Positions 1 through 64,000 of a DNA stretch of 64,000 nt are shown here, in pieces (position 1 is the first letter of the stretch; each line of letters begins with the position of its first letter). Below the pieces are notes generated by a model. That model was not told where the DNA came from, ran no database searches, and saw nothing but the letters and a program-made list of their open reading frames with translations. Source of the stretch: an uncultured Candidatus Saccharibacteria bacterium (lineage in GTDB: Bacteria; Patescibacteriota; Minisyncoccia; Phycocordibacterales; UBA5272); contig CAZJDZ010000002.1 in NCBI GenBank assembly GCA_964544935.1, positions 30,668 to 94,667 on the forward strand, in the 5' to 3' direction. A program made the position numbers and the translations under genes.

Positions 1-82
1 AAAAGAATTATATGCGCACTGAGTGCGTCTACCAATTTCAAAAACTGAGCTAGATTTATAAAGTTGTTCAAAAATAAAATAT

Positions 83-164
83 GCCCGGGTGGCGAAATTG
101 GTAGACGCACTTGCCTTAGGAGCAAGCGAGGTAACTCATGAAGGTTCAAGTCCTTTCCCGGGCA
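83..164 (+). tRNA. tRNA-Leu, anticodon UAG
   Basis: GCCCGGG acceptor paired with CCCGGGC. Anticodon stem cttgc/gcaag with loop cTTAGga gives anticodon TAG. Long variable arm and T-arm GAAGG-TTCAAGT-CCTTT. Near-identical in layout to E. coli leuW-type tRNA. CCA is not encoded. Confidence 0.9.
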
Positions 165-179
165 CAACATAAAAAATGA

Positions 180-203
180 GACATCTTTTGATGTCCATTT
201 TTT
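180..203. terminator. Short hairpin (gacatc/gatgtc) with an A-run on one side and a T-run on the other; terminator-like element after tRNA-Leu
   Basis: 6-bp stem with tttt loop, followed by cattttttt. Weak. Confidence 0.35.
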
Positions 204-218
204 AGTTGCGCCCGGGAA

Positions 219-310
219 GCAAGTGACCTGCGTCACTTGCGTAAGGACTTGAATAGGGGTCGCGAAGTCTTATATTTTGTAATCAAAATAGACTTGGTGA
301 CCAAGTCCTT
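219..310 (+). repeat. tRNA-adjacent structured repeat, copy 1: 5' hairpin GCAAGTGAC-ctgc-GTCACTTGC, then AAGGACTTGAATAGGGGTCGCG, a variable hairpin, then GGTGACCAAGTCCTT
   Basis: The 65-nt core is identical to 1041-1105. An outer helix AAGGACTTG/CAAGTCCTT encloses GGTC...GACC and an inner hairpin aagtct/agactt. The outer stem matches the T-arm of tRNA-Leu (TTCAAGTCCTT). Confidence 0.6.
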
Positions 311-413
311 ATGATTTTAGTATATTTTCATAAAAACTTGTAATTGCTGAATGGAAGATTTGATATCCTTTCTATATAACGAGAGTTCAGAAAGTCACGA
401 AATTGGAGCACAA

Positions 414-458
414 AATAATAAACACCCATTTGTAATCAAAATGGGTGTTTATTATTTT
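414..458 (+). terminator. Strong intrinsic terminator (aataataaacaccca / tgggtgtttattatt followed by ttg)
   Basis: ~15-bp perfect stem with a T-rich tail. The loop ttgtaatcaaaat recurs inside the variable hairpin of repeat copy 1. Confidence 0.6.
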
Positions 459-471
459 GCGAGCATTATAA

Positions 472-561
472 GCAAGTGACCTGTGTCACTTGCGTAAGGA
501 CTTGAATACGGGTCGGAAAATCATCTGTGACGCAGGAGCTGATTTTGTGACCAAGTCCCTT
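472..561 (+). repeat. tRNA-adjacent structured repeat, copy 2; same architecture, different variable hairpin aaaatca/tgatttt
   Basis: Keeps the 5' hairpin GCAAGTGAC-ctgt-GTCACTTGC, GTAAGGACTTGAATACGGGTCGG and GTGACCAAGTCCCTT. The inner hairpin has a different sequence but the same fold. Confidence 0.6.
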
Positions 562-574
562 GTCGTAATAGAAA

Positions 575-607
575 AATGCCCCACCGAAGCGGGGCTTTTG
601 GGTGGGG
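575..607. terminator. GC-rich hairpin with two alternative pairings (gcccc/ggggc followed by tttt, or ccccacc/ggtgggg), lying between convergent transcripts
   Basis: Read directly from the sequence; it sits just before the stop of the minus-strand ORF ending at 618. Confidence 0.45.
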
Positions 608-617
608 TGTGGTTCGT

Positions 618-920
618 CTACTTGATCTTGGCTTCATTCAGAAGCGCTTTGGCTGTTTCGATGTGTCCAGCCTGAAGCAGTCCGAAAAGATGTTGGTTGC
701 CATCCTGGATGGAGACAACAAAGTGCTTCTCAAGGTCTCCTTCTGAAAAGGTGACCTGGTAGACACTTTTCGGAAGAAATAGTGACTTGAAGTTGCGAAT
801 TGAGCAACGAACAACCCTCCATCCCTTTTTTTCTGCTTCTTCAAGAAGCAGAGCATACTCCCTGTCAGGTTTTTCGCTTGATGGGACAAGCAGGCTGAGA
901 AGTGCGAGTTCCAAAAACAT
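618..920 (-). CDS. Hypothetical 100-aa protein, moderately GC-rich
   Basis: ATG is preceded by a strong SD (acggaggt) and by TTGACA-N17-ATATAT on the minus strand. No family recognised. Confidence 0.5.
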   Translation of the reverse strand: MFLELALLSLLVPSSEKPDREYALLLEEAEKKGWRVVRCSIRNFKSLFLPKSVYQVTFSEGDLEKHFVVSIQDGNQHLFGLLQAGHIETAKALLNEAKIK

Positions 921-1040
921 TGAGTACCTCCGTAGGTAATAGTTTGAAGACCAAAATTACACAAATATAATATATCATACTATGTACATTTGTCAAGCAA
1001 TTTTCGCCTGAATTTACTTCTCTTTTCTGCTCTTTCTATC

Positions 1041-1107
1041 GTAAGGACTTGAATAGGGGTCGCGAAGTCTTATATTTTGTAATCAAAATAGACTTGGTGA
1101 CCAAGTT
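1041..1107 (+). repeat. tRNA-adjacent structured repeat, copy 3; lacks the 5' hairpin and its 3' end diverges (CCAAGTTCTC)
   Basis: Positions 1041-1105 are identical to 241-305, so this is a direct repeat bracketing 306-1040. Confidence 0.6.
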
Positions 1108-1118
1108 CTCACATTATT

Positions 1119-1271
1119 TCATCTCATTGGATTTTCTCCTCTGATAATCCTAATGAGGAAAAATACAACCGCGATTATAAGAAGAATGTGGATAAACGAA
1201 CCTAGGATATGGAATCCGAGGAATCCTACAAGCCAGAGAATGATAAGCACTGTTGCAATTGTTGTAAGCAT
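1119..1271 (-). CDS. Small 50-aa hydrophobic membrane protein (MLTTIATVLIILWLVGFLGFHILGSFIHILLIIAVVFFLIRIIRGENPMR); resembles the lmo0937-type small membrane protein family
   Basis: Translated by hand from the minus strand; single ATG directly after an in-frame stop. The family resemblance is from memory. Confidence 0.45.
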   Translation of the reverse strand: MLTTIATVLIILWLVGFLGFHILGSFIHILLIIAVVFFLIRIIRGENPMR

Positions 1272-1451
1272 GGTGAATGTTGTGTAGAACTTCTCTTACA
1301 GTACGTGACTAGTTAGAATACATGAAAGAATGAGAAACAGCACATAGTGCGAGATGGGTTCTTGTTAGATTAATAAAACTAAAAGTTCCTCACATGTTCA
1401 GTGTACGCTTTTTACAGGAAATAGTAAGCAAAATTTTTATATACTATAGAA

Positions 1452-1488
1452 GAAAAATAAAAAAGCGGGGCGACCTTCGTCGCCCCGC
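1452..1488 (-). terminator. Minus-strand intrinsic terminator (gcggggcgac-cttc-gtcgccccgc followed by a T-run on the minus strand)
   Basis: 10-bp GC stem; the A-run at 1452-1464 on the plus strand is a U-tract on the minus strand. Downstream of the ORF ending at 1590. Confidence 0.55.
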
Positions 1489-1503
1489 ACCATACACCAT
1501 ACA

Positions 1504-1546
1504 AAAGAAAAAACCCCACATACTGTCATCACGACATGAGTGGGGT
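1504..1546 (-). terminator. Second minus-strand terminator hairpin (ccccac...gtgggg followed by a U-tract on the minus strand)
   Basis: Tandem with the hairpin at 1452-1488. Confidence 0.5.
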
Positions 1547-1589
1547 CTTGTGTGTTACCTGCATTGCACAGATAACGGTTGCAGTTTGG

Positions 1590-2651
1590 TCAGGCAGCGA
1601 GGGGTTCTCGCTTCGGTTCAAAGACCATGAGGTCGTAGCAGGCCTTGCTTGAGGCGCTGACGACACAGATGCGGCCAGTCGGGTTTCCCTGCGAGTGCTC
1701 GCGGAAAGCAACGGCAAGCGGCGTCTCCCAGGTCTTCCGCGCGGCGGCGACATCAGCACTGCTCTTGTAGAGCGGTACTTCCGTCGGAATCCCCCCGAGC
1801 TTGACCATGATGATGTCTTCTGCGCTCACTGCGAGCGTCATCGTGGAAGGCTTCAGGCCGGCTTGGTTCAGTTCCGACTTGTTGTCGGAGACTTCGGTCT
1901 CGCCACGGCGGACCTTCCTGTCTGTCAGGAAGAAGTAGCTCTTCGAGGCGCCTTCTGCATCAACGATGATGTAGTGTCGATCGCCGATGAGGCGAGGGAG
2001 TTCATCTTCCATGACCGGAAGGCCGCTGCGCTTTTCGCCGGTTGCCGTGTAGGCGACCTTGATCTGGCGGGCCAGCAGCTCTCTCGCGAAAGTTGCTCGC
2101 GCGGCCAGGCGTTCTTCACGTCGGGCATCAACCTCTGCGGTCCGCTGTGCCTGCCTTTCGAGGTGGGCTTGACGCTCGACTGCGAGACGCTCATCCACCA
2201 GGATCTGTTCGTTCTTGGTGAAATTGGGTTCGAGATCGAGGCCACGAGCGATTGCGATCTTCAGGTCGAGCAGTCGCTCGACCGAAGACCCTCCGACGAG
2301 TTTCGTCATGCCATTGACTGTGATCATGTGGGCCGTCTCGAAGTCTTGTGTCGGGAGCACCGACAGCACATACTTCGAGTTCAATCCGACGATGATCGGA
2401 CAGGGTTCGCTGTCGATTTCGATCAGGTCGGCAAACGGTCGGATACCGGAGGTCTGGAAAGTCCAGGCCTTGACGCCGTTCACCATGACCTTTGCCGGGC
2501 GGTAGCCGTCGTCGTCAGCACCGAAGAACTTGTCCGAACGGAACATCTGGAGTTCGATCTTGATGTCGTTGGGCGCCGTCCAAGAATGGACGATCTCGTG
2601 ACCCGCGTGGATCTTGAGTGCCGGCGAGACAGCGATGGTACGGGTGCTCAT
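1590..2651 (-). CDS. GC-rich hypothetical protein of ~353 aa starting MSTRTIAVSPAL; likely horizontally acquired
   Basis: The ORF track extends it to 2771 via a GTG that sits inside the promoter -10. GC content jumps exactly at the ATG at 2649-2651. A coiled-coil-like segment rich in Arg, Ala and Glu in the middle. No family recognised. Confidence 0.6.
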   Translation of the reverse strand: MSTRTIAVSPALKIHAGHEIVHSWTAPNDIKIELQMFRSDKFFGADDDGYRPAKVMVNGVKAWTFQTSGIRPFADLIEIDSEPCPIIVGLNSKYVLSVLPTQDFETAHMITVNGMTKLVGGSSVERLLDLKIAIARGLDLEPNFTKNEQILVDERLAVERQAHLERQAQRTAEVDARREERLAARATFARELLARQIKVAYTATGEKRSGLPVMEDELPRLIGDRHYIIVDAEGASKSYFFLTDRKVRRGETEVSDNKSELNQAGLKPSTMTLAVSAEDIIMVKLGGIPTEVPLYKSSADVAAARKTWETPLAVAFREHSQGNPTGRICVVSASSKACYDLMVFEPKREPLAA

Positions 2652-2762
2652 AGTGAATACCTTGCCTTTCTTGATGATCAATTCTTTGACCGGATTGTAG
2701 AGAACAACATATAGAAAGCTGGAGGCAACAAAGTTGCAAGCTACCTTACTTTCATGATTACT

Positions 2763-2790
2763 AGTATACACTAATTTATAAAATTGTCAA
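2763..2790 (-). promoter_or_regulatory. Minus-strand sigma70-like promoter TTGACA-N16-TATACT driving the GC-rich ORF 1590-2651; part of a duplicated ~45-nt promoter module
   Basis: The reverse complement reads atatacTTGACAattttataaattagtgTATACTagtaatcatgaaagt, near-identical to the module at 3995-4022. Confidence 0.5.
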
Positions 2791-2896
2791 GTATATTTTG
2801 GCTGGAAAAAGCAATTTTCTATATATATAAAATGGGTATTGAGCTTATTATATATTTCAAAATATAGAAAATAATCAATTTCGTCCCTGATGTATA

Positions 2897-2926
2897 TAAA
2901 AAAGAAAGAACCTCCGAGGAGGTTCT
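2897..2926 (-). terminator. Minus-strand terminator (gaacctcc/ggaggttc with a U-tract) after ORF 2962-3900
   Basis: Hairpin with an A-run at 2897-2907 on the plus strand. Confidence 0.5.
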
Positions 2927-2961
2927 TCACGCTACACATTGCATGCAGTGTTTGCCTTGGG

Positions 2962-3900
2962 TTAGGCAGCCACCATTTCGGTGGACTTCGACAGCTTGTC
3001 CAGCTTGGCGAGGATGTGGTCACGCAGCAGATTCGCATGCGTGAAGTACTCGTCGCCGAGTTCACGAGCAGCATCAGGGATGCCGGTCCCCAAGTCCTCG
3101 CTGTAGATCCAAAGGCCTGTGCGGACCCCATTCTTTGCGAGTGGGTGTTCCTCGGTCATGCTGATGACCGTGATGGTCATCTTCCCGTCGATGGGCTCTT
3201 GGACCACTACACATTGACTGCCTTGGTCGCCGGAGAAGCTGAAGCGACCGACAGTGTTCGAGGTGAACACCTTGATCGGCTTCAGGGTCTTCGTGTCATG
3301 GGTGGGCTTCACAGCCTGCCCATTGGAAGTTGCCAATTGAGGGCCGCCGTTGTGCTTGGAAGCGTTTCTGGCACGCTCTGCCTTGGCGAAGTCAATTTCA
3401 TGTGCGAGGTGTTCGCGCAGGAAGTTGAGCATCTGCTCTTGGATCTCGCCGCGCCAGCCGGAAAGCAGGTTGACCTGATCCGCCGGCTTGAACAGCCAGG
3501 ACAACGGAATGAAGACATCGCGGCACCCGAAGATGCCGAGGATGTCGGTCGCTTCCAGGTGGAGGGTCTCGACACGGTACGTGTCGTACACCAGCTGCCC
3601 GGTTTCGTCCATGTATCCGACGGCGTATTCGCCGTGGATGCCTGCGACCATGTTGCCGTAGAAGGAGCACATGTGCTCCAGCTCTGCCTGCGTGCGGATC
3701 GCCGCATCCTTGCGGGCTTGTTCGGCCAGCGCTCGGGAGCGCTCCGACTCTTGCATCAAGCGGGCAGCTTCACGGTCCTTGTTGGGGCGGTAGGAGGCGG
3801 GGATGGGGCCTTTCGGCTTCTTCGTGGCCACCGGTTCGGCGGTGCCACCCTTCTTGGCTGCCTTGGGTTGCTTTTTGGCTGGAATTTGCTTGCTCGACAT
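2962..3900 (-). CDS. GC-rich hypothetical protein of 312 aa with a Lys/Ala/Pro-rich N-terminal tail; likely horizontally acquired
   Basis: Start ATG preceded by AGGAG (gcaggagattcaaATG). Visibly GC-rich against AT-rich flanks. No family recognised. Confidence 0.6.
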   Translation of the reverse strand: MSSKQIPAKKQPKAAKKGGTAEPVATKKPKGPIPASYRPNKDREAARLMQESERSRALAEQARKDAAIRTQAELEHMCSFYGNMVAGIHGEYAVGYMDETGQLVYDTYRVETLHLEATDILGIFGCRDVFIPLSWLFKPADQVNLLSGWRGEIQEQMLNFLREHLAHEIDFAKAERARNASKHNGGPQLATSNGQAVKPTHDTKTLKPIKVFTSNTVGRFSFSGDQGSQCVVVQEPIDGKMTITVISMTEEHPLAKNGVRTGLWIYSEDLGTGIPDAARELGDEYFTHANLLRDHILAKLDKLSKSTEMVAA

Positions 3901-3994
3901 TTGAATCTCCTGCGCAATGTTTCAGCGCGTGGTGGATTGAAAGGTTCAACGAGAAAGAGTCTGGGGCTTGCCGCGGACAACTTTCATGTATTAT

Positions 3995-4022
3995 AGTATA
4001 CACTAATTTATCAAAATGTCAA
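3995..4022 (-). promoter_or_regulatory. Minus-strand promoter TTGACA-N16-TATACT for ORF 2962-3900; second copy of the promoter module
   Basis: The reverse complement reads atatacTTGACAttttgataaattagtgTATACTataatacatgaaagt. Confidence 0.5.
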
Positions 4023-4030
4023 GTATATAA

Positions 4031-4059
4031 TTGACAAAATACAATAGTATTATTATATT
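4031..4059 (+). promoter_or_regulatory. Plus-strand TTGACA-N17-TATATT promoter-like element, divergent from the module at 3995-4022
   Basis: Consensus hexamers; no obvious downstream plus-strand gene. It would give a short transcript antisense to the rbfA terminator. Confidence 0.3.
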
Positions 4060-4093
4060 ATTTATAATAATGCTTTGTAATATTAGTGGATTT

Positions 4094-4129
4094 GAGAAAG
4101 AAAATGCGCGACCCGAAGGGTCGCGCATT
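4094..4129 (-). terminator. Terminator of the infB-rbfA operon (aatgcgcgaccc-gaa-gggtcgcgcatt with a U-tract on the minus strand)
   Basis: 12-bp perfect GC-rich stem, 65 nt downstream of the rbfA stop. Confidence 0.6.
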
Positions 4130-4196
4130 CTATGTATTGGTATTGTATTTTTCTACTGTCTATCATCTACAGCGAAGCGATTTATATTCTGCTATT

Positions 4197-4601
4197 CTAG
4201 TTATCTTCCAGCTCGCTTTCTTTTTGTTCAGCAAGGCCAACGTATGCTTGATGTGCAGCCTTATCTTTTCGTAGTAGCTCGTCAACATGAAGACGATTCT
4301 TCTCTCCATAATCAATCTCTACTTCAAAAAATGGAATCACTTTTACAGGAAGCCTCTTCATAACGAAATGACGAAGCTCACTTCTCATACGCTTAGCAAA
4401 GTTAATTGCAGCATCCTCTTTGTTCTCTGGGAGTACAGTAATAAAAATAGTGCCATGCTTCATATCACGAGAAATATCTGTGCGAGTAACGGTGATCATA
4501 GAAGCGCCTGATGATTCACGCTGAAAAAAGTCCTGAGTAATACCGAGCACTTGCTGCTCTACCTGTAACTGGCGTTGTGATTTTGGTACATTTGCATCCA
4601 T
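4197..4601 (-). CDS. rbfA: Ribosome-binding factor A
   Basis: 134 aa. The ITVTRTDISRDMKHGTIFITV and VKVIPFFEVEIDYGE segments fit the RbfA pattern, and the classic position downstream of infB supports it. Confidence 0.75.
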   Translation of the reverse strand: MDANVPKSQRQLQVEQQVLGITQDFFQRESSGASMITVTRTDISRDMKHGTIFITVLPENKEDAAINFAKRMRSELRHFVMKRLPVKVIPFFEVEIDYGEKNRLHVDELLRKDKAAHQAYVGLAEQKESELEDN

Positions 4602-4677
4602 ATATTATTGGTTAGTGATAGGGTTAAGTGTGTTTTGTCTGCGTAGTCTGCTTTTAGTCTGCGAGGTCTGCGTCTTG

Positions 4678-6213
4678 TTAGATGCGAAGCTTCTCTACAG
4701 TAATTGCTTCAACCATATCAGAAGGAATCATTTCTACTTTACTTTCAATCATGAGACCACACTCGTTACCTTCCATAACTGATGATGTTTTGATCTTTTG
4801 TGACTGAAGTTCAACAATTCTTCCTTTGCCAAGCTCAACACCACGACGAACAATACGAACAAGTGCTCCGTTTTCGATACGGCCAGTTTCAACACGACCT
4901 CCGATAACATGCTTATCTTTTTGTGAACTGAAGTTTCGAAGCACCTTGAGTGTTCCAAGAATAGTTTCTTTTTCTTCAAAAGGAAGACGTTCTTCTACGA
5001 GCGTATCAAACCATTCTGAGAGTTTATAAATAATATCAAAAAGTTGTGGAGTGATGTTGAATCTGTCAGCTTGGTCACGAGCTTTTGCTTCCATCTTAAC
5101 TGCAAATCCGAGAATCACTGTCTTTTCATCAGATGACGCAAGCATGATATCTCCTTCTGAGATATTTCCTACGCCTTCTGCGATGATTTTGATCTTTGTA
5201 TCATCGGTCTCACGCTTTTTGAGTTCTGATTTTACAGCATCAAGAGTTCCAAGTGAATCAGCTTTTATGACAACAGGGATAACTACTTTTGCGTTACGAT
5301 AGATACGAGGATCAAGAACTGTCTTTACTGCGTTTTGTCTAGTCTCCTCTTGAAGTTTCTCCATAATCTTTTTATCAGATGAAGAAACGAAGATAGCCCC
5401 AGAGGTAGGTATCTCATCAAAGCCAGTTACTTTGATTGGTTGGCCTGCATGTGGGTTCTTAATTATTCGTCCTGCGAAGTCTTCGATGATACGAATAGGG
5501 GAGAGTGCTGTGCCAGCAACAATTGCACCACTAGCAGCAAGTGTCCCGTCTTTAAGAACAAGAGTTGCAGAGGTACCACGCTTTGGATCAACAAAACTTT
5601 CAAGGACGTAGCCTGTTGCTTCTGTTGCTAGATTTGCTTTAAGTTCATGCATATCTACAAGGAGAAGAAGTGTTTCAAGAAGAAAATCAACTCCTGTACC
5701 TGCCTTTGCAGAAATTTCAACACAAGGAATATCACCTCCGTATCCTTCGATGTAGATACCATTTTCCACAAGAGAGTTCTTTGTCTTCTGTATATCTGCG
5801 CCTGGCTTGTCTATTTTGTTGATTGCAACAACATACGGAAGCTTATGAGCATCAATTGTTTTCCATGCTTCAAGAGTTTGTGCTTTTACACCGTCTTCTG
5901 CAGAAACAATGAGAATAGCAATATCTGCAATCTCTACACCACGTTCACGCATACTTTGAAAAGCCGCGTGTCCTGGAGTATCAAGAAACGTGATAGGCTT
6001 TGTACTGCCATCCGGTTGCTTCTGGTTAACTTCGTAGGCTGAGATACGCTGTGTGATACCACCAGCTTCGCCGTCTACGACGTTTGATTTTCGAATATAA
6101 TCAAGAAGTGAGGATTTACCATGATCAACATGCCCGAGGACCGCGATGACAGGCTGACGAGAAACAGCTTCTTGTGAAGTGAGCTTTTTTGACATAATTG
6201 GAAGTAAGGGCAA
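4678..6213 (-). CDS. infB: Translation initiation factor IF-2, short form of 511 aa lacking the long N-terminal region
   Basis: GHVDHGKSSLLD G1 motif, DTPGH, NKIDK, C-terminal beta-barrel domains. Confidence 0.9.
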   Translation of the reverse strand: MPLLPIMSKKLTSQEAVSRQPVIAVLGHVDHGKSSLLDYIRKSNVVDGEAGGITQRISAYEVNQKQPDGSTKPITFLDTPGHAAFQSMRERGVEIADIAILIVSAEDGVKAQTLEAWKTIDAHKLPYVVAINKIDKPGADIQKTKNSLVENGIYIEGYGGDIPCVEISAKAGTGVDFLLETLLLLVDMHELKANLATEATGYVLESFVDPKRGTSATLVLKDGTLAASGAIVAGTALSPIRIIEDFAGRIIKNPHAGQPIKVTGFDEIPTSGAIFVSSSDKKIMEKLQEETRQNAVKTVLDPRIYRNAKVVIPVVIKADSLGTLDAVKSELKKRETDDTKIKIIAEGVGNISEGDIMLASSDEKTVILGFAVKMEAKARDQADRFNITPQLFDIIYKLSEWFDTLVEERLPFEEKETILGTLKVLRNFSSQKDKHVIGGRVETGRIENGALVRIVRRGVELGKGRIVELQSQKIKTSSVMEGNECGLMIESKVEMIPSDMVEAITVEKLRI

Positions 6214-6276
6214 TTATACCACATTTTTATAATATTTTCTAGTCTTTCTCTTGGAAGAGCTTGTTAATTTCTCGTG

Positions 6277-6762
6277 TTAGAGTTTCTTTTTTTCGTTTTT
6301 CTCTTTTGCTTCGTCAAGTACATACTGCTCTTCTTCAGTAAGTTCAAATTCTGATTCAAATGCTTTAATAGGTTTTGCGTAGAATGAAGTCCTATCGCGG
6401 TGATGAAGTGAAGAAAGAACAACGCCGTTACCTGTTTCGTCGATGAGTGCTACAGAGAAAGATTGATTACTTGCGCTTGACTCGAGTGCTTTGTAACGAA
6501 TAGAGTGTGCGTTTCGTACAGAGGTTTTGAGGCGATCATCAAGTGAGAGAAGATATTTAGAAATAAATTCATTTTTTTCTTCTACAGTTGCAACACTCGC
6601 GATGCAATTTGTAAGTGTGTCTTCAAGTGTCGCGCCATTTTTGCCTCGAGTAAGAATAGTGATTCTGTGATCAAGATAGAATACATAGATAATGAGGACC
6701 CCAAGAGAAACAGAAAGAGGAAGGGCAGGATTTGCAAAGATGAGTGTGAGAATGTGTTGCAT
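6277..6762 (-). CDS. Hypothetical protein with an N-terminal membrane anchor, 161 aa
   Basis: One N-terminal TM helix and a Glu/Lys-rich C-terminus. No family assigned. Confidence 0.5.
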   Translation of the reverse strand: MQHILTLIFANPALPLSVSLGVLIIYVFYLDHRITILTRGKNGATLEDTLTNCIASVATVEEKNEFISKYLLSLDDRLKTSVRNAHSIRYKALESSASNQSFSVALIDETGNGVVLSSLHHRDRTSFYAKPIKAFESEFELTEEEQYVLDEAKEKNEKKKL

Positions 6763-7052
6763 GGCAAGAATTATATTGAAACAAGTAACTACAATAAATC
6801 AAAAAAAAGAATAGTCCTGTGTATAGAGATTGTATCATGTGTATAAAGATGGGTGTGAATAGAGATATATGGCTTAAGTCGCTTTAGGTACAATGCAAGC
6901 CTCACGTTCTTTCTGGGGTATTTTATAGCAACGAGAAACGACATCAGGAACTGACATGGAAAGGAAGTCGCCGTTTTAAAAGTGCAAAGTTGTACGAATA
7001 TAAAATTGATATTGCTGCGCTATAAAAGTTGACAAAAATAAATTATAAGTTG

Positions 7053-7082
7053 ACAAAAGTTCTGTTGTTCATGTACACTGAA
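7053..7082 (+). promoter_or_regulatory. Candidate promoter (TTGACA-N18-TACACT) for the small peptide gene at 7205
   Basis: Tandem TTGACAAAA boxes at 7030 and 7053. Weak. Confidence 0.3.
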
Positions 7083-7204
7083 CCGCGAGTTACTCAAAGA
7101 AACTGCGTTTCTTTACATGAAGTAGAGAAGAACAGAAAGGAGAAAACTTCAGTTCTTTGTGTTCTCGTGGATAAAACTCCCAACGAAATAGAAAGAGATC
7201 TGAT

Positions 7205-7486
7205 ATGCCACCAATGAAACACATCTCGATGATGGCTGCTGCAGTTGCCATGCTGGCGGGTGCTGCCATCCCGGTCTCGGCCAAGTCGACACCGGACACC
7301 CTGAGTGCCCCGGATCTGCCGGCACCCATGCCTCAGCCGGTGATGGTCGCGCCACCGTCTTTCCAGGACTCCGCACCACCTCCTCCGAGCGGCCCACCCA
7401 AGGCTGCCGATGCGGTCGAGGTGATCATGCCGCCTCCGGCTTTCGTCACAACTGACACCAGCCAGGATGATCAAGTGACCCTCTGA
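7205..7486 (+). CDS. GC-rich small secreted Pro-rich protein, 93 aa, with a signal peptide
   Basis: N-terminal hydrophobic stretch MMAAAVAMLAGAAIPVSA followed by Pro-rich low complexity. Intrinsic terminator immediately after. Confidence 0.55.
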   Translation: MPPMKHISMMAAAVAMLAGAAIPVSAKSTPDTLSAPDLPAPMPQPVMVAPPSFQDSAPPPPSGPPKAADAVEVIMPPPAFVTTDTSQDDQVTL

Positions 7487-7501
7487 GGCAACTTGGTCCC
7501 C

Positions 7502-7529
7502 AGCCCCACCATCACGGTGGGGCTTTTTA
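7502..7529 (+). terminator. Intrinsic terminator (agccccacc-atca-cggtggggct followed by ttttt)
   Basis: 9-bp GC stem plus T-tract. Confidence 0.7.
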
Positions 7530-7573
7530 TGTTATATAATGCCGTCTGGTTTTATTGTTATCAGATAAAAAAC

Positions 7574-7596
7574 TTGACAAATACTTTATATATGAT
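7574..7596 (+). promoter_or_regulatory. Promoter-like cTTGACAaatactttatatatgat; spacing to the -10 is ambiguous
   Basis: Perfect TTGACA. TATGAT sits only 11 nt away, so an alternative -10 is possible. Confidence 0.35.
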
Positions 7597-7600
7597 AGGG

Positions 7601-7719
7601 TGTTTTTTGTCGCTCAAGAACTGAGCGATACGGGCGGAACCATCTTTGGTTCCGCATAGTTGTCAATGTAGCGACCGTTGGTCTCGCAACCACGTTAGCC
7701 ACTACCCAAGGAGAGAACG
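7601..7719 (+). promoter_or_regulatory. GC-rich 5' leader; its last ~60 nt are paralogous to the leader at 8576-8635 and include the RBS (ggtctcgcaaccacgttagccactacccaaggagaga)
   Basis: About 36 of 40 nt identical to the other leader just before the ATG. Contains the hairpin ggaaccatctttggttcc. Confidence 0.45.
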
Positions 7720-8166
7720 ATGATCAAGAAGATGATGATGTATCTCGCAGCCATGGTTGCTGCCTTCACCTTCGCCGTGCCCGCGGCGTTCGCAGCTCCC
7801 TCCAACACCAACGAGAGCTTCTCGTTCCGTGAGACGGTGCAGCCGCCTTCGGTCTGCTCGTGCAAGTGGAAGGGGTGCACCTTCGGCTGCAAGCCGAAGG
7901 CACTCGCTGATGACCTCAAGGCGCTGATGGCGCAGGAGGTTGCGGTTGCTTCCGAGCAACAACCGGACGGCCGAAGGAAGCCCACGCGCTGCTCGGGCCC
8001 GACGTGCATCCTGAAGGGCTCAGCTGCCGACCCCATGGTCACTTCCTTTGTCGACAGCTTCATGCCGGCCGATTCCCTGGATCCGGACGGCCGAAGGAAG
8101 CCCACGCGGTGCATCAGCAATCCGAAGTGCACCCGTGCCAGTTTGGAAGGCTCCACGTCGAGCTGA
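7720..8166 (+). CDS. GC-rich secreted Cys-rich small protein, 148 aa, with a signal peptide and two copies of the motif PDGRRKPTRC
   Basis: Signal peptide MIKKMMMYLAAMVAAFTFAVPAAFA. Eight Cys residues. 26-nt internal DNA repeats at 7963-7988 and 8083-8108. Confidence 0.6.
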   Translation: MIKKMMMYLAAMVAAFTFAVPAAFAAPSNTNESFSFRETVQPPSVCSCKWKGCTFGCKPKALADDLKALMAQEVAVASEQQPDGRRKPTRCSGPTCILKGSAADPMVTSFVDSFMPADSLDPDGRRKPTRCISNPKCTRASLEGSTSS

Positions 8167-8215
8167 TCCACGTGCACTGGATGATCAAGAAATCTTTTAC
8201 AGGATGACTTGATCT

Positions 8216-8252
8216 CCAACCCCACCCATCAGGGTGGGGTTTTTCTTTTTTT
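8216..8252 (+). terminator. Intrinsic terminator (aaccccaccc-atca-gggtggggtt followed by tttcttttttt)
   Basis: GC stem plus a long T-tract. Confidence 0.7.
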
Positions 8253-8406
8253 ATAGATACGTGTATGAGTAGATATTTGAATTATTTTTATAGTTTTTAC
8301 TATTATTGAATACAGTTATCAGCTAATGTTTGTCTTGAAAATTCATAAAAAGTGTATATATAATAATGTTTTTAGTTGATTATAATCATTTGTCAACGTA
8401 AGGTGC

Positions 8407-8434
8407 TTGACAAATATTTTGTATATGCTATACT
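8407..8434 (+). promoter_or_regulatory. Sigma70-like promoter TTGACA-N16-TATACT
   Basis: cttgacaaatattttgtatatgcTATACT. Confidence 0.5.
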
Positions 8435-8436
8435 AC

Positions 8437-8635
8437 ATCTTGTCGCTGGATAGTCGGTAGCGTAAGCCCGTAAGGGAATCGCCTCCAACATCCTTTGCCT
8501 GCTGGTCATTCAAGGCCTGCCGGCGTCGCCGCGACGTTGAGCGGCGGGGTCACCTGACCTTGCCGCGACAGTACCTTCCACAACGGCAACCGTCGGTCTC
8601 GCGACCACGCTAGCCACAACCCAAGGAGAGAGACC
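8437..8635 (+). promoter_or_regulatory. GC-rich ~200-nt 5' leader; its 3' end is paralogous to the leader at 7601-7719 (ggtctcgcgaccacgctagccacaacccaaggagagagacc)
   Basis: Conserved RBS-proximal block. Internal hairpin cgccgcgacgttgagcggcg. Confidence 0.4.
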
Positions 8636-8776
8636 ATGAACCGTCTGACCCATGCCCCGCCGACCAGTACCCATCTGAGTCATACCTCCGGCACCAAGAT
8701 CCTGGGCCTGTCCGCCTGCACCTCCGCCAAGCTGGCCGCCGCCGGCGCCCGAACGCCGGCCTCCGGCATCAGCTGA
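8636..8776 (+). CDS. GC-rich 46-aa peptide (MNRLTHAPPTSTHLSHTSGTKILGLSACTSAKLAAAGARTPASGIS); possibly lipobox-like (LSAC)
   Basis: ATG immediately after the conserved leader/RBS. Too short to appear in the ORF track. Speculative. Confidence 0.35.
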   Translation: MNRLTHAPPTSTHLSHTSGTKILGLSACTSAKLAAAGARTPASGIS

Positions 8777-9045
8777 CCGGTCGCGTTGGCCAAGCACATC
8801 GTCGCAGGCGGCTCATTGAAAGCGTTGTGAACTCTGTTCACTCCACTTGTCTTTGGCCGCCTGCGCGATGAACTCGCCGCACTGCGCGCGCTGCTTGCGT
8901 GCCACGGCCTCAGGTGGTCTGCCTCGAGACATCTGTAGGCGGTCCGCGGCGAGTGTCTCCGCCCCCCGAAGCCCATCTCGGCGGGGTAACCTCGGAGCTA
9001 GTTAACTTAGGACTAGCGTCATTCCGAAAGACCTGAAAGACTAAG

Positions 9046-9082
9046 TCTCCCCGAACCGCAAGGTTCGGGGGGTTTTTATTTT
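9046..9082 (+). terminator. Intrinsic terminator (ctccccgaacc-gcaa-ggttcgggggg followed by tttttattttt)
   Basis: 11-bp stem plus T-tract. Closes the GC-rich block at 8777-9045. Confidence 0.65.
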
Positions 9083-9083
9083 T

Positions 9084-10415
9084 ATGGTAGAGTTTATATA
9101 TATGTTTTCATTTTTTATACAACAAGGTTTACGTCTGCGCGGTCTGAATACGTCTGCGCGGTCTGTATCTAGTCGGGTGTATTTGGATAATGCTGGGGCG
9201 ACAGAGGTAGGAGAGCGCGCGAAGCGCGCTCTCCTAGAATCACTCGACGTATACGGCAACCCCTCAGGTATTCACAAAGAGGGGACAGAGGCAAGCGTGT
9301 TACTTGATAAAGCACGCGCACTCTGTGCAACAGTGATCAACGCACATGCATATGAGGTGTATTTCACTTCATCTGGTACAGAGTCATGTAATCTTGCAAT
9401 CCTCGGAACCTATGATGCATTTGCTACAAACTACAAACTACAAACTACAGGCTTAGCCGCACTCCCTCACATCATTGTTTCTTCTATTGAGCACCCTGCA
9501 GTTCTCGAACCTGTTCGAAGATTGGAGAAAGCGGGGAAGATTCGAGTGATCTATCTTCCAGTATATGAAGATGGAATAGTAAAGGTGAATGATCTTATAG
9601 AAGCACTTACTGACGAAACTATCTTGGTAAGTGTTATGTATGCTAATAATGAAATTGGGACACTGCAACCTATTAAAGAAATTGGTCGAGCGATAGAAAA
9701 CTGGAAACGTGAGAAAAACCTTCCACACACTGCATATCCATATTTTCATACTGATGCATGTCAGGCAGCAAATTACTGCAATCTAGATGTGCTCCGACTT
9801 AAGGCTCATATGATGACTGTTAATAGTAGTAAGGTATATGGTCCGAAAGGGTCTGCATTTCTGTACAAACGTGAAGGAGTAAAACTTTCTCCGCTATCAC
9901 ATGGTGGTGGGCAAGAGCGTACACTTCGTAGTGGGACAGAAAATGTTGCGAGTGCGTATGCATTTGGAGTTGCGCTTACTGAGGCTCAAAATATGAGAGA
10001 AGAAGAAAGTGCGCGCTTGCGCGCGCTTCGTGACGAGACAGTTGCGTCACTAAAAAGTTCAATCCCCTCAATTATTTTCTACGGAGCATTTGATGAGTAT
10101 TTTGAATTGCTACCAGCTACTAGTCAAAAGCTAAAGGCTGTCCAACGTCTCCCAAATAACATCAACTGTCGAGTACCGGGTATCTCAAGTGAGGAGATGA
10201 TTCTTCGTCTTGATGCACAAGGGTTCGCTGTCTCACATAAGTCAGCTTGTGCGTCTATGGAAACTGATGGCAGTTATGTGGTTACAGCACTTGGTGCAAC
10301 AGAAGATGAAGCCCGTGAAAATATTCGTATTAGTATGGGAAGGAGTACAACAAAAAAAGATATGGAAAAATTTGTGAAAGCAGTACAAGACATAGCTAGT
10401 AAATACAAAAAATAA
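9084..10415 (+). CDS. Cysteine desulfurase (class V aminotransferase, NifS/IscS family)
   Basis: YLDNAGAT and GNPSGIHKEG segments, a PLP-lysine region SSKVYGPKGSAFLY, an active-site Cys loop HKSACAS, and GGGQERTLRSGTENV. The true start may lie downstream of the first ATG. Confidence 0.8.
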   Translation: MVEFIYMFSFFIQQGLRLRGLNTSARSVSSRVYLDNAGATEVGERAKRALLESLDVYGNPSGIHKEGTEASVLLDKARALCATVINAHAYEVYFTSSGTESCNLAILGTYDAFATNYKLQTTGLAALPHIIVSSIEHPAVLEPVRRLEKAGKIRVIYLPVYEDGIVKVNDLIEALTDETILVSVMYANNEIGTLQPIKEIGRAIENWKREKNLPHTAYPYFHTDACQAANYCNLDVLRLKAHMMTVNSSKVYGPKGSAFLYKREGVKLSPLSHGGGQERTLRSGTENVASAYAFGVALTEAQNMREEESARLRALRDETVASLKSSIPSIIFYGAFDEYFELLPATSQKLKAVQRLPNNINCRVPGISSEEMILRLDAQGFAVSHKSACASMETDGSYVVTALGATEDEARENIRISMGRSTTKKDMEKFVKAVQDIASKYKK

Positions 10416-10505
10416 ACTGCATGTCACAGTTCTTGACATGTTTCTAAACATAAGTAGTATTAAGATATTCTTGTTTGTTAGTAGTTTCTTGAACTGGAGG
10501 CCAGT

Positions 10506-10994
10506 ATGGTCCTTGAAGACTATGAAGGATATTCGGTATCTCAATTTGCAAGAGTGCTTTGGCGCGCCCTCTTTGAATATTACGAAGCTTTAGAAACAAG
10601 AAGTCAGAAGTTCTTTTACCTAGAAGGTGTCGATCCACTTGATGGTAAGACCCCAGGGGAGTCGATACGAGTATTGTATCTTGGGCTTAAGACAGATGAA
10701 GCTCGCGATAACTTTGTTTACGCTATCAAGGAGCTCCTTGAGACAAGACTGCATATGTCAGTGAGTGAGCTTTTCCAAGATATTCTTTGTGTTACTTTTG
10801 ATCTGCGGCGCCATGAGTTACTTGTGCCACTTGCCAAGTGTTTCTGTAGGCGTCAAAGTGACACCGATACACAGAAACTTGTGATTCTAACAAAAATACT
10901 TTTGATTATCGGAGCTATGCGTGAGCATCCCTCTGCACAAAAAGCAGTAAGGATTCTAAAAAAAGCATCAAAGACTTTTGCTAAGCAGACATAA
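10506..10994 (+). CDS. Hypothetical protein, 162 aa
   Basis: Clean ORF with a TTGACA-N16-TAGTAT promoter upstream and a terminator downstream. Confidence 0.5.
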   Translation: MVLEDYEGYSVSQFARVLWRALFEYYEALETRSQKFFYLEGVDPLDGKTPGESIRVLYLGLKTDEARDNFVYAIKELLETRLHMSVSELFQDILCVTFDLRRHELLVPLAKCFCRRQSDTDTQKLVILTKILLIIGAMREHPSAQKAVRILKKASKTFAKQT

Positions 10995-11031
10995 TACATG
11001 TACTAGGCTAAAGAGCAGTACAAAGTAAGCA

Positions 11032-11066
11032 CCCTAACCTTTTGGTTGGGGTTCTCTTTTTTATAA
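11032..11066 (+). terminator. Intrinsic terminator (caccctaacc-tttt-ggttggggtt followed by ctctttttt)
   Basis: Stem plus T-tract. Confidence 0.55.
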
Positions 11067-11125
11067 GTCTACTAAAAGTAGATATGATATACTTTTTGTA
11101 TTATTGATAACTAAACTACTATAGT

Positions 11126-11686
11126 ATGTATATTGCAAAAGATTTTTCACATTTGCTTGGTCTTACTGGATTAAGTGATGCGCTCCTCAATAATCACTTC
11201 ACTCTGTATCAAGGGTATGTGACAAACACCAATAAGTTGATTGAGCTTCTAAAAGATAAAGAAGCAGGGACACCAGAATATGCAGAACTTCATCGTCGTT
11301 TTGGGTGGGAATGGAATGGCATGAGACTTCATGAGCTTTACTTTGAAAATATTTCTAAGAATCATGTTCCATTAAGTGAGCGTACGCTTAAGCAGAAGAT
11401 AGAAGGCACATGGGGATCGGTAGAAAACTGGGAAAAAGAATTCAGGGGTATGGCTGCTATGCGTGGTATTGGTTGGGTGGTACTTGCTCATGATAAAAAA
11501 GATGGAAAGCTCTTCAACATCTGGGTAGGGGAACATGATGAAGGGTACCTTGCAGGACTTACACCGCTTCTTGTTATGGATGTATTTGAACATGCGTTTA
11601 TGCTTGATTATGGTATTAAGCGTGCAGACTACATCAATACATTCATGTCATCAATTGATTGGCATGTGGTGGAGGAGCGAGTGTAA
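11126..11686 (+). CDS. Fe/Mn superoxide dismutase family protein
   Basis: C-terminal GWVVL...PLLVMDVFEHAFMLDYGIKRADYINTFMSSIDWHVVEERV matches the SOD signature (DVWEHAYY...NW..V). N-terminal NHFTLYQGYVTN resembles the His-His region. Confidence 0.75.
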   Translation: MYIAKDFSHLLGLTGLSDALLNNHFTLYQGYVTNTNKLIELLKDKEAGTPEYAELHRRFGWEWNGMRLHELYFENISKNHVPLSERTLKQKIEGTWGSVENWEKEFRGMAAMRGIGWVVLAHDKKDGKLFNIWVGEHDEGYLAGLTPLLVMDVFEHAFMLDYGIKRADYINTFMSSIDWHVVEERV

Positions 11687-11732
11687 CAGAACGCAGACTT
11701 TGCAGACTACTGCAGACGTAATACATAAGTTA

Positions 11733-11762
11733 AAAGCGGCGCCGTAGGTGCCGCTTTTATTT
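11733..11762 (+). terminator. Intrinsic terminator (aaaagcggcgcc-gtag-gtgccgctttt)
   Basis: GC stem plus T-tract. Confidence 0.65.
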
Positions 11763-12028
11763 GTCATTTTATATTGATTTGTCAAGTTGACTATCATGCC
11801 ATAATTTGAGAATGTAAAGATACCTACTCAGTAAAAGTAGGTATGGTTCTTATCCTGAAATGACTGCTTATCCACCACGACTGCTAGACGTTATTCTGCT
11901 ACACTGTATATGTATTTGAAAGATATAGTTCGTCCGTTTTGTAGTAATTATGTATTAGTAGTTTGTGTTTACTTTATTAGATTTTTTGAATCAGCTAATG
12001 CCTAAAGGCTACAACCTAATAGTTATCT

Positions 12029-14746
12029 ATGCCTCCATCATTTAATAATTTCACCACCAAAGCAAAAGAGGTAATTCGTCGTGCACATGAGCTTGCAATT
12101 GAGCGTGGGCAAAATCAAGTGAACCCACTTCATTTGATGGGCGCACTCCTAACACAAGAAGAATCTCTTGTGCACGCAATCCTTGAAAAACTAGAAATCG
12201 ATATCATTCACCTTACTGATAGTATTGTGGATGCAATTGAAGTTCCTGGATCATCTGCAACCATGAGTCAGTCATACCAGATGTATCTCACACCGGAACT
12301 TGCAACCACGCTTGAAACATCTCTTAAAGTTGCGCAGTCATTTAACGATGAGTTTGTTTCAACTGAACATCTTTTCCTTGCACTCCTTGAATCAACAGGA
12401 CAAGTTCGTGAGATACTCGCACGTTTTCGCATTGATAGAGATGCTGCGTACCATGTTCTTGAAGAACTCCGTACTCAAAATATTTCTGAAGCACAAGGCC
12501 CAAAGAAAAATAAAGCACTTCAGAAGTACACACGTAACTTCACTGACCTAGCTAGACAGGACAAGCTTGATCCTGTGATTGGTCGTGATACTGAGATCAT
12601 GCGTCTTATGCAGATTCTTTCTCGACGTACTAAGAACAATCCGATTCTCATCGGAGAAGCAGGAACAGGTAAAACTGCTGTTGTAGAAGGTCTAGCTATC
12701 CGTATGGCAAAAGGGGATGTGCCAGAGAGTTTGAAAGGAAAAGAACTTGTATCACTTGACCTTGGGACACTTATCGCAGGGACGAAGTTCCGTGGAGAGT
12801 TTGAAGAGCGTTTGAAAGCAATCATGAAAGAAATTGAACGATCAGAAGGGCAGTTTATTCTTTTTATTGATGAGATTCATACTATTGTAGGAGCGGGGGC
12901 AACAGAAGGGTCAGCGGATGCTGCCAACCTTCTCAAGCCAGCGCTTTCTCGTGGAGAACTTCGTGCAATCGGGGCAACGACTCTCAAAGAATACCAGAAG
13001 CATATTGAAAAAGATCCTGCTCTTGCTCGTCGTTTCCAACCTGTGTTTGTAGAAGAGCCTTCTGAAGTGGATGCTCTTGCAATCCTTCGTGGACTGAAGG
13101 AAAAGTATGAACTTTTCCATGGGGTACGTATTACTGATGATGCGCTTGTCTCAGCGGTAAATCTTTCTACTCGGTATATCACATCTCGTTTTCTTCCAGA
13201 TAAGGCAATAGATCTTATCGACGAAGCAGCGTCATCACTTCGTATTGCTCTTGAAAATAAACCTCCTGTGCTTGAGGATGCTCATCGCAGAATTATGCGT
13301 CTTGAAATTGAAAAAGAAGCCCTTAGTAAGGAGCTTATTGCAGATGAAGATAAGGAAGATGTGGTAACAACCAAGAAGCGCATCGCAACAATTGATGAAG
13401 AAATTGCAAACGTCAAAGAAAGAACTCGCGAACTCGAACTCAAGTGGAAGAATGAAAAAAAGACGGTTTCAGAAATTAGTGAGATTAAGAAATCTCTCGA
13501 ATCTCTTCGTCTTGAAGCAGAGAGTGCAGAACTCCGTGCAGATCTTACTCGTGTTGCTGAAATTAGATATGGTCAGATTCCCGAACTCACTCGTGAGCTT
13601 CATGATCGCCTCGAACGTCTCAAGAAACTTCAGAAGACTCGCAGAATTCTTAAAGAAGAAGTTACTGAAGAAGAGATTGCATCTGTAGTTGCGCGTTGGA
13701 CAGGCATTCCTGTAGTGAAGATGCTTGAAGAAGAGGAAGAAAAACTTTCTCGTATGGAAGAAGAGTTGGGTAAGCGTGTGATTAGCCAGCGTGATGCAAT
13801 TACAAAAATAAGTGGTGCTGTACGAAGAAGTCGTGCAGGTATCAATGATCCAGGGCGGCCAATCGGATCATTCATGTTCCTTGGTCCTACTGGAGTAGGA
13901 AAGACAGAGCTCACCAAGGCACTTGCTTCATTTATGTTTAACGATGAGAAAGCGTTGATCAAAGTAGATATGAGTGAATACATGGAGAAGCACTCAACTT
14001 CAAAACTTATCGGTTCACCTCCAGGGTACGTTGGGTATGACGAATCAGGGCAGCTTACAGAAGCGGTCCGTCATAGACCATACGCTGTGATTCTCTTTGA
14101 CGAAGTAGAGAAGGCTCACCCAGAGGTGTTTAATCTACTTCTGCAGGTACTTGATGAAGGACGTCTTACTGATAGTAAGGGTCGTGTTGTTAACTTCAAG
14201 AATACGATTATCATCATGACTTCGAATATTGGAAGTCAGTATATTCAGAAGATGGAACAAATTGGATTTTCTCAGATGACAGAAGGCGGTGAATATACTC
14301 AGGTCAAAGATCGTGTTATGGAGGCTGTGAAGGAGTTCTTTAAACCAGAATTTTTGAACCGTCTTGATGAGACAATTATCTTCGATGTTCTTTCTAAGGA
14401 TGAGATTAAACAAATTGTTGGACTACAAGTTGATGCGTTAGCAAAACGTCTTCTTGAAAAAGAAATCATCCTTGAAGTGACACCGGATGCAATTGCACAT
14501 ATCGGTGAGAAGTCTTACGACCCACACTATGGTGCGCGACCTATCAAGCGATTTATGCAGACCCATATCTTAAACAGAATCGCATCTCTTATGCTTTCTA
14601 AAAAGTTTATGAAAGGGAGTATCGCAGAAGTATCACTTGATAAGAAAGGGGAGATTGCTGTAGAGGCAAAGAAGCCTCGCAAGATCCCAAGTCCTATGAG
14701 TAGCGAGCTTCATCAAGCAAGTTCTGGAAAGGAAGCAAAGAAATAA
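12029..14746 (+). CDS. clpB: ClpB chaperone (Clp_N domain, two AAA+ modules and a coiled-coil middle domain)
   Basis: Two Walker A motifs (GEAGTGKT and GPTGVGKT), the long M-domain coiled coil and a Clp_N repeat. 905 aa. Confidence 0.9.
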
Positions 14747-14767
14747 TTAAGAAATAATAGTTTGTTA

Positions 14768-14810
14768 AAGCAAAAAGAGTGACGCCTACGGCGTCACTCT
14801 TTTTGCTTTA
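14768..14810. terminator. Bidirectional intrinsic terminator (aaagcaaaaagagtgacgcc-tac-ggcgtcactctttttgcttt)
   Basis: ~20-bp stem flanked by A and T runs. Confidence 0.7.
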
Positions 14811-14891
14811 ATCTTCATTTTTTGCTAGAATATTCTGTACTGTTCTTACAAAGGTTTTTTGTATAGCTTTGTATTAGCAAGAAAAATACAT

Positions 14892-14975
14892 GCGTCGGTG
14901 GTGGAGTGGTCAATCACAACAGACTGTAAATCTGTCGCCCTTCGGGCTTCGAAGGTTCAAATCCTTCCCGGCGCA
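14892..14975 (+). tRNA. tRNA-Tyr, anticodon GUA
   Basis: Acceptor gcgtcgg/ccggcgc. Anticodon loop ctGTAaa. Long variable arm typical of bacterial tRNA-Tyr. T-arm GAAGG-TTCAAAT-CCTTC. CCA is not encoded. Confidence 0.9.
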
Positions 14976-15020
14976 CTGAATGAAAAATACCTAAGTAACA
15001 ACTTGGGTATTTTTCATTCA
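14976..15020. terminator. Long AT-rich hairpin (ctgaatgaaaaatacc...gggtatttttcattcag) directly after tRNA-Tyr
   Basis: ~15-bp stem; a processing or termination element. Confidence 0.45.
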
Positions 15021-15034
15021 GCTCTGCCACAGAG

Positions 15035-15128
15035 GCAAGACAACTGCTTGTCTTGCGAAGGATTTGAATACGGGGTCGCGGAGCTTCTTCGACGAACGAA
15101 GTGAGGAGGAGCTCTGTGGCCAAATCCA
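15035..15128 (+). repeat. tRNA-adjacent structured repeat, copy 4, covariant: 5' hairpin GCAAGACA-actgct-TGTCTTGC, GAAGGATTTGAATACGGGGTCGCG, variable hairpin gagct...agctc, GTGGCCAAATCC
   Basis: Same architecture as copies 1-3 with compensatory changes. The outer stem now matches the tRNA-Tyr T-arm (TTCAAATCC). Confidence 0.55.
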
Positions 15129-15235
15129 ACACAGCATAGATTTATTACCAGTAGCATACATCTTTTGTGCCATTTTTGGATGTAAGAAGATATACTTATG
15201 TACCTGTTGTTATGCCGTAGTATCAGATACATTAT

Positions 15236-15268
15236 ACAAAAAGAAACCCGCCTAACTGCGACGGGTTC
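15236..15268 (-). terminator. Minus-strand terminator (aacccg...cgggtt with a U-tract) after ORF 15308-15862
   Basis: Hairpin plus an A-run on the plus strand at 15236-15244. Confidence 0.5.
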
Positions 15269-15307
15269 CGTGCGGTTGGCGGGTGTGTTCAGACTTGAAT
15301 GAACGGA

Positions 15308-15862
15308 TCAGACGGTGCGACGAATGGTGAACACGTCGTAGCGTTGAACTCCCAGATGGTGAACGCCTAGGGTGGTATAGTCAACCAACTTGGTTTCCTT
15401 CTGCCACTCGTAGCCTGATGGAAGAGTGTCGAGCGTCCCATCACTTGCACGTGGGTAGTTCACATCGTTCGAGTGTTCACTTTTGTCGTAATACTCCAGC
15501 AAGAGCGGACCACCAGTGGAAAGACCACCGTCACTAACGTGACCACCAGATTTGTAGTGGCCATGCGACCCCTTCCAAATCCTTATCTGGTACATCCCCC
15601 GCTTGTGGGGATCACCGTTGTGATAGGTGTCCTTCTGGTGAGGGCGGGTGATCATGATCTGGTCAAGCGGGAGCGTCTCCATGATGATGCGCCATCCGCT
15701 GGAGAGCTGGCCCTTGTTGGACTTCTGCCGAAGGGTTTCCAGCGTCCCAGTTCTCAAGACATCAGCGAGAAGCCCTGACTCGAGAACTTGCTGCGTTTGT
15801 TCTGACGAGATTTCCTTGAGCATGTCAAGGATCTTGGCTGCTTGGGCGAGGGTGGTTTTCAT
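15308..15862 (-). CDS. Hypothetical 184-aa protein, higher GC than the flanks; island gene next to tRNA-Tyr
   Basis: Clean ORF, SD ggagaaagtaaaggactggtATG. No family recognised. Confidence 0.55.
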   Translation of the reverse strand: MKTTLAQAAKILDMLKEISSEQTQQVLESGLLADVLRTGTLETLRQKSNKGQLSSGWRIIMETLPLDQIMITRPHQKDTYHNGDPHKRGMYQIRIWKGSHGHYKSGGHVSDGGLSTGGPLLLEYYDKSEHSNDVNYPRASDGTLDTLPSGYEWQKETKLVDYTTLGVHHLGVQRYDVFTIRRTV

Positions 15863-16035
15863 ACCAGTCCTTTACTTTCTCCGCTTAGCGGAATTATGAC
15901 GTCGCTTATGGATAGTTCCAGATCGCGGGCCAATTGGTTGCTGCTAGAGGACTTGCCTAACGGTTTCGTCATAGCAGGTAATAGCCATGTAAATCGCTAC
16001 TTTCTGCTATAACGAAACCCCTAACTCCTGGTACA

Positions 16036-16064
16036 TATATAGCACATTTATATTAATTTGTCAA
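16036..16064 (-). promoter_or_regulatory. Minus-strand promoter TTGACA-N17-TATATA followed by a ~190-nt structured 5' UTR
   Basis: Reverse complement aatatTGACAaattaatataaatgtgcTATATA. The UTR contains a ~15-bp hairpin ggtttcgttatagcag...ctgctatgacgaaacc. Confidence 0.5.
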
Positions 16065-16279
16065 TATTTTCTCCTGATTTGCTTGAACTTTTCTGCCTTT
16101 TCAATTGTTATTATCTTGTTGTATCAATAGAAGTGCTCTTATATGAGACGTTGAATAATATTTACAAGTTTGTTTCTAATTTTCGCTTGAAAAGTTGGAT
16201 ACCTAGTATCTCGATTCAATGTGATGCTAGCTCTCTAAAAAAATGCCGGAAACTACCCGTACTCAGGAGTTAGTTTTTT

Positions 16280-17554
16280 CTACTTCGAAAATGGCTTTGA
16301 GAATTTCTCCACTGTCTCACTGATTCGAAGGAGTTCGTTATATTTTGCAAGCCTCTCAGTGCGTGAAAGAGACCCTGTCTTAATTTGTCCAGCACCAGAA
16401 GCAACCGCTATATGTGCAATAGTCACATCTTCAGTCTCTCCTGATCTGTGAGAAATAATAGTGTTCATTCCGTGGCTATGAGCAAGCTCAATTGCGTCAA
16501 TAGTTTCTGAAAGTGTTCCTATTTGATTAACTTTGATCAGTACTGCATTTGCAGAGCGTTCTTCTATGCCACGTTTAATATAAATTGTATTAGTAACAAA
16601 AAGGTCATCTCCTACGAGCTGTACTACATCACCAAGATTTTCATTGAGTTTTTTCCAAGAATCCCAATCGTTCTCATCTAACCCATCTTCAATAGAAACT
16701 ATAGGGAAGTCACGCATGAGTTCGGTGAGATAGGTTATCATTTCTTTACTAGAGAGTTTTTTATTTTCACATGCAAGCGTGTAGATTCCGTTGTCATATA
16801 ATTCACTTGCTGCAATATCTAGTGCAAATGCTATATCTTTTCCAACAATAAGACCTGCCGCCTCTACGGCTTTTGTTAAAATGGTTAGTGCTTCACGATT
16901 ACTTGTTGCATTGATAAGAGGGAAACCTCCTTCATCACCTACACCACTTCCTCCACGAGCATTCATCATCTCACGAAGTTTATAAAAAACTCGAGTTGAA
17001 TATTCAAGAGCTTCCTCAAATGTTTCGCCACGAAGTGGTACAATCATCCATTCTTGAAAATCGGTCGAGTGAGGAGCATGTTTGCCACCATTTAAGACAT
17101 TGATAAGCGGAGTTGGGATAGAGGGTTCTTTTTGAAAGTTGAATTCTTCACGGAGATGCTTATGAAGGGGAATGTTTTTATGTATTGCATGAGCTTTTGC
17201 AAAGGCAAGTGAGAGTGCAAGAATTGCATTTGCTCCATAATTTGATTTATTTGGGGTTCCATCAAGTGAGATAAGATGTGCATCAAATTCTCGTTGAGAA
17301 GAAAATTCTTTTTCAAGAATAGTTGGGGTTATTTTAGTACGTATAGCAGTAAGTGCTTTTTGAACACCTTTTCCATCATAGGCAATATCTCCATCACGAA
17401 GCTCAAGTGCTTCTCGAGAGCCAGTTGATGCGCCAGATGGGACACTGGCTCTTCCTGTGCTACCATCTGCAAGCATTAGTTCTGCTTCAACAGTTGGATA
17501 TCCACGAGAATCAAGAATGGTACGAGCAAGTATTTGCGTTATTTTCATATGCAT
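16280..17554 (-). CDS. eno: Enolase
   Basis: 424 aa; full-length family match including the SHRSGETED motif. Confidence 0.92.
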   Translation of the reverse strand: MHMKITQILARTILDSRGYPTVEAELMLADGSTGRASVPSGASTGSREALELRDGDIAYDGKGVQKALTAIRTKITPTILEKEFSSQREFDAHLISLDGTPNKSNYGANAILALSLAFAKAHAIHKNIPLHKHLREEFNFQKEPSIPTPLINVLNGGKHAPHSTDFQEWMIVPLRGETFEEALEYSTRVFYKLREMMNARGGSGVGDEGGFPLINATSNREALTILTKAVEAAGLIVGKDIAFALDIAASELYDNGIYTLACENKKLSSKEMITYLTELMRDFPIVSIEDGLDENDWDSWKKLNENLGDVVQLVGDDLFVTNTIYIKRGIEERSANAVLIKVNQIGTLSETIDAIELAHSHGMNTIISHRSGETEDVTIAHIAVASGAGQIKTGSLSRTERLAKYNELLRISETVEKFSKPFSK

Positions 17555-17606
17555 AAGTATACATCATCTGTGGATGCTGGTAGATGTACATGATAAACTA
17601 TAACGA

Positions 17607-19259
17607 ATGACAAAAATATACATATACGATACACAAGCACCAGAAAAAGTTTTTTTTGATACAGCGCTTGCCTCGCTTAATCCTGTGTATGTAGAAAGTC
17701 CTATCTCTCAAGAAACTATTTCTCCTGACGCAGAGATTATCTCTGTTTTTGTTTCAAGTAAAGTAACAAGAGAGTTCATGGACATGATGCCTAATCTCAA
17801 GCTCATTGCTACACGGTCAACAGGATTTGATCATATTGATGTGGCTGCAGCAGAAGAAAAAGGGATCACTGTTGTTTTTGTGCCAAGTTATGGAGAACAT
17901 ACTGTGGCAGAATATGCTTTTGGCTTACTACTTGGTCTATCTCGAAGAATTCCAGAAGCAGTTGCTCTTATTAAAGAGACTTCATTTGTTGATCATAAAC
18001 TAGTTAGAGGATTTGATCTTTTTGGAAAAACGCTTGGTGTCGTTGGTGCAGGGAGAATCGGTAAAAAAATGATAACTATTGCAAAAGGTTTTGGAATGAA
18101 TGTTGTTGTGTATGATCCTTTTCAGGATCCTGTGGCTGCTCAGCAGTTAGGGTTTACATATGTATCAATTGAAGAACTGTGTATAACAGCAGATGCAATT
18201 ACGCTCCATATGCCGGCGACAGCAGAGAATTATCATCTTTTTAATCGTGAAGCATTTAGTAAGATGAAACAAGGTGTGTATATTATTAATACATCCCGTG
18301 GAGAGTTGATTGATACACAAGCACTCATTGAAGCACTCAAAGAAGGAAAAGTGGGTGGGGCAGGGCTTGATGTATGTGAAGGTGAAGAGCTTCTCAAGAA
18401 GAGTTCTTCAGTTGATATTTTTACACAAGAGAATAATGCTGATACGCTAAAGTATTCTGTTGAAATTTCTATGTTAAAAGAAATGCATAATGTGCTTCTT
18501 ACTCCACATATTGCTTATAATACAGTAGAAGCGCTTCTTAGAATTTGTGCAACTACTAGCGAGAATATCTATGGGTTTTTAGGAGGGAATGTTATAAACC
18601 CAGTAGGAAAAGTGAAAAAAGTTTTTGGTAAATTGATTCTTGTTCGTCATACAGAGTCAGAATGGAATGCAAAAGGAATTTGGACAGGAAGTCGAGATGC
18701 GCATCTAACAGATAAAGGATTTGAAGATGCAAGACTTCTCGGAGAATTGATTATAGATGTTCATATTGATCATGCATACGCTTCGCTTCAAGTAAGAACT
18801 ATGGAGACACTTTCTTCTATGCTTGGGACTATGCGACAGCCTACAGTTTCAATTACTCGTGATCAGGTTTTGAACGAACGAGATTATGGAGAATATACAG
18901 GAAAGAATAAACATGACATGAAAGAGCTTCTAGGTGAAGAGATGTTTGAAAAAGTGAGACGTGGATGGGATGTACCTATTCCTTCTGGTGAGACCTTAAA
19001 AATGGTTAATGAACGTGTCGTACCTTATTATCTTTCAAATATTCTTCCGCGTATTAAGAATGGTGAGAATGTGCTTGTTGTGTCTCATGGGAATGCGTTG
19101 CGTGCTCTTATTAAGTACATTGAATCTCTTTCTGATGAAGCGATTGAAAATACAGAGATGATGTTTGGGGGTGTTGTTATATATACAATAAATGAAGAAG
19201 GAAAATCTCTCGCTAAAGAAGAGAAAAAAACTGCTTCTGTATCATACGACCATGTTTAG
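17607..19259 (+). CDS. Fusion protein: D-isomer-specific 2-hydroxyacid dehydrogenase (NAD-binding) at the N-terminus and a histidine-phosphatase/phosphoglycerate-mutase domain at the C-terminus
   Basis: N-terminus has GVVGAGRIGKKM Rossmann motif and catalytic LTPHIAYNT. C-terminus has LVRHTESEWN (the RHGxxxWN motif of dPGM-family enzymes). Confidence 0.8.
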   Translation: MTKIYIYDTQAPEKVFFDTALASLNPVYVESPISQETISPDAEIISVFVSSKVTREFMDMMPNLKLIATRSTGFDHIDVAAAEEKGITVVFVPSYGEHTVAEYAFGLLLGLSRRIPEAVALIKETSFVDHKLVRGFDLFGKTLGVVGAGRIGKKMITIAKGFGMNVVVYDPFQDPVAAQQLGFTYVSIEELCITADAITLHMPATAENYHLFNREAFSKMKQGVYIINTSRGELIDTQALIEALKEGKVGGAGLDVCEGEELLKKSSSVDIFTQENNADTLKYSVEISMLKEMHNVLLTPHIAYNTVEALLRICATTSENIYGFLGGNVINPVGKVKKVFGKLILVRHTESEWNAKGIWTGSRDAHLTDKGFEDARLLGELIIDVHIDHAYASLQVRTMETLSSMLGTMRQPTVSITRDQVLNERDYGEYTGKNKHDMKELLGEEMFEKVRRGWDVPIPSGETLKMVNERVVPYYLSNILPRIKNGENVLVVSHGNALRALIKYIESLSDEAIENTEMMFGGVVIYTINEEGKSLAKEEKKTASVSYDHV

Positions 19260-20283
19260 TCTACATAACACAAAACCAAGAATTGTTGCAACACTTGGCC
19301 CAAGTAGCGAAGCACTAGAAGTGTTGACTGACATGGTGGTACACGGAATGAGCATCACACGGTTTAACTTTAGTCATGGAGATCACGAGGCACAAGCAAA
19401 AAGATTTGAGACACTTAAGCAAGTGACGAGTGCTACAGGGGCCACGGTACATACATTTGCAGACCTTTCCGGCCCTAAGGTCCGTATTGGGCAGCTTGAA
19501 GCAAGTTCTTATGAACTTCTTGAAGGAGATACTTTTGTTTTGACTACACGTACTTTAGTAGGAACACAAGGTATCGCATCGGTTCAGTTTGAAGAATTTA
19601 TTGTGGGAATGGTGCCCCAGATGCAAATACTTATTGATGATGGAAGAATTGAACTTGAGGTTACGGAAGTCCATGAGACTGATGTGGTTACTCGAATAGT
19701 GCGAGGTGGAACTCTTTTTCCTGAAAAAGGAGTAAATATTCCTCATGGACTTACTGCGCTTGGGAGTCTTACAGATAAAGACAGAGCAGATATGGTTTTT
19801 GCTATCAAAACTGGATATGATGCAGTTGCGCTTTCTTTTGTGCGCAAAAAAGAAGATATAGAAGAAGCAAGGTCACACATGATGGAGCATGGAGGAAAAA
19901 TTGTGCCCATTATTGCAAAGCTTGAAACAAGACAGGCGATGGCCAACCTAGAGAGTATTATAGAGGCTGCAGATGTTGTTATGGTTGCACGTGGTGACTT
20001 AGGGGTGGAAGTTGGCATTGCACATGTTCCAATGTATCAAAAAGAAATATGTGAAATTGCAAAGAAGTATAACAAGCCTGTAATCGTAGCAACACAAATG
20101 CTTGAATCAATGGTAGAGTCTCCTGTCCCAACACGAGCAGAAGTAAGCGATGTGGTTAATGCTGTTTTAGATGGGGCATCATATGTCATGCTCTCTGACG
20201 AAACAACAATTGGCAAACACCCGGTGGAGTGCGTGCAGACACTTGCTTCAATTCTCAAAGAGTATAAAGTTGATTCAATCTAG
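19252..20283 (+). CDS. pyk: Pyruvate kinase, short form of ~343 aa without the C-terminal regulatory domain
   Basis: IVATLGPSS, FSHG, MVARGDLGVE motifs. The start overlaps the upstream stop (ATGTTTAG). Confidence 0.85.
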   Translation: MFSLHNTKPRIVATLGPSSEALEVLTDMVVHGMSITRFNFSHGDHEAQAKRFETLKQVTSATGATVHTFADLSGPKVRIGQLEASSYELLEGDTFVLTTRTLVGTQGIASVQFEEFIVGMVPQMQILIDDGRIELEVTEVHETDVVTRIVRGGTLFPEKGVNIPHGLTALGSLTDKDRADMVFAIKTGYDAVALSFVRKKEDIEEARSHMMEHGGKIVPIIAKLETRQAMANLESIIEAADVVMVARGDLGVEVGIAHVPMYQKEICEIAKKYNKPVIVATQMLESMVESPVPTRAEVSDVVNAVLDGASYVMLSDETTIGKHPVECVQTLASILKEYKVDSI

Positions 20284-20356
20284 AATTAGTATTGTAAGGA
20301 ATAGATTCATACAAGAAGTTGTAGTTTTTTTAAGTGATATACTTTACTGTAATTAT

Positions 20357-20896
20357 ATGAAAAAAAGTTTACTCGTTGCAGGTGGATGTTTCTGGTGTGT
20401 TGAACATGATTTACGTGAAGCATCAGGGGTAACAAAAGTTATTTCAGGATATTCTGGTGGTGATAGCACTAATCCAACATACGAAGATCATACAGGTCAT
20501 CGAGAGGTTGTTCTTGTTGAATATGATGATACAAAAACAACGTATAAAAAATTACTACAGTTTTTTATTGATCACATTGATCCAACTGATACAGGCGGTC
20601 AGTTTGGTGATCGTGGAGAAAGTTATAAGACCGCAATGTACTATGAAAATGATGAAGAACAAATGATTGCAAGAGGAGTGCTTAAAGAATTACAGGAAAG
20701 TGGTGTCTATGCTAAACCTGTTACCGTTGATATTGTGCCAAGAAAAAAGTTTTATCAAGCAGAAGAGTATCATCAAAACTATGCAGATAAAAATCCATTA
20801 AGGTACAGTCTTTATAGACAAGGTTCAGGAAGAGAAGATTTTGTAAATACAACATGTGCAATTCGAGATGAAAAGAAGGTTATATGGAAGGAGTAG
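20357..20896 (+). CDS. msrA: Peptide methionine sulfoxide reductase MsrA
   Basis: GGCFWCVE active-site motif at the N-terminus. Start taken at the internal ATG at 20357. Confidence 0.85.
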   Translation: MKKSLLVAGGCFWCVEHDLREASGVTKVISGYSGGDSTNPTYEDHTGHREVVLVEYDDTKTTYKKLLQFFIDHIDPTDTGGQFGDRGESYKTAMYYENDEEQMIARGVLKELQESGVYAKPVTVDIVPRKKFYQAEEYHQNYADKNPLRYSLYRQGSGREDFVNTTCAIRDEKKVIWKE

Positions 20897-20955
20897 TCAG
20901 TTTATTTTTGACATTTTATTACATGTAGTGCAGTGTTTTCATTTTATAAAAATGC

Positions 20956-20982
20956 TTGACAAGCAAAAATCAAACGTATACT
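20956..20982 (+). promoter_or_regulatory. Promoter TTGACA-N15-TATACT
   Basis: gcttgacaagcaaaaatcaaacgTATACT. Confidence 0.4.
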
Positions 20983-21128
20983 ATTAGAACATACTATAGT
21001 GAAGACAAAGACTCGTATACCCGCCATTTGGACGCTAGGGATACGAAGAGTCAGTAGCGTAACCGGTCACTTGAGATAGTCATAATTGTTTGTTATGAGT
21101 ATCTCTCTCACATGATCCAAACGCCCTT

Positions 21129-21158
21129 CACGAGGGCGTTTCTTGTCTTACAACTATA
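21129..21158 (+). terminator. Hairpin aaacgccc-ttcacga-gggcgttt with a weak T-tail; possible end of a ~170-nt small transcript
   Basis: 8-bp stem followed by cttgtctt. Confidence 0.35.
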
Positions 21159-21328
21159 GGGTTTACAGGTTCTTTTTAAAAAAGTAGTTCTTTTATGGAA
21201 TAAGGCAATATTTCCTAGGAAAAATTTTGTCCCATACAGATGTCCTTTATCATAAGACCAAACCAGAAATGGTTGTGGTGTGTAAGTAGTATCTTTATTA
21301 TTAATCCTTTTAATCTAATTCTAAAGAT

Positions 21329-24300
21329 ATGAAAGCAAATCCATTTTTGATTACGCAAAATCAACAATCCCCCCATGTAAATTTGTATAGGACAAAAAGA
21401 AATAGAATATTGTCTTTTATACAAATATGTGTACTCTTCGTAGCCCCTCTCTTTACAGGAGGTGTGCAGTCTGTTTTTGCAGAAGGAGAGGCAACACCTG
21501 TTATTAGTTTTTCTCAAGTTTCTGATATAGCTATTCCAGCAACAGATACTTCTGGTGCAATTGTTAGTTATACTGCTCCAACTGCATCTGAATATGATGA
21601 AACTTCAGGAAACACAAACAATCTTCCTGTTGCTTGTATTCCAGATACTGGAACATTGTTTTCGATGGGCTCTACTTCTGTTACTTGTACAGCAACAAGT
21701 CAAATAGATAGTGGAATCACCTCATCAGTGTCTTTTACTGTTGCTGTTGCGGATATGAACGCTCCAGTAATTACCATCACCGGATCTTCATCAGAAACGC
21801 TTACTGTTGGTGACATATTTGTTGACCAAGGAGCAACAGCACTTGATGATGTTGACGGAGACGTTACTAGCTCTATTACAAGTTCAAGTACTGTGGATAC
21901 AGCAATGATTGGATCATATGCTGTTACATATGCTGTCTCTGATATAGCGGGTAATATGTCATCTCTTGTTCGAAGTGTTGAAGTTGTAGCTTCTTCTTCA
22001 GATAACCAAGCAACATCCACAGTTGATATTTTCTCTTCAGTTAATGGCATGGGAGATATTACTCCCAACGGAACAACAACTCTAAATCTTGGAGATTCAC
22101 AAACATACACAATAACACCTCAAGATGGTTATAAAATAGACAAGCTTGTTATTGATGGACAGGATACTAATGCTACAACAAGTTATACATTTGCCTCGAC
22201 TACAGAAAGTCACACTATAACAGCTTTCTTTTCACCGATAAGTCAAGGAGGTGGAGGAGGTTCCCAAGATGTTCCACCAGTAGGCCCAACTACTGCATCA
22301 AGCTCAACTCATGTAATAAATGCTACAAGTAGTGTTCATGATATTAGTGTTGAATGGGACATGGCGACAGGAACACTTCCAGTTAGTGGTTACTCGTATA
22401 TTTTTGACAGCAGTGCATCTAGTTCACCTGATGCAGTTATTGATACTGACGGTCTATTTGCTACAAGTACTCTCGCAGATGGGGAGTGGTACTTCCATGT
22501 TCAAGCAATTGATAGTAATGGAAATATAGGAATTGTTCTTAGTGTTGGTCCATATATCATTCAAACTGACTCAACTTCGACTGACACCACTTCTCCAACT
22601 ACACCTGTACCAACAGTTGTACAAACAGGATCAAGTACAGCCACACTCTCGTGGACTACATCTACTGATGATGTTGCTGTTGTCTCATACCTCTATGGAT
22701 TCTCTACATCATCTGACACACTTCCTACCACACTTGTCTCTGGCACAACAACATCAGTTGATGTGACTCTAGAAGACGGTATCTGGTATGCATCCGTACA
22801 AGCAGTTGATGCTGCAGGGAATGCTTCTCTTGTTGGAACAACAACAAGTTTGGTTGTGGATACGGGAAGACCAGTGATTACCCTAAACGGTACTTCAACA
22901 GTTACACTCTACCTCCATGATTCCTACACAGAACAAGGAGCAACTGCATTTGATGATATCTATGGAGACATAACTTCATCAATACAAATGCTTGGTAGTG
23001 TTGATACAGACACAGTAGGTGATTACACCATTACGTATGTTGTTACTGATGCTTCAGGAAACATTGCAAATCCTGTTGTGCGTACCATTCATGTGATTGC
23101 AGACACCACTTCTCCAACTACACCTGTACCAACAGTTGTACAAACAGGATCAAGTACAGCCACACTCTCGTGGACTACATCTACTGATGATGTTGCTGTT
23201 GTCTCATACCTCTATGGATTCTCTACATCATCTGACACACTTCCTACCACACTTGTCTCTGGCACAACAACATCAGTTGATGTGACTCTAGAAGACGGTA
23301 TCTGGTATGCATCCGTACAAGCAGTTGATGCTGCAGGGAATGCTTCTCTTGTTGGAACAACAACAAGTTTGGTTGTGGATACGGGAGCTCCAACTGCAGT
23401 AACAAACATCAGTGGATCAGTTCCTTTGTCTTTACCGACAGATACTCATGATATTACTGTTACATGGAGTCCTTCGTTCGATGGTATTTCGGGAATACAA
23501 GGGTACTCATTTGTTTTTGATACAAATAGTAGTACCACTCCTGACGGTATTATTGATGTAGCCACAACAAGTGCGGCAGTAACGCTACCGTATGGGACAT
23601 ATTACTTCCATGTAAGATCAGTTGATGTTTTGGGGAATGTTTCAGCAGTAGAGCATTATGGGCCATTTGTTTTATCAGAAACAAATATTACCATTACTGA
23701 TTCGACATATAACGGTACATATTATTCATTCTATTCACCTACTAGACAAGAAGGAATAGATCTTGGAATTACGGGAGATACACGTATTAGTAATTCTGTT
23801 ATCAGTAGTTCTACCGTTGCTAGTTCAGAGATAGCTTCAAGTACTGTTACTGATAGTGAAGTAGTAGACTCTGTCATTTCGGGAGCATCTATTGTAAGCA
23901 GTATTCTTCGGTTTCTTAATGGAGTTAACGCAGTAATACAGAATAATCTTGTTACATCCGGTACCTTTATTTTGCCAACAGGGAATGCTTACACTGTAAC
24001 AACCCCAGTTGCAGTTGATGAGATTGCTAATGATAAACCGCAAGCTGGGTTTAGTGTATCTGGGTATGATTATAGCTTGCACTTCAAAGATACTAGTTAT
24101 GATAGAGATGAAAACGAAGGAGTCTTTAACGATAGATGGACCATCTTTATAGATTTTGGAGATGGTACAACATTCTCAACGACTACGAGTACTTTGGGAC
24201 TGACAATCGATCACACATATGCACGATCTATTCAGTACAATGTACTCTACCGAGTTACAGATATACAAGGAGAGTCCTCGTCTGTAACACAGGCTATAAC

Positions 24301-24685
24301 GTTAGCATTTCCATCACCTCCATCGGTGTATACAATAGGAGGTGGAGGAGGATGGTTTTCTTCAGATGTTTGGTTTAAACCTGAGAACGCCACAACGTCT
24401 CCTATGGTTCTTGAAGAAAAAAATCTACCAGCTACTTCTACGCTACAGATCGTAACAAAAAGTAAGATGGGGAATGTGCGAAATAAAGTAACTTCTCTGC
24501 GAACAAAAGTTATGGCAGTATCTAATCCAACAAAACACTCATCTGATTTGTATGCAAATGCATCAACTCCAAAAGAGAATGGTACAGATACAGTAAGTGC
24601 TGTGGCTCCCGGAGTGACTACAAAAACATCTTCAAACTTTTTCCTAAAAGTTTTAGGAAAAGTAAAGAGTTTCTTGGGATTCTAA
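21329..24685 (+). CDS. Giant secreted/surface protein of 1118 aa, rich in Thr, Ser, Val and Asp, with repeated Ig/HYR-like modules; putative adhesin
   Basis: N-terminal signal/anchor. Repeated motifs (VTYxVSD/VTDxxGN, LSWTTSTDDVAV) and a perfect internal module duplication. Confidence 0.75.
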   Translation: MKANPFLITQNQQSPHVNLYRTKRNRILSFIQICVLFVAPLFTGGVQSVFAEGEATPVISFSQVSDIAIPATDTSGAIVSYTAPTASEYDETSGNTNNLPVACIPDTGTLFSMGSTSVTCTATSQIDSGITSSVSFTVAVADMNAPVITITGSSSETLTVGDIFVDQGATALDDVDGDVTSSITSSSTVDTAMIGSYAVTYAVSDIAGNMSSLVRSVEVVASSSDNQATSTVDIFSSVNGMGDITPNGTTTLNLGDSQTYTITPQDGYKIDKLVIDGQDTNATTSYTFASTTESHTITAFFSPISQGGGGGSQDVPPVGPTTASSSTHVINATSSVHDISVEWDMATGTLPVSGYSYIFDSSASSSPDAVIDTDGLFATSTLADGEWYFHVQAIDSNGNIGIVLSVGPYIIQTDSTSTDTTSPTTPVPTVVQTGSSTATLSWTTSTDDVAVVSYLYGFSTSSDTLPTTLVSGTTTSVDVTLEDGIWYASVQAVDAAGNASLVGTTTSLVVDTGRPVITLNGTSTVTLYLHDSYTEQGATAFDDIYGDITSSIQMLGSVDTDTVGDYTITYVVTDASGNIANPVVRTIHVIADTTSPTTPVPTVVQTGSSTATLSWTTSTDDVAVVSYLYGFSTSSDTLPTTLVSGTTTSVDVTLEDGIWYASVQAVDAAGNASLVGTTTSLVVDTGAPTAVTNISGSVPLSLPTDTHDITVTWSPSFDGISGIQGYSFVFDTNSSTTPDGIIDVATTSAAVTLPYGTYYFHVRSVDVLGNVSAVEHYGPFVLSETNITITDSTYNGTYYSFYSPTRQEGIDLGITGDTRISNSVISSSTVASSEIASSTVTDSEVVDSVISGASIVSSILRFLNGVNAVIQNNLVTSGTFILPTGNAYTVTTPVAVDEIANDKPQAGFSVSGYDYSLHFKDTSYDRDENEGVFNDRWTIFIDFGDGTTFSTTTSTLGLTIDHTYARSIQYNVLYRVTDIQGESSSVTQAITLAFPSPPSVYTIGGGGGWFSSDVWFKPENATTSPMVLEEKNLPATSTLQIVTKSKMGNVRNKVTSLRTKVMAVSNPTKHSSDLYANASTPKENGTDTVSAVAPGVTTKTSSNFFLKVLGKVKSFLGF
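22583..22867 (+). repeat. 285-nt perfect direct repeat, copy A, inside the surface-protein gene
   Basis: Identical to 23102-23386; offset 519 nt, i.e. 173 codons. Confidence 0.9.
23102..23386 (+). repeat. 285-nt perfect direct repeat, copy B
   Basis: Identical to 22583-22867. Confidence 0.9.
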
Positions 24686-24695
24686 AGAGCGTATA

Positions 24696-24741
24696 AAAAA
24701 ACAAAAAACACTTGAAATACCAAGTGTTTTTTGTTTTTTTA
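24696..24741. terminator. Bidirectional terminator (aaaaaacacttg-aaatac-caagtgtttttt) between convergent genes
   Basis: 12-bp stem flanked by A and T runs. Confidence 0.65.
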
Positions 24742-24748
24742 TACACAT

Positions 24749-25228
24749 TTATTTTTTATAGTAATGTAAGTGTTTAAATATTTTGAGAATAAGGATTGTA
24801 GAGAAAATTCCAATTAAACCTCCCGCCATAATATCTATAGAATAATGTGCATGTAAATATATTCGTGAATAACTTACTAGCACAAACCATCCTGTTGCGA
24901 GTGTATAAAGTGTTCTCTTCAGTATTTTATTTTTTATATGAAGGTGAACATAATGAATACTAAGTGACATGACCACTGCGGCCATAGTTGCATGTCCTGA
25001 AGGGAAGCGATAATCATGTTCAGTAACAAGCATATTTAATGGGCGAGGAACTTGTAAAAGGTATTTAAGTGTATAGGTAATACACATGGCAAGTACAGTT
25101 GTAAAAAATACTTTATAAAATTCTTTACTATCATGAAAAATGTAAAGTGCTATAGCGACACTGCACAACGCAATACACATAGGTATTGGCCCTGATATTT
25201 GCGAAATAAAAATTTGAAAAGTAAACAT
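24749..25228 (-). CDS. PAP2-family phosphatase (undecaprenyl-diphosphatase-like membrane protein)
   Basis: KYLLQVPRP, PSGH and SRIYLHAHYSIDIMAG, which are the three PAP2 signature motifs. Confidence 0.75.
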   Translation of the reverse strand: MFTFQIFISQISGPIPMCIALCSVAIALYIFHDSKEFYKVFFTTVLAMCITYTLKYLLQVPRPLNMLVTEHDYRFPSGHATMAAVVMSLSIHYVHLHIKNKILKRTLYTLATGWFVLVSYSRIYLHAHYSIDIMAGGLIGIFSTILILKIFKHLHYYKK

Positions 25229-25321
25229 GTTTATAAGCTGTAGAGTAGAAGCGCTTTTGTGTATGTGATTAGTATATACAATTATATTCTTTATTTACTA
25301 ATTGGTGATATACTTGTGTAC

Positions 25322-26026
25322 ATGAAGAAGAAAGTAATGCTCACTGTTATTGTGCTCGTTATTCTCGTTGGAGGGGTTATCGTTATTCGTCAGCACCCAC
25401 TTGAAGAAAAACTTAAAGTCTTCCAAATTATCAAAAAACCAACAACATCTACAGCTGTGTTTACTTGCGCAGATAAAAAAAACATCAAAACTGTTTTTTA
25501 TAAAGATAGTGTCGATCTCACTCTAAGTGATGCGCGGCACATGGTTTTGCCACAGGCTACTTCTGCCTCAGGAGCAAGATATGCCAACAAGGACGAGTCA
25601 TTTGTTTTTTGGAATAAAGGAAATACCGCTTTTATTGAAGAAGGTTCCTTAACTACATTCAAAGAATGTGTAACATCCGGTTTTCAAGCAGAAATGCCAT
25701 CACCTAGTATACAGGTTAGTGATGCAGCATCACTTAATTGTGTCAAAGTAGGAGGTCATGTTTCTTTTATGGAAAAAGAAGACGGCACTCAGTATTCATT
25801 GTGTTACTTTGAAGAGAATCGAGCATGTGAAGTTGGTGCACTTATGCGAGATGAATGTCCTGTTGGGGGTAGAAAAACAATAGGTTTTGATACGATTGAC
25901 CAGAAATATTGCGCATGGCTTGGTGGGGAGACATTGGCAACGGAAAACTCTGTATGTACATTTGTAGGTGGCTCTACTTGCACAACAAAGGAATTGTATA
26001 ATGGTACATGTGTGCCTAAAAAATAG
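25322..26026 (+). CDS. Secreted protein with an MliC-like lysozyme-inhibitor domain and a C-terminal Cys-rich DUF333-like domain
   Basis: TM or signal at the N-terminus. The ASGARYANKDESFVFWNKGNTAF segment resembles MliC. C-terminal Cys pattern CYFEENRACEVGALMRDECPVGG. Family resemblance is from memory. Confidence 0.55.
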   Translation: MKKKVMLTVIVLVILVGGVIVIRQHPLEEKLKVFQIIKKPTTSTAVFTCADKKNIKTVFYKDSVDLTLSDARHMVLPQATSASGARYANKDESFVFWNKGNTAFIEEGSLTTFKECVTSGFQAEMPSPSIQVSDAASLNCVKVGGHVSFMEKEDGTQYSLCYFEENRACEVGALMRDECPVGGRKTIGFDTIDQKYCAWLGGETLATENSVCTFVGGSTCTTKELYNGTCVPKK

Positions 26027-26182
26027 ATTTTGCTTATTTTTGTAATAAATGGAGCGCAATGTATGTATTAGAAGTAATACCTTTAAGATTTGCTGTGTAC
26101 TCTGTGCTGTATCAAATATAAGAAATAGATAAACAGTAGAGACAGTCCATGAAAATGATTTTATAAAAAATATTTACAAATT

Positions 26183-28036
26183 ATGAAAAAACGTATTTCT
26201 GATAGTGTTCAAAAAGTAGTTCCGCTTATTGCAAATCTGTACACAAAGGCATTAGATCATAAAAAAATTTCTACGGGAGTTATCCTCCTTCTTATCGGAG
26301 GTGCATATTACTTTTCTTTGAGCGCAACAGAAGCATCTGTTACATATCAGTATGTAACTGTAAAACGTGGCTCAATGAGCACAACTGTTTCAGCTACTGG
26401 TCAAGTTGCTCCAACAAGTCAAGTTGACCTAAAGCCAAAAGTAAACGCAAGCGTAACAGGTGTATATGTTAAGGCAGGAGATAGAGTAAAAACAGGGCAA
26501 CTACTTTTTAGACTTGATGCAACTGATGCATATAGGCAAGTTCGTGACGCTAAGACATCACTTCAGTCAGCAGAAATTACTCTTGAAAAACTTCGTAACC
26601 CAAAATCAATTGATATTATGTCTATTGAAGATTTGATTAAACAAGAAGAAGATTCTCAAATAACCAATAATCAAAAAGTAGAAACTGCGCGTAACACACT
26701 CTTAAGTACAGGTCTTCAAGCGCTTCCAGAAGTTGCATATACAACAGAAACAGCCCCAACTCTTACAGGGAACTATACTCTTGATATCGAAGGCAACATC
26801 AAAATTGTTGTATATCAAGGAGGGAACTCAGGATATAGTTTTAGTTATTCTGGTGTTGCAAACGGTGTTGGGGAAGTAAATGCAACCGTGGCACAACCTC
26901 TTGGAACAACTGGTTTATATATTAAATGGAATAGCAGTACCCCTCAAACTAATTGGATTATTAGTATTCCAAACAAGCAATCAACAAGTTATCTTTCAAA
27001 TTACAATGCTTGGCAAAATGCTGTTGCGAATAGAGATATTGCTAATGCTGCGTCTAGTAGAAACATTACAAGTCTTAAACAAAAACTTGCAGATCTCACA
27101 CCGGACGATAATGATCTTGATGTAAGAACTGCACTTCTTACAGTTACACAAAGACAAAATGCGCTAGCAGATGCACAGCAGTCACTTTCTGATTATACAA
27201 TTACAGCACCGTTTGATGGAGTTATGGCAACTGTTTCTGGAGACATTGGCGTCTCCGCAGTGATGGCATCATCAAATAGTAGTACTGCACTTGGTACTAT
27301 TGTTACTGATAAAAAAATAGCTCAAATTACTTTAAATGAAGCAGATGTTGTAAAAGTGCGCCTGGGTCAAAAAGCAAATGTTGTATTTGATGCAATCGAC
27401 GGACTTACTGTTGAAGGTACAGTAGTTGAAATTAATACATTAGGGACAGTAACCCAAGGGGTTGTAACTTATAAAGTAAAAGTTGCATTTAGTAGTGATG
27501 ATGTAAGAATATTGCCAAATATGAGTGTTTCTGTAGATATCATAACTGATAGCAAGGATGATGTTCTCTATCTTCCAAATCAAGCAATTAAGCATGATGC
27601 TGCCGGATATTATGTGGAAGAAGATACTACAACTCCTGTGCTTACTCCGTTACAAAAATTTAGGAATGCTTCGTCAACAGTTGATAAAGAGTTTGCTTCA
27701 TCTTCAAAACACCTCCTCCCTACTTCAGTGTCATCTTCAAGTTTTGTAAGAAATGGTATGGGTTCTTCAACTCGTAAAAGAGTACAAGGAAATGATATAT
27801 CGTCTTTACAGTCTCAAGTAATTATTCCATCGGGAACAGTGCTCACAAGAATACCGGTAACCATAGGAATGCAAAGTGATATAGTTACAGAAGTGGTTTC
27901 TGGATTACAAGAAGGTGAAAGAGTGCTTGGCAAGAAAACAATTACACAGACAACGGGAGGTGCAGCAGCTCCGTCGATTACGTCACTCTTTAGGCCGCAA
28001 GGACAGGGAACAGGAAGAGCCCTTCGTGCTCAATAA
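26183..28036 (+). CDS. HlyD/MacA-family periplasmic adaptor (membrane fusion protein)
   Basis: N-terminal TM helix, a barrel-sandwich/lipoyl segment (VKAGDRVKTGQLLFRLD) and long coiled coils. Sits upstream of the ABC ATPase and FtsX permease genes. Confidence 0.75.
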   Translation: MKKRISDSVQKVVPLIANLYTKALDHKKISTGVILLLIGGAYYFSLSATEASVTYQYVTVKRGSMSTTVSATGQVAPTSQVDLKPKVNASVTGVYVKAGDRVKTGQLLFRLDATDAYRQVRDAKTSLQSAEITLEKLRNPKSIDIMSIEDLIKQEEDSQITNNQKVETARNTLLSTGLQALPEVAYTTETAPTLTGNYTLDIEGNIKIVVYQGGNSGYSFSYSGVANGVGEVNATVAQPLGTTGLYIKWNSSTPQTNWIISIPNKQSTSYLSNYNAWQNAVANRDIANAASSRNITSLKQKLADLTPDDNDLDVRTALLTVTQRQNALADAQQSLSDYTITAPFDGVMATVSGDIGVSAVMASSNSSTALGTIVTDKKIAQITLNEADVVKVRLGQKANVVFDAIDGLTVEGTVVEINTLGTVTQGVVTYKVKVAFSSDDVRILPNMSVSVDIITDSKDDVLYLPNQAIKHDAAGYYVEEDTTTPVLTPLQKFRNASSTVDKEFASSSKHLLPTSVSSSSFVRNGMGSSTRKRVQGNDISSLQSQVIIPSGTVLTRIPVTIGMQSDIVTEVVSGLQEGERVLGKKTITQTTGGAAAPSITSLFRPQGQGTGRALRAQ

Positions 28037-28042
28037 GTTACT

Positions 28043-28738
28043 ATGATTGATTGTAAACATATTGTTAAAGATTATTCAGACGGAGAGACTGTTACACATG
28101 TCCTTAAAGGTGTTAGTTTCCATGTAAAAAAAGGAGAGTTTGTTGCGATCATGGGGCCATCGGGTTCAGGTAAGTCGACACTCATGAATATTATTGGACT
28201 TCTAGATACTCCCACTAAAGGTACATATATACTTGATAATAAAGATGTTTCACAATTGTCTGACGATGAGCAGGCAGCAATACGTGCTGAGAAAATTGGT
28301 TTTGTGTTTCAGTCATTTAATCTGCTTCCTCGTACAACAGTGCTTCGCAATGTTATGCTCCCACTCCTATATGCTCATCTACCAGTAGAAGAACGTGAGA
28401 TTCGTGCAAAGAAAGCACTTACTTCCGCAGGGTTTCCTGAGGATAGGTGGTACAACTTATCTAATCAGCTCTCAGGAGGGCAGATACAGCGAGTCGCCAT
28501 TGCGCGAGCACTTGTGAACGATCCAAGTATTATTCTTGCAGACGAACCAACTGGAAATTTAGATACCAAAACTGGCGAGATTGTACTTGCAACTTTTAAA
28601 AAATTAAACAAAGAAGAGGGACGTACAATTATTCTTATTACTCACGAAGGAGATGTTGCAAAGCATGCGGACAGAACTATTCATGTGCGCGATGGTGATA
28701 TTGTTGAGAGTCATCATGCGCAGCACGTGCGTAATTAA
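28043..28738 (+). CDS. ABC transporter ATP-binding protein (MacB/LolD-like)
   Basis: Walker [10 protein letters not shown], signature LSGGQ, Walker [12 protein letters not shown]. Confidence 0.9.
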
Positions 28739-29970
28739 TGTATAACACTATGACACTTAACGACCTTTTTGAAGAGACATTTACATCAATTAAAGCAAAT
28801 CAAGCTCGTACAGCACTTACTGTGCTTGGTATTGTGATTGGTATTGCATCTGTAATTGTTATGCTTGCAATTGGTAACGGTGCACAAAGTTCAATTGCTG
28901 CCAGTATCAATTCCTTAGGGTCAAATATTCTTACTATTACTGGCGGTGGAAGTAATCGACAAGGAGGAGTTAATGCTGGGCGTTCAAATCAGCAAACTCT
29001 TACATACGATGATGCAGAAGCGATTCGAGAAAAAATTTTTCTAGCCAAAGAAGTTTCTCCAGAACTTAACTCTCGTTCACAGGTTGTTGCAGAAGGCAAT
29101 AATACTAATACAACGGTTCTGGGAGCTGTTCCTTCATATGGAACTGCGCATGCAGTTGTAATGACTGAAGGAGATTTTATTACTGATGCACAGTATAGAA
29201 GTGCTGCTCGAGTTGCAGTCCTTGGCCCAACGACACGAGACGATCTATTTGGTGTCGGGGGAGATGCTGTTGGTAAAGAAATTCGTATCGCGGGTGCACG
29301 TTTTACTGTGATAGGAATCACCAAGTCAAAAGGAGGAAGTGGTTTTGGTAATCAAGATGATCGTGTATTTATACCACTCACTACGGCACAGCGCTATATT
29401 TCAGGAGGAGAATTTGTAAGCACTATTGCAGTGACTACTGAAAATCAAGAAGATTTAGCAGCTCTTCAAACAGAAATTACAGAGCTTCTTCTCGAACGAC
29501 ATAATAAGACATCTTTATCTGAAGCTGATTTTAGTATTTTTAATCAAGCGGATCTTGCAAGTACAGCACAGTCAATCACAAGTATATTCACTATTTTACT
29601 TTCATCAGTCGCTTCTATTTCACTTCTCGTTGGGGGAATTGGAATTATGAATATGATGCTTACTAACGTTCGTGAAAGAACTAGAGAAATAGGTCTTCGA
29701 AAAGCAATTGGAGCAAAGAAGAAAGATATCAGTAATCAATTTCTTATGGAATCAATTGCAGTTACGTTGCTTGGAGGGGTTATTGGAGTTATATTTGGTG
29801 TTGCGGTTGCATACGGAATTTCTTCTCTCGGAGTGCTACAGACCCAAGTATCTCTTAATCCTATTTTACTTGCATTCGGTGTGTCTGCTGCAATCGGTAT
29901 TATTTTTGGTTATTACCCAGCAAAGAAAGCTTCCGAACTTAATCCAATTGAAGCACTTAGATATGAATAA
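28738..29970 (+). CDS. ABC transporter permease, FtsX/MacB-type
   Basis: N-terminal TM helix, a large periplasmic domain and three C-terminal TM helices. Start overlaps the preceding stop (ATGTAA context). Confidence 0.85.
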   Translation: MYNTMTLNDLFEETFTSIKANQARTALTVLGIVIGIASVIVMLAIGNGAQSSIAASINSLGSNILTITGGGSNRQGGVNAGRSNQQTLTYDDAEAIREKIFLAKEVSPELNSRSQVVAEGNNTNTTVLGAVPSYGTAHAVVMTEGDFITDAQYRSAARVAVLGPTTRDDLFGVGGDAVGKEIRIAGARFTVIGITKSKGGSGFGNQDDRVFIPLTTAQRYISGGEFVSTIAVTTENQEDLAALQTEITELLLERHNKTSLSEADFSIFNQADLASTAQSITSIFTILLSSVASISLLVGGIGIMNMMLTNVRERTREIGLRKAIGAKKKDISNQFLMESIAVTLLGGVIGVIFGVAVAYGISSLGVLQTQVSLNPILLAFGVSAAIGIIFGYYPAKKASELNPIEALRYE

Positions 29971-30207
29971 TTCGTTATTCCTTGTGTTTTAGGCTCTCTG
30001 AGCGTATCGTTTATAGAGGGTGTTGCTCCCGCAACATTTTGGAGCGAAATCATGGTAGATCCTGTTCTGTACTTGACCGTGCTCTTCCAACCGATGCTTC
30101 GCATCATGGGGGCCTTCTACTTGCCATTTCTGTACCTGCCAGACATGCGCAGGATAAGCACTCACAAAGAGAAGGGGTGAAAATGTTTCTTTTGTTTACT
30201 GCGCAGT

Positions 30208-30248
30208 GCCGACATTTACGAAAGGAGTGTCGGCCTTGTTTTTTTGTA
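30208..30248 (+). terminator. Intrinsic terminator (gccgaca-tttacgaaaggag-tgtcggc followed by cttgttttttt), ~50 nt upstream of rnhB
   Basis: 7-bp GC stem plus a long T-tract. It closes a ~270-nt non-coding GC-richer stretch at 29971-30250. Confidence 0.6.
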
Positions 30249-30298
30249 AGGTATATGAGGAGTACCTTTAAGGCGCACATGGTAAACTTAGTATATTT

Positions 30299-30895
30299 AT
30301 GTATACAATCGGCATTGATGAAGTTGGTCGTGGCCCAATTGCTGGACCCCTTGTTGTTTGTGCGTGCGCTATACAAGTTGGAATTAATATTCTTAAACTT
30401 TTTCCTCATGAAGAACTTCGTGATAGCAAAAAACTAACTGAAAAGAAACGTCTGACAATCATGGAGCGGTTACCTGTATATGTAGAAGAAGGAATAGTAG
30501 TTTTTGGTATTGGGGAGGTGTCATCTGAGAGATTAGACCAAGTTGGTTTATCGTTCGCAATTAAAGAAGCTCTTGCAGAAGCTCTTGCAAAAGTTCATGC
30601 ACAAGAAGTGCCACAAGATTCTTTTATTTTTCTTGATGGATCACTTAAAGCTGATGGAAAGTATCAACAAGAGACAATTATCAAAGGAGATGAAAAAATT
30701 CCAGAGATTGCACTTGCTTCAATTATCGCAAAAACGCATAGAGATACGTATATGAAAAAAATAAGCGAGGTGTACCCTTTCTACGGTTTTGAAAAGCATG
30801 TTGGGTATGGTACCAAAGCACATTATCAAGCTATTAAAGAAAATGGACTTACACCACTCCATCGTAAAACTTTTTTAAAAGGTCTGGTTATATAA
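30299..30895 (+). CDS. rnhB: Ribonuclease HII
   Basis: IGIDEVGRGPIAGPLVV N-terminal motif and an RNase HII-like fold. Confidence 0.9.
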   Translation: MYTIGIDEVGRGPIAGPLVVCACAIQVGINILKLFPHEELRDSKKLTEKKRLTIMERLPVYVEEGIVVFGIGEVSSERLDQVGLSFAIKEALAEALAKVHAQEVPQDSFIFLDGSLKADGKYQQETIIKGDEKIPEIALASIIAKTHRDTYMKKISEVYPFYGFEKHVGYGTKAHYQAIKENGLTPLHRKTFLKGLVI

Positions 30896-30937
30896 ATATA
30901 TAGCTCTTTTTACTATCGGGAGTATACTGGGGTATAT

Positions 30938-31321
30938 ATGAGTAGTATTTTTTCAAAAATTATAGTAAATGAGATTCCAGGGTATAAAATTTATGAGGAT
31001 GAATATGTGTGCGCTATTTTAGATATTAATCCGATTCAAAAAGGACATGTTCTTGTTATTCCAAAACAAGAAGTTGATCAACTTTTTGAACTTGATGAAA
31101 AAATGTATGACAGGGTCATGCATCGAGTCCGGTACTTAGCTCAAGTTATTAAAGGAAAAACTGACTGTGCTCGTGTTTGTGTATTTGTGGAAGGGTATGG
31201 TGTACCGCATGCACATGTTCACCTTGTTCCCACTCGTACTGCTGAAGATTTTGATAAGAAATTTGTTTACAAAGCAACCACAGAGGAGTTAGAAGAAATG
31301 CAAGCACTTTTACGGTCATAG
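30938..31321 (+). CDS. HIT-family nucleotide hydrolase
   Basis: Histidine triad VPHAHVHLVP. Confidence 0.8.
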   Translation: MSSIFSKIIVNEIPGYKIYEDEYVCAILDINPIQKGHVLVIPKQEVDQLFELDEKMYDRVMHRVRYLAQVIKGKTDCARVCVFVEGYGVPHAHVHLVPTRTAEDFDKKFVYKATTEELEEMQALLRS

Positions 31322-31327
31322 TTTTTT

Positions 31328-31681
31328 ATGAAATATCTTGCTATACGCACAGTTGCAGTTCTCCTTGCTAGTTATATTACACGAGTAGGTGTTCCTATTG
31401 CTATTACGTCATTTCCGTTTGTTGTAAGCACACTCTGGCTTGGTCTTGTGACAGCAGTTGTTCTCGGGTTTATCAACCATACGATTAAGCCGCTATTTAT
31501 GTTAGTTTCCATTCCAATTAATCTAGTGACACTTGGACTGTTCTCTTTTGTTATTAACGGAGCAATGATTCTTTTGGCAGATACAATTGTGCCAGGGTTT
31601 AGTGTTCCATCACTTATTATGGCTATCTACTTTTCAATTGTGCTTGCTATCGTTAATGCTGTACTTCATGTGTTTGAATAA
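31328..31681 (+). CDS. Small four-TM membrane protein of the DUF360/YvlD type (holin-like family 4)
   Basis: Four hydrophobic helices. NLVTLGLFSFVINGAMILLADTIVPGF resembles the YvlD family. Confidence 0.55.
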   Translation: MKYLAIRTVAVLLASYITRVGVPIAITSFPFVVSTLWLGLVTAVVLGFINHTIKPLFMLVSIPINLVTLGLFSFVINGAMILLADTIVPGFSVPSLIMAIYFSIVLAIVNAVLHVFE

Positions 31682-31730
31682 CATTACAGTAGAGCACTCA
31701 CAATATCCTTCGGTTCCAAAGATACACAAA

Positions 31731-32246
31731 TTATTTATTTTTCGGTAGTGTACTTGTGCTTTCTTCAGAGTGTTCTTCTTGAATCTCTTCCACATCTTCC
31801 TGAATCTCATCAACATCTTTTTGAATCTCTTCCACATCCTCCTGAATCTCATCAACATCTTTTTGAATTTCTTCGATATCTTCCTGAATCTCTTCATGAG
31901 CTTCTTGAATTCCTTCTACATCTTCTGCGATCTCGCCAACATCTTCTGCGATCTCCTCTACATCTTCCGCAATCTCGTCAATTTCTTTTTCAACACTTGC
32001 GATAGCACGTGCTTGGTAGTTGACACTAAGTTGAATGAAGATTGAGAGATAAATTGCCTCAAGCGAGAGTACTGTTGTGAGTACAAGAAGCACCCTGTCG
32101 AAGTCAAAACCAAACAAAACAAGCGCGAAAGCACTAATAAATAAAATGGTATGGATGATGACGGAAGGTACTGAACCAACACCTCGAGTTACCGAAAGAG
32201 CCAGTGTTTCCAAGCGATTAAGAGGAATTGTAGACATAGTTTCCAC
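31731..32246 (-). CDS. Membrane-anchored acidic heptad-repeat protein (two N-terminal TM helices, then ~10 copies of EIxEDVE)
   Basis: Translation shows EIAEDVE, EIQEDVE and EIQKDVD heptads. The DNA has 21-nt periodicity. Confidence 0.6.
   Translation of the reverse strand: METMSTIPLNRLETLALSVTRGVGSVPSVIIHTILFISAFALVLFGFDFDRVLLVLTTVLSLEAIYLSIFIQLSVNYQARAIASVEKEIDEIAEDVEEIAEDVGEIAEDVEGIQEAHEEIQEDIEEIQKDVDEIQEDVEEIQKDVDEIQEDVEEIQEEHSEESTSTLPKNK
31770..31990. repeat. Tandem 21-nt repeats (about ten units) encoding the acidic heptads; they lie inside the CDS and are not an array
   Basis: Read from the sequence: ttcctgaatctcatcaacatc and variants. Confidence 0.7.
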
Positions 32247-32274
32247 TATATCATGAAAATGCTAGAATTAAATA

Positions 32275-33408
32275 ATGATAGTAACAATTGTAATGTTAAT
32301 TGCTCTTTTGTTTGTTATGGTTATTGTCTTTGGAATCCGTTCACTTTATTTACTTAGCTCTTCTCATAAACATTCTATGCAAGCAGATATGAAAACAAAA
32401 GCTCTCGATGTGTTTCTTTATTTAGGTATAGCTATTTCGCTTATTGTTTCAGTTACTAATTTTTTACAAGTTATTTTTGCTGCAGTTGATAGAAAGTTTG
32501 TTGATATTTTGCAAGCAACGGTATATGTAGACAGTACTGCTTCTGATGTGCGTTTTGCGATTGCATCACTTGTTGTTATGTTTCCAATTTATATGTTGCT
32601 TTCTTGGTATGTGTCACGTGATATTGTTAAATTTTTGTATAAGCAAGATATTTTTATTCGCAAGGTAATGATTTATTGTACTTTGTTTATAACAGTGCTT
32701 ACTTTAATTGGAACACTTGTTTCAGTTATCTATAACTACTTAGGAGGAGATCTTTCTGTTAGTTTTGGATTAAAAGCAGTAAGTGTATTTGTGGTGGCAC
32801 TTGCACTCTTTGCGTACTACTACTATTCACTTCGTCGTGACTATTCAAAAACAACTTTAGTACCTATTGTTATTGCAGTATTTGTATCATTATTGATTAC
32901 TGCACTAGTAATATGGAGTGTCTCAATTATTGGGGGGCCAAGCACAATGCGTGCTATGAAAATAGATAATGTACGTCTGTCAGATATTTCCGGTATTCAG
33001 AGCCAGATTGTTAATCGAGTACAAATGACTGATAAGTTACCAGTATCATTAAGTGAACTTACAAATATGATCCAAGAGTATCAGGCTCCAGTTGACCCAA
33101 TTACTAAAGAATTGTATGTGTATAGAGTCATTCAACAGCCAGTTATCAAAGCTAATTACGGTACTAATAAGAAAGAAATGACAACAGAAGCTATCTTTGA
33201 ATTGTGTGCAACATTTGACACAGTGCGAAATGTCGATGCTCGAGGGCAGAGTATTCCTATGATTGATAAAGGAGGAGTATTATCAGAAAGCTTCTATTCT
33301 GCAAATAATTATTATAACAGTGGAGATATATCTCCATTTTGGAACCATGGAGTAGGCGAGACATGTTTCAAGAGAATTATTTCTCCTGATATGTATTACG
33401 GAAGATAA
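32275..33408 (+). CDS. Polytopic membrane protein with a C-terminal soluble domain; function unknown
   Basis: About six TM helices then ~170 aa of soluble sequence. Tightly coupled to the downstream NADAR gene (gap 14 nt). Confidence 0.55.
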   Translation: MIVTIVMLIALLFVMVIVFGIRSLYLLSSSHKHSMQADMKTKALDVFLYLGIAISLIVSVTNFLQVIFAAVDRKFVDILQATVYVDSTASDVRFAIASLVVMFPIYMLLSWYVSRDIVKFLYKQDIFIRKVMIYCTLFITVLTLIGTLVSVIYNYLGGDLSVSFGLKAVSVFVVALALFAYYYYSLRRDYSKTTLVPIVIAVFVSLLITALVIWSVSIIGGPSTMRAMKIDNVRLSDISGIQSQIVNRVQMTDKLPVSLSELTNMIQEYQAPVDPITKELYVYRVIQQPVIKANYGTNKKEMTTEAIFELCATFDTVRNVDARGQSIPMIDKGGVLSESFYSANNYYNSGDISPFWNHGVGETCFKRIISPDMYYGR

Positions 33409-33422
33409 CTTCCTTAAATGAG

Positions 33423-33902
33423 ATGTTACATGAAAAAATAGATCTCAAAAAGATTGCTCTTTTCTATACTGGAGAGTGGCACTGCTTCGATCCATTTTCA
33501 GCATATAATGTGGAATATAATGGGAGGGTATGGATGACTGTTGAGCATGCATATCAAGCGGCAAGATTTGTTGATACATCTATTGTTGATAAAATCTACA
33601 ACGCATCTTCACCGTATATGGCAAAAGAAATCGCTCGGAAAGAAAAAATCAATAAACAAGTAATTGTTTCTGATTGGGAAACTCAAAAGCTTGAGGTAAT
33701 GAGAGAGCTTATTCGTTTAAAAATAGAACAGCACCCAGATGTACGCAAGAAGCTTTTGGAAAGTGGGGATCTTCTTATTGTTGAAGATTCTCCAACGGAC
33801 TCATATTGGGGGAGAGGTGAAGATTGGAATGGACAGAATAATCTTGGGAAACTTTGGATGGAGAAACGAGAAGAACTACGTAAAGAGATACTTCTAAAAT
33901 AA
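33423..33902 (+). CDS. NADAR (YbiA/DUF1768) domain protein
   Basis: VEHAYQAARF and LIVEDSPTDSYWGRGEDWNGQNNLGKLWM match the NADAR conserved blocks. Confidence 0.65.
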   Translation: MLHEKIDLKKIALFYTGEWHCFDPFSAYNVEYNGRVWMTVEHAYQAARFVDTSIVDKIYNASSPYMAKEIARKEKINKQVIVSDWETQKLEVMRELIRLKIEQHPDVRKKLLESGDLLIVEDSPTDSYWGRGEDWNGQNNLGKLWMEKREELRKEILLK

Positions 33903-33916
33903 GAATAGTTCTTGTC

Positions 33917-33955
33917 AAAAACCAAATTACCAAAAGTTATTTGGTTTTTGTTTTG
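33917..33955 (+). terminator. Intrinsic terminator (aaaaaccaaat...atttggttttt followed by gttttg)
   Basis: 11-bp stem plus T-tract. Confidence 0.55.
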
Positions 33956-33986
33956 AGAGGGTTTGATAATTTGGTAGTATAGAGAT

Positions 33987-36839
33987 ATGAAGTTATACGA
34001 CCATAAAACTAATGATGCAAAATGGCAAAAGAAATGGGAGGAAGCAAAACTCTATGAGACCCCAAAGCTTCCTACTCACAAAAAAGCGTACATTCTCGAT
34101 ATGTTCCCATACCCGTCTGGTGAAGGGCTCCATGTTGGTCATCCTAAAGGTTACATTGCAACAGATATCTATTCACGTTTTAAGCGTATGAATGGCTACG
34201 ATGTACTTCACCCGATGGGGTGGGATGCATTTGGTCTTCCTGCGGAACAATTTGCGATTAAGAACAAGATTCACCCTCGCATAGCGGTAGAGAAGAATGT
34301 TACCAACTTCAAGCAGCAGCTTTCACATCTTGGTCTTGATTATGATTGGTCACGAGAAATTAACACAACCGATCCTGAGTTCTATAAATGGACACAATGG
34401 ATTTTTACGAAGCTTTATGAGAAAGGTTTAGCATATGAAAGTCATGAGCCTATCAACTGGTGTCCATCGTGTAAGACAGGTCTTGCTAATGAAGACTTGG
34501 ACGGGGACAAATGTGAACGTTGCGACAGCATTGTAGAAAAGAAACCACTTCGTCAGTGGGTGCTTAAGATTACAGACTATGCAGACAGAATGCTTGCCGA
34601 TCTCGACACATTGCAGTGGCCAGAAGGTGTGAAGACTGCACAGAAGAACTGGATTGGAAGAAGTGAGGGGGCAGAATTTGATTTTGAACTTGCTGATATG
34701 AATGGAAAGACTGTACGAGTTTTTACAACACGGCTAGACACACTCTTTGGTGCCACCTTTGTTGCAATTTCAGCTGAGCTTGCTTCAACATGGTTTGATG
34801 AAGGAAAGATAGTTGGGTCTGACATCAAGGACTTCATTATAAAGACACTTGAAGATAAGAAAAAAGAAAATGACTACTCAGTTGTTCCTGAGAAAGAGGG
34901 TGTCTTCACGGGAGTGTACGCTGTCAACCCAGCTACTCAAGAAAAGATTCCAGTATGGATTGCTAACTATGTTTTAGGTACTGTAGGGACCGGGGCAATT
35001 ATGGCAGTACCTGCACACGATGACCGCGATTATGATTTTGCAAAGAAGTACGGGATTGAAATTAAACAAGTCATCACCCCAAAAAGATATGATGTAAAGA
35101 ACCCTTTTGTCGAAGGTTGGCCAGTAGTTGAAAGAAAAATGGTTCAGGTTCTTCTTCGAAACCAGAAAGATGATACCTATTTATTTTTGAAGTGGAAAAA
35201 TCAACCATGGGTAACTTTTGTGGGAGGAGGGATAGACGAAGGTGAAGATGTTCATGGTGCTGCATTACGCGAATTACTGGAAGAAGCGGGTATTTCTAAT
35301 GTAACATTTGTTAAAAAACTTTCAGTTGTAAGAAGTGAATATAGTGCAAACCATAAACAGCAAAACAGGGTTTCTTATTGCGAAGCACTTGTTTTTGATA
35401 CAAATGATAGCACTATTTTTGATAAGGTATCAGGGGATGAACAGGCACAGTATGAAGTTTTCTGGGGGAAGATTACTGCCTTGCCAAAAGAATTTGTTTG
35501 TAGTGAGTGGGATGTGTGGCAATCAGAAGTACTTAATAATTTTCCAAAAGGTCTTCTTGAAGGAGGTGTCATCATTAATTCTGATGGTTACACAGGTCTT
35601 GCAAATGAAGAAGCGAAGAAAAAAATCACCGATGACTTTGGTGGTAAAAAAGTTGTAACCTACAAGATACAGGACTGGGTCTTTGCACGCCAGCGCTATT
35701 GGGGTGAGCCGTTTCCAGTTGTCCGTGATAAGGATGGAAAGGTCTACATGGTGGATGAAAGCGAACTCCCTGTACTTCTTCCGGAAGTTGAGAGTTATGA
35801 GCCAACAGGGACCGGTGAGTCGCCACTTGCAGCAATAACTGACTGGGTGAATGTAAGAGGGGGGATCACTGACAAAGGGACATTCAGACAATCAGACAGT
35901 GGAACCATGTTCACAAGAGAAACAAATACTATGCCACAGTGGGCTGGTTCATCATGGTACTATCTCAGATTCCTTGATCCACATAATAGCCAAGCACTTG
36001 TTGATCCAGCAATTGAAAAAGCATGGGCGCCAGTTGATGTATATGTAGGTGGAGATCATGCAACAAGACACCTCATTTACGCACGATTCTGGCATAAGTT
36101 TCTATATGATATTGGAGTGGTGAGTACTATTGAGCCATTTTCTAGACTTGAGTTCCTTGGATTTATCCTTGCAGAAGATGGTCGTAAGATGAGTAAGCGT
36201 TGGGGGAATATTATCAATCCAGATGATGTAGTTGCTGAATATGGTGCAGATACGCTCCGAGTCTACGAGATGTTCATGGCACCGTTTGAACAAACAGCTG
36301 CATGGAGTACTTCAAGTATCAAGGGTGCAGACAAGTTTCTTGACCGTGTCTACGCTTTGAGAGCTAAATATACAGAGACAAGTACAGTAGAAAATATTCT
36401 TCATAAAACTATCAAAAAAGTTACAGAAGATATAGAGAACTTTAAGTTCAATACCGCAGTTTCAGCAATGATGATACTTGTGAATGAGATGGAAGCGGGG
36501 TCTTTTACTAAAGATGATTACGAAAAACTACTCCAGATTCTTGCACCATTTGCTCCCCATCTCACAGAAGAATGTTTCTCTGAACTCGGAAGTATTTCAT
36601 CAGTTCACTCATCTTCTTGGCCAGAATTTGATGAAAGTAAGCTTGTAGAAACAACAGTTACAATAGCTATTCAGATAGCAGGAAAGATGCGCGGAACTAT
36701 AGAAATCCCAAAAAATGCAGAAGATCCTGTCGTTTTAGATATGGTCAAAAAACATGAGAGTTATCAAAAATACGTTGTAAATACAGAGCCTAAAAAGATA
36801 ATCATTGTCAAAAATAAGATAATCAATATCGTAATTTGA
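33987..36839 (+). CDS. leuS: Leucyl-tRNA synthetase carrying an embedded Nudix hydrolase domain downstream of the CP1 editing domain
   Basis: HVGHP (HIGH) motif, KMSKR, a zinc knuckle CPSCK...CERC and the editing domain (TTRLDT ... AVPAHDDRDYDFA). Between the editing domain and YKIQDWVFARQRYWGEP there is a ~140-aa insert containing a perfect Nudix box GGIDEGEDVHGAALRELLEEAGI. Confidence 0.92.
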   Translation: MKLYDHKTNDAKWQKKWEEAKLYETPKLPTHKKAYILDMFPYPSGEGLHVGHPKGYIATDIYSRFKRMNGYDVLHPMGWDAFGLPAEQFAIKNKIHPRIAVEKNVTNFKQQLSHLGLDYDWSREINTTDPEFYKWTQWIFTKLYEKGLAYESHEPINWCPSCKTGLANEDLDGDKCERCDSIVEKKPLRQWVLKITDYADRMLADLDTLQWPEGVKTAQKNWIGRSEGAEFDFELADMNGKTVRVFTTRLDTLFGATFVAISAELASTWFDEGKIVGSDIKDFIIKTLEDKKKENDYSVVPEKEGVFTGVYAVNPATQEKIPVWIANYVLGTVGTGAIMAVPAHDDRDYDFAKKYGIEIKQVITPKRYDVKNPFVEGWPVVERKMVQVLLRNQKDDTYLFLKWKNQPWVTFVGGGIDEGEDVHGAALRELLEEAGISNVTFVKKLSVVRSEYSANHKQQNRVSYCEALVFDTNDSTIFDKVSGDEQAQYEVFWGKITALPKEFVCSEWDVWQSEVLNNFPKGLLEGGVIINSDGYTGLANEEAKKKITDDFGGKKVVTYKIQDWVFARQRYWGEPFPVVRDKDGKVYMVDESELPVLLPEVESYEPTGTGESPLAAITDWVNVRGGITDKGTFRQSDSGTMFTRETNTMPQWAGSSWYYLRFLDPHNSQALVDPAIEKAWAPVDVYVGGDHATRHLIYARFWHKFLYDIGVVSTIEPFSRLEFLGFILAEDGRKMSKRWGNIINPDDVVAEYGADTLRVYEMFMAPFEQTAAWSTSSIKGADKFLDRVYALRAKYTETSTVENILHKTIKKVTEDIENFKFNTAVSAMMILVNEMEAGSFTKDDYEKLLQILAPFAPHLTEECFSELGSISSVHSSSWPEFDESKLVETTVTIAIQIAGKMRGTIEIPKNAEDPVVLDMVKKHESYQKYVVNTEPKKIIIVKNKIINIVI

Positions 36840-36888
36840 CGTTTTTGGCAAGTTCTGGTAGAATATAAAGAAAATTAACAACAACAAC

Positions 36889-37917
36889 ATGTCAGGTATC
36901 ACATTTAAACCAAAAGCAGTTTCAAAAAAGCTTCTCACAGCTTTGAACCCAAGAACCCGAGAAATCGTGGTTAATCGTTATGGTCTTGAAAAAGAGACTC
37001 GTATGACCCTTGAAGCAATCGGTAAGACGTACGATATCACTCGTGAACGTGTTCGTCAGATAGAAAATTTTGCCCTTGCTTCTATTAAGAAGTCAAAAGA
37101 ATATAAAGAGCACATTTTTGTATTTGAAGAGCTAAAGAAAATTGTTGCTGAACTCGGTTCTGTTGTTTCCGAGGATCACCTCATGCGTCATATCTCTAAA
37201 GATCCAGTGATTCAAAATCATATTAACCTATACCTTGCTTTAGGAGAAGATTTTAAAAAGCATAAGGAAGATGATCATTTCCATGCACACTTCACAACTG
37301 ATGATAAGACAGCAAATCATGTTCGTGATGCCCTCCATAAGTTGTATGCTTCTATCAATGAAGAAGACCTTGTAAGCGAAGAAGAAATTTTCAACCGTTT
37401 TATGGGTCATCTTACAGAGCTTATCGGTGAATACAAAGAAAATAAAGATATTATCTACCGTTACCTTGCACTTTCAAAAGTTATTGGTAAGAATCAGCTT
37501 AGTGAATGGGGAAGAACTTCATCTCCACACGTAAAGGCTCGTGGTATTAAGGATTATGCATACCTTATTATGCGTCGCGCTAATCGTCCAATGCACTTCA
37601 AAGAAGTGGCTATGGAAATCAATAAGACATTTGGCAAGAAAGCTCATGTAGCAACATGTCATAATGAACTTATTAAGGATTCTCGTTTCGTTCTTGTTGG
37701 TCGTGGTATGTATGGTCTTAAGGACTGGGGTCACACAGGAGGGGTTGTGCGTGATGTAATTTCTGAGGTTCTCAAGGAAGCAAGTCAGCCACTCTCAAAA
37801 GAAGAAATAATCAAGCGTGTACTTGCAAAGAGAATCGTTAAACCAAACACAGTTCTCGTTAACCTTCAAAATACAAAACATTTTCGTAAGGTTGCCGGAG
37901 AATATACGCTTGCGTAA
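36889..37917 (+). CDS. DNA-binding protein with an N-terminal sigma-70 region-4-like HTH and a C-terminal HARE-HTH (RNAP delta-like) domain
   Basis: N-terminal LEAIGKTYDITRERVRQIENFAL resembles sigma region 4.2. C-terminal RPMHFKEVAMEINKTFG...RFVLVGRGMYGLKDWG resembles HARE-HTH. The HARE-HTH call is from memory. Confidence 0.5.
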   Translation: MSGITFKPKAVSKKLLTALNPRTREIVVNRYGLEKETRMTLEAIGKTYDITRERVRQIENFALASIKKSKEYKEHIFVFEELKKIVAELGSVVSEDHLMRHISKDPVIQNHINLYLALGEDFKKHKEDDHFHAHFTTDDKTANHVRDALHKLYASINEEDLVSEEEIFNRFMGHLTELIGEYKENKDIIYRYLALSKVIGKNQLSEWGRTSSPHVKARGIKDYAYLIMRRANRPMHFKEVAMEINKTFGKKAHVATCHNELIKDSRFVLVGRGMYGLKDWGHTGGVVRDVISEVLKEASQPLSKEEIIKRVLAKRIVKPNTVLVNLQNTKHFRKVAGEYTLA

Positions 37918-37940
37918 AAAGACTTTTAAGAATATAGGAC

Positions 37941-37980
37941 AGAAGAAAAGATACCTCAAGAGGTATCTTTTCTTCTTCTT
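37941..37980. terminator. Bidirectional terminator (gaaaagatacctc-aag-aggtatcttttc)
   Basis: 13-bp stem plus T-tract. Confidence 0.6.
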
Positions 37981-38029
37981 GTACATCTTTAAGTCTTCTT
38001 AGAAGTATCTCTTGTGGTATACTTTTCTC

Positions 38030-39598
38030 ATGCAATTTCTTATCGACATAGGACTTTCCATTGTCTACTTCTGTGTATTTTTACTCTTTTGTGCATGGAC
38101 ATATCGTTTTTGGATGATGTATGTTAATCAAAAAGCATTAAATTCTATAGATTGGATCATGCTTGAAATTAAGCTTCCTCGAGAAATTAACAAATCTCCA
38201 CTTGCAACAGAGGTTGCTTTAGCTTCTTTTATTCTTAACTCTGGAGTGAGCACTAAATACGACAGAGTATTTAAAGGTAATCTCCCCGTTTTTTCTTCAC
38301 TGGAAATTGCATCCATTGAAGGGGTAATACATTTTTATATTCGTATCCAGAAACGTTTTAAAGATCTTATAGAGAGTAATTTTTATGCACAATATCCTGA
38401 AATAGAAATAGTGGAAGCTGATGACTATACTAAGCTTATTAGGTATCATCATTTATCTAAAGATGTTTCTATGTGGGGAAATCTTTTTAGAACATCAAAG
38501 TCATGGAATCCGACCAATCCTAAAACAGGTACCGCATTTCCAAAAGAAGGGAAAGCAAATGTTCCTCTAAATGAAGGAATGGAAGCATATTCTATGAAAG
38601 CAGATTTTTACCCTATAAAAACGTATGTTGATTTTGGGCTAGATAAGGATCCTAAGGAAGAGTTTAAGATTGATCCACTTAATCAACTTATTGAGACACT
38701 TGGAAGTATAGGCAGGGGTGAACATATGTGGTATCAGATTATTATTCAAGATGAAAGTGTTTATAGTGGTAAAAAAATGGATAAGTTCTACATAAATGAA
38801 AGAACACATGATCATCTGTCACTTAAAGATATGGCGGATGCTCGTAAAAAGCAGATTCGTACTGCTGGACATGTTTTGCACGGCGATCAAGTGTTTGATG
38901 AGTATGGATATATAAAAACAAGAAAAGTTGAAGACGGTGAAGATGAAAATGGTAAACCAAAGTTTAAAGAAATTCCTTTGACATACAATTTAATAAAAGA
39001 CCCAGCAAAAGATTCAGGTGTAAAAGTTGTTGGTAAAAAAGAAATGGATCTTACTCCAGAAGAAAAAGATGAAATTGAAATTATTAACAAAAAACTTTCT
39101 AAAGCACTTATGGTATGCGTTGTGCGTCTTATCTATATTGCAAAAAAAGAAAATTTTAAAGGTGGACAAATTGCAAATACGTTAGCATTTCCGAGAACTT
39201 TTAAAGGTGTTAACTCATTTGGAATGAATACTTCAGATCCGTACGATTATCCTTGGGAAAAATTTGGAGGTAAGCGCGTAGCGTGGCGCACAGAAGAAAT
39301 GTTTGAAGAATATGTAGAACGAGAAGGTTTTTACCCTCACATTAAACAAAGGGATGGTCTTGATAAATGGGAAGATAGAATATTTTGGTCATCAAGCATG
39401 AAGCAGCGTAAGTTGTTCCGAATGATATTTGAGGCAATATTTTATCCTTTTGACCATCCTCATGCTGATAATGCATTTACCCTTAATTTAGAAGAACTTG
39501 CAACTCTTTGGCATCTTCCTGGAGCAACTGCGGCAACTCCTACACTTCCACGTATTGATAGTAATAAAGGTATGCCACCAACTAATCTTCCTATTTAA
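38030..39598 (+). CDS. Hypothetical membrane-anchored protein of ~522 aa
   Basis: Two N-terminal TM helices. The ORF track uses a TTG at 38012; the first ATG is at 38030. No family recognised. Confidence 0.5.
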   Translation: MQFLIDIGLSIVYFCVFLLFCAWTYRFWMMYVNQKALNSIDWIMLEIKLPREINKSPLATEVALASFILNSGVSTKYDRVFKGNLPVFSSLEIASIEGVIHFYIRIQKRFKDLIESNFYAQYPEIEIVEADDYTKLIRYHHLSKDVSMWGNLFRTSKSWNPTNPKTGTAFPKEGKANVPLNEGMEAYSMKADFYPIKTYVDFGLDKDPKEEFKIDPLNQLIETLGSIGRGEHMWYQIIIQDESVYSGKKMDKFYINERTHDHLSLKDMADARKKQIRTAGHVLHGDQVFDEYGYIKTRKVEDGEDENGKPKFKEIPLTYNLIKDPAKDSGVKVVGKKEMDLTPEEKDEIEIINKKLSKALMVCVVRLIYIAKKENFKGGQIANTLAFPRTFKGVNSFGMNTSDPYDYPWEKFGGKRVAWRTEEMFEEYVEREGFYPHIKQRDGLDKWEDRIFWSSSMKQRKLFRMIFEAIFYPFDHPHADNAFTLNLEELATLWHLPGATAATPTLPRIDSNKGMPPTNLPI

Positions 39599-39612
39599 CC
39601 TCAAGTAATTAT

Positions 39613-40518
39613 ATGCATGAAAAAAGAAATTACAGCCTAGCCTCAGTACTTACAGTATGTACACTTCTTGGGTGTTTGTATCTTTCATCCCAAATGTTTT
39701 CTACTTCAAAGATATTCCCAGTTAACAAAAATTTTACAATTAATGAAAGTGAATCTCTAAAAAGTGTTAGTGAAAGACTTCAGACCGAAGGGTATATTAC
39801 ATCTGCTCTTCTTTTTAGAGTAGGGGTTTCTTTTTTAGGTAAAGATAGAGCATTACAGACTGGTGGATATGTATCCGATAAACCACTTACGTTATTTGGT
39901 GTTATTGATTTGTTTGTAAGTGGTCACCCAACTTCACCGCTTCTTTCTGTGACAATTCCTGAAGGTTCTACTTCTTTTGAAGTTGCATCAATACTAGCAA
40001 AGGCTATTCCAACTATTTCTATCGAAGGATTTATTAAGCGAATCACAACAAACAAATTAGAGGGTAAACTTTTCCCATCCACCTACTTCTTGCTACCTTC
40101 TTATAAGGAAGACGACATTATTAAACTCATGCTAACAGCTTTTGCAAAAAAAGTTGCTCCACAAATTACAGAAGATACAATAGATTTGCCCCTTAAAAAT
40201 GAAAATGATGTTCTTGTCCTTGCTTCAATTCTTGAAGGAGAAGCAAAAACTCAAGAGGATATGAAAATTATTGCAGGAATTTTACTTGCCCGTTTACAAA
40301 AAGGGATGCCATTACAAGTAGATGTTGCAAAAGAGACTTACAAACAAAAAGGGTTACCGCTTGTGCCAATCAACAATCCAGGGATTATAGCAATTGATGC
40401 AGTTCTCCACCCAGTAACTACAGAATATTTTTTTTATATAACAGGTAACGACGGCAAAATGTATTATGCAAAGACATTTGAGGAACATAAGAGGAACATA
40501 CAGAAATACTTGAGATAA
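39613..40518 (+). CDS. MltG/YceG-like endolytic transglycosylase
   Basis: N-terminal TM helix. LASILEGEAKTQEDMKIIAGILLARLQKGMPLQVD resembles the YceG catalytic region, and the C-terminus ends ...YFFYITGNDGKMYYAKTFEEHKRNI. Confidence 0.55.
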   Translation: MHEKRNYSLASVLTVCTLLGCLYLSSQMFSTSKIFPVNKNFTINESESLKSVSERLQTEGYITSALLFRVGVSFLGKDRALQTGGYVSDKPLTLFGVIDLFVSGHPTSPLLSVTIPEGSTSFEVASILAKAIPTISIEGFIKRITTNKLEGKLFPSTYFLLPSYKEDDIIKLMLTAFAKKVAPQITEDTIDLPLKNENDVLVLASILEGEAKTQEDMKIIAGILLARLQKGMPLQVDVAKETYKQKGLPLVPINNPGIIAIDAVLHPVTTEYFFYITGNDGKMYYAKTFEEHKRNIQKYLR

Positions 40519-40607
40519 AAAAGTTAGAGTTTAGACGATAGAAATTAGAAAAAAATTAAATCAAATGTTAAAATCTAAAGTCTAGACCTACTGTTGTTAC
40601 GTTATCT

Positions 40608-41201
40608 TTGCTGTCTACCCTCTATTACTTAATTTCTATTTCTGCCCCAATGAAACTTCACAACCTCGCATTTATCGATACTGAAACAACTGGAACAGAT
40701 CCTAATACGCATGAGATTATTGAACTTGCGGTGATTATTGCACGCCAAGTCCCTCGTGAAGGCAAGGGGCCAAAACTTGAGATCATTGAAGAATGCGAAT
40801 GGAAAATAAAACCACAGCATATAGAGCGTGCAGAAGAACAGGCGCTCCGTGTTAATGGATATAACGAAGTTGATTGGATGTTTGCTGTTGACAGAAAGAA
40901 GGCGATGGAAGAATTTGCAAAGAAAACACAGAGTTGTTCTTTTGTGTCGCATAACCTTGTGTTTGATTACGGGTTTGTTATGAAAGCATTTGAAGAGACT
41001 GGAATTGATAATCGTATGCACTATGCAAAGATAGATACTATCTCACTCGCCTTCGGTAGACTTTACGATGCTCCGCAAGCTGACAAGTTTTCACTCAGAT
41101 TTTTATGTGAACTTCTTAAAGTAGAAAATACAAAAGCCCATACTGCTCTTGCGGATACTCGTGCACTTGTTCAGGTATATAAGAAATTGATGAATGCGTA
41201 A
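40608..41201 (+). CDS. DEDDh 3'-5' exonuclease (DnaQ/epsilon-like)
   Basis: Exo I FIDTETTG, Exo II HNLVFDYGF, Exo III AHTALADTRAL. Confidence 0.75.
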   Translation: MLSTLYYLISISAPMKLHNLAFIDTETTGTDPNTHEIIELAVIIARQVPREGKGPKLEIIEECEWKIKPQHIERAEEQALRVNGYNEVDWMFAVDRKKAMEEFAKKTQSCSFVSHNLVFDYGFVMKAFEETGIDNRMHYAKIDTISLAFGRLYDAPQADKFSLRFLCELLKVENTKAHTALADTRALVQVYKKLMNA

Positions 41202-41274
41202 AAAGCTATAGACTATAAAATGAAAAACCACCTCAACAAGGTGCGGGGTGGCTTCCTTTATGAGATGGTGATTG

Positions 41275-41646
41275 TTATTTATTTTTTCCAGTGTCGTGCA
41301 TTGCACAGCAAATCATGTTGACGACATGAATAGGTGCGTTTGCTTTTAGAAATTCATGTGTGACAGGAATCAAAAGGGTCTTTTTTTCAGAAAGAGATAT
41401 TTCAGAATGACTACCCTCCTCCCAGTAAGGTCTCCAGTACTCGGCCTGGAGCGTGTTGTGTTTAATATCTTTACTGAGTATGTCATGAGGATCCATCGTA
41501 TCCTCAATTTTTATGACAAGGTATTTCCCAGTAATTTGGAGAATATATGCCGTTGTATGAAAAACTCCAACAAGGTTATCATCTTGCTGTGAAGATTCCA
41601 AAAGCATGTAGAGGCTATAAGGCTTATCTGTTTTTACATTTGACAT
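41275..41646 (-). CDS. Hypothetical protein, 123 aa
   Basis: Clean ORF divergent from uvrA. No family recognised. Confidence 0.45.
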   Translation of the reverse strand: MSNVKTDKPYSLYMLLESSQQDDNLVGVFHTTAYILQITGKYLVIKIEDTMDPHDILSKDIKHNTLQAEYWRPYWEEGSHSEISLSEKKTLLIPVTHEFLKANAPIHVVNMICCAMHDTGKNK

Positions 41647-41801
41647 GTTATATACCTCAGTGATTGAGTTGCTGATGTAAAGTGCTATTTTGCTAAACGA
41701 ACTCTACTATATTTGAACTAAGTTGTCAATTATGGTATAATGCCTTAATTAACAACAGTCCATATATTCCTTTTTGAATTGCGACTACTAGCTATAACTT
41801 T

Positions 41802-44414
41802 ATGAAAAAACCTGAGCATATCGAGAAAATCATTGTGAAAGGTGCACGTACACATAATCTCAAAAACATCACCGTTGAGATGCCTCGTCACAAGATGATC
41901 GTGTTCACTGGGCTCTCAGGATCAGGTAAGTCTTCGCTCGCATTTGATACTATCTTCGCAGAAGGGCAGCGTCGTTATGTTGAGTCACTCTCAGCGTATG
42001 CTCGTCAGTTTTTGACACAGCTACAGAAACCTGATGTAGATGAGATTGTTGGCCTTTCTCCTGCTATCTCTATTGACCAGAAGTCTGCTGGCCGTAACCC
42101 TCGTTCAACGGTTGCAACAATTACCGAGATCTATGACTACCTCCGTGTACTGTATGCGCGTGTAGGTAAACCATACTGTGTAGAGTGTGGTGCTAAGATT
42201 CAGAAGCTGACCAATGAAGAGATCATGCATTTTATCTTGGACAAAGTTCAGGGAGTTGATTACAAGAAAATAAAAACCGAGATGATGGGTGTTGAATTTT
42301 CTCATGCTGAAGTACATATTCTTTCACCACTTGTTCGTGGAAGAAAAGGAGAGTATTACCAGATGCTCTATGACATGCTTGGGAAAGGATATACAGAAGC
42401 TGTGATTGATGGTGAGCGTAAAAGTCTTCGTGAGCAAATAGTGCTTTCTAAGAACAAGAAGCATGAAATTTCAGTTGTAGTTGACTCAATAGCACTTGAT
42501 GAGCTTCGTCTCAAAGCATCACAAAAAGACGCGATGACACGCCTTTCTGAGGCTATTGAACGGGCGCTTCATGAGTCAAACGGTCTTTTAGAGGTTGAAA
42601 TTCTTGGTGAAAAAACAATCATGAGTAACAAGTTCTCTTGTGCATCGTGTGGATTTTCATTCCCAGAAATTGAACCTCGTTTATTCTCATTTAACTCTCC
42701 ATACGGGGCATGCCCTACTTGTAACGGTCTTGGCACAAAGTATTTTGGAGGATTAGATGAATGTGATGATTGTCATGGCAAACGTTTACGTCCTGAAGCA
42801 CTTCACGTATACCTTGATGATGTTCATAAAATAAATATTGTAGATATTGTTGCGCTTTCTATTACGGAAGCTGAAAAATATTTTACTGATATCCCGCTTT
42901 CCAAAAAAGAACAAGAAATTGCTTCTGTGGTAATCAAAGAGATTCAGTCTCGTCTTTCATTTATGTTAAATGTGGGGCTTAATTATCTTGCACTGAATCG
43001 TAAAGCAGATACACTCTCAGGAGGTGAAGCGCAGCGTATTAGACTCGCTAGTCAACTGGGAAGTCAGCTTGTGGGTGCGCTCTATGTACTAGATGAACCG
43101 ACAATTGGTCTTCATCAAAAAGATAATGATAGACTTATCAAGACACTTACACATCTTCGAGATATTGGAAATACAATTATCATCGTAGAACATGATGAGG
43201 ATACTATTTTTGCTTCTGATTATATTGTTGATATTGGACCAAAGGCTGGTATTCATGGAGGGGAAGTAGTTGTATCTGGGTATCTCGACGAACTGCTTAC
43301 TGCTCCAAAGAATAAATCAGGGAGTGTAACACTAGCGTACCTTCGTGGGGAAAAAGAAATTCCAGTACCTGCACGTCGCCAGACTGACAAAGGCACACTT
43401 CGAGTAACTGGTGGAAATATTTTCAATATTCAGAATTTAAGTGCAAATGTTCCGCTTGGAAGATTAAATGTAATCACGGGAGTTTCAGGATCTGGGAAGA
43501 GTTCTTTTATGTATGAGATTCTCTACAAGAACCTTCTTGCTCGTCTTGAACGGCGTCATAGAACAGTAAAGGTTTTTAACTGTGAGACGTTTTCTGGAAC
43601 AGAATATGTATCTCGTGTGGTGATGATTGATCAGTCAGCTATTGGTCGTACCCCACGATCAAACCCAGCAACATATACAGGAGCTTGGACACATATACGT
43701 GATCTTTTTGCGGAGAGTGAAGAAGCGCGTATTAGAGGATGGAAGGCATCACGTTTTTCTTTTAATGTAAAAGGTGGACGTTGTGAAGCATGCCAAGGTA
43801 ATGGTGAGATAGCAGTTGAAATGCACTTCCTCCCAACAGTGTATGTTGAGTGTGATGTTTGTCTTGGTAAGAGATTTATGAAAGAAACGCTTGAAGTAAA
43901 ATGGAAAGGAAAAAACATTTATGACATACTTCGCATGACAGTTGAGGAGGCACTCACGTTCTTTTATGAAATCCCTGCTATCTATGATCGTGTGAAGACT
44001 TTGAATGACGTAGGACTTTCATACCTTGAACTTGGACAGTCAGCAACAACCCTTTCAGGGGGAGAAGCACAGCGTGTAAAGATTTCTTCTGAGCTCTATC
44101 GTCCGCATGTTGAGAAGACTATTTATCTTCTTGATGAGCCATCAATCGGGCTTCACTATGAAGATATTGCTAAATTGATTGAGATATTAAATAAGCTCGT
44201 TGATAAAGGTAACACAGTTGTACTCATCGAGCACAATTTAGACATCGTGAAGTGTGCAGATCATATTATTGATATCGGACCAGAAGGTGGTATCGGTGGA
44301 GGCAAGGTTGTTGCGACAGGGACACCAGAGCAAGTAGCAGGGAATACAAATAGTTACACCGGTCAGTATCTTAAGAAGATTCTGAAGAGAAGTAAGGATA
44401 GAAATAAAGAATAA
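41802..44414 (+). CDS. uvrA: Excinuclease ABC subunit A
   Basis: Two ABC modules (GLSGSGKSSLAF and GVSGSGKSSF), zinc fingers, two LSGGEAQR signatures. 870 aa. Confidence 0.95.
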   Translation: MKKPEHIEKIIVKGARTHNLKNITVEMPRHKMIVFTGLSGSGKSSLAFDTIFAEGQRRYVESLSAYARQFLTQLQKPDVDEIVGLSPAISIDQKSAGRNPRSTVATITEIYDYLRVLYARVGKPYCVECGAKIQKLTNEEIMHFILDKVQGVDYKKIKTEMMGVEFSHAEVHILSPLVRGRKGEYYQMLYDMLGKGYTEAVIDGERKSLREQIVLSKNKKHEISVVVDSIALDELRLKASQKDAMTRLSEAIERALHESNGLLEVEILGEKTIMSNKFSCASCGFSFPEIEPRLFSFNSPYGACPTCNGLGTKYFGGLDECDDCHGKRLRPEALHVYLDDVHKINIVDIVALSITEAEKYFTDIPLSKKEQEIASVVIKEIQSRLSFMLNVGLNYLALNRKADTLSGGEAQRIRLASQLGSQLVGALYVLDEPTIGLHQKDNDRLIKTLTHLRDIGNTIIIVEHDEDTIFASDYIVDIGPKAGIHGGEVVVSGYLDELLTAPKNKSGSVTLAYLRGEKEIPVPARRQTDKGTLRVTGGNIFNIQNLSANVPLGRLNVITGVSGSGKSSFMYEILYKNLLARLERRHRTVKVFNCETFSGTEYVSRVVMIDQSAIGRTPRSNPATYTGAWTHIRDLFAESEEARIRGWKASRFSFNVKGGRCEACQGNGEIAVEMHFLPTVYVECDVCLGKRFMKETLEVKWKGKNIYDILRMTVEEALTFFYEIPAIYDRVKTLNDVGLSYLELGQSATTLSGGEAQRVKISSELYRPHVEKTIYLLDEPSIGLHYEDIAKLIEILNKLVDKGNTVVLIEHNLDIVKCADHIIDIGPEGGIGGGKVVATGTPEQVAGNTNSYTGQYLKKILKRSKDRNKE

Positions 44415-44430
44415 GTATTGATGGTTATTA

Positions 44431-44471
44431 AATACATAAGCGCGGCCTACGGCCGCGCTTATGTATTTTTA
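44431..44471 (+). terminator. Intrinsic terminator (aatacataagcgcggcc-tac-ggccgcgcttatgtatt followed by ttt)
   Basis: 17-bp stem plus T-tract. Confidence 0.75.
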
Positions 44472-44486
44472 AAACCTTATATATTA

Positions 44487-44526
44487 AAAATAAAAAAAGA
44501 AAAAGCGGCCCTTGTGGGGTCGCTCT
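44487..44526 (-). terminator. Minus-strand terminator (gcggccc-ttgt-ggggtcgc with a long U-tract on the minus strand)
   Basis: The A-run at 44485-44505 on the plus strand is the U-tract on the minus strand. Confidence 0.55.
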
Positions 44527-44553
44527 TTGCACTACCAAGTAATTTCCTTGGCT

Positions 44554-44766
44554 TTACCTTTTTGCTTTTGGGTAGATTGGACGGTCTGTCCCGCCACCGT
44601 TAGTATGTCGCCCATCACCAGAAAGCGCCATCTGCGTCACCTTGATGACATGTGCGCGAGTATGACAAGCGTACACATGGTTCTGAAGCAGTTTGGGTTC
44701 AGAGATGGAACATGTCCCAAGTTTGCTACAGCCGATACAGCTGGTGTCGTTTACTTTTTCGGTCAT
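44554..44766 (-). CDS. Small hypothetical Cys-containing protein, 70 aa, GC-richer than the flanks
   Basis: SD ggaggtgg followed by ATG; overlaps the stop of the upstream small ORF. CIGCSKLGTC motif. Confidence 0.4.
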   Translation of the reverse strand: MTEKVNDTSCIGCSKLGTCSISEPKLLQNHVYACHTRAHVIKVTQMALSGDGRHTNGGGTDRPIYPKAKR

Positions 44767-44954
44767 GAGCCACCTCCTTCTTGAGGAGGGGTGTCTTGGA
44801 TATTGCGAAGATGGTCCAGAATCTCTTCTGGGAAATAGCAGTCAGCACCACCAACACCATAGTATTCAGCTTCACGAGCTGCACGGTTTTGACTATCGAT
44901 CGCAGGATTCCCCGCGCTACTTCCGGGCATTCCGGATCTTTTTTCTTGTGCCAT
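44763..44954 (-). CDS. Small hypothetical protein, 63 aa (MAQEKRSGMPGSS...)
   Basis: ATG preceded by ggag. The ORF track extends it upstream without RBS support. Confidence 0.4.
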   Translation of the reverse strand: MAQEKRSGMPGSSAGNPAIDSQNRAAREAEYYGVGGADCYFPEEILDHLRNIQDTPPQEGGGS

Positions 44955-45113
44955 AGGAATTCTCCATTCTTTTATATTTAATGAACTTCTGATTCTCGTG
45001 TGTCTATCTTTATACCAAGTTAATGGTTCATAGACTTTACGAGAGGCGTAGATGCCTTTTCTTACGATATCTTCCGTTTGAATAAGGCAAGAATATATAG
45101 TACAATACATCCA

Positions 45114-46331
45114 ATGAAAAAGCAAGACCTGACAGAACTTAAGCTTCCGGATGCTCCGGGAGTGTATTTTTTCCGTGATGAAGAGGGAAATATTTTATAT
45201 ATAGGGAAAGCAACTTTTTTGAAGGATAGAGTACGAAGTTACTTCAATCCAGATCTTATGAAGAGTAGAGGGTTGCGACTTGTAACCATGGTTACCCTTG
45301 CCAAGACCGTAACCTATCAAGAAACAGGGAGTGTGCTTGAAGCGCTTCTTCTTGAAAGTAAACTAATCAAGGAGCATGATCCTGTCTATAATGTCAAAGA
45401 AAAAGATGACAAAAGTTTCACTTGTGTTGTTATTACCAAGGAACAATTTCCTCGAGTTCTTGCTATGCGTATTCGTGACTATGAGAAGAAATTTACCAAG
45501 AAAGATGTGTCTGTTGTGTACGGCCCATTTGCTTCACTCTCACAGTTACGCGAAGCCATGAAGATTATCAGAAAGCTTTTTCCATATAGAGATACCTGTG
45601 AGTTAGGAAGCACTAAGCCATGCTTCAATGCTCAGATCAAGCTATGTCCTTCAGTTTGTATAGGACAAATATCTGAAATTGATTACAAGAAAAATATAGC
45701 AAATATCAAGAAACTATTTGAAGGTAAAAAGACAGAAATTGTAGCTTCACTTCAAAAGGACATGAATGATTATGCTAAAAGACATTTATTTGAGAAGGCT
45801 GCTTCAGTGCGCAACACACTGTATGCTTTAGATCACATAAAAGATATAAGTCTTATCAAGGAAGACGAAGTTTTGTCTTTTAAGAATAATAGCTTCCGTA
45901 TCGAAGCGTATGACGCTGCCCATATATCAGGGACATCTCGAGTGGGGGTGATGGTTGTCCTTGAAGGGCATCAGATTGAAAAAAATGAATACCGAAAGTT
46001 CAAGCTAGAAGAAAAAATAAATGACGACTATGAAGGACTTCGTCAAATTCTAACTCGTCGTTTTGGACACAAGGAGTGGCGCTTCCCGGACCTTGTGGTT
46101 ATTGACGGAGGGCTTGCGCACAAGCAAGTTGCAGAAAAAGTTCTGGCATCTCTTGGGCTTCTCATTCCATGTGTGTCAGTTGTAAAAGATGAGCGCCATA
46201 AACCAAAAGACATTCTTGGGGATAAAGTACATGTGGATTACCATAAAAAGGATATACTTTTAGCTAATGCCGAAGCACATCGATTTGCAATAGGGTATCA
46301 CAAAACCTTACGAAATAAGCTTCTCTTTTAG
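45114..46331 (+). CDS. uvrC: UvrC-like excinuclease (GIY-YIG plus RNase-H-like endonuclease domain), short, apparently without the C-terminal HhH2
   Basis: GVYFFRDEEGNILYIGKA GIY-YIG motif. C-terminal region AAHISGTSRVGVMVVLEG...VIDGGLAHKQ. ATG at 45114 is preferred over the TTG at 45078. Confidence 0.8.
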   Translation: MKKQDLTELKLPDAPGVYFFRDEEGNILYIGKATFLKDRVRSYFNPDLMKSRGLRLVTMVTLAKTVTYQETGSVLEALLLESKLIKEHDPVYNVKEKDDKSFTCVVITKEQFPRVLAMRIRDYEKKFTKKDVSVVYGPFASLSQLREAMKIIRKLFPYRDTCELGSTKPCFNAQIKLCPSVCIGQISEIDYKKNIANIKKLFEGKKTEIVASLQKDMNDYAKRHLFEKAASVRNTLYALDHIKDISLIKEDEVLSFKNNSFRIEAYDAAHISGTSRVGVMVVLEGHQIEKNEYRKFKLEEKINDDYEGLRQILTRRFGHKEWRFPDLVVIDGGLAHKQVAEKVLASLGLLIPCVSVVKDERHKPKDILGDKVHVDYHKKDILLANAEAHRFAIGYHKTLRNKLLF

Positions 46332-46462
46332 CACTGACAAATGAGTGTCAATGCTTACTATTGACATGGAAGTGAAAGACAAAAATAATGGCTTTTACAC
46401 TCTAGCGTGTACACTTTAGATATTAGTAAATGATGTAAAAATAAAATATTTTTAAGCGTGGT

Positions 46463-49429
46463 ATGGCTATTTTGCAAATAATTAAGAAAAGAAATGGAGA
46501 GATGGTTCCTTTTGATGGAGAGAAGATTGAGAAGGCAATCAAAAAAGCTTTCATCAGCATTACTCGCGAAGAGAAGGCAGAAGTTGCTAAACATATTTCT
46601 GAGCTCGTAGCTAAAGAGCTTGAGCTCGAAGCAATGACTCGCGACGGGTATGTTCCAACAGTTGAGCATACACAGGATCTTGTAGAAAAGCACATCATGG
46701 GGGCTGGTTTTTTTGACGTCGCAAAAGCTTACATCATTTATCGCTACGAACGTACAAAAGAACGTGAAGAAGAAAAACTTGAGACACTTGAAAAAGTAGA
46801 AGAAGGAGGGCTCTACATTACGAAGAAGAACGGCAAGAAAGAAAAGTTTAATCTTGAGAAAGTTAGAAAGTCAGTTTCGTATGTGATTACAGGGTATGAA
46901 AAAGAAGTTAATCTTGACCAGATTGTTAATCAGGTAAAGCTTGAGGTATACGAAGGGATGAGTACTTCCGAAATTCGTAAGGCGGTCATCATGACTGTAC
47001 GTTCAATGATTGAGCAGGATCCTATCTATTCATATGTTGCGTCTCGTATGATTCTCGCACAGATTAATGAGGATCTTCTCGGAGAAAAAATAGACTATAG
47101 TACTATTGATGTTCAGTACCAAGCTACATTCATTGATAGTATTACAAAAGGAGTTGAAAGAGGGCTTCTTGATGCTCGTATGAAAGACTTCGATTTAACT
47201 CGTCTCTCAAAGGCTATCGTTAAGTCTCGCGACGAGTTATTTATGTATCTCGGCTCTCAGACACTCTATGAGCGTTACCTCGTACGTGATGTAGAAGGTG
47301 ACGGAAAGATCATCGAAAACATCCAAGGCTTCTGGATGCGTATCGCTATGGGTATCGCACTTGGGGAAAAAGAACTCGATCGCACTACACGCGCAATCGA
47401 ATTTTATGAAGCGATGTCCACACTCCGTTTCGTTCCATCATCACCAACACTCTTCCATGCAGGAACAAAGCACCCACAGCTCTCATCATGTTACCTCAAC
47501 ACTGTAGGTGACTCTCTTGAGTCTATTTTTAAGGTCTATGCAGATAATGCACAGCTCTCTAAGTGGGCAGGAGGTATCGGAACTAACTGGACCTCTGTTC
47601 GTGCATCAGGTGCACTTGTGAAGAAGTCAGGTATCAAGTCAAATGGGCTTGTTCCTTTTCTTAAGATTGCAAACGATGTAACTGTTGCTATTAACCGTTC
47701 AGGACGCCGCCGAGGTGCAACATGTGTATATATAGAGAACTGGCACTACGATGTTGACGAATTCTTGGAGCTTCGTAAGAACACTGGAGATGATCGTCGC
47801 CGAACACACGACATGGATACTGCGCTCTGGATTTCTGACCTCTTCATGAAGCGCGCTCAGAATGATGAAGATTGGACACTTTTCTCACCAGATGAAGTTC
47901 CAGAACTTTCTGAAACATACGGAGATGTATTTGAGAAGCACTATGAGAACTACGAAAAGCTCGCCAAGGAAGGTAAGGTAAAAGTGTTCAAGCAGATTAA
48001 GGCTCGCGAACTTTGGCGTAAGATGATCACTATGCTTTACGAAACAGGTCACCCTTGGATTACATTTAAGGATCCTTCAAACATTCGTTCACCACAGGAT
48101 CATGCTGGAGTTGTTCATAACTCAAACCTCTGTACTGAAATTACACTCAACAACTCACTCGATGAGACTGCTGTATGTAACCTAGGATCACTCAACTATC
48201 AGCGTCTTATGCGTAATGGTAAGTTCGATGTAGATCTCGTAGCTGCTACTACTCGTACAGCTATCCGTATGCTCGATAACGTAATCGACGTCAACTACTA
48301 CCCAACTATCGAAGCAAAGAACAGTAATATGAAGCATCGCCCGATTGGACTCGGTCTCATGGGCTTCCACGATGCTCTCTATATGATGAATATCAACTTT
48401 GATTCTGATGAAGCGGTACAGTTCGCTGATGAATCTATGGAGCTCATCTCATACCACGCTATTCTTTCATCATCTGAGCTTGCTCGTGAGCGTGGGGCAT
48501 ACTCAAGTTATAAGGGAAGTAAATGGGATAGAAATATTTTCCCAGTAGATACTATTGCTCTCCTTGAGAAGAGCCGTGGAGTTGAGATCCCTGTTAGTAA
48601 AACAGGCAAGCTCGACTGGACACCAGTACGCGCATCAGTGAAGCAGTTCGGTATGCGTAACTCAAACACTATGGCGATGGCACCAACTGCAACTATCTCT
48701 AACATCGCAGGATCTGTCCCATGTATCGAACCTATCTATAAGAACATCTACGTGAAGTCAAACATGAACGGTGAGTTCATTATTGTGAACCCATACCTCG
48801 TAGATGATCTCAAGGCACTTAACCTTTGGGACTTCGAGATGATCGGACTTCTCAAGTACAACGATGGTTCAGTAAAAGATATCCCATCTATTCCGGCACA
48901 CCTTAAGGATAAGTACAAGGAAGTGTTCCAGATTGATCCATCATGGCTTATCAAGTCAGCTGCGTCTCGTGGCAAGTGGGTTGACCAGTCACAGTCACTT
49001 AACATTTACTTCGCAGGCACATCAGGGCGCGAGCTTGCTAACATCTATGAGTACGCATGGTCACTTGGTCTTAAGACAACATACTATCTACGATCACTCG
49101 GTGCATCTCAGGTAGAGAAGAGTACAGTTAATGCGTCTGAGTTCGGTTCTACACACAAGCGTGATGCTGGAGCTGATTCAACAACAGCAAGTGCAATGGG
49201 GACTCAGATCAGTTCTCCTGTTGCAAGTGCTCTCTCTTCAGCAGTTGCGCAGACTGCAGTAGTAGCTACTCCAGAAGTAGTGGTACCTATCGCTTCAGTT
49301 GTATCTCCTATCCCGTCAATGGTTAAAAATATAACTCCTACAGAACAGCCGGTAATGGCAGAACAAGCCCCGAAAATGAAGTACAAAATCACTGTTATGC
49401 CAGAAGCAACATGTGATGGATGTCAGTAG
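46463..49429 (+). CDS. nrdA: Class I ribonucleotide reductase alpha subunit with an N-terminal ATP cone and an Ala/Ser/Val-rich C-terminal extension ending CDGCQ
   Basis: ATP-cone at the N-terminus, catalytic Cys/Asn/Glu region (NLCTEI), C-terminal Cys pair. Confidence 0.92.
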   Translation: MAILQIIKKRNGEMVPFDGEKIEKAIKKAFISITREEKAEVAKHISELVAKELELEAMTRDGYVPTVEHTQDLVEKHIMGAGFFDVAKAYIIYRYERTKEREEEKLETLEKVEEGGLYITKKNGKKEKFNLEKVRKSVSYVITGYEKEVNLDQIVNQVKLEVYEGMSTSEIRKAVIMTVRSMIEQDPIYSYVASRMILAQINEDLLGEKIDYSTIDVQYQATFIDSITKGVERGLLDARMKDFDLTRLSKAIVKSRDELFMYLGSQTLYERYLVRDVEGDGKIIENIQGFWMRIAMGIALGEKELDRTTRAIEFYEAMSTLRFVPSSPTLFHAGTKHPQLSSCYLNTVGDSLESIFKVYADNAQLSKWAGGIGTNWTSVRASGALVKKSGIKSNGLVPFLKIANDVTVAINRSGRRRGATCVYIENWHYDVDEFLELRKNTGDDRRRTHDMDTALWISDLFMKRAQNDEDWTLFSPDEVPELSETYGDVFEKHYENYEKLAKEGKVKVFKQIKARELWRKMITMLYETGHPWITFKDPSNIRSPQDHAGVVHNSNLCTEITLNNSLDETAVCNLGSLNYQRLMRNGKFDVDLVAATTRTAIRMLDNVIDVNYYPTIEAKNSNMKHRPIGLGLMGFHDALYMMNINFDSDEAVQFADESMELISYHAILSSSELARERGAYSSYKGSKWDRNIFPVDTIALLEKSRGVEIPVSKTGKLDWTPVRASVKQFGMRNSNTMAMAPTATISNIAGSVPCIEPIYKNIYVKSNMNGEFIIVNPYLVDDLKALNLWDFEMIGLLKYNDGSVKDIPSIPAHLKDKYKEVFQIDPSWLIKSAASRGKWVDQSQSLNIYFAGTSGRELANIYEYAWSLGLKTTYYLRSLGASQVEKSTVNASEFGSTHKRDAGADSTTASAMGTQISSPVASALSSAVAQTAVVATPEVVVPIASVVSPIPSMVKNITPTEQPVMAEQAPKMKYKITVMPEATCDGCQ

Positions 49430-49580
49430 GAAGCAGGGAAGATCGTCACCAAAAAAGAGTTACCAGTACAGTGAATCATCTACCTTGCACAGAGGATTGC
49501 CTCAAGGTACAATAAATTTACTTTACGTTTTAGAAAGAATGTAGTATCACTCAACAATTATTAGTAATCACATCATCTGT

Positions 49581-50651
49581 ATGACACAACCAGAAATAAC
49601 ACCAACCACACAGAAACCAATTATCGATCGCACAGCGGGGCGTGTTGATATCAATAAACGCAAGATCATCAACGGTGCTGACGCTGATGTGGTACAGCTC
49701 TGGCCTATCAAGCACAAGTTTGCATGGGATGCATATAATGTCGGTAACGCTAACCACTGGCTACCTACGGAGATCAGTATGCAGTCAGATATCGAACAGT
49801 GGAGGGCGCAGAATGTTCTCACAGATGATGAGCGTCACGCGTTCCGTATGGTGCTTGGTTTCTTCACAACAGCGGACTCAATCGCCGCTAACAACCTCGT
49901 ACTTGCTTTCTACAAGCACATCACATCTCCTGAAGCGAGACTCTACCTCCTTCGTCAGGCGTACGAAGAAGCTATTCATACACAGGCGTATCAGTACATT
50001 GTAGAATCTCTCGGGCTCGATGGAACAGAGATCTTCAACATGTACCGCGAAGTGGATGCTATCTACAACAAGGAAGAATTCATTCTTTCTTTTAACACAG
50101 GTATCTTTGATCCTAACTTTAAGACAGGTACGCTTGAGAATGATCAGAAGTTCCTTGAGAACATGTGTGTCTTCTCTCTTATTCTTGAAGGAGTATTCTT
50201 CTACTCATCGTTTGCGGTGATGTTTGGTTTCCAGCGTCAGAACAAGCTCGTAGGATCTGCAGAACAGATTCAGTACATCATGCGTGATGAGAGTACTCAT
50301 ATGAACTTCGGTATCGACATGATCAACACCATCAAGCAGGAGCAACCAGAACTCTGGACGCCAGCATTCGTAGAGCGTATCACTAACCTTATGCGTAAGG
50401 CAGTACAGCTCGAGTATGAGTATGCTGTAGGAGTATTCCCTAAGGGTATCTTTGGGTTAAATGCAGATGGATTCAAGCAGTACATCGAGCATATCGCAGA
50501 TCGTAGACTTGCCCGTGTAGGTATCGAGGCGATCTATGGATCCACAAACCCATTCCCGTGGATGTCAGAGGCGGTTGATCTTAACAAGGAGAAGAATTTC
50601 TTCGAGACACGAGTAACAGAATATAAGACTGGAGGAACCCTATCTTGGTAA
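49581..50651 (+). CDS. nrdB: Class I ribonucleotide reductase beta subunit
   Basis: Di-iron ligands (EEAIHTQAY and EGVFFYSSFAV...DESTHMNF) and the tyrosyl-radical region. Confidence 0.92.
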   Translation: MTQPEITPTTQKPIIDRTAGRVDINKRKIINGADADVVQLWPIKHKFAWDAYNVGNANHWLPTEISMQSDIEQWRAQNVLTDDERHAFRMVLGFFTTADSIAANNLVLAFYKHITSPEARLYLLRQAYEEAIHTQAYQYIVESLGLDGTEIFNMYREVDAIYNKEEFILSFNTGIFDPNFKTGTLENDQKFLENMCVFSLILEGVFFYSSFAVMFGFQRQNKLVGSAEQIQYIMRDESTHMNFGIDMINTIKQEQPELWTPAFVERITNLMRKAVQLEYEYAVGVFPKGIFGLNADGFKQYIEHIADRRLARVGIEAIYGSTNPFPWMSEAVDLNKEKNFFETRVTEYKTGGTLSW

Positions 50652-50777
50652 TTATTTCACAATAAATTACTTCATCTACTTCGTTACGGAGCCTCGTTTG
50701 CTCCTCAACGTAGGAGTACTACGTCTCCTTCGCAAACACTCCATGTCTCGCATCTAAAGCAATTTCTTGCAAAATAA

Positions 50778-51740
50778 ATGACTGAAACAAATAGTCCAGC
50801 AAAATACTTGTATGATTCATTAAGTAATTTTTCTGATCTACAGCGTCTTATAGATGACGGAGAGAGTGAGGGGCAATATCTAGAATGCAAGACCAATGGC
50901 GGTTCTCAAGTTCCCGCAGGAACAAAAGCCCAGTTTTCAAAAGCTGTATCAGCTTTTTCAAATTCTGGTGGTGGGGTGATTGTTTGGGGTGTATCAACAA
51001 TAAATCAGACTCATACAGGACTTGATATATTAACTCAAATTGAACCTATTGGAAATATTAAAAATTTTCAAAAGCAACTAAATTTGAGCCTTCATTCACT
51101 GATGGAACCACAAATTCGAGGTTATGAGTCTAAAATAATTTTAGAAAATAAAAATGACACCAGAGGAGTGCTTATTTCATATGTTCCACCTGTTGACGGT
51201 GATCCTGTAAGGGTGCTTGCTGATGGAAAATTTTGGATAAGAAGCGGTAGCGTTAGTAGTCCGATGTCATACGAAATGATAAAAAGAATGTTTGCTGGAG
51301 CCAATGGTCCTGATATTGAAGTTCACTTTGATGAAAGGTTGATAGAAATAAATAAAACTGATAATAGTTGGACTATTCCTATTATTCTCAGTAATAAGTC
51401 AAGCGCTGTAGCGAAAGATGTCGAAATTTCAGTTACAATTATTAATGATGATGCTTGCTCGCATATATCCGGACAAAATTTCCAGGATCAATCAGCATTA
51501 AATCCTGGTAAAAAAATCTTAATGGGTGCCAGTCAAAAATCAATTTATAAAGGGAAGGATATTATGGTTGGGAAATTAAACATAAAGATGAAAATAAAAG
51601 AAGTAAGATTAACAAGAAAATTATCTTTAGGGATTAATATCTTTTGTTCTGAAATGCGAGCAAAATCATACTCAGTTACTATTTTATTAACCCAAAAAGG
51701 ATTTGTTCTCAAAGATATGAAAGCTGGGTACCTTTACTAA
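50778..51740 (+). CDS. AlbA_2 (Schlafen-like divergent ATP-binding) domain protein
   Basis: [14 protein letters not shown]...[17 protein letters not shown] matches the AlbA_2 N-terminal signature (E..EfK ... AFaNt.GG.iliGV). Confidence 0.6.
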
Positions 51741-51753
51741 CAGAAATATAACT

Positions 51754-52092
51754 ATGGACACAACAAAATTAATTATTGAGGATATTGTGGTCGGGGAAGG
51801 AGATGTGGCAAAGGCAGGGAACATGGTGACAGTACACTACATAGGGACACTCACTAATGGAACAATGTTTGATGCATCTCGTAACCATGGAGACAAAGGA
51901 TTCAGTTTCACTCTTGGTGCAGGGCAGGTGATCAAGGGATGGGACTTAGGAGTTGCCGGCATGAAGGTTGGAGGAAAGCGTAAGCTCACTATTCCATCTG
52001 ACCTCGCATACGGTGATCAAGCAGTTGGTGGAGTTATTCCCGCTAATTCAACACTCATCTTTGAAGTAGAACTTCTCAGTGTAGGTAAGTAA
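51754..52092 (+). CDS. FKBP-type peptidyl-prolyl cis-trans isomerase
   Basis: [16 protein letters not shown]...GQVIKGWD...[15 protein letters not shown]. Confidence 0.85.
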
Positions 52093-52108
52093 AAATAAAT
52101 CGTACATC

Positions 52109-52158
52109 AAAAATAGCTTCTTATGGACAATCGTTCATGAGAAGCTATTTTGTTATTT
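52109..52158 (+). terminator. Intrinsic terminator (aaaatagcttct...agaagctatttt followed by gttatttg)
   Basis: 12-bp stem plus T-rich tail. Confidence 0.7.
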
Positions 52159-52164
52159 GTAACT

Positions 52165-52460
52165 ACAGAAAAAGAAAAACCGAGGTTAGGTGAGCGCGTT
52201 GGCTTCCATTCCCTCGATTCAATTTTCGGGTACCTATTGCCAATACTCGCGACCACGAACGCTAAGGAAACTAAGGTTACCCTGAGCAAGGCCAGCCATT
52301 CGACTCCTTTCATTTAACCCGTCGTATCCTGCGGGACAGAGGCGAGGCTCCTATAGAGGATGGAGAAAGGGATTTAGATAGTTAACAAAGACTCCATCGT
52401 ATAAGATTTGGGCGTTGCGTGGTTAGGAGGTTGAAGGCTCCTAAATCCAGTGTAGCATTT
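52165..52460. ncRNA. Candidate structured non-coding RNA, ~300 nt, GC-rich; identity unresolved, with weak RNase P-like motifs such as GAGCAAGGCCA and GGCTCCTATAGAGG
   Basis: A GC-rich island inside a 470-nt intergenic gap bounded by a terminator and the next gene. Only a spurious-looking ORF present. No confident match to RNase P, tmRNA or SRP by eye. Confidence 0.3.
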
Positions 52461-52564
52461 TTGTATACCAAGGTAAGATTGACAGAGTAACGAGTATGTT
52501 CTTTTTTCTCTTTGCTAACAGCTAAGGACTACTAGCTAATCACTACGTTTGCTATACTATTTGT

Positions 52565-53509
52565 ATGTTAAAAGTCTCACATAGTCTCCCAGATATTGCT
52601 GTACTTCGTGGTGGCAATAAAGACTTCAAGCAGTCACTCATCGAAGGAGGTGAAGTGCTTGCTTCTCTTGTGAAGATTGGCTATGAACCGGTTGATGTAC
52701 TTATTGACCGTGACCTCACATGGACGTCGAAAGGTCTCCCAACTGACGCGCATGCTATCTATTCAAGAGCTCATACTGTAGTCGATACTACAGGAATGAG
52801 AGGGGAAGCGTATCAAGTGCTTGCTAAGAAGATGCAGATACCACTTATTTTTTCACATGGAGATGATGTGTCACTTAATCGTGAGGATCTCTACAGGGTG
52901 TTGCGACAGCAGAATATTAAAGTGCCAGACACGGTTGTGGTGCGAGCAAGTGCTCCACTTAATGATCAGATATTTCGTAACCTCTGGACCAAGTTCCATA
53001 CACCACTTCTTGTGCGACCTATTCATGCAGAACATGAAGCTCCTTCTAAGCTTGTAAAGATGTATCACGATCTCGAGAAGACTATTCGTGAATACCATGA
53101 GAAGGGGATAGACACCCATGTGCTCACCTATAGAAAGTATCACACTACTTCAATTGCAGTATTGCCACATTTTAGAAATGAAGAAGTATACACTCCTCTA
53201 TGGGTAGATACATTTCCATACGAAGGACAACTTCCGAACCGTGAGTCACGTATGAGCCCTCATCTTCAGTCTCCTGACTTTAGAAAAGAAAACATGAAAG
53301 CTGTTGCTACGAGGGTATACAAAGCGCTTGGTCTAGACAAGCCAGTATGTATCGATTTTATCAATCATAACAATGAGTATGTGGTGGTCAACGTAGACCT
53401 CACACCATCACTCAGAAAGGACAGTCGCTTCATGCAGTCTCTTGCAACAACTGGAGTGGATGCTGGGCATTATGTTCACGAATGTATCTTGCATGACATC
53501 GAAAGATAG
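52565..53509 (+). CDS. D-alanine--D-alanine ligase-like ATP-grasp protein
   Basis: N-terminal IAVLRGGNKDFKQSL...GYEPVDV and C-terminal VCIDFINHNNEYVVVNVDLTPSL resemble Ddl. Confidence 0.5.
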   Translation: MLKVSHSLPDIAVLRGGNKDFKQSLIEGGEVLASLVKIGYEPVDVLIDRDLTWTSKGLPTDAHAIYSRAHTVVDTTGMRGEAYQVLAKKMQIPLIFSHGDDVSLNREDLYRVLRQQNIKVPDTVVVRASAPLNDQIFRNLWTKFHTPLLVRPIHAEHEAPSKLVKMYHDLEKTIREYHEKGIDTHVLTYRKYHTTSIAVLPHFRNEEVYTPLWVDTFPYEGQLPNRESRMSPHLQSPDFRKENMKAVATRVYKALGLDKPVCIDFINHNNEYVVVNVDLTPSLRKDSRFMQSLATTGVDAGHYVHECILHDIER

Positions 53510-53594
53510 ACAAATCCTCGGGCTTATACTTGGTCTTCCAGTTGTTTTTGTTGTCCTGTATTTTTTATTAAAATAAAATGTTTTTACAAAATAT

Positions 53595-53622
53595 TGACTT
53601 ATATTGATTTTTATGGTATAAA
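53595..53622 (+). promoter_or_regulatory. Promoter TTGACT-N16-TATAAA upstream of the GC-rich KH-domain gene
   Basis: ttgacttatattgatttttatggTATAAA. An SD aggaggtg lies before the ATG at 53703. Confidence 0.45.
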
Positions 53623-53702
53623 GAAAAATGGTAGCAAACAGTACGTTTGCTGTTCATTGTAAGTGGGTAGCCATACCCATAAGCCTCTAGGAGGTGCATA
53701 AA

Positions 53703-54776
53703 ATGGTACGAGTTCATCATGGCCGCAAGGTTGCCTATTTGAAGGCTGTCGAATCCTATCCGTGGGTTCGTATCGCGGTTTGTCGTGAAGATGGAACCAT
53801 CTTCCGTTATGCTGATTCATTTGAGTACTTCGACCAAGCAATTGCTTGGCTAGCCAATGATCACTGGAGGATTAGGGTTGCTTATCAATATGACGGGGGC
53901 GTGGATGATGAGCCTGAGCTTAATCCGGTCTACGCCGATGATCAAGTCATTGTCAACCGATCTGTAGCGGAGGGTGAGCTTTCTGTCGCAGACGAAGTTG
54001 ACTGGATTCTCCTCAATCGTGGAGATATCGTCTACAATGTGCTCGATGAGCAATTGTGGGTGGTTGACTTTGGGTACGATCGTGAACTAGAGTCCAGTGC
54101 CTATGCTCCTCGTCCGAAGATGATCCCGTCTTATCGTCGAGCACATGCCTATCAGTGGGAAGTGCCGAAAGAGCCTGATACTTTTTATAACAAGTTCGTA
54201 ACTTCAGTAAAGCGTAAGTACCCTGACAGAGAAATCGCCTCAAGGGTTGCCCCACCTTATGGTTTGGTTAGTTACCTGACATTCCCTGCACGCAGAACTT
54301 TTGTTTCTGTCGAGATCAAAAAAGATGAAGATCTCGGAAGGAACAGAATTACAAAGATTGTCGGGAAGAAGGAAATCCTGTGCCATACAGGTCTTGAGGG
54401 TCAACTTGATCTCGGAAGGAAAAACTCGGAGACCGTTAAGGGAGCTTTCGAGTCTACCCTACACGATTCTTGGGAAGCTCTTTTCCAGAAGGGGTGGGAC
54501 GTAGTCGCTATCTCTCGACGTGAGTTCTATGAGCACACGTTTGCGGGACATTGCTATCAAACTGGTAGCTACTTTGGTGCAGTCAGTGTTCCGAAAGGAT
54601 ACGCCATTGCATGGGAGAATCGAAACGACGATATGCTTCTCATTCGGCTTGGATCCAACGACACAATTCGTTGCCCACCTGAGTTCAAGGGCAAAGTCAT
54701 CGGCACAAGAGGTGGCAACATCAAAGGTATTGCTAAGAGGTTTGGTCGTGAGCACTGGCAAGTGAAGCTTGTGTAA
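53703..54776 (+). CDS. GC-rich hypothetical protein with a C-terminal KH (GXXG) RNA-binding motif; likely horizontally acquired
   Basis: KGKVIGTRGGNIKGIAKRFG near the C-terminus. The start at 53703 has a perfect SD. The body is visibly GC-rich. Confidence 0.6.
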   Translation: MVRVHHGRKVAYLKAVESYPWVRIAVCREDGTIFRYADSFEYFDQAIAWLANDHWRIRVAYQYDGGVDDEPELNPVYADDQVIVNRSVAEGELSVADEVDWILLNRGDIVYNVLDEQLWVVDFGYDRELESSAYAPRPKMIPSYRRAHAYQWEVPKEPDTFYNKFVTSVKRKYPDREIASRVAPPYGLVSYLTFPARRTFVSVEIKKDEDLGRNRITKIVGKKEILCHTGLEGQLDLGRKNSETVKGAFESTLHDSWEALFQKGWDVVAISRREFYEHTFAGHCYQTGSYFGAVSVPKGYAIAWENRNDDMLLIRLGSNDTIRCPPEFKGKVIGTRGGNIKGIAKRFGREHWQVKLV

Positions 54777-54796
54777 ATCACCAACTATCTGTTTTG

Positions 54797-54826
54797 AAAG
54801 GAGGCTCCAGCCTCCTTTTTCATTTT
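54797..54826 (+). terminator. Intrinsic terminator (aaaggaggct-cca-gcctccttt followed by ttcatttt)
   Basis: 10-bp stem plus T-tract. Confidence 0.65.
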
Positions 54827-54867
54827 AACAGTTTATTATTTTAGTTCAGATAGTGAGTTAGATACAA

Positions 54868-54934
54868 GCTAAGAAAATTTTTTAAGACCAAGACGTACAA
54901 CTAGTACGGCGCGGGAATAAAAAATTTTCTTAGC
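54868..54934. repeat. Perfect 16-bp AT-rich inverted repeat (gctaagaaaatttttt / aaaaaattttcttagc) around a 35-nt loop that itself contains the palindrome cgtacaactagtacg
   Basis: Read directly from the sequence. Intergenic. Confidence 0.6.
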
Positions 54935-54959
54935 GAAGTAGATGGCTCACCTATATGGA

Positions 54960-55004
54960 CTAAAAGAGAAAACCGCCCCTCTGGTAAGTATGGCGGTTTT
55001 CTCT
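54960..55004 (-). terminator. Minus-strand terminator (gagaaaaccgcc...ggcggttttctc) for the YegP-like gene
   Basis: 12-bp stem; U-tract on the minus strand. Confidence 0.55.
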
Positions 55005-55057
55005 TTGTTCTTACTATGAAAATAAGAGACGTCTTTGTTTGATGCGTACGGTTGCTT

Positions 55058-55366
55058 CTAAGCTTCTGGCTGAACAACTTTTTTGGTAGCTGTCTTCGCT
55101 TTCACCTTAGACGCTCCCGTCTTGTTAGCAACTTTTTTACTAGGTTGCTTCCCAGTTGTTTTTGAAGCCGCATCTGCTTTTTTATCGGCATCGACAATCA
55201 TGGCTTTAGTTACCCACTCAGCTAGTTTCTTTGCTGCGCCCATAGCTCCTGCTTTTTTGGCGTATCCTTCTGATGCGCACACAGGTTCTCCGTTCTTAGC
55301 AAGAAGTCTGAATCGGTACTGACCTTTCTTATCTTGATAGACTTCAAGGATTGTCGTCTTTGACAT
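55058..55366 (-). CDS. YegP/DUF1508-like small protein with a Lys/Ala-rich basic C-terminal tail
   Basis: TILEVYQDKKGQYRFRLLAKNGEPVCASEGYAKKAGAMGAAKKL matches the YegP repeat. Start taken at the internal MSKTT. Confidence 0.6.
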   Translation of the reverse strand: MSKTTILEVYQDKKGQYRFRLLAKNGEPVCASEGYAKKAGAMGAAKKLAEWVTKAMIVDADKKADAASKTTGKQPSKKVANKTGASKVKAKTATKKVVQPEA

Positions 55367-55514
55367 TCTTTTTTCTATTAATAGCTGATAATGAAACAAC
55401 TGCCTACATATAAGTGTAACAACACTCCGTGTTATACTCAAGGGGTAAAGTGAAAGTTATTCACACATTTCTATTTTGTTTTATTTTGAGAGAAACAATT
55501 TCTGAACGAATCAT

Positions 55515-56330
55515 ATGAAAGAATCATACGAGGACAGGCATACAAAAGACAATCTTCTTTTTATTAAGGAGGTACTTGCATACTATAAGAAGTATGGAAG
55601 ACACGATCTACTTTGGAGAAAAAATATCACAGCGTATAAGATACTAGTGAGTGAAGTTATGCTTCAACAGACTCAAGTCTCTCGCGTGATTCCAAAGTTC
55701 ACAGCTTGGATGAAACAGTATCCAACACTTAAGAAGTTACGTGAAGCCAGTCTTAAGGATGTGCTCATTCTCTGGCAAGGACTTGGGTATCAGAGGCGCG
55801 CCAAGGCGCTACTTACTATTGCACAAGAAGTAGATGCAGTTCCAAAATCATTTGAACAACTTGTTAAACTTTCTGGAGTTGGAACATATACAGCTTCGGC
55901 TGTCTGTGCATTTGGATATAACCAATTTTCACACCCAATGCTTGAGACAAATATTCGTACAGTACTCATTGAATATTTTCATCAAGGCGAAGAAGGAATT
56001 CATGATGGAATGCTATATGATGATCTTAACCGTTTAGAGAAATATAATCTTGTGCAAAAAATAGGAGCAAGAGAATGGTACTATGCAGTGATGGATTTTG
56101 GAGCTAATTTAAAAGCACAAAAAATTTCTCACAATACTAAGAGTGCTCACTACGCTAAGCAGTCGTCATATAAAGGATCACTACGAGAGTTACGAGCAAA
56201 GACACTCTTTGCGATCACTCACCAAGAGAAACTTCCAAATGATGAAAGACTAAACACAGTACTTATGCAGCTTGTGCAAGAAAAATTTATTACACAAAAA
56301 GGAAGTACTTACATTCTTCAAAAAAAGTAA
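55515..56330 (+). CDS. HhH-GPD superfamily DNA glycosylase (endonuclease III-like)
   Basis: LVSEVMLQQTQVSRV and an LPGVG-like hairpin (LSGVGTYTASAV). No obvious Cys4 FeS cluster. Confidence 0.7.
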   Translation: MKESYEDRHTKDNLLFIKEVLAYYKKYGRHDLLWRKNITAYKILVSEVMLQQTQVSRVIPKFTAWMKQYPTLKKLREASLKDVLILWQGLGYQRRAKALLTIAQEVDAVPKSFEQLVKLSGVGTYTASAVCAFGYNQFSHPMLETNIRTVLIEYFHQGEEGIHDGMLYDDLNRLEKYNLVQKIGAREWYYAVMDFGANLKAQKISHNTKSAHYAKQSSYKGSLRELRAKTLFAITHQEKLPNDERLNTVLMQLVQEKFITQKGSTYILQKK

Positions 56331-57020
56331 TTATGCAATTCCACATTCAGTAAGCAAAGTTTCAACTTGCTTAGTTGTTAGTTTATGTGCAGTTTTTTGT
56401 TTGAGACCATGAAGCACAAAAGACATGATACGTACTCGCTTGAGTGAAACAACGGTGAGGTTAAGTGCATTTAACATACGACGAATCTCATGCTTCTTAC
56501 CTTCAGTAAGAATAATACGAAGAGAGTACCCTTCGTTATAAATAGAAACAGCTTTCACAGGAGAGTATTGAGCTTCCTGAGTTCTAATTCCTTTTTTAAG
56601 AAGTGTAACAACACGAGGGGTAGCTTTTTCTCTAATAACAACCTCATATTCTTTTTCTCGTGCGAATTTTGGATTAAGGAGAGCATCAACAACACGGTAG
56701 TCATTACTGTACAGAAGCAACCCTTCACTCTCTTTGTCGAGTCTTCCAAGTGGTTCGCACTGAGGTAGTGCAGCAATCCTTCCTGTGACTTCGCCTCGAG
56801 GTTTATGATAGAGGGCGTAGACCATATCTTTTGCAATAGTTTTTACGGATACTTTATCATTCTTTAGAACTTTACTTCCAAGTGTTGCTATCTTGCCATT
56901 GATAGACACATGTCCTGCTGAAATACTTTCATCTATCGAGCGACGTGATCCAATACCTTCATCACGAAGAAAAACATTGAGTCTTTTTGGTTCTTGATTT
57001 GTAGCTTTAATTTCTTTCAT
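56331..57020 (-). CDS. Pseudouridine synthase, RsuA/RluB family, with an S4 domain
   Basis: S4 domain at the N-terminus, catalytic GRLDKESEGLLL. Confidence 0.85.
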   Translation of the reverse strand: MKEIKATNQEPKRLNVFLRDEGIGSRRSIDESISAGHVSINGKIATLGSKVLKNDKVSVKTIAKDMVYALYHKPRGEVTGRIAALPQCEPLGRLDKESEGLLLYSNDYRVVDALLNPKFAREKEYEVVIREKATPRVVTLLKKGIRTQEAQYSPVKAVSIYNEGYSLRIILTEGKKHEIRRMLNALNLTVVSLKRVRIMSFVLHGLKQKTAHKLTTKQVETLLTECGIA

Positions 57021-57040
57021 AATATATAGTGTGTGAATAG

Positions 57041-58216
57041 TTATCTAGTATCTTTCATTGGTAAGACATAGGAGATACTCCAGAGTATAGCGCATCCTAA
57101 GATAATAAACATAAGCTGAGGACGATCACCAATAAATGGTGCAATAATAATTCCAATTGTACCCACAAGAAGTGTCGCTAGTCCACGCATATTAATGAAT
57201 AGTGCGGTCAGAGAAGGGTCTTCTTTGTCAACTTTTTTAAAGTAGTAACTAAATGCCATTGTTTCTACAAATGAAGCTCCGATTCGAGAAATAAGAAAAA
57301 GTATTGTCCAAACTCTAATATCACTTGTTGTAATGACAACACAAAGAAATACGGTCACTGTAAGAGTGAGGAGACCAATAACCAGCATTTCTTTTTCACC
57401 AAATTTTGTATCAGCAAGAAGCCCAAGTTCGTACGGCAAAATAACAAGAGGGAGGAGCGCAATAGGAAGAATAATGGTCAAGTAACTTGTAAGAGAAACC
57501 CCGAGTGTTGTGAGGTAGATTGGAGAATAAATAATCATGACTGCATAAAATGCTTCAAGGACAAGTTCCGCAATAATAACAGCACGTAAGTTTTTATTTT
57601 TAAAAGCTTTAACTCCAGCAGTAATGACATCTACCTCGTGGTAGGCAGGTTCTTTCACGTGATGCAAGTATTTATAAAGAAAGAAAAGATATGGAACGAG
57701 AATGAGTGCAGAGATTGTATAAAGTGCGGAGAAGGACCCATGAGAAAGCGCAAGAATCTTGCCACCAATAAGCGGAGAGACAATAATGCCTAAATTAAGA
57801 ATTGCTAGAAAAAATCCTCGTATACTTCCTGTATTTGCGTGAGCACTAAAGCTTTCAATAAAAACGTTCAGACAAATAAAGAGTAATGTCTGTAACATAA
57901 AATGAATTATAAAAAAAATAGGAAGGAAGTAGGGGTTGTTTGTGTTACCAAAAAGAATAACGACAATTATTTCTGCAAGTGCAATCCCAAAAGTGAAATT
58001 ATACGTATGGAATTGTTTAATTGAACGAGCTACACGCAAAGAAGCAAGGAGCCCAAGTACACTACCTATAACATAAATAGCGCTTACGATTGAAGAATTA
58101 AAATATTTATGCAGGTATGAAGAGGTGGCATACAAAGGAATTGCATAATGAAGAGCATACAAAAAAGTCATCGCATATGTTGCGAGAAGGAGTTTATTTC
58201 GAAGAATTGTATGCAT
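57041..58216 (-). CDS. MFS transporter
   Basis: About 12 TM helices, 391 aa. Confidence 0.7.
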   Translation of the reverse strand: MHTILRNKLLLATYAMTFLYALHYAIPLYATSSYLHKYFNSSIVSAIYVIGSVLGLLASLRVARSIKQFHTYNFTFGIALAEIIVVILFGNTNNPYFLPIFFIIHFMLQTLLFICLNVFIESFSAHANTGSIRGFFLAILNLGIIVSPLIGGKILALSHGSFSALYTISALILVPYLFFLYKYLHHVKEPAYHEVDVITAGVKAFKNKNLRAVIIAELVLEAFYAVMIIYSPIYLTTLGVSLTSYLTIILPIALLPLVILPYELGLLADTKFGEKEMLVIGLLTLTVTVFLCVVITTSDIRVWTILFLISRIGASFVETMAFSYYFKKVDKEDPSLTALFINMRGLATLLVGTIGIIIAPFIGDRPQLMFIILGCAILWSISYVLPMKDTR

Positions 58217-58280
58217 AACTATTATGTAGTATAGCAGCTGTGTAGTTGTTTATGTAGAGCTTCCTGTTAATAGGTGTATC

Positions 58281-58312
58281 TAAAAAGACCCTGTACTACA
58301 GGGTCTTTTGTT
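58281..58312. terminator. Bidirectional terminator (aaaagaccctgt-act-acagggtctttt)
   Basis: Stem flanked by A and T runs. Confidence 0.65.
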
Positions 58313-58326
58313 AAGCTTCGTATCTC

Positions 58327-60207
58327 TTAGACACTAATAATTACAGGGATAATTACTGGACGTTTTGCTGTTTTTTGAAGCAAGAATTTGGTTGTTGCTT
58401 CTGCAATATCTTGTTTCATTTGATCAAGGTTAGTATACCCTCCACGAGCAAGTGAATCATCAATTACTTTCTTTGTAAGAAGACGTGTCTGGTAAAGGAG
58501 TTCTTGGGATTCTTTGAGATATACGAATCCACGAGAGATGAGATCAGGGGATTTTTTGAGTGTATGTGTGTGACTATCAATAACACCAATTACTACAAAC
58601 ATTCCATCTTCTGCAAGTGTCTGACGATCACGCATCACAACATCTTGAATTTTTCCAACGGAAGTTCCATCAACTACAATCATTTCACTAGGAGCTTTTT
58701 CTTTAAGCGCAATAATAGCCTTTCCTTCATTACGAATCTCAATAATCATCCCATTATCTGGAATAAGAATGTTATCTTCAGATGTTCCAAGTTTTCGTTC
58801 AAGGTCTGCATGAACACGAAGCATATAGTGGTATCCGTGAACAGGAATGAAAAATGTCGGATGAATCTTTCGGTGTATCCAAATAAGTTCCTCAGCGTTG
58901 GCGTGGCCTGAAGAGTGAACATCAGATGTTTTGTAGTGGATAAGATGAGCACCTTGACGTGAAAGTTTGTCTTTTAAGTTTTGAACAGCGCGTTCATTTC
59001 CAGGAACTACCGAAGAAGACATAAGAATCGTATCGCGCGGTGTAAGGCGGATAAATTTGTGAGTCTTGTTTGCAATTCTTCCAAGTGCAGCAAACTCTTC
59101 ACCTTGTTGACCAGTTGCTAAGATAATAAGTTTATTTTCTGGGTAGCGAACCATTTCCTCAAGAGGGATGAGTGTCTCTGGTTTAATTTTGAGCATGTTG
59201 GCAAGCTTTGCGATTTCAACGTTTGTCTTCATACTTCTTCCTTCTACAACAACTTTTTTACCATAACGCTCAGCAGTTTCAAGCATAAAAAGCATGCGCT
59301 CTACTTGTGAAGCAAAGGTACTAATGATCAGTCTCCCTGCTGTCTCACGAATAATAGTCTCAATGTTGCGGTATACAACACTATCAGAAATAGAAAATCC
59401 TGGATTCTCACAGTTTGTAGAGTCTGCCATAAGAAGAAGAGTTTTCCGGTCTTCAAACACTTTATAGCGATCTATCTCATCGTCAGTTGGAATACCATCA
59501 TTGTGTTCAAGGCGAAGATCTCCAGTGTGAACGATGTCCCCATACGGAGTTTCAATCATGATTCCCATAGAGTCTGGAATGGCATGAGTTACACCAAAGA
59601 AACGGACCTTGAGGTCACCAAGAGTTACTGCATCTCCTTTTTCAACAATATTAATGGTAAGTGGAGCAAGGTGAGGAAATTCTTCTTGTCGTTTCTTAAT
59701 CATGAGAGATGTAAAGAGGCGGGCGTAGATCTGAGGATTATCAATACGTGGCATGATATAAGGGATAGAACCAATATGGTCAAGATGCCCATGGGTAACG
59801 AGCACGCCCTTTATCTTATGCTTATGCTCTTCAAGATAGCGTGTGTTAGGGAGGATAAAATCAATCCCAGGAGTATTTGTTTCTGTAAATTGAACGCCAC
59901 AGTCAATGATTACAATAGTGTCCTTATATTCAACCATACTCATATTTCTCCCTATCTCTTCAACACCGCCAAGATGAATAACACGAATATCACCGTCCTT
60001 GAGAGGAGGAATGTGATCAGTTTCTCGTTTGCCTGTTACTGTTGTGTCAAATTTTGGACCAACCATTGAACGAGGAGGTCTATTGTTTCTTCCGCGGTTA
60101 CCGGTTCGGTTATTTTGCGGTTTGTATGTTTGAGGTACAGGTGAAGAAACTTCTCCTTGTGTAGGAGTTTCTGCGAGTAGTTCATTTGTTGATGTTGTAG
60201 GGTTCAT
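58327..60207 (-). CDS. rnj: Ribonuclease J (metallo-beta-lactamase / beta-CASP)
   Basis: HGHLDHIG motif, beta-CASP region and C-terminal domain. 626 aa. Confidence 0.9.
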   Translation of the reverse strand: MNPTTSTNELLAETPTQGEVSSPVPQTYKPQNNRTGNRGRNNRPPRSMVGPKFDTTVTGKRETDHIPPLKDGDIRVIHLGGVEEIGRNMSMVEYKDTIVIIDCGVQFTETNTPGIDFILPNTRYLEEHKHKIKGVLVTHGHLDHIGSIPYIMPRIDNPQIYARLFTSLMIKKRQEEFPHLAPLTINIVEKGDAVTLGDLKVRFFGVTHAIPDSMGIMIETPYGDIVHTGDLRLEHNDGIPTDDEIDRYKVFEDRKTLLLMADSTNCENPGFSISDSVVYRNIETIIRETAGRLIISTFASQVERMLFMLETAERYGKKVVVEGRSMKTNVEIAKLANMLKIKPETLIPLEEMVRYPENKLIILATGQQGEEFAALGRIANKTHKFIRLTPRDTILMSSSVVPGNERAVQNLKDKLSRQGAHLIHYKTSDVHSSGHANAEELIWIHRKIHPTFFIPVHGYHYMLRVHADLERKLGTSEDNILIPDNGMIIEIRNEGKAIIALKEKAPSEMIVVDGTSVGKIQDVVMRDRQTLAEDGMFVVIGVIDSHTHTLKKSPDLISRGFVYLKESQELLYQTRLLTKKVIDDSLARGGYTNLDQMKQDIAEATTKFLLQKTAKRPVIIPVIISV

Positions 60208-60227
60208 ATTTTTTAATTAATTTTTAT

Positions 60228-61940
60228 TTAGTGGATAATATTTTGGACAGTCTCTAATATCGGCTTATAGTATGCTTTTGGCCAAATAGTATTTGTATAC
60301 CTATACCAGCTTTCTATTAATGCAAAACGAGAAGCATTGTCATAACTATAATCTGGAAGAGGGGAAATATTTTTATCATTAGTTATGTAAATAAGTGATG
60401 GAGCAAAAAGAAATATACCCGGAGTTTCTTCGGTGAATTCTTCTTTAACAGCATTGTATGCAGTAGCACGTTGACTTTCATCTCGTGCGGAGCGCAGTAT
60501 CTCAAGATTACTGTCTAGTTCTTTGCTTACATAGTTTGAAATATTAAGTCCAGGGTATGTTCTTTGGGATGAATGCCAAAATGCATAAAGATCAGAAGGG
60601 GATTCAGTAATTGCTCCAAAAAGAAGTGCTTGAAAATCTCTATCTTTAATAATGCTCTGGTTAAGATCAGAGACTTCATAAATAGAAACATTAGTACGAA
60701 CGCCAATTGCATCCCAATCATTTTTTATCATTTCAGCAACTTTTTTCATCTCGTCGGTATTTGCTGTTGCAAGAGTTATTTCCAGTGTTGTTGAAGCCTT
60801 GATTAGCTTACTCTTAGAAAGTAGCTCTTTTGCTTTCTCTGGGTTAAATTCTGAAGCTTCGGCTGTATTATCAAAAGGGTAAGGAGCATTAATAACTTTA
60901 CCATATTGATAGAGAACTTGATCAACAATTTCTTGCTTATTAATTGCAAACTGAAGTGCTTGCCGTACATTCTTATCTGAAAGTGGGGAAAGTTTGTTTG
61001 GGTTAAAAAATACAGCAAATGTTCTCGGAAGAAGTGATGTTTTTATTGTTGATGTTGCAACACCAAGAGAAACTACTTTATCTGGAGAAATCCCATGTAT
61101 CCTATTAATATTTTTGTTTTCAAAAGCTTTGAGAAGATATTTTTCATTCTGATAGGTGAGAATTGTGAGAGTTTCAACGTATGGCCTACCAAGAGTATAG
61201 TGCTTATGTGCTTTTAGGGTAAAAATAGTAGGAATCCCTGACTCTGTTTGTATGTCTTGTATTATATAAGGACCACTACCAACCGCATGAATATTAAAAT
61301 CACTAAGACTTATCTGATCTTCGTTAAGATTTTTCCAGATATGCTTTGGCAAAATTCCAAGTGATAGCGTATTCATGAAAAGAGGAAAAGGTTTTTTAAG
61401 TGTAAAAGTAATTTGTGTATCACTATTTTTTTCGATAGTTACCCCTTCCCATTCAATACGATGAGGACTCTTGATAAGTGGATTTTGAACAACGTTTATT
61501 GTATAAATAATATCATCTGCTGTAACAGCTTCACCGTCATGGAACTGTGCTTTTTCTTTAAGGGTAGCAACATACTGAAGTCCGTCTTCAGACTCAGTAA
61601 TATTTTCTGCTATATCAAGAATAATTGCACCAGTTTCATCTCGTTTTGTAAGTCCAGCAAATACAAGAGATGTTAAGTCTTTGTCTTGTTCGCTAGATGC
61701 AAGTACTGGGTTAATAAACCGCGGAGTACCTACTATCCCTTCTCTAATTTCTCCTCCGTATGTTGGTACAGTGATAAGAAATCGCTTGTTAAAAAAAACA
61801 AATGCAGCAAAGAATAAAATGATAGAAGTAATTATCAGCAAAAAAAGCACTAAAACTTTTTCTGGAGAAAGTGATGTATATACTCGGTTTAATTCTTTTC
61901 TAAACGTATTAATTTTAGTTGTGTAATGTGATTTGTCCAT
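60228..61940 (-). CDS. ABC transporter substrate-binding protein, family 5 (peptide/nickel type), membrane-anchored
   Basis: N-terminal TM anchor and a large SBP_bac_5-like domain. 570 aa. Confidence 0.7.
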   Translation of the reverse strand: MDKSHYTTKINTFRKELNRVYTSLSPEKVLVLFLLIITSIILFFAAFVFFNKRFLITVPTYGGEIREGIVGTPRFINPVLASSEQDKDLTSLVFAGLTKRDETGAIILDIAENITESEDGLQYVATLKEKAQFHDGEAVTADDIIYTINVVQNPLIKSPHRIEWEGVTIEKNSDTQITFTLKKPFPLFMNTLSLGILPKHIWKNLNEDQISLSDFNIHAVGSGPYIIQDIQTESGIPTIFTLKAHKHYTLGRPYVETLTILTYQNEKYLLKAFENKNINRIHGISPDKVVSLGVATSTIKTSLLPRTFAVFFNPNKLSPLSDKNVRQALQFAINKQEIVDQVLYQYGKVINAPYPFDNTAEASEFNPEKAKELLSKSKLIKASTTLEITLATANTDEMKKVAEMIKNDWDAIGVRTNVSIYEVSDLNQSIIKDRDFQALLFGAITESPSDLYAFWHSSQRTYPGLNISNYVSKELDSNLEILRSARDESQRATAYNAVKEEFTEETPGIFLFAPSLIYITNDKNISPLPDYSYDNASRFALIESWYRYTNTIWPKAYYKPILETVQNIIH

Positions 61941-61971
61941 AAGTGAGATTCACAAAGGACTATCTACGTAG

Positions 61972-62196
61972 TTAACGAATAACGATAGGGTAAAGAAGAG
62001 AAAGTACAAACAATACCGCAATAGTAATTGTTAGGCGGTGAAGTGACTTTTCTGCACCTCGTTTTTCGAGTGCGGCACCTGATCCTCCGTCAGCACCAAA
62101 AGCACCTGATGCGTCAGTATTAGCTCTTTGTATAAGAACAAGAGCTACAAGAAGAATCGCTAATAGTACGTGCACAATAGATAGCAATTGAAACAT
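61972..62196 (-). CDS. secG: Preprotein translocase subunit SecG
   Basis: 74 aa, two TM helices with a Gly-rich loop (SGAFGADGGSGA). Confidence 0.75.
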   Translation of the reverse strand: MFQLLSIVHVLLAILLVALVLIQRANTDASGAFGADGGSGAALEKRGAEKSLHRLTITIAVLFVLSLLYPIVIR

Positions 62197-62368
62197 GTGT
62201 ATATTCTAGCATAAAAAACTTCTTCTGCAAAATGTATAAAGCAAACAGTTATAGGGTTATGTAGGTTTGATTATTTGTATAAAATTCAAATTTTATGACT
62301 TGCACAAGAAATATCGATAAAAAGTGACTTATATACAAGTTCTTCTAGGTCACTAGCTTTTAGTGCTT

Positions 62369-64000
62369 TTAGTTTTCTAAAAGTTTTATTTCATCAGTAA
62401 TGATTGTTTTTTCACCATTTCTTGTTGAAACTTTACCTCGTACAACAAGCGGGGTGTCTAAAGTACACAAATTTTTATAGCGTTTATATGATTCAGGGAA
62501 TACTGCAACCTCAATAAAACCAACATAATCACGAAGAGTGAGGAGTGCCATCTTATCTCCCTTTTTTGTAGTTGTAATACGTATTTTTTCAATAATTACC
62601 GCAATAGAAACTTCCTTCCCATCAAGAATTACTGTGTGTACTTTTTCGATGTCCATATTCCTCGACTGAATTTTTTCTTTCCACGGATCAAGCGGGAATC
62701 CAGAGACGAATAAACCTAGAAGATCCTTCTCCCAAGATAGTCTTTGTTTTTGAGTTGCTTTATCAACTTTTTTCATAACAAAAGATGAATCTTGCGGTAT
62801 ATCAAAAAGACTTGTTTGAAGAAGGTTATCTTTAACCACATGTTTATGAAATTCTAGAATACTCTCTACATTTGCTAGAATTTCATTTCTTTCTGCAAAT
62901 GCATCCAATGCTCCACACATAGTGAGTGCCTCAAGTGATTTTTTGTTTAAATTTTTATGGGTAATACGTCTTATAAAGTTTTCAAAAGACACAAAAGGAC
63001 CGCGGTTCTTTCTTTCAGTAATAATTGCATCTGAAATATCAACACCAAGATTCTTTACTGTGTAGAGACCAAATCTAATTTCTTCTTTTCCGTTTTCGTC
63101 TAAAACAATACTAAAACCTCCTTCACTTTTATTGATATCAGGAGGAAGGATAACAATACCCATACGCTTACATTCAGAAACAATTTCTGAAATTTTTTCC
63201 ACATCACCACTTTCATTTGAAAGAATAGCCGTCATATAAGTAACAGGGAAGTTTGCTTTCATATAAGCAGTTTGGTAAGCAACTCTTCCATAACTTGCAG
63301 CATGAGCCTTGTTGAATCCGTAGGCAGCAAAAGGTTCAATAAGAGACCATAACTCCTGACCTTTTTTAACCGACAAACCATGCTCCAAAAACCCAGCCAA
63401 AAGCTTTTCTTTTTGTGCTTGCATTTCTGCTGGAATTTTTTTCCCCATTGCTTTACGAAGTTTGTCTGCTTCGAGCCAAGAATAGCCAGCAAGATGGATA
63501 GCAATAAGCATCACGTCGTCCTGATATACAATCACTCCAAAGGACTGATCAAGAATTGGCTCAAGACGTGGGTCAAGATATGAAACAAGAGACGGTTTAT
63601 GCTTTCTTTGGATATATTCTGGAATCATTTCAAGTGGGCCTGGACGATATAGCGCAACCATGGCATTGATATCAAAAATAGTTGTTGGCTTAAGTTCTTT
63701 TAAAAATCTAGTCATTCCAGAACCGTTCAATTGAAAGAGTCCCATGGTTTCTCCACGAGCAAGCATCGCAAAAGTTTTTTCATCTTCAAGTGAAATGTCT
63801 TCAATATCAACAGTAACCCCGTACCGTTCTTGTGTGAGAGCAATAGCATCTCCTAAAATTGTTAAGTTTCTAATTCCCAAGAAATCAAACTTTAAAAGTC
63901 CAGCATCTTCAATGGTATACATATCATACTGAGTGATTACTTTGCCGCCCTTAGGGTCCTTTTGTATAGGAGTAAACTCCCATAAAGGTAAAGGAGAGAT
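62369..64000 (-). CDS. dnaE: DNA polymerase III alpha subunit, C-terminal part; the gene continues beyond the window end
   Basis: Fingers/thumb region and OB-fold C-terminus (RGKVSTRNGEKTIIT). The reading frame stays open past 63922 towards 64000. Confidence 0.85.
   Translation of the reverse strand: MSPLPLWEFTPIQKDPKGGKVITQYDMYTIEDAGLLKFDFLGIRNLTILGDAIALTQERYGVTVDIEDISLEDEKTFAMLARGETMGLFQLNGSGMTRFLKELKPTTIFDINAMVALYRPGPLEMIPEYIQRKHKPSLVSYLDPRLEPILDQSFGVIVYQDDVMLIAIHLAGYSWLEADKLRKAMGKKIPAEMQAQKEKLLAGFLEHGLSVKKGQELWSLIEPFAAYGFNKAHAASYGRVAYQTAYMKANFPVTYMTAILSNESGDVEKISEIVSECKRMGIVILPPDINKSEGGFSIVLDENGKEEIRFGLYTVKNLGVDISDAIITERKNRGPFVSFENFIRRITHKNLNKKSLEALTMCGALDAFAERNEILANVESILEFHKHVVKDNLLQTSLFDIPQDSSFVMKKVDKATQKQRLSWEKDLLGLFVSGFPLDPWKEKIQSRNMDIEKVHTVILDGKEVSIAVIIEKIRITTTKKGDKMALLTLRDYVGFIEVAVFPESYKRYKNLCTLDTPLVVRGKVSTRNGEKTIITDEIKLLEN

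Follow-up and report, generated by a model that had tools for sequence, protein, structure and literature searches.

What occupies the comparatively GC-rich DNA that separates a gene encoding an FKBP-type isomerase from one encoding a Ddl-like ATP-grasp protein in the genome of an uncultured bacterium? Both genes lie in a stretch of 64 kb, the whole of which was analysed (hereafter the window), and the host is placed by its Ddl-like protein among the CPR/Patescibacteria, the relatives of this protein being found in MAGs labelled Paceibacterota or 'Saccharibacteria'. The intergenic gap, from the FKBP stop codon (52092) to the Ddl-like ATG (52565), measures 472 nt, in agreement with the ~470 nt given in an earlier, sequence-only reading of this DNA, which had proposed a candidate structured RNA at 52165-52460 and listed RNase P RNA, tmRNA, SRP RNA and a novel RNA among its possible identities. 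Our analysis points with good confidence to the last of these, an independent structured RNA gene, predicted to be read from the minus strand, that would represent a new family absent from Rfam 15. What marks it as an independent sRNA gene, and upholds the earlier candidacy, is the coincidence of predicted promoter and terminator signals on one strand, a non-coding sequence and a structure backed by covariation, all of them obtained by computation, as is the conservation of the element; transcription itself is predicted on the same grounds.

A conserved element in a modest GC island

With a GC content of 0.476 against a mean of 0.403 for the window, and spacers on either side at 0.278 (52093-52164) and 0.346 (52461-52564), the block at 52165-52460 is indeed the GC-rich island that had been described, real though modest because 9.4% of all 296-nt windows are as GC-rich and the coding neighbours stand at 0.43-0.45. 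Folding of the single sequence yielded energies no better than those of shuffled sequences (z = +0.18 for the plus and -1.13 for the minus strand, neither being significant). The DNA around orthologues of the Ddl-like gene, 63-99% identical in the Ddl-like protein, was fetched (loci designated by L and a number in what follows), and 11 distinct relatives, all of them CPR/Patescibacteria MAGs, proved to carry a homologous element at the syntenic site. Eight of these elements are full-length and three are reduced (Table 1); the RNA of L025/L026/L037 is identical to that of the window.

Predicted promoter, terminator and strand of the RNA

The sequence-only reading had implicitly read the element on the plus strand. 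Three independent lines, namely promoter, terminator and G.U base pairs, all favour the minus strand instead. At the right-hand edge of the element, the minus strand carries an extended -10 box (TGCTACACT in the window, TGCTATAAT in L005 and TGATATACT in L007) that recurs at the equivalent place in all homologues; across the window, the extended -10 motif was found 21 times where 11.9 occurrences are expected. At the left-hand edge lies a hairpin followed by a U-run, a predicted terminator. Variants of the terminator stem and of the outer part of helix P4 (P4a) in the window and L013 form G.U pairs on the minus strand that become A.C mismatches on the plus strand, and the helices of the model, when read on the minus strand, contain 11 G.U cells versus 2 A.C cells. 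From these signals, the RNA would have an extended -10 promoter of its own, divergent from that of the Ddl-like gene, and an intrinsic terminator of its own, at which it would converge with the FKBP gene; the predicted transcript is ~268 nt long and would run from ~52442 to ~52175, start and 3' end being likewise predicted.

The FKBP gene is followed by a terminator hairpin of its own (52110-52151, 19 bp), flanked by an A-run on the left and a T-run on the right. Lying between the FKBP and RNA genes, this hairpin resembles a bidirectional terminator and could back up that of the RNA.

Structure of the RNA

A plain, unfitted MAFFT alignment of eight sequences was used as input to RNAalifold, which independently predicted helices P4 and P5 (Table 1). 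In this alignment, compensatory changes affect 10 of the 19 pairs of P4 and P5 and 96.7% of the cells are paired, compared with 26-45% in a control in which the partners were displaced by 1-3 columns. In 500 shuffles, the observed covariation was never attained; this statistic overstates significance, as the evidence base consists of 8 full-length and 3 reduced sequences that are phylogenetically related. Taken singly, P4 has compensatory changes at 5 of 11 pairs (95.5% of cells paired) and P5 at 5 of 8 (98.4%). P4a occurs as AGCC/GGCU, AACG/CGUU, GACG/CGUC and AGUG/CACU, and the outer part of P5 (P5a) as GGGUA/UACCC, AGGUA/UACCU, AGAUA/UAUCU and GGGAUA/UAUCCC. The stem-forming segments noted earlier are therefore validated by comparison with relatives only, single-sequence folding having failed to set them apart from shuffles.

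A second alignment, made by hand, took the invariant motifs as anchors and masked variable loops with N; it adds P3, P6 and a proposed pseudoknot to the model. It has 94.4% of cells paired and 18 of 34 pairs changed on both sides, counts that are supportive and do not amount to a formal test, this alignment being fitted to the model and the sequences being related. The P6 stem is found as GCG/CGC, GUG/CAC, GUGG/CCAC and GUAG/CUAC, and the changes in P3 were counted in the 5 sequences having this helix, which is missing in L007, L021 and L042. Altogether, the pattern of covariation is supportive of helices P3, P4, P5 and P6. The evidence for P1 is weaker, the sequences of this hairpin being unalignable between subgroups.

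The molecule would fold into a 5' hairpin (P1), a hairpin of variable length (P3), a helix with an invariant core (P4) and then P5 enclosing P6, with a pseudoknot between the strand following P1 and the loop of P6. The core of P4 has the form 5'-NNNN-UCG-C-C...G-U-CGA-WU-NNNN-3' and includes a conserved C.U mismatch as well as a bulge of 2 nt (AU/UU); a K-turn reading of this core was discarded, the tandem G.A pairs being missing. The linker between P4 and P5 may pair with a conserved GGCA at 52239-52242. The P6 loop segment CGUGG (52253-52257) is a perfect complement of the CCACG that follows P1, and both are invariant in all eight full-length members. As neither strand varies, covariation is not possible between them, and we infer from their complementarity that CCACG:CGUGG probably closes the fold as a pseudoknot.

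An unconstrained minimum free energy (MFE) fold of the minus strand also yields P1, P3 and P4, and extends CCACG:CGUGG into a longer, nested helix in competition with P5/P6. Covariation speaks for P5 and P6 over this nested helix. The MFE-favoured extension (CCACGCAACGC/GCGUUCGUGG) was dropped beyond its first 5 pairs because it is not kept in L006, L014, L007 and L021 and competes with the covarying P6 stem.

Table 1. Genes, transcription signals and structural elements at the locus, in window coordinates, and homologues of the RNA in related loci, in the coordinates of each locus
Feature	Position	Strand	Basis or remarks
FKBP-type isomerase gene	51754-52092		Pfam PF00254
Intrinsic terminator (predicted), CGAGGG...CCUCGG stem, then UUUUUCUUUUU	52169-52216	-	Hairpin and U-run in 10/11 homologues
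P5, GGGUA-A-CCU/AGG-UACCC, encloses P6	52228-52282	-	Compensatory pairs, unfitted alignment
P6 hairpin, GCG/CGC, invariant loop UCGUGG	52248-52263	-	Stem covaries (hand alignment)
Conserved linker, GGCCUUGCUCA	52283-52293	-	GCCUUGC in most homologues (alignment)
P4, 5'-AGCC-UCG-C-CUCU...GGAG-U-CGA-AU-GGCU-3'	52294-52349	-	RNAalifold and compensatory changes
P3, long hairpin of variable length, outer helix CUUAUA/UAUAGG	52350-52405	-	6/6 outer pairs changed on both sides
Invariant CCACG, within CCACGCA (52422-52416)	52418-52422	-	8/8 full-length homologues
P1, 5' hairpin UUAGGAG/CUCCUAA	52423-52444	-	Hairpin of unrelated sequence at this place in 8/8 full-length homologues
Extended -10 box (predicted promoter), TGCTACACT	52449-52457	-	TGnTAnAnT at equivalent place in 11/11 homologues
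Ddl-like ATP-grasp gene	52565-53509		Weak Pfam match, PF07478
Full-length homologues: L025/L026/L037, L013, L014, L006, L005, L007, L021/L022, L042/L043			Between upstream gene and Ddl-like gene
Reduced homologue, L046	2256-2420	-	
Reduced homologue, L012	3409-3565	-	
Reduced homologue, L023		-	Ends uncertain

Distribution and size variants

A covariance model built on P4-P5 (R1) found exactly one copy per positive locus, on the minus strand every time, and neither a second copy in the window nor any copy in the loci that have no element beside the Ddl-like gene. The element is missing from this site in L008-L011, L015, L018-L020, L024 and L044, and the 3-9 kb fetched around the Ddl-like gene of L008-L011, L015, L018, L024 and L044 contained no copy of it. 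Since several of the relatives that have no element beside the Ddl-like gene are as close as the carriers, the element appears to be either dispensable or mobile in the genome. A motif pattern specific to the RNA, scanned over 241 million JGI metagenome records, returned 15 stretches, one of them a true match (the L025 contig) and the other 14 unrelated high-GC chance matches; the same scan of viral contigs returned 0 matches. The family, at least in its present form, would seem to be rare.

The predicted length of the RNA ranges across homologues from ~157 to 285 nt. The shortest forms, those of L012 and L046 (~157-165 nt), retain the P4 core, UCGCC/GUCGAWU, for which L023 has GUCGUUU on the 3' side; an automated terminator call that would reduce the latter RNA to 95 nt looks spurious, as a stronger terminator lies further downstream. 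The P4 helix core is the sole part common to every size variant. That the reduced orthologues keep only this core, together with a different pairing in L012, is suggestive of rapid remodelling of the peripheral domains. The L012 pairing is an apparent loop-to-downstream interaction of its own, between GGAUGC in a hairpin loop and a downstream GCAUCC.

What the RNA may do

The genomes of CPR bacteria are very small and contain little non-coding DNA, so that a conserved structured RNA of 270 nt with a predicted promoter and terminator of its own is unlikely to be idle. Our preference, a tentative one held with rather less than even confidence, is for a trans-acting RNA that would work as a ribonucleoprotein, with the P4 core as its protein-binding site and the pseudoknotted P5/P6 domain as an accessory or regulatory module found in the longer forms only. 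The P4 core is given this role since no other module is retained across all the size variants. A possible parallel, offered as a lead only, is with the Y RNAs bound by Ro/Rsr, in which the conserved element, the Ro-binding stem, is likewise a bulged helix and the remainder is free to vary, as it is around the P4 core here with its fixed mismatch and bulge. The core sequence of the new RNA differs, however, the Rfam Y RNA model does not match it, and there is no rsr-like gene nearby.

The alternative that fares best is an ordinary base-pairing sRNA, in which the conserved single-stranded CCACGCAACGCC and GCCUUGCUCA would act as seeds for mRNAs and the helices as scaffold. A stand-alone unit from promoter to terminator, of a size typical of sRNAs and with conserved unpaired segments, is what such a regulator would look like. 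We nevertheless consider this explanation unlikely, if worth keeping in view, as the invariant nucleotides lie mostly in helices and in mutually complementary hairpin loops (CCACG, CGUGG), the P4 core, which is conserved more strongly than any other module, is double-stranded, and seed-type sRNAs usually have a simpler fold.

A ligand-sensing or catalytic RNA, be it an orphan riboswitch-like sRNA or a ribozyme, would account for the pseudoknotted core and for several invariant nucleotides at junctions and in loops. Alternative folds are also possible, since the conserved GGAAG in the terminator loop complements UUCC in the P5-P6 linker within the subgroup of the window. This explanation is nonetheless improbable: the minus strand has no downstream gene for it to regulate, the neighbours being convergent and variable; the reduced variants do without the pseudoknot domain; and the RNA bears no likeness to known ribozyme or riboswitch classes.

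Whichever its function, the RNA that we favour as a ribonucleoprotein component shares a number of general features with orphan non-coding RNAs of complex fold such as the raiA motif RNA and OLE RNA, both of which are in Rfam and were found by comparative genomics. The likeness extends to their stand-alone, non-coding nature, their length of a few hundred nucleotides, their covarying helices, likely pseudoknot and invariant nucleotides, their confinement to one lineage, and a function that cannot be read from the neighbouring genes. Unlike them, the new RNA has its host in a different phylum (CPR/Patescibacteria) and is far more plastic in size, a single helix core being universally kept; there is no likeness in sequence or structure, no Rfam model matching at E<=10.

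Comparison with known RNA families

All 4227 models of Rfam 15 were searched at gathering threshold and then with permissive filters at E<=10. At gathering threshold, the 64-kb window and 17 related loci (121 kb) yielded two tRNAs only. At E<=10, the block of the window matched no family apart from a fortuitous 29 nt at its edge that scored E 8.8 with a mammalian lncRNA model; three other weak matches fell on the hairpin behind the FKBP gene, at 52110-52151. The window, L021 and L005 gave scattered chance matches at this level (terminator-like hairpins, snoRNA, miRNA), with no family recurring. No RNase P, tmRNA, SRP or 6S model scored at E<=10, ARAGORN found no tmRNA, standard or permuted, and searches of the literature for structured RNAs of CPR/Patescibacteria yielded nothing relevant. 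Among the identities proposed earlier, it is thus the novel RNA, matching no Rfam family at E<=10, that fits.

A highly divergent RNase P RNA, tmRNA, SRP RNA or 6S RNA that the Rfam models missed is, in our view, very improbable. What speaks for it is that a pseudoknotted multi-helix fold of ~270 nt is within the range of small RNase P RNAs, that neither the rest of the 64-kb window nor the 121 kb of related loci yielded any RNase P RNA, tmRNA, SRP RNA or 6S RNA, and that string matches of 11-14 nt to E. coli M1 RNA had been noted. The quoted strings are present (GAGCAAGGCCA at 52284 and GGCTCCTATAGAGG at 52346), as is a reading frame, ANTRDHER* (52239-52265), that had been considered as a tmRNA tag. 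The strings are, however, unconserved chance matches on the wrong strand: GAGCAAGGCCA becomes GAGCATGGACA in L006 and GTGCAATGTCA in L013, and ACAGAGGCGAGGCU, on the plus strand, is not conserved in L005, L007 and L014. No such model matched any of three divergent homologues at E<=10. The invariant motifs of the family (CCACGCA, UCGCC, GUCGAWU and UCGUGG) also differ from what we take to be the defining motifs of the older families, namely CR-I/CR-V of RNase P RNA, the acceptor and T-arm of tmRNA and helix 8 of SRP RNA.

A direct comparison is with RNase P RNA of types A and B, the lead of the sequence-only reading, which the new RNA resembles in the length of the smallest members, in its multi-helix fold and in having a long-range closing pairing. 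In RNase P RNA, the P4 pseudoknot is made of the universally conserved CR-I (GAGGAAAGUCC-like) and CR-V (ACAGAA..GGCUUA-like) strands, helix P1 joins the 5' and 3' ends, and the gene is essential, single-copy and of full size in all relatives. The new RNA has no covariance-model match, no CR-I/CR-V pseudoknot and no P1 helix joining its ends, which are local hairpins not paired with each other, and it lies on the strand opposite the quoted motif matches. Its orthologues have shrunk to ~157-165 nt in L012 and L046, where only P4 is kept, and the site is empty in other close relatives; essential housekeeping or catalytic RNAs are not known to shrink or vanish in this way between close relatives.

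The remaining candidates fare no better. A tmRNA has a tRNA-like domain (an acceptor stem with a G.U pair, a T-arm and a 3' CCA) and a tag reading frame. The ANTRDHER* frame overlies the P6 hairpin and the adjacent linker on the strand predicted not to be transcribed, and plus-strand readings of AUUCGAC with GGUUACC as tmRNA-like, and of CUCGA-UUCAAUU-UCGGG as a T-arm, were rejected, both being unconserved in L006 and on the wrong strand. Helix 8 of SRP RNA has a conserved GNRA tetraloop with symmetric and asymmetric internal loops; here, no helix-8 motif is present, the hairpin tips of P3 and P4 vary more than any other part, and UCGUGG is the one loop that is conserved. Finally, 6S RNA is rod-like, its 5' and 3' ends pairing around a large central bubble, whereas the covariation of the new RNA describes local hairpins (P3, P4 and P5/P6) and no end-to-end rod.

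Relation to the Ddl-like gene and to reading frames

Wherever it was found, the element directly precedes the Ddl-like gene, a location that would befit a plus-strand, cis-regulatory leader of that gene (riboswitch or attenuator); P5, moreover, is palindrome-like and could form on either strand. We give this explanation hardly any credence. One reason is the promoter of the Ddl-like gene itself: a box of the same extended -10 type (TGCTATACT, window 52550-52567) lies 6-7 nt before the ATG in all relatives, downstream of the element, and is conserved in those with and without it. Such a position directly before the start codon suggests that the Ddl-like mRNA is leaderless and would start downstream of the element, which thus does not appear to be its leader. 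In addition, the predicted promoter and terminator of the element and the 11-to-2 ratio of G.U to A.C cells favour the minus strand, and many Ddl-like orthologues have no element.

Similar -10 boxes lie 1-13 nt before other long ORFs of the window (38015+, 25306+, 20335+ and 58236-). At five further boxes of the form TGNTAYAMT (8426+, 11897+, 17036+, 41733+ and 55430+), no ORF of >=60 aa begins in the next 60 nt; such boxes may be fortuitous, or may drive further non-coding RNAs. Between the divergent promoters of the RNA and the Ddl-like gene (~52510-52545) are repeated TAGCTA-like boxes (CTAACAGCTAAGGACTACTAGCTAATC) that are kept in several relatives; they are also present upstream of the Ddl-like gene in L006, L013 and L011, and may constitute an operator for a DNA-binding regulator.

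The element is non-coding because 1-2-nt indels interrupt its conserved blocks among homologues and the longer of the two ORFs overlapping it (68 aa, minus strand) is not conserved, a UAA directly following the AUG in L013. The overlap of this ORF and of a 55-aa one on the plus strand might point to a protein gene, either in decay and reduced to a remnant, or small and read in an alternative genetic code. This explanation has next to no chance of being right, considering these indels and the L013 stop, the lack of a Pfam match for either ORF, compensatory base-pair changes that are not expected of a coding remnant, and neighbouring genes that read normally in table 11.

Genomic neighbourhood and significance

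The genes that separate the one for the RNR small subunit from the 3' end of the RNA differ between near-identical strains. The window has Schlafen/AlbA_2 and FKBP genes there (50778-52092) and L025 has AbiH (8724-9587), the Ddl-like protein of L025 being 99% identical and its RNA identical to those of the window; other relatives have unrelated hypothetical proteins at this position. Because the sequences of the window and L025 diverge directly after the U-run of the RNA terminator, the site beside it may be an insertion hotspot for defence genes. On the other side, downstream of the Ddl-like gene, a 360-aa ORF (53694-54776) has a weak C-terminal KH_1 match (GKVIGTRGGNIKGIAKRFG) as its only Pfam hit and its product may bind RNA; this ORF is confined to the closest relatives and has no consistent linkage with the RNA.

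A bolder reading, which we regard as speculative and unlikely to be right in all its parts, would make the RNA the first member of a new, CPR/Patescibacteria-specific class of pseudoknotted RNAs. Its invariant core (the C.U/bulge helix of P4 together with the tertiary pairing CCACG:CGUGG) would have a biochemical function of its own, whether catalysis, ligand sensing or that of an essential ribonucleoprotein subunit, and would not be a simple antisense device; its 3' end would mark a hotspot for the exchange of Schlafen/AlbA_2 and AbiH genes.

The narrow distribution of the RNA, with a dozen metagenomic relatives and a single true match in 241 million JGI records, limits the importance of the finding. 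The locus also calls for caution in annotation, as what looks like a plus-strand leader of the Ddl-like gene would be a divergent gene on the minus strand. For the biology of this group, the RNA would add, from a poorly explored part of the tree, a new family outside the 4227 of Rfam, with a compact and testable core made of one bulged helix and one putative loop-strand pairing.
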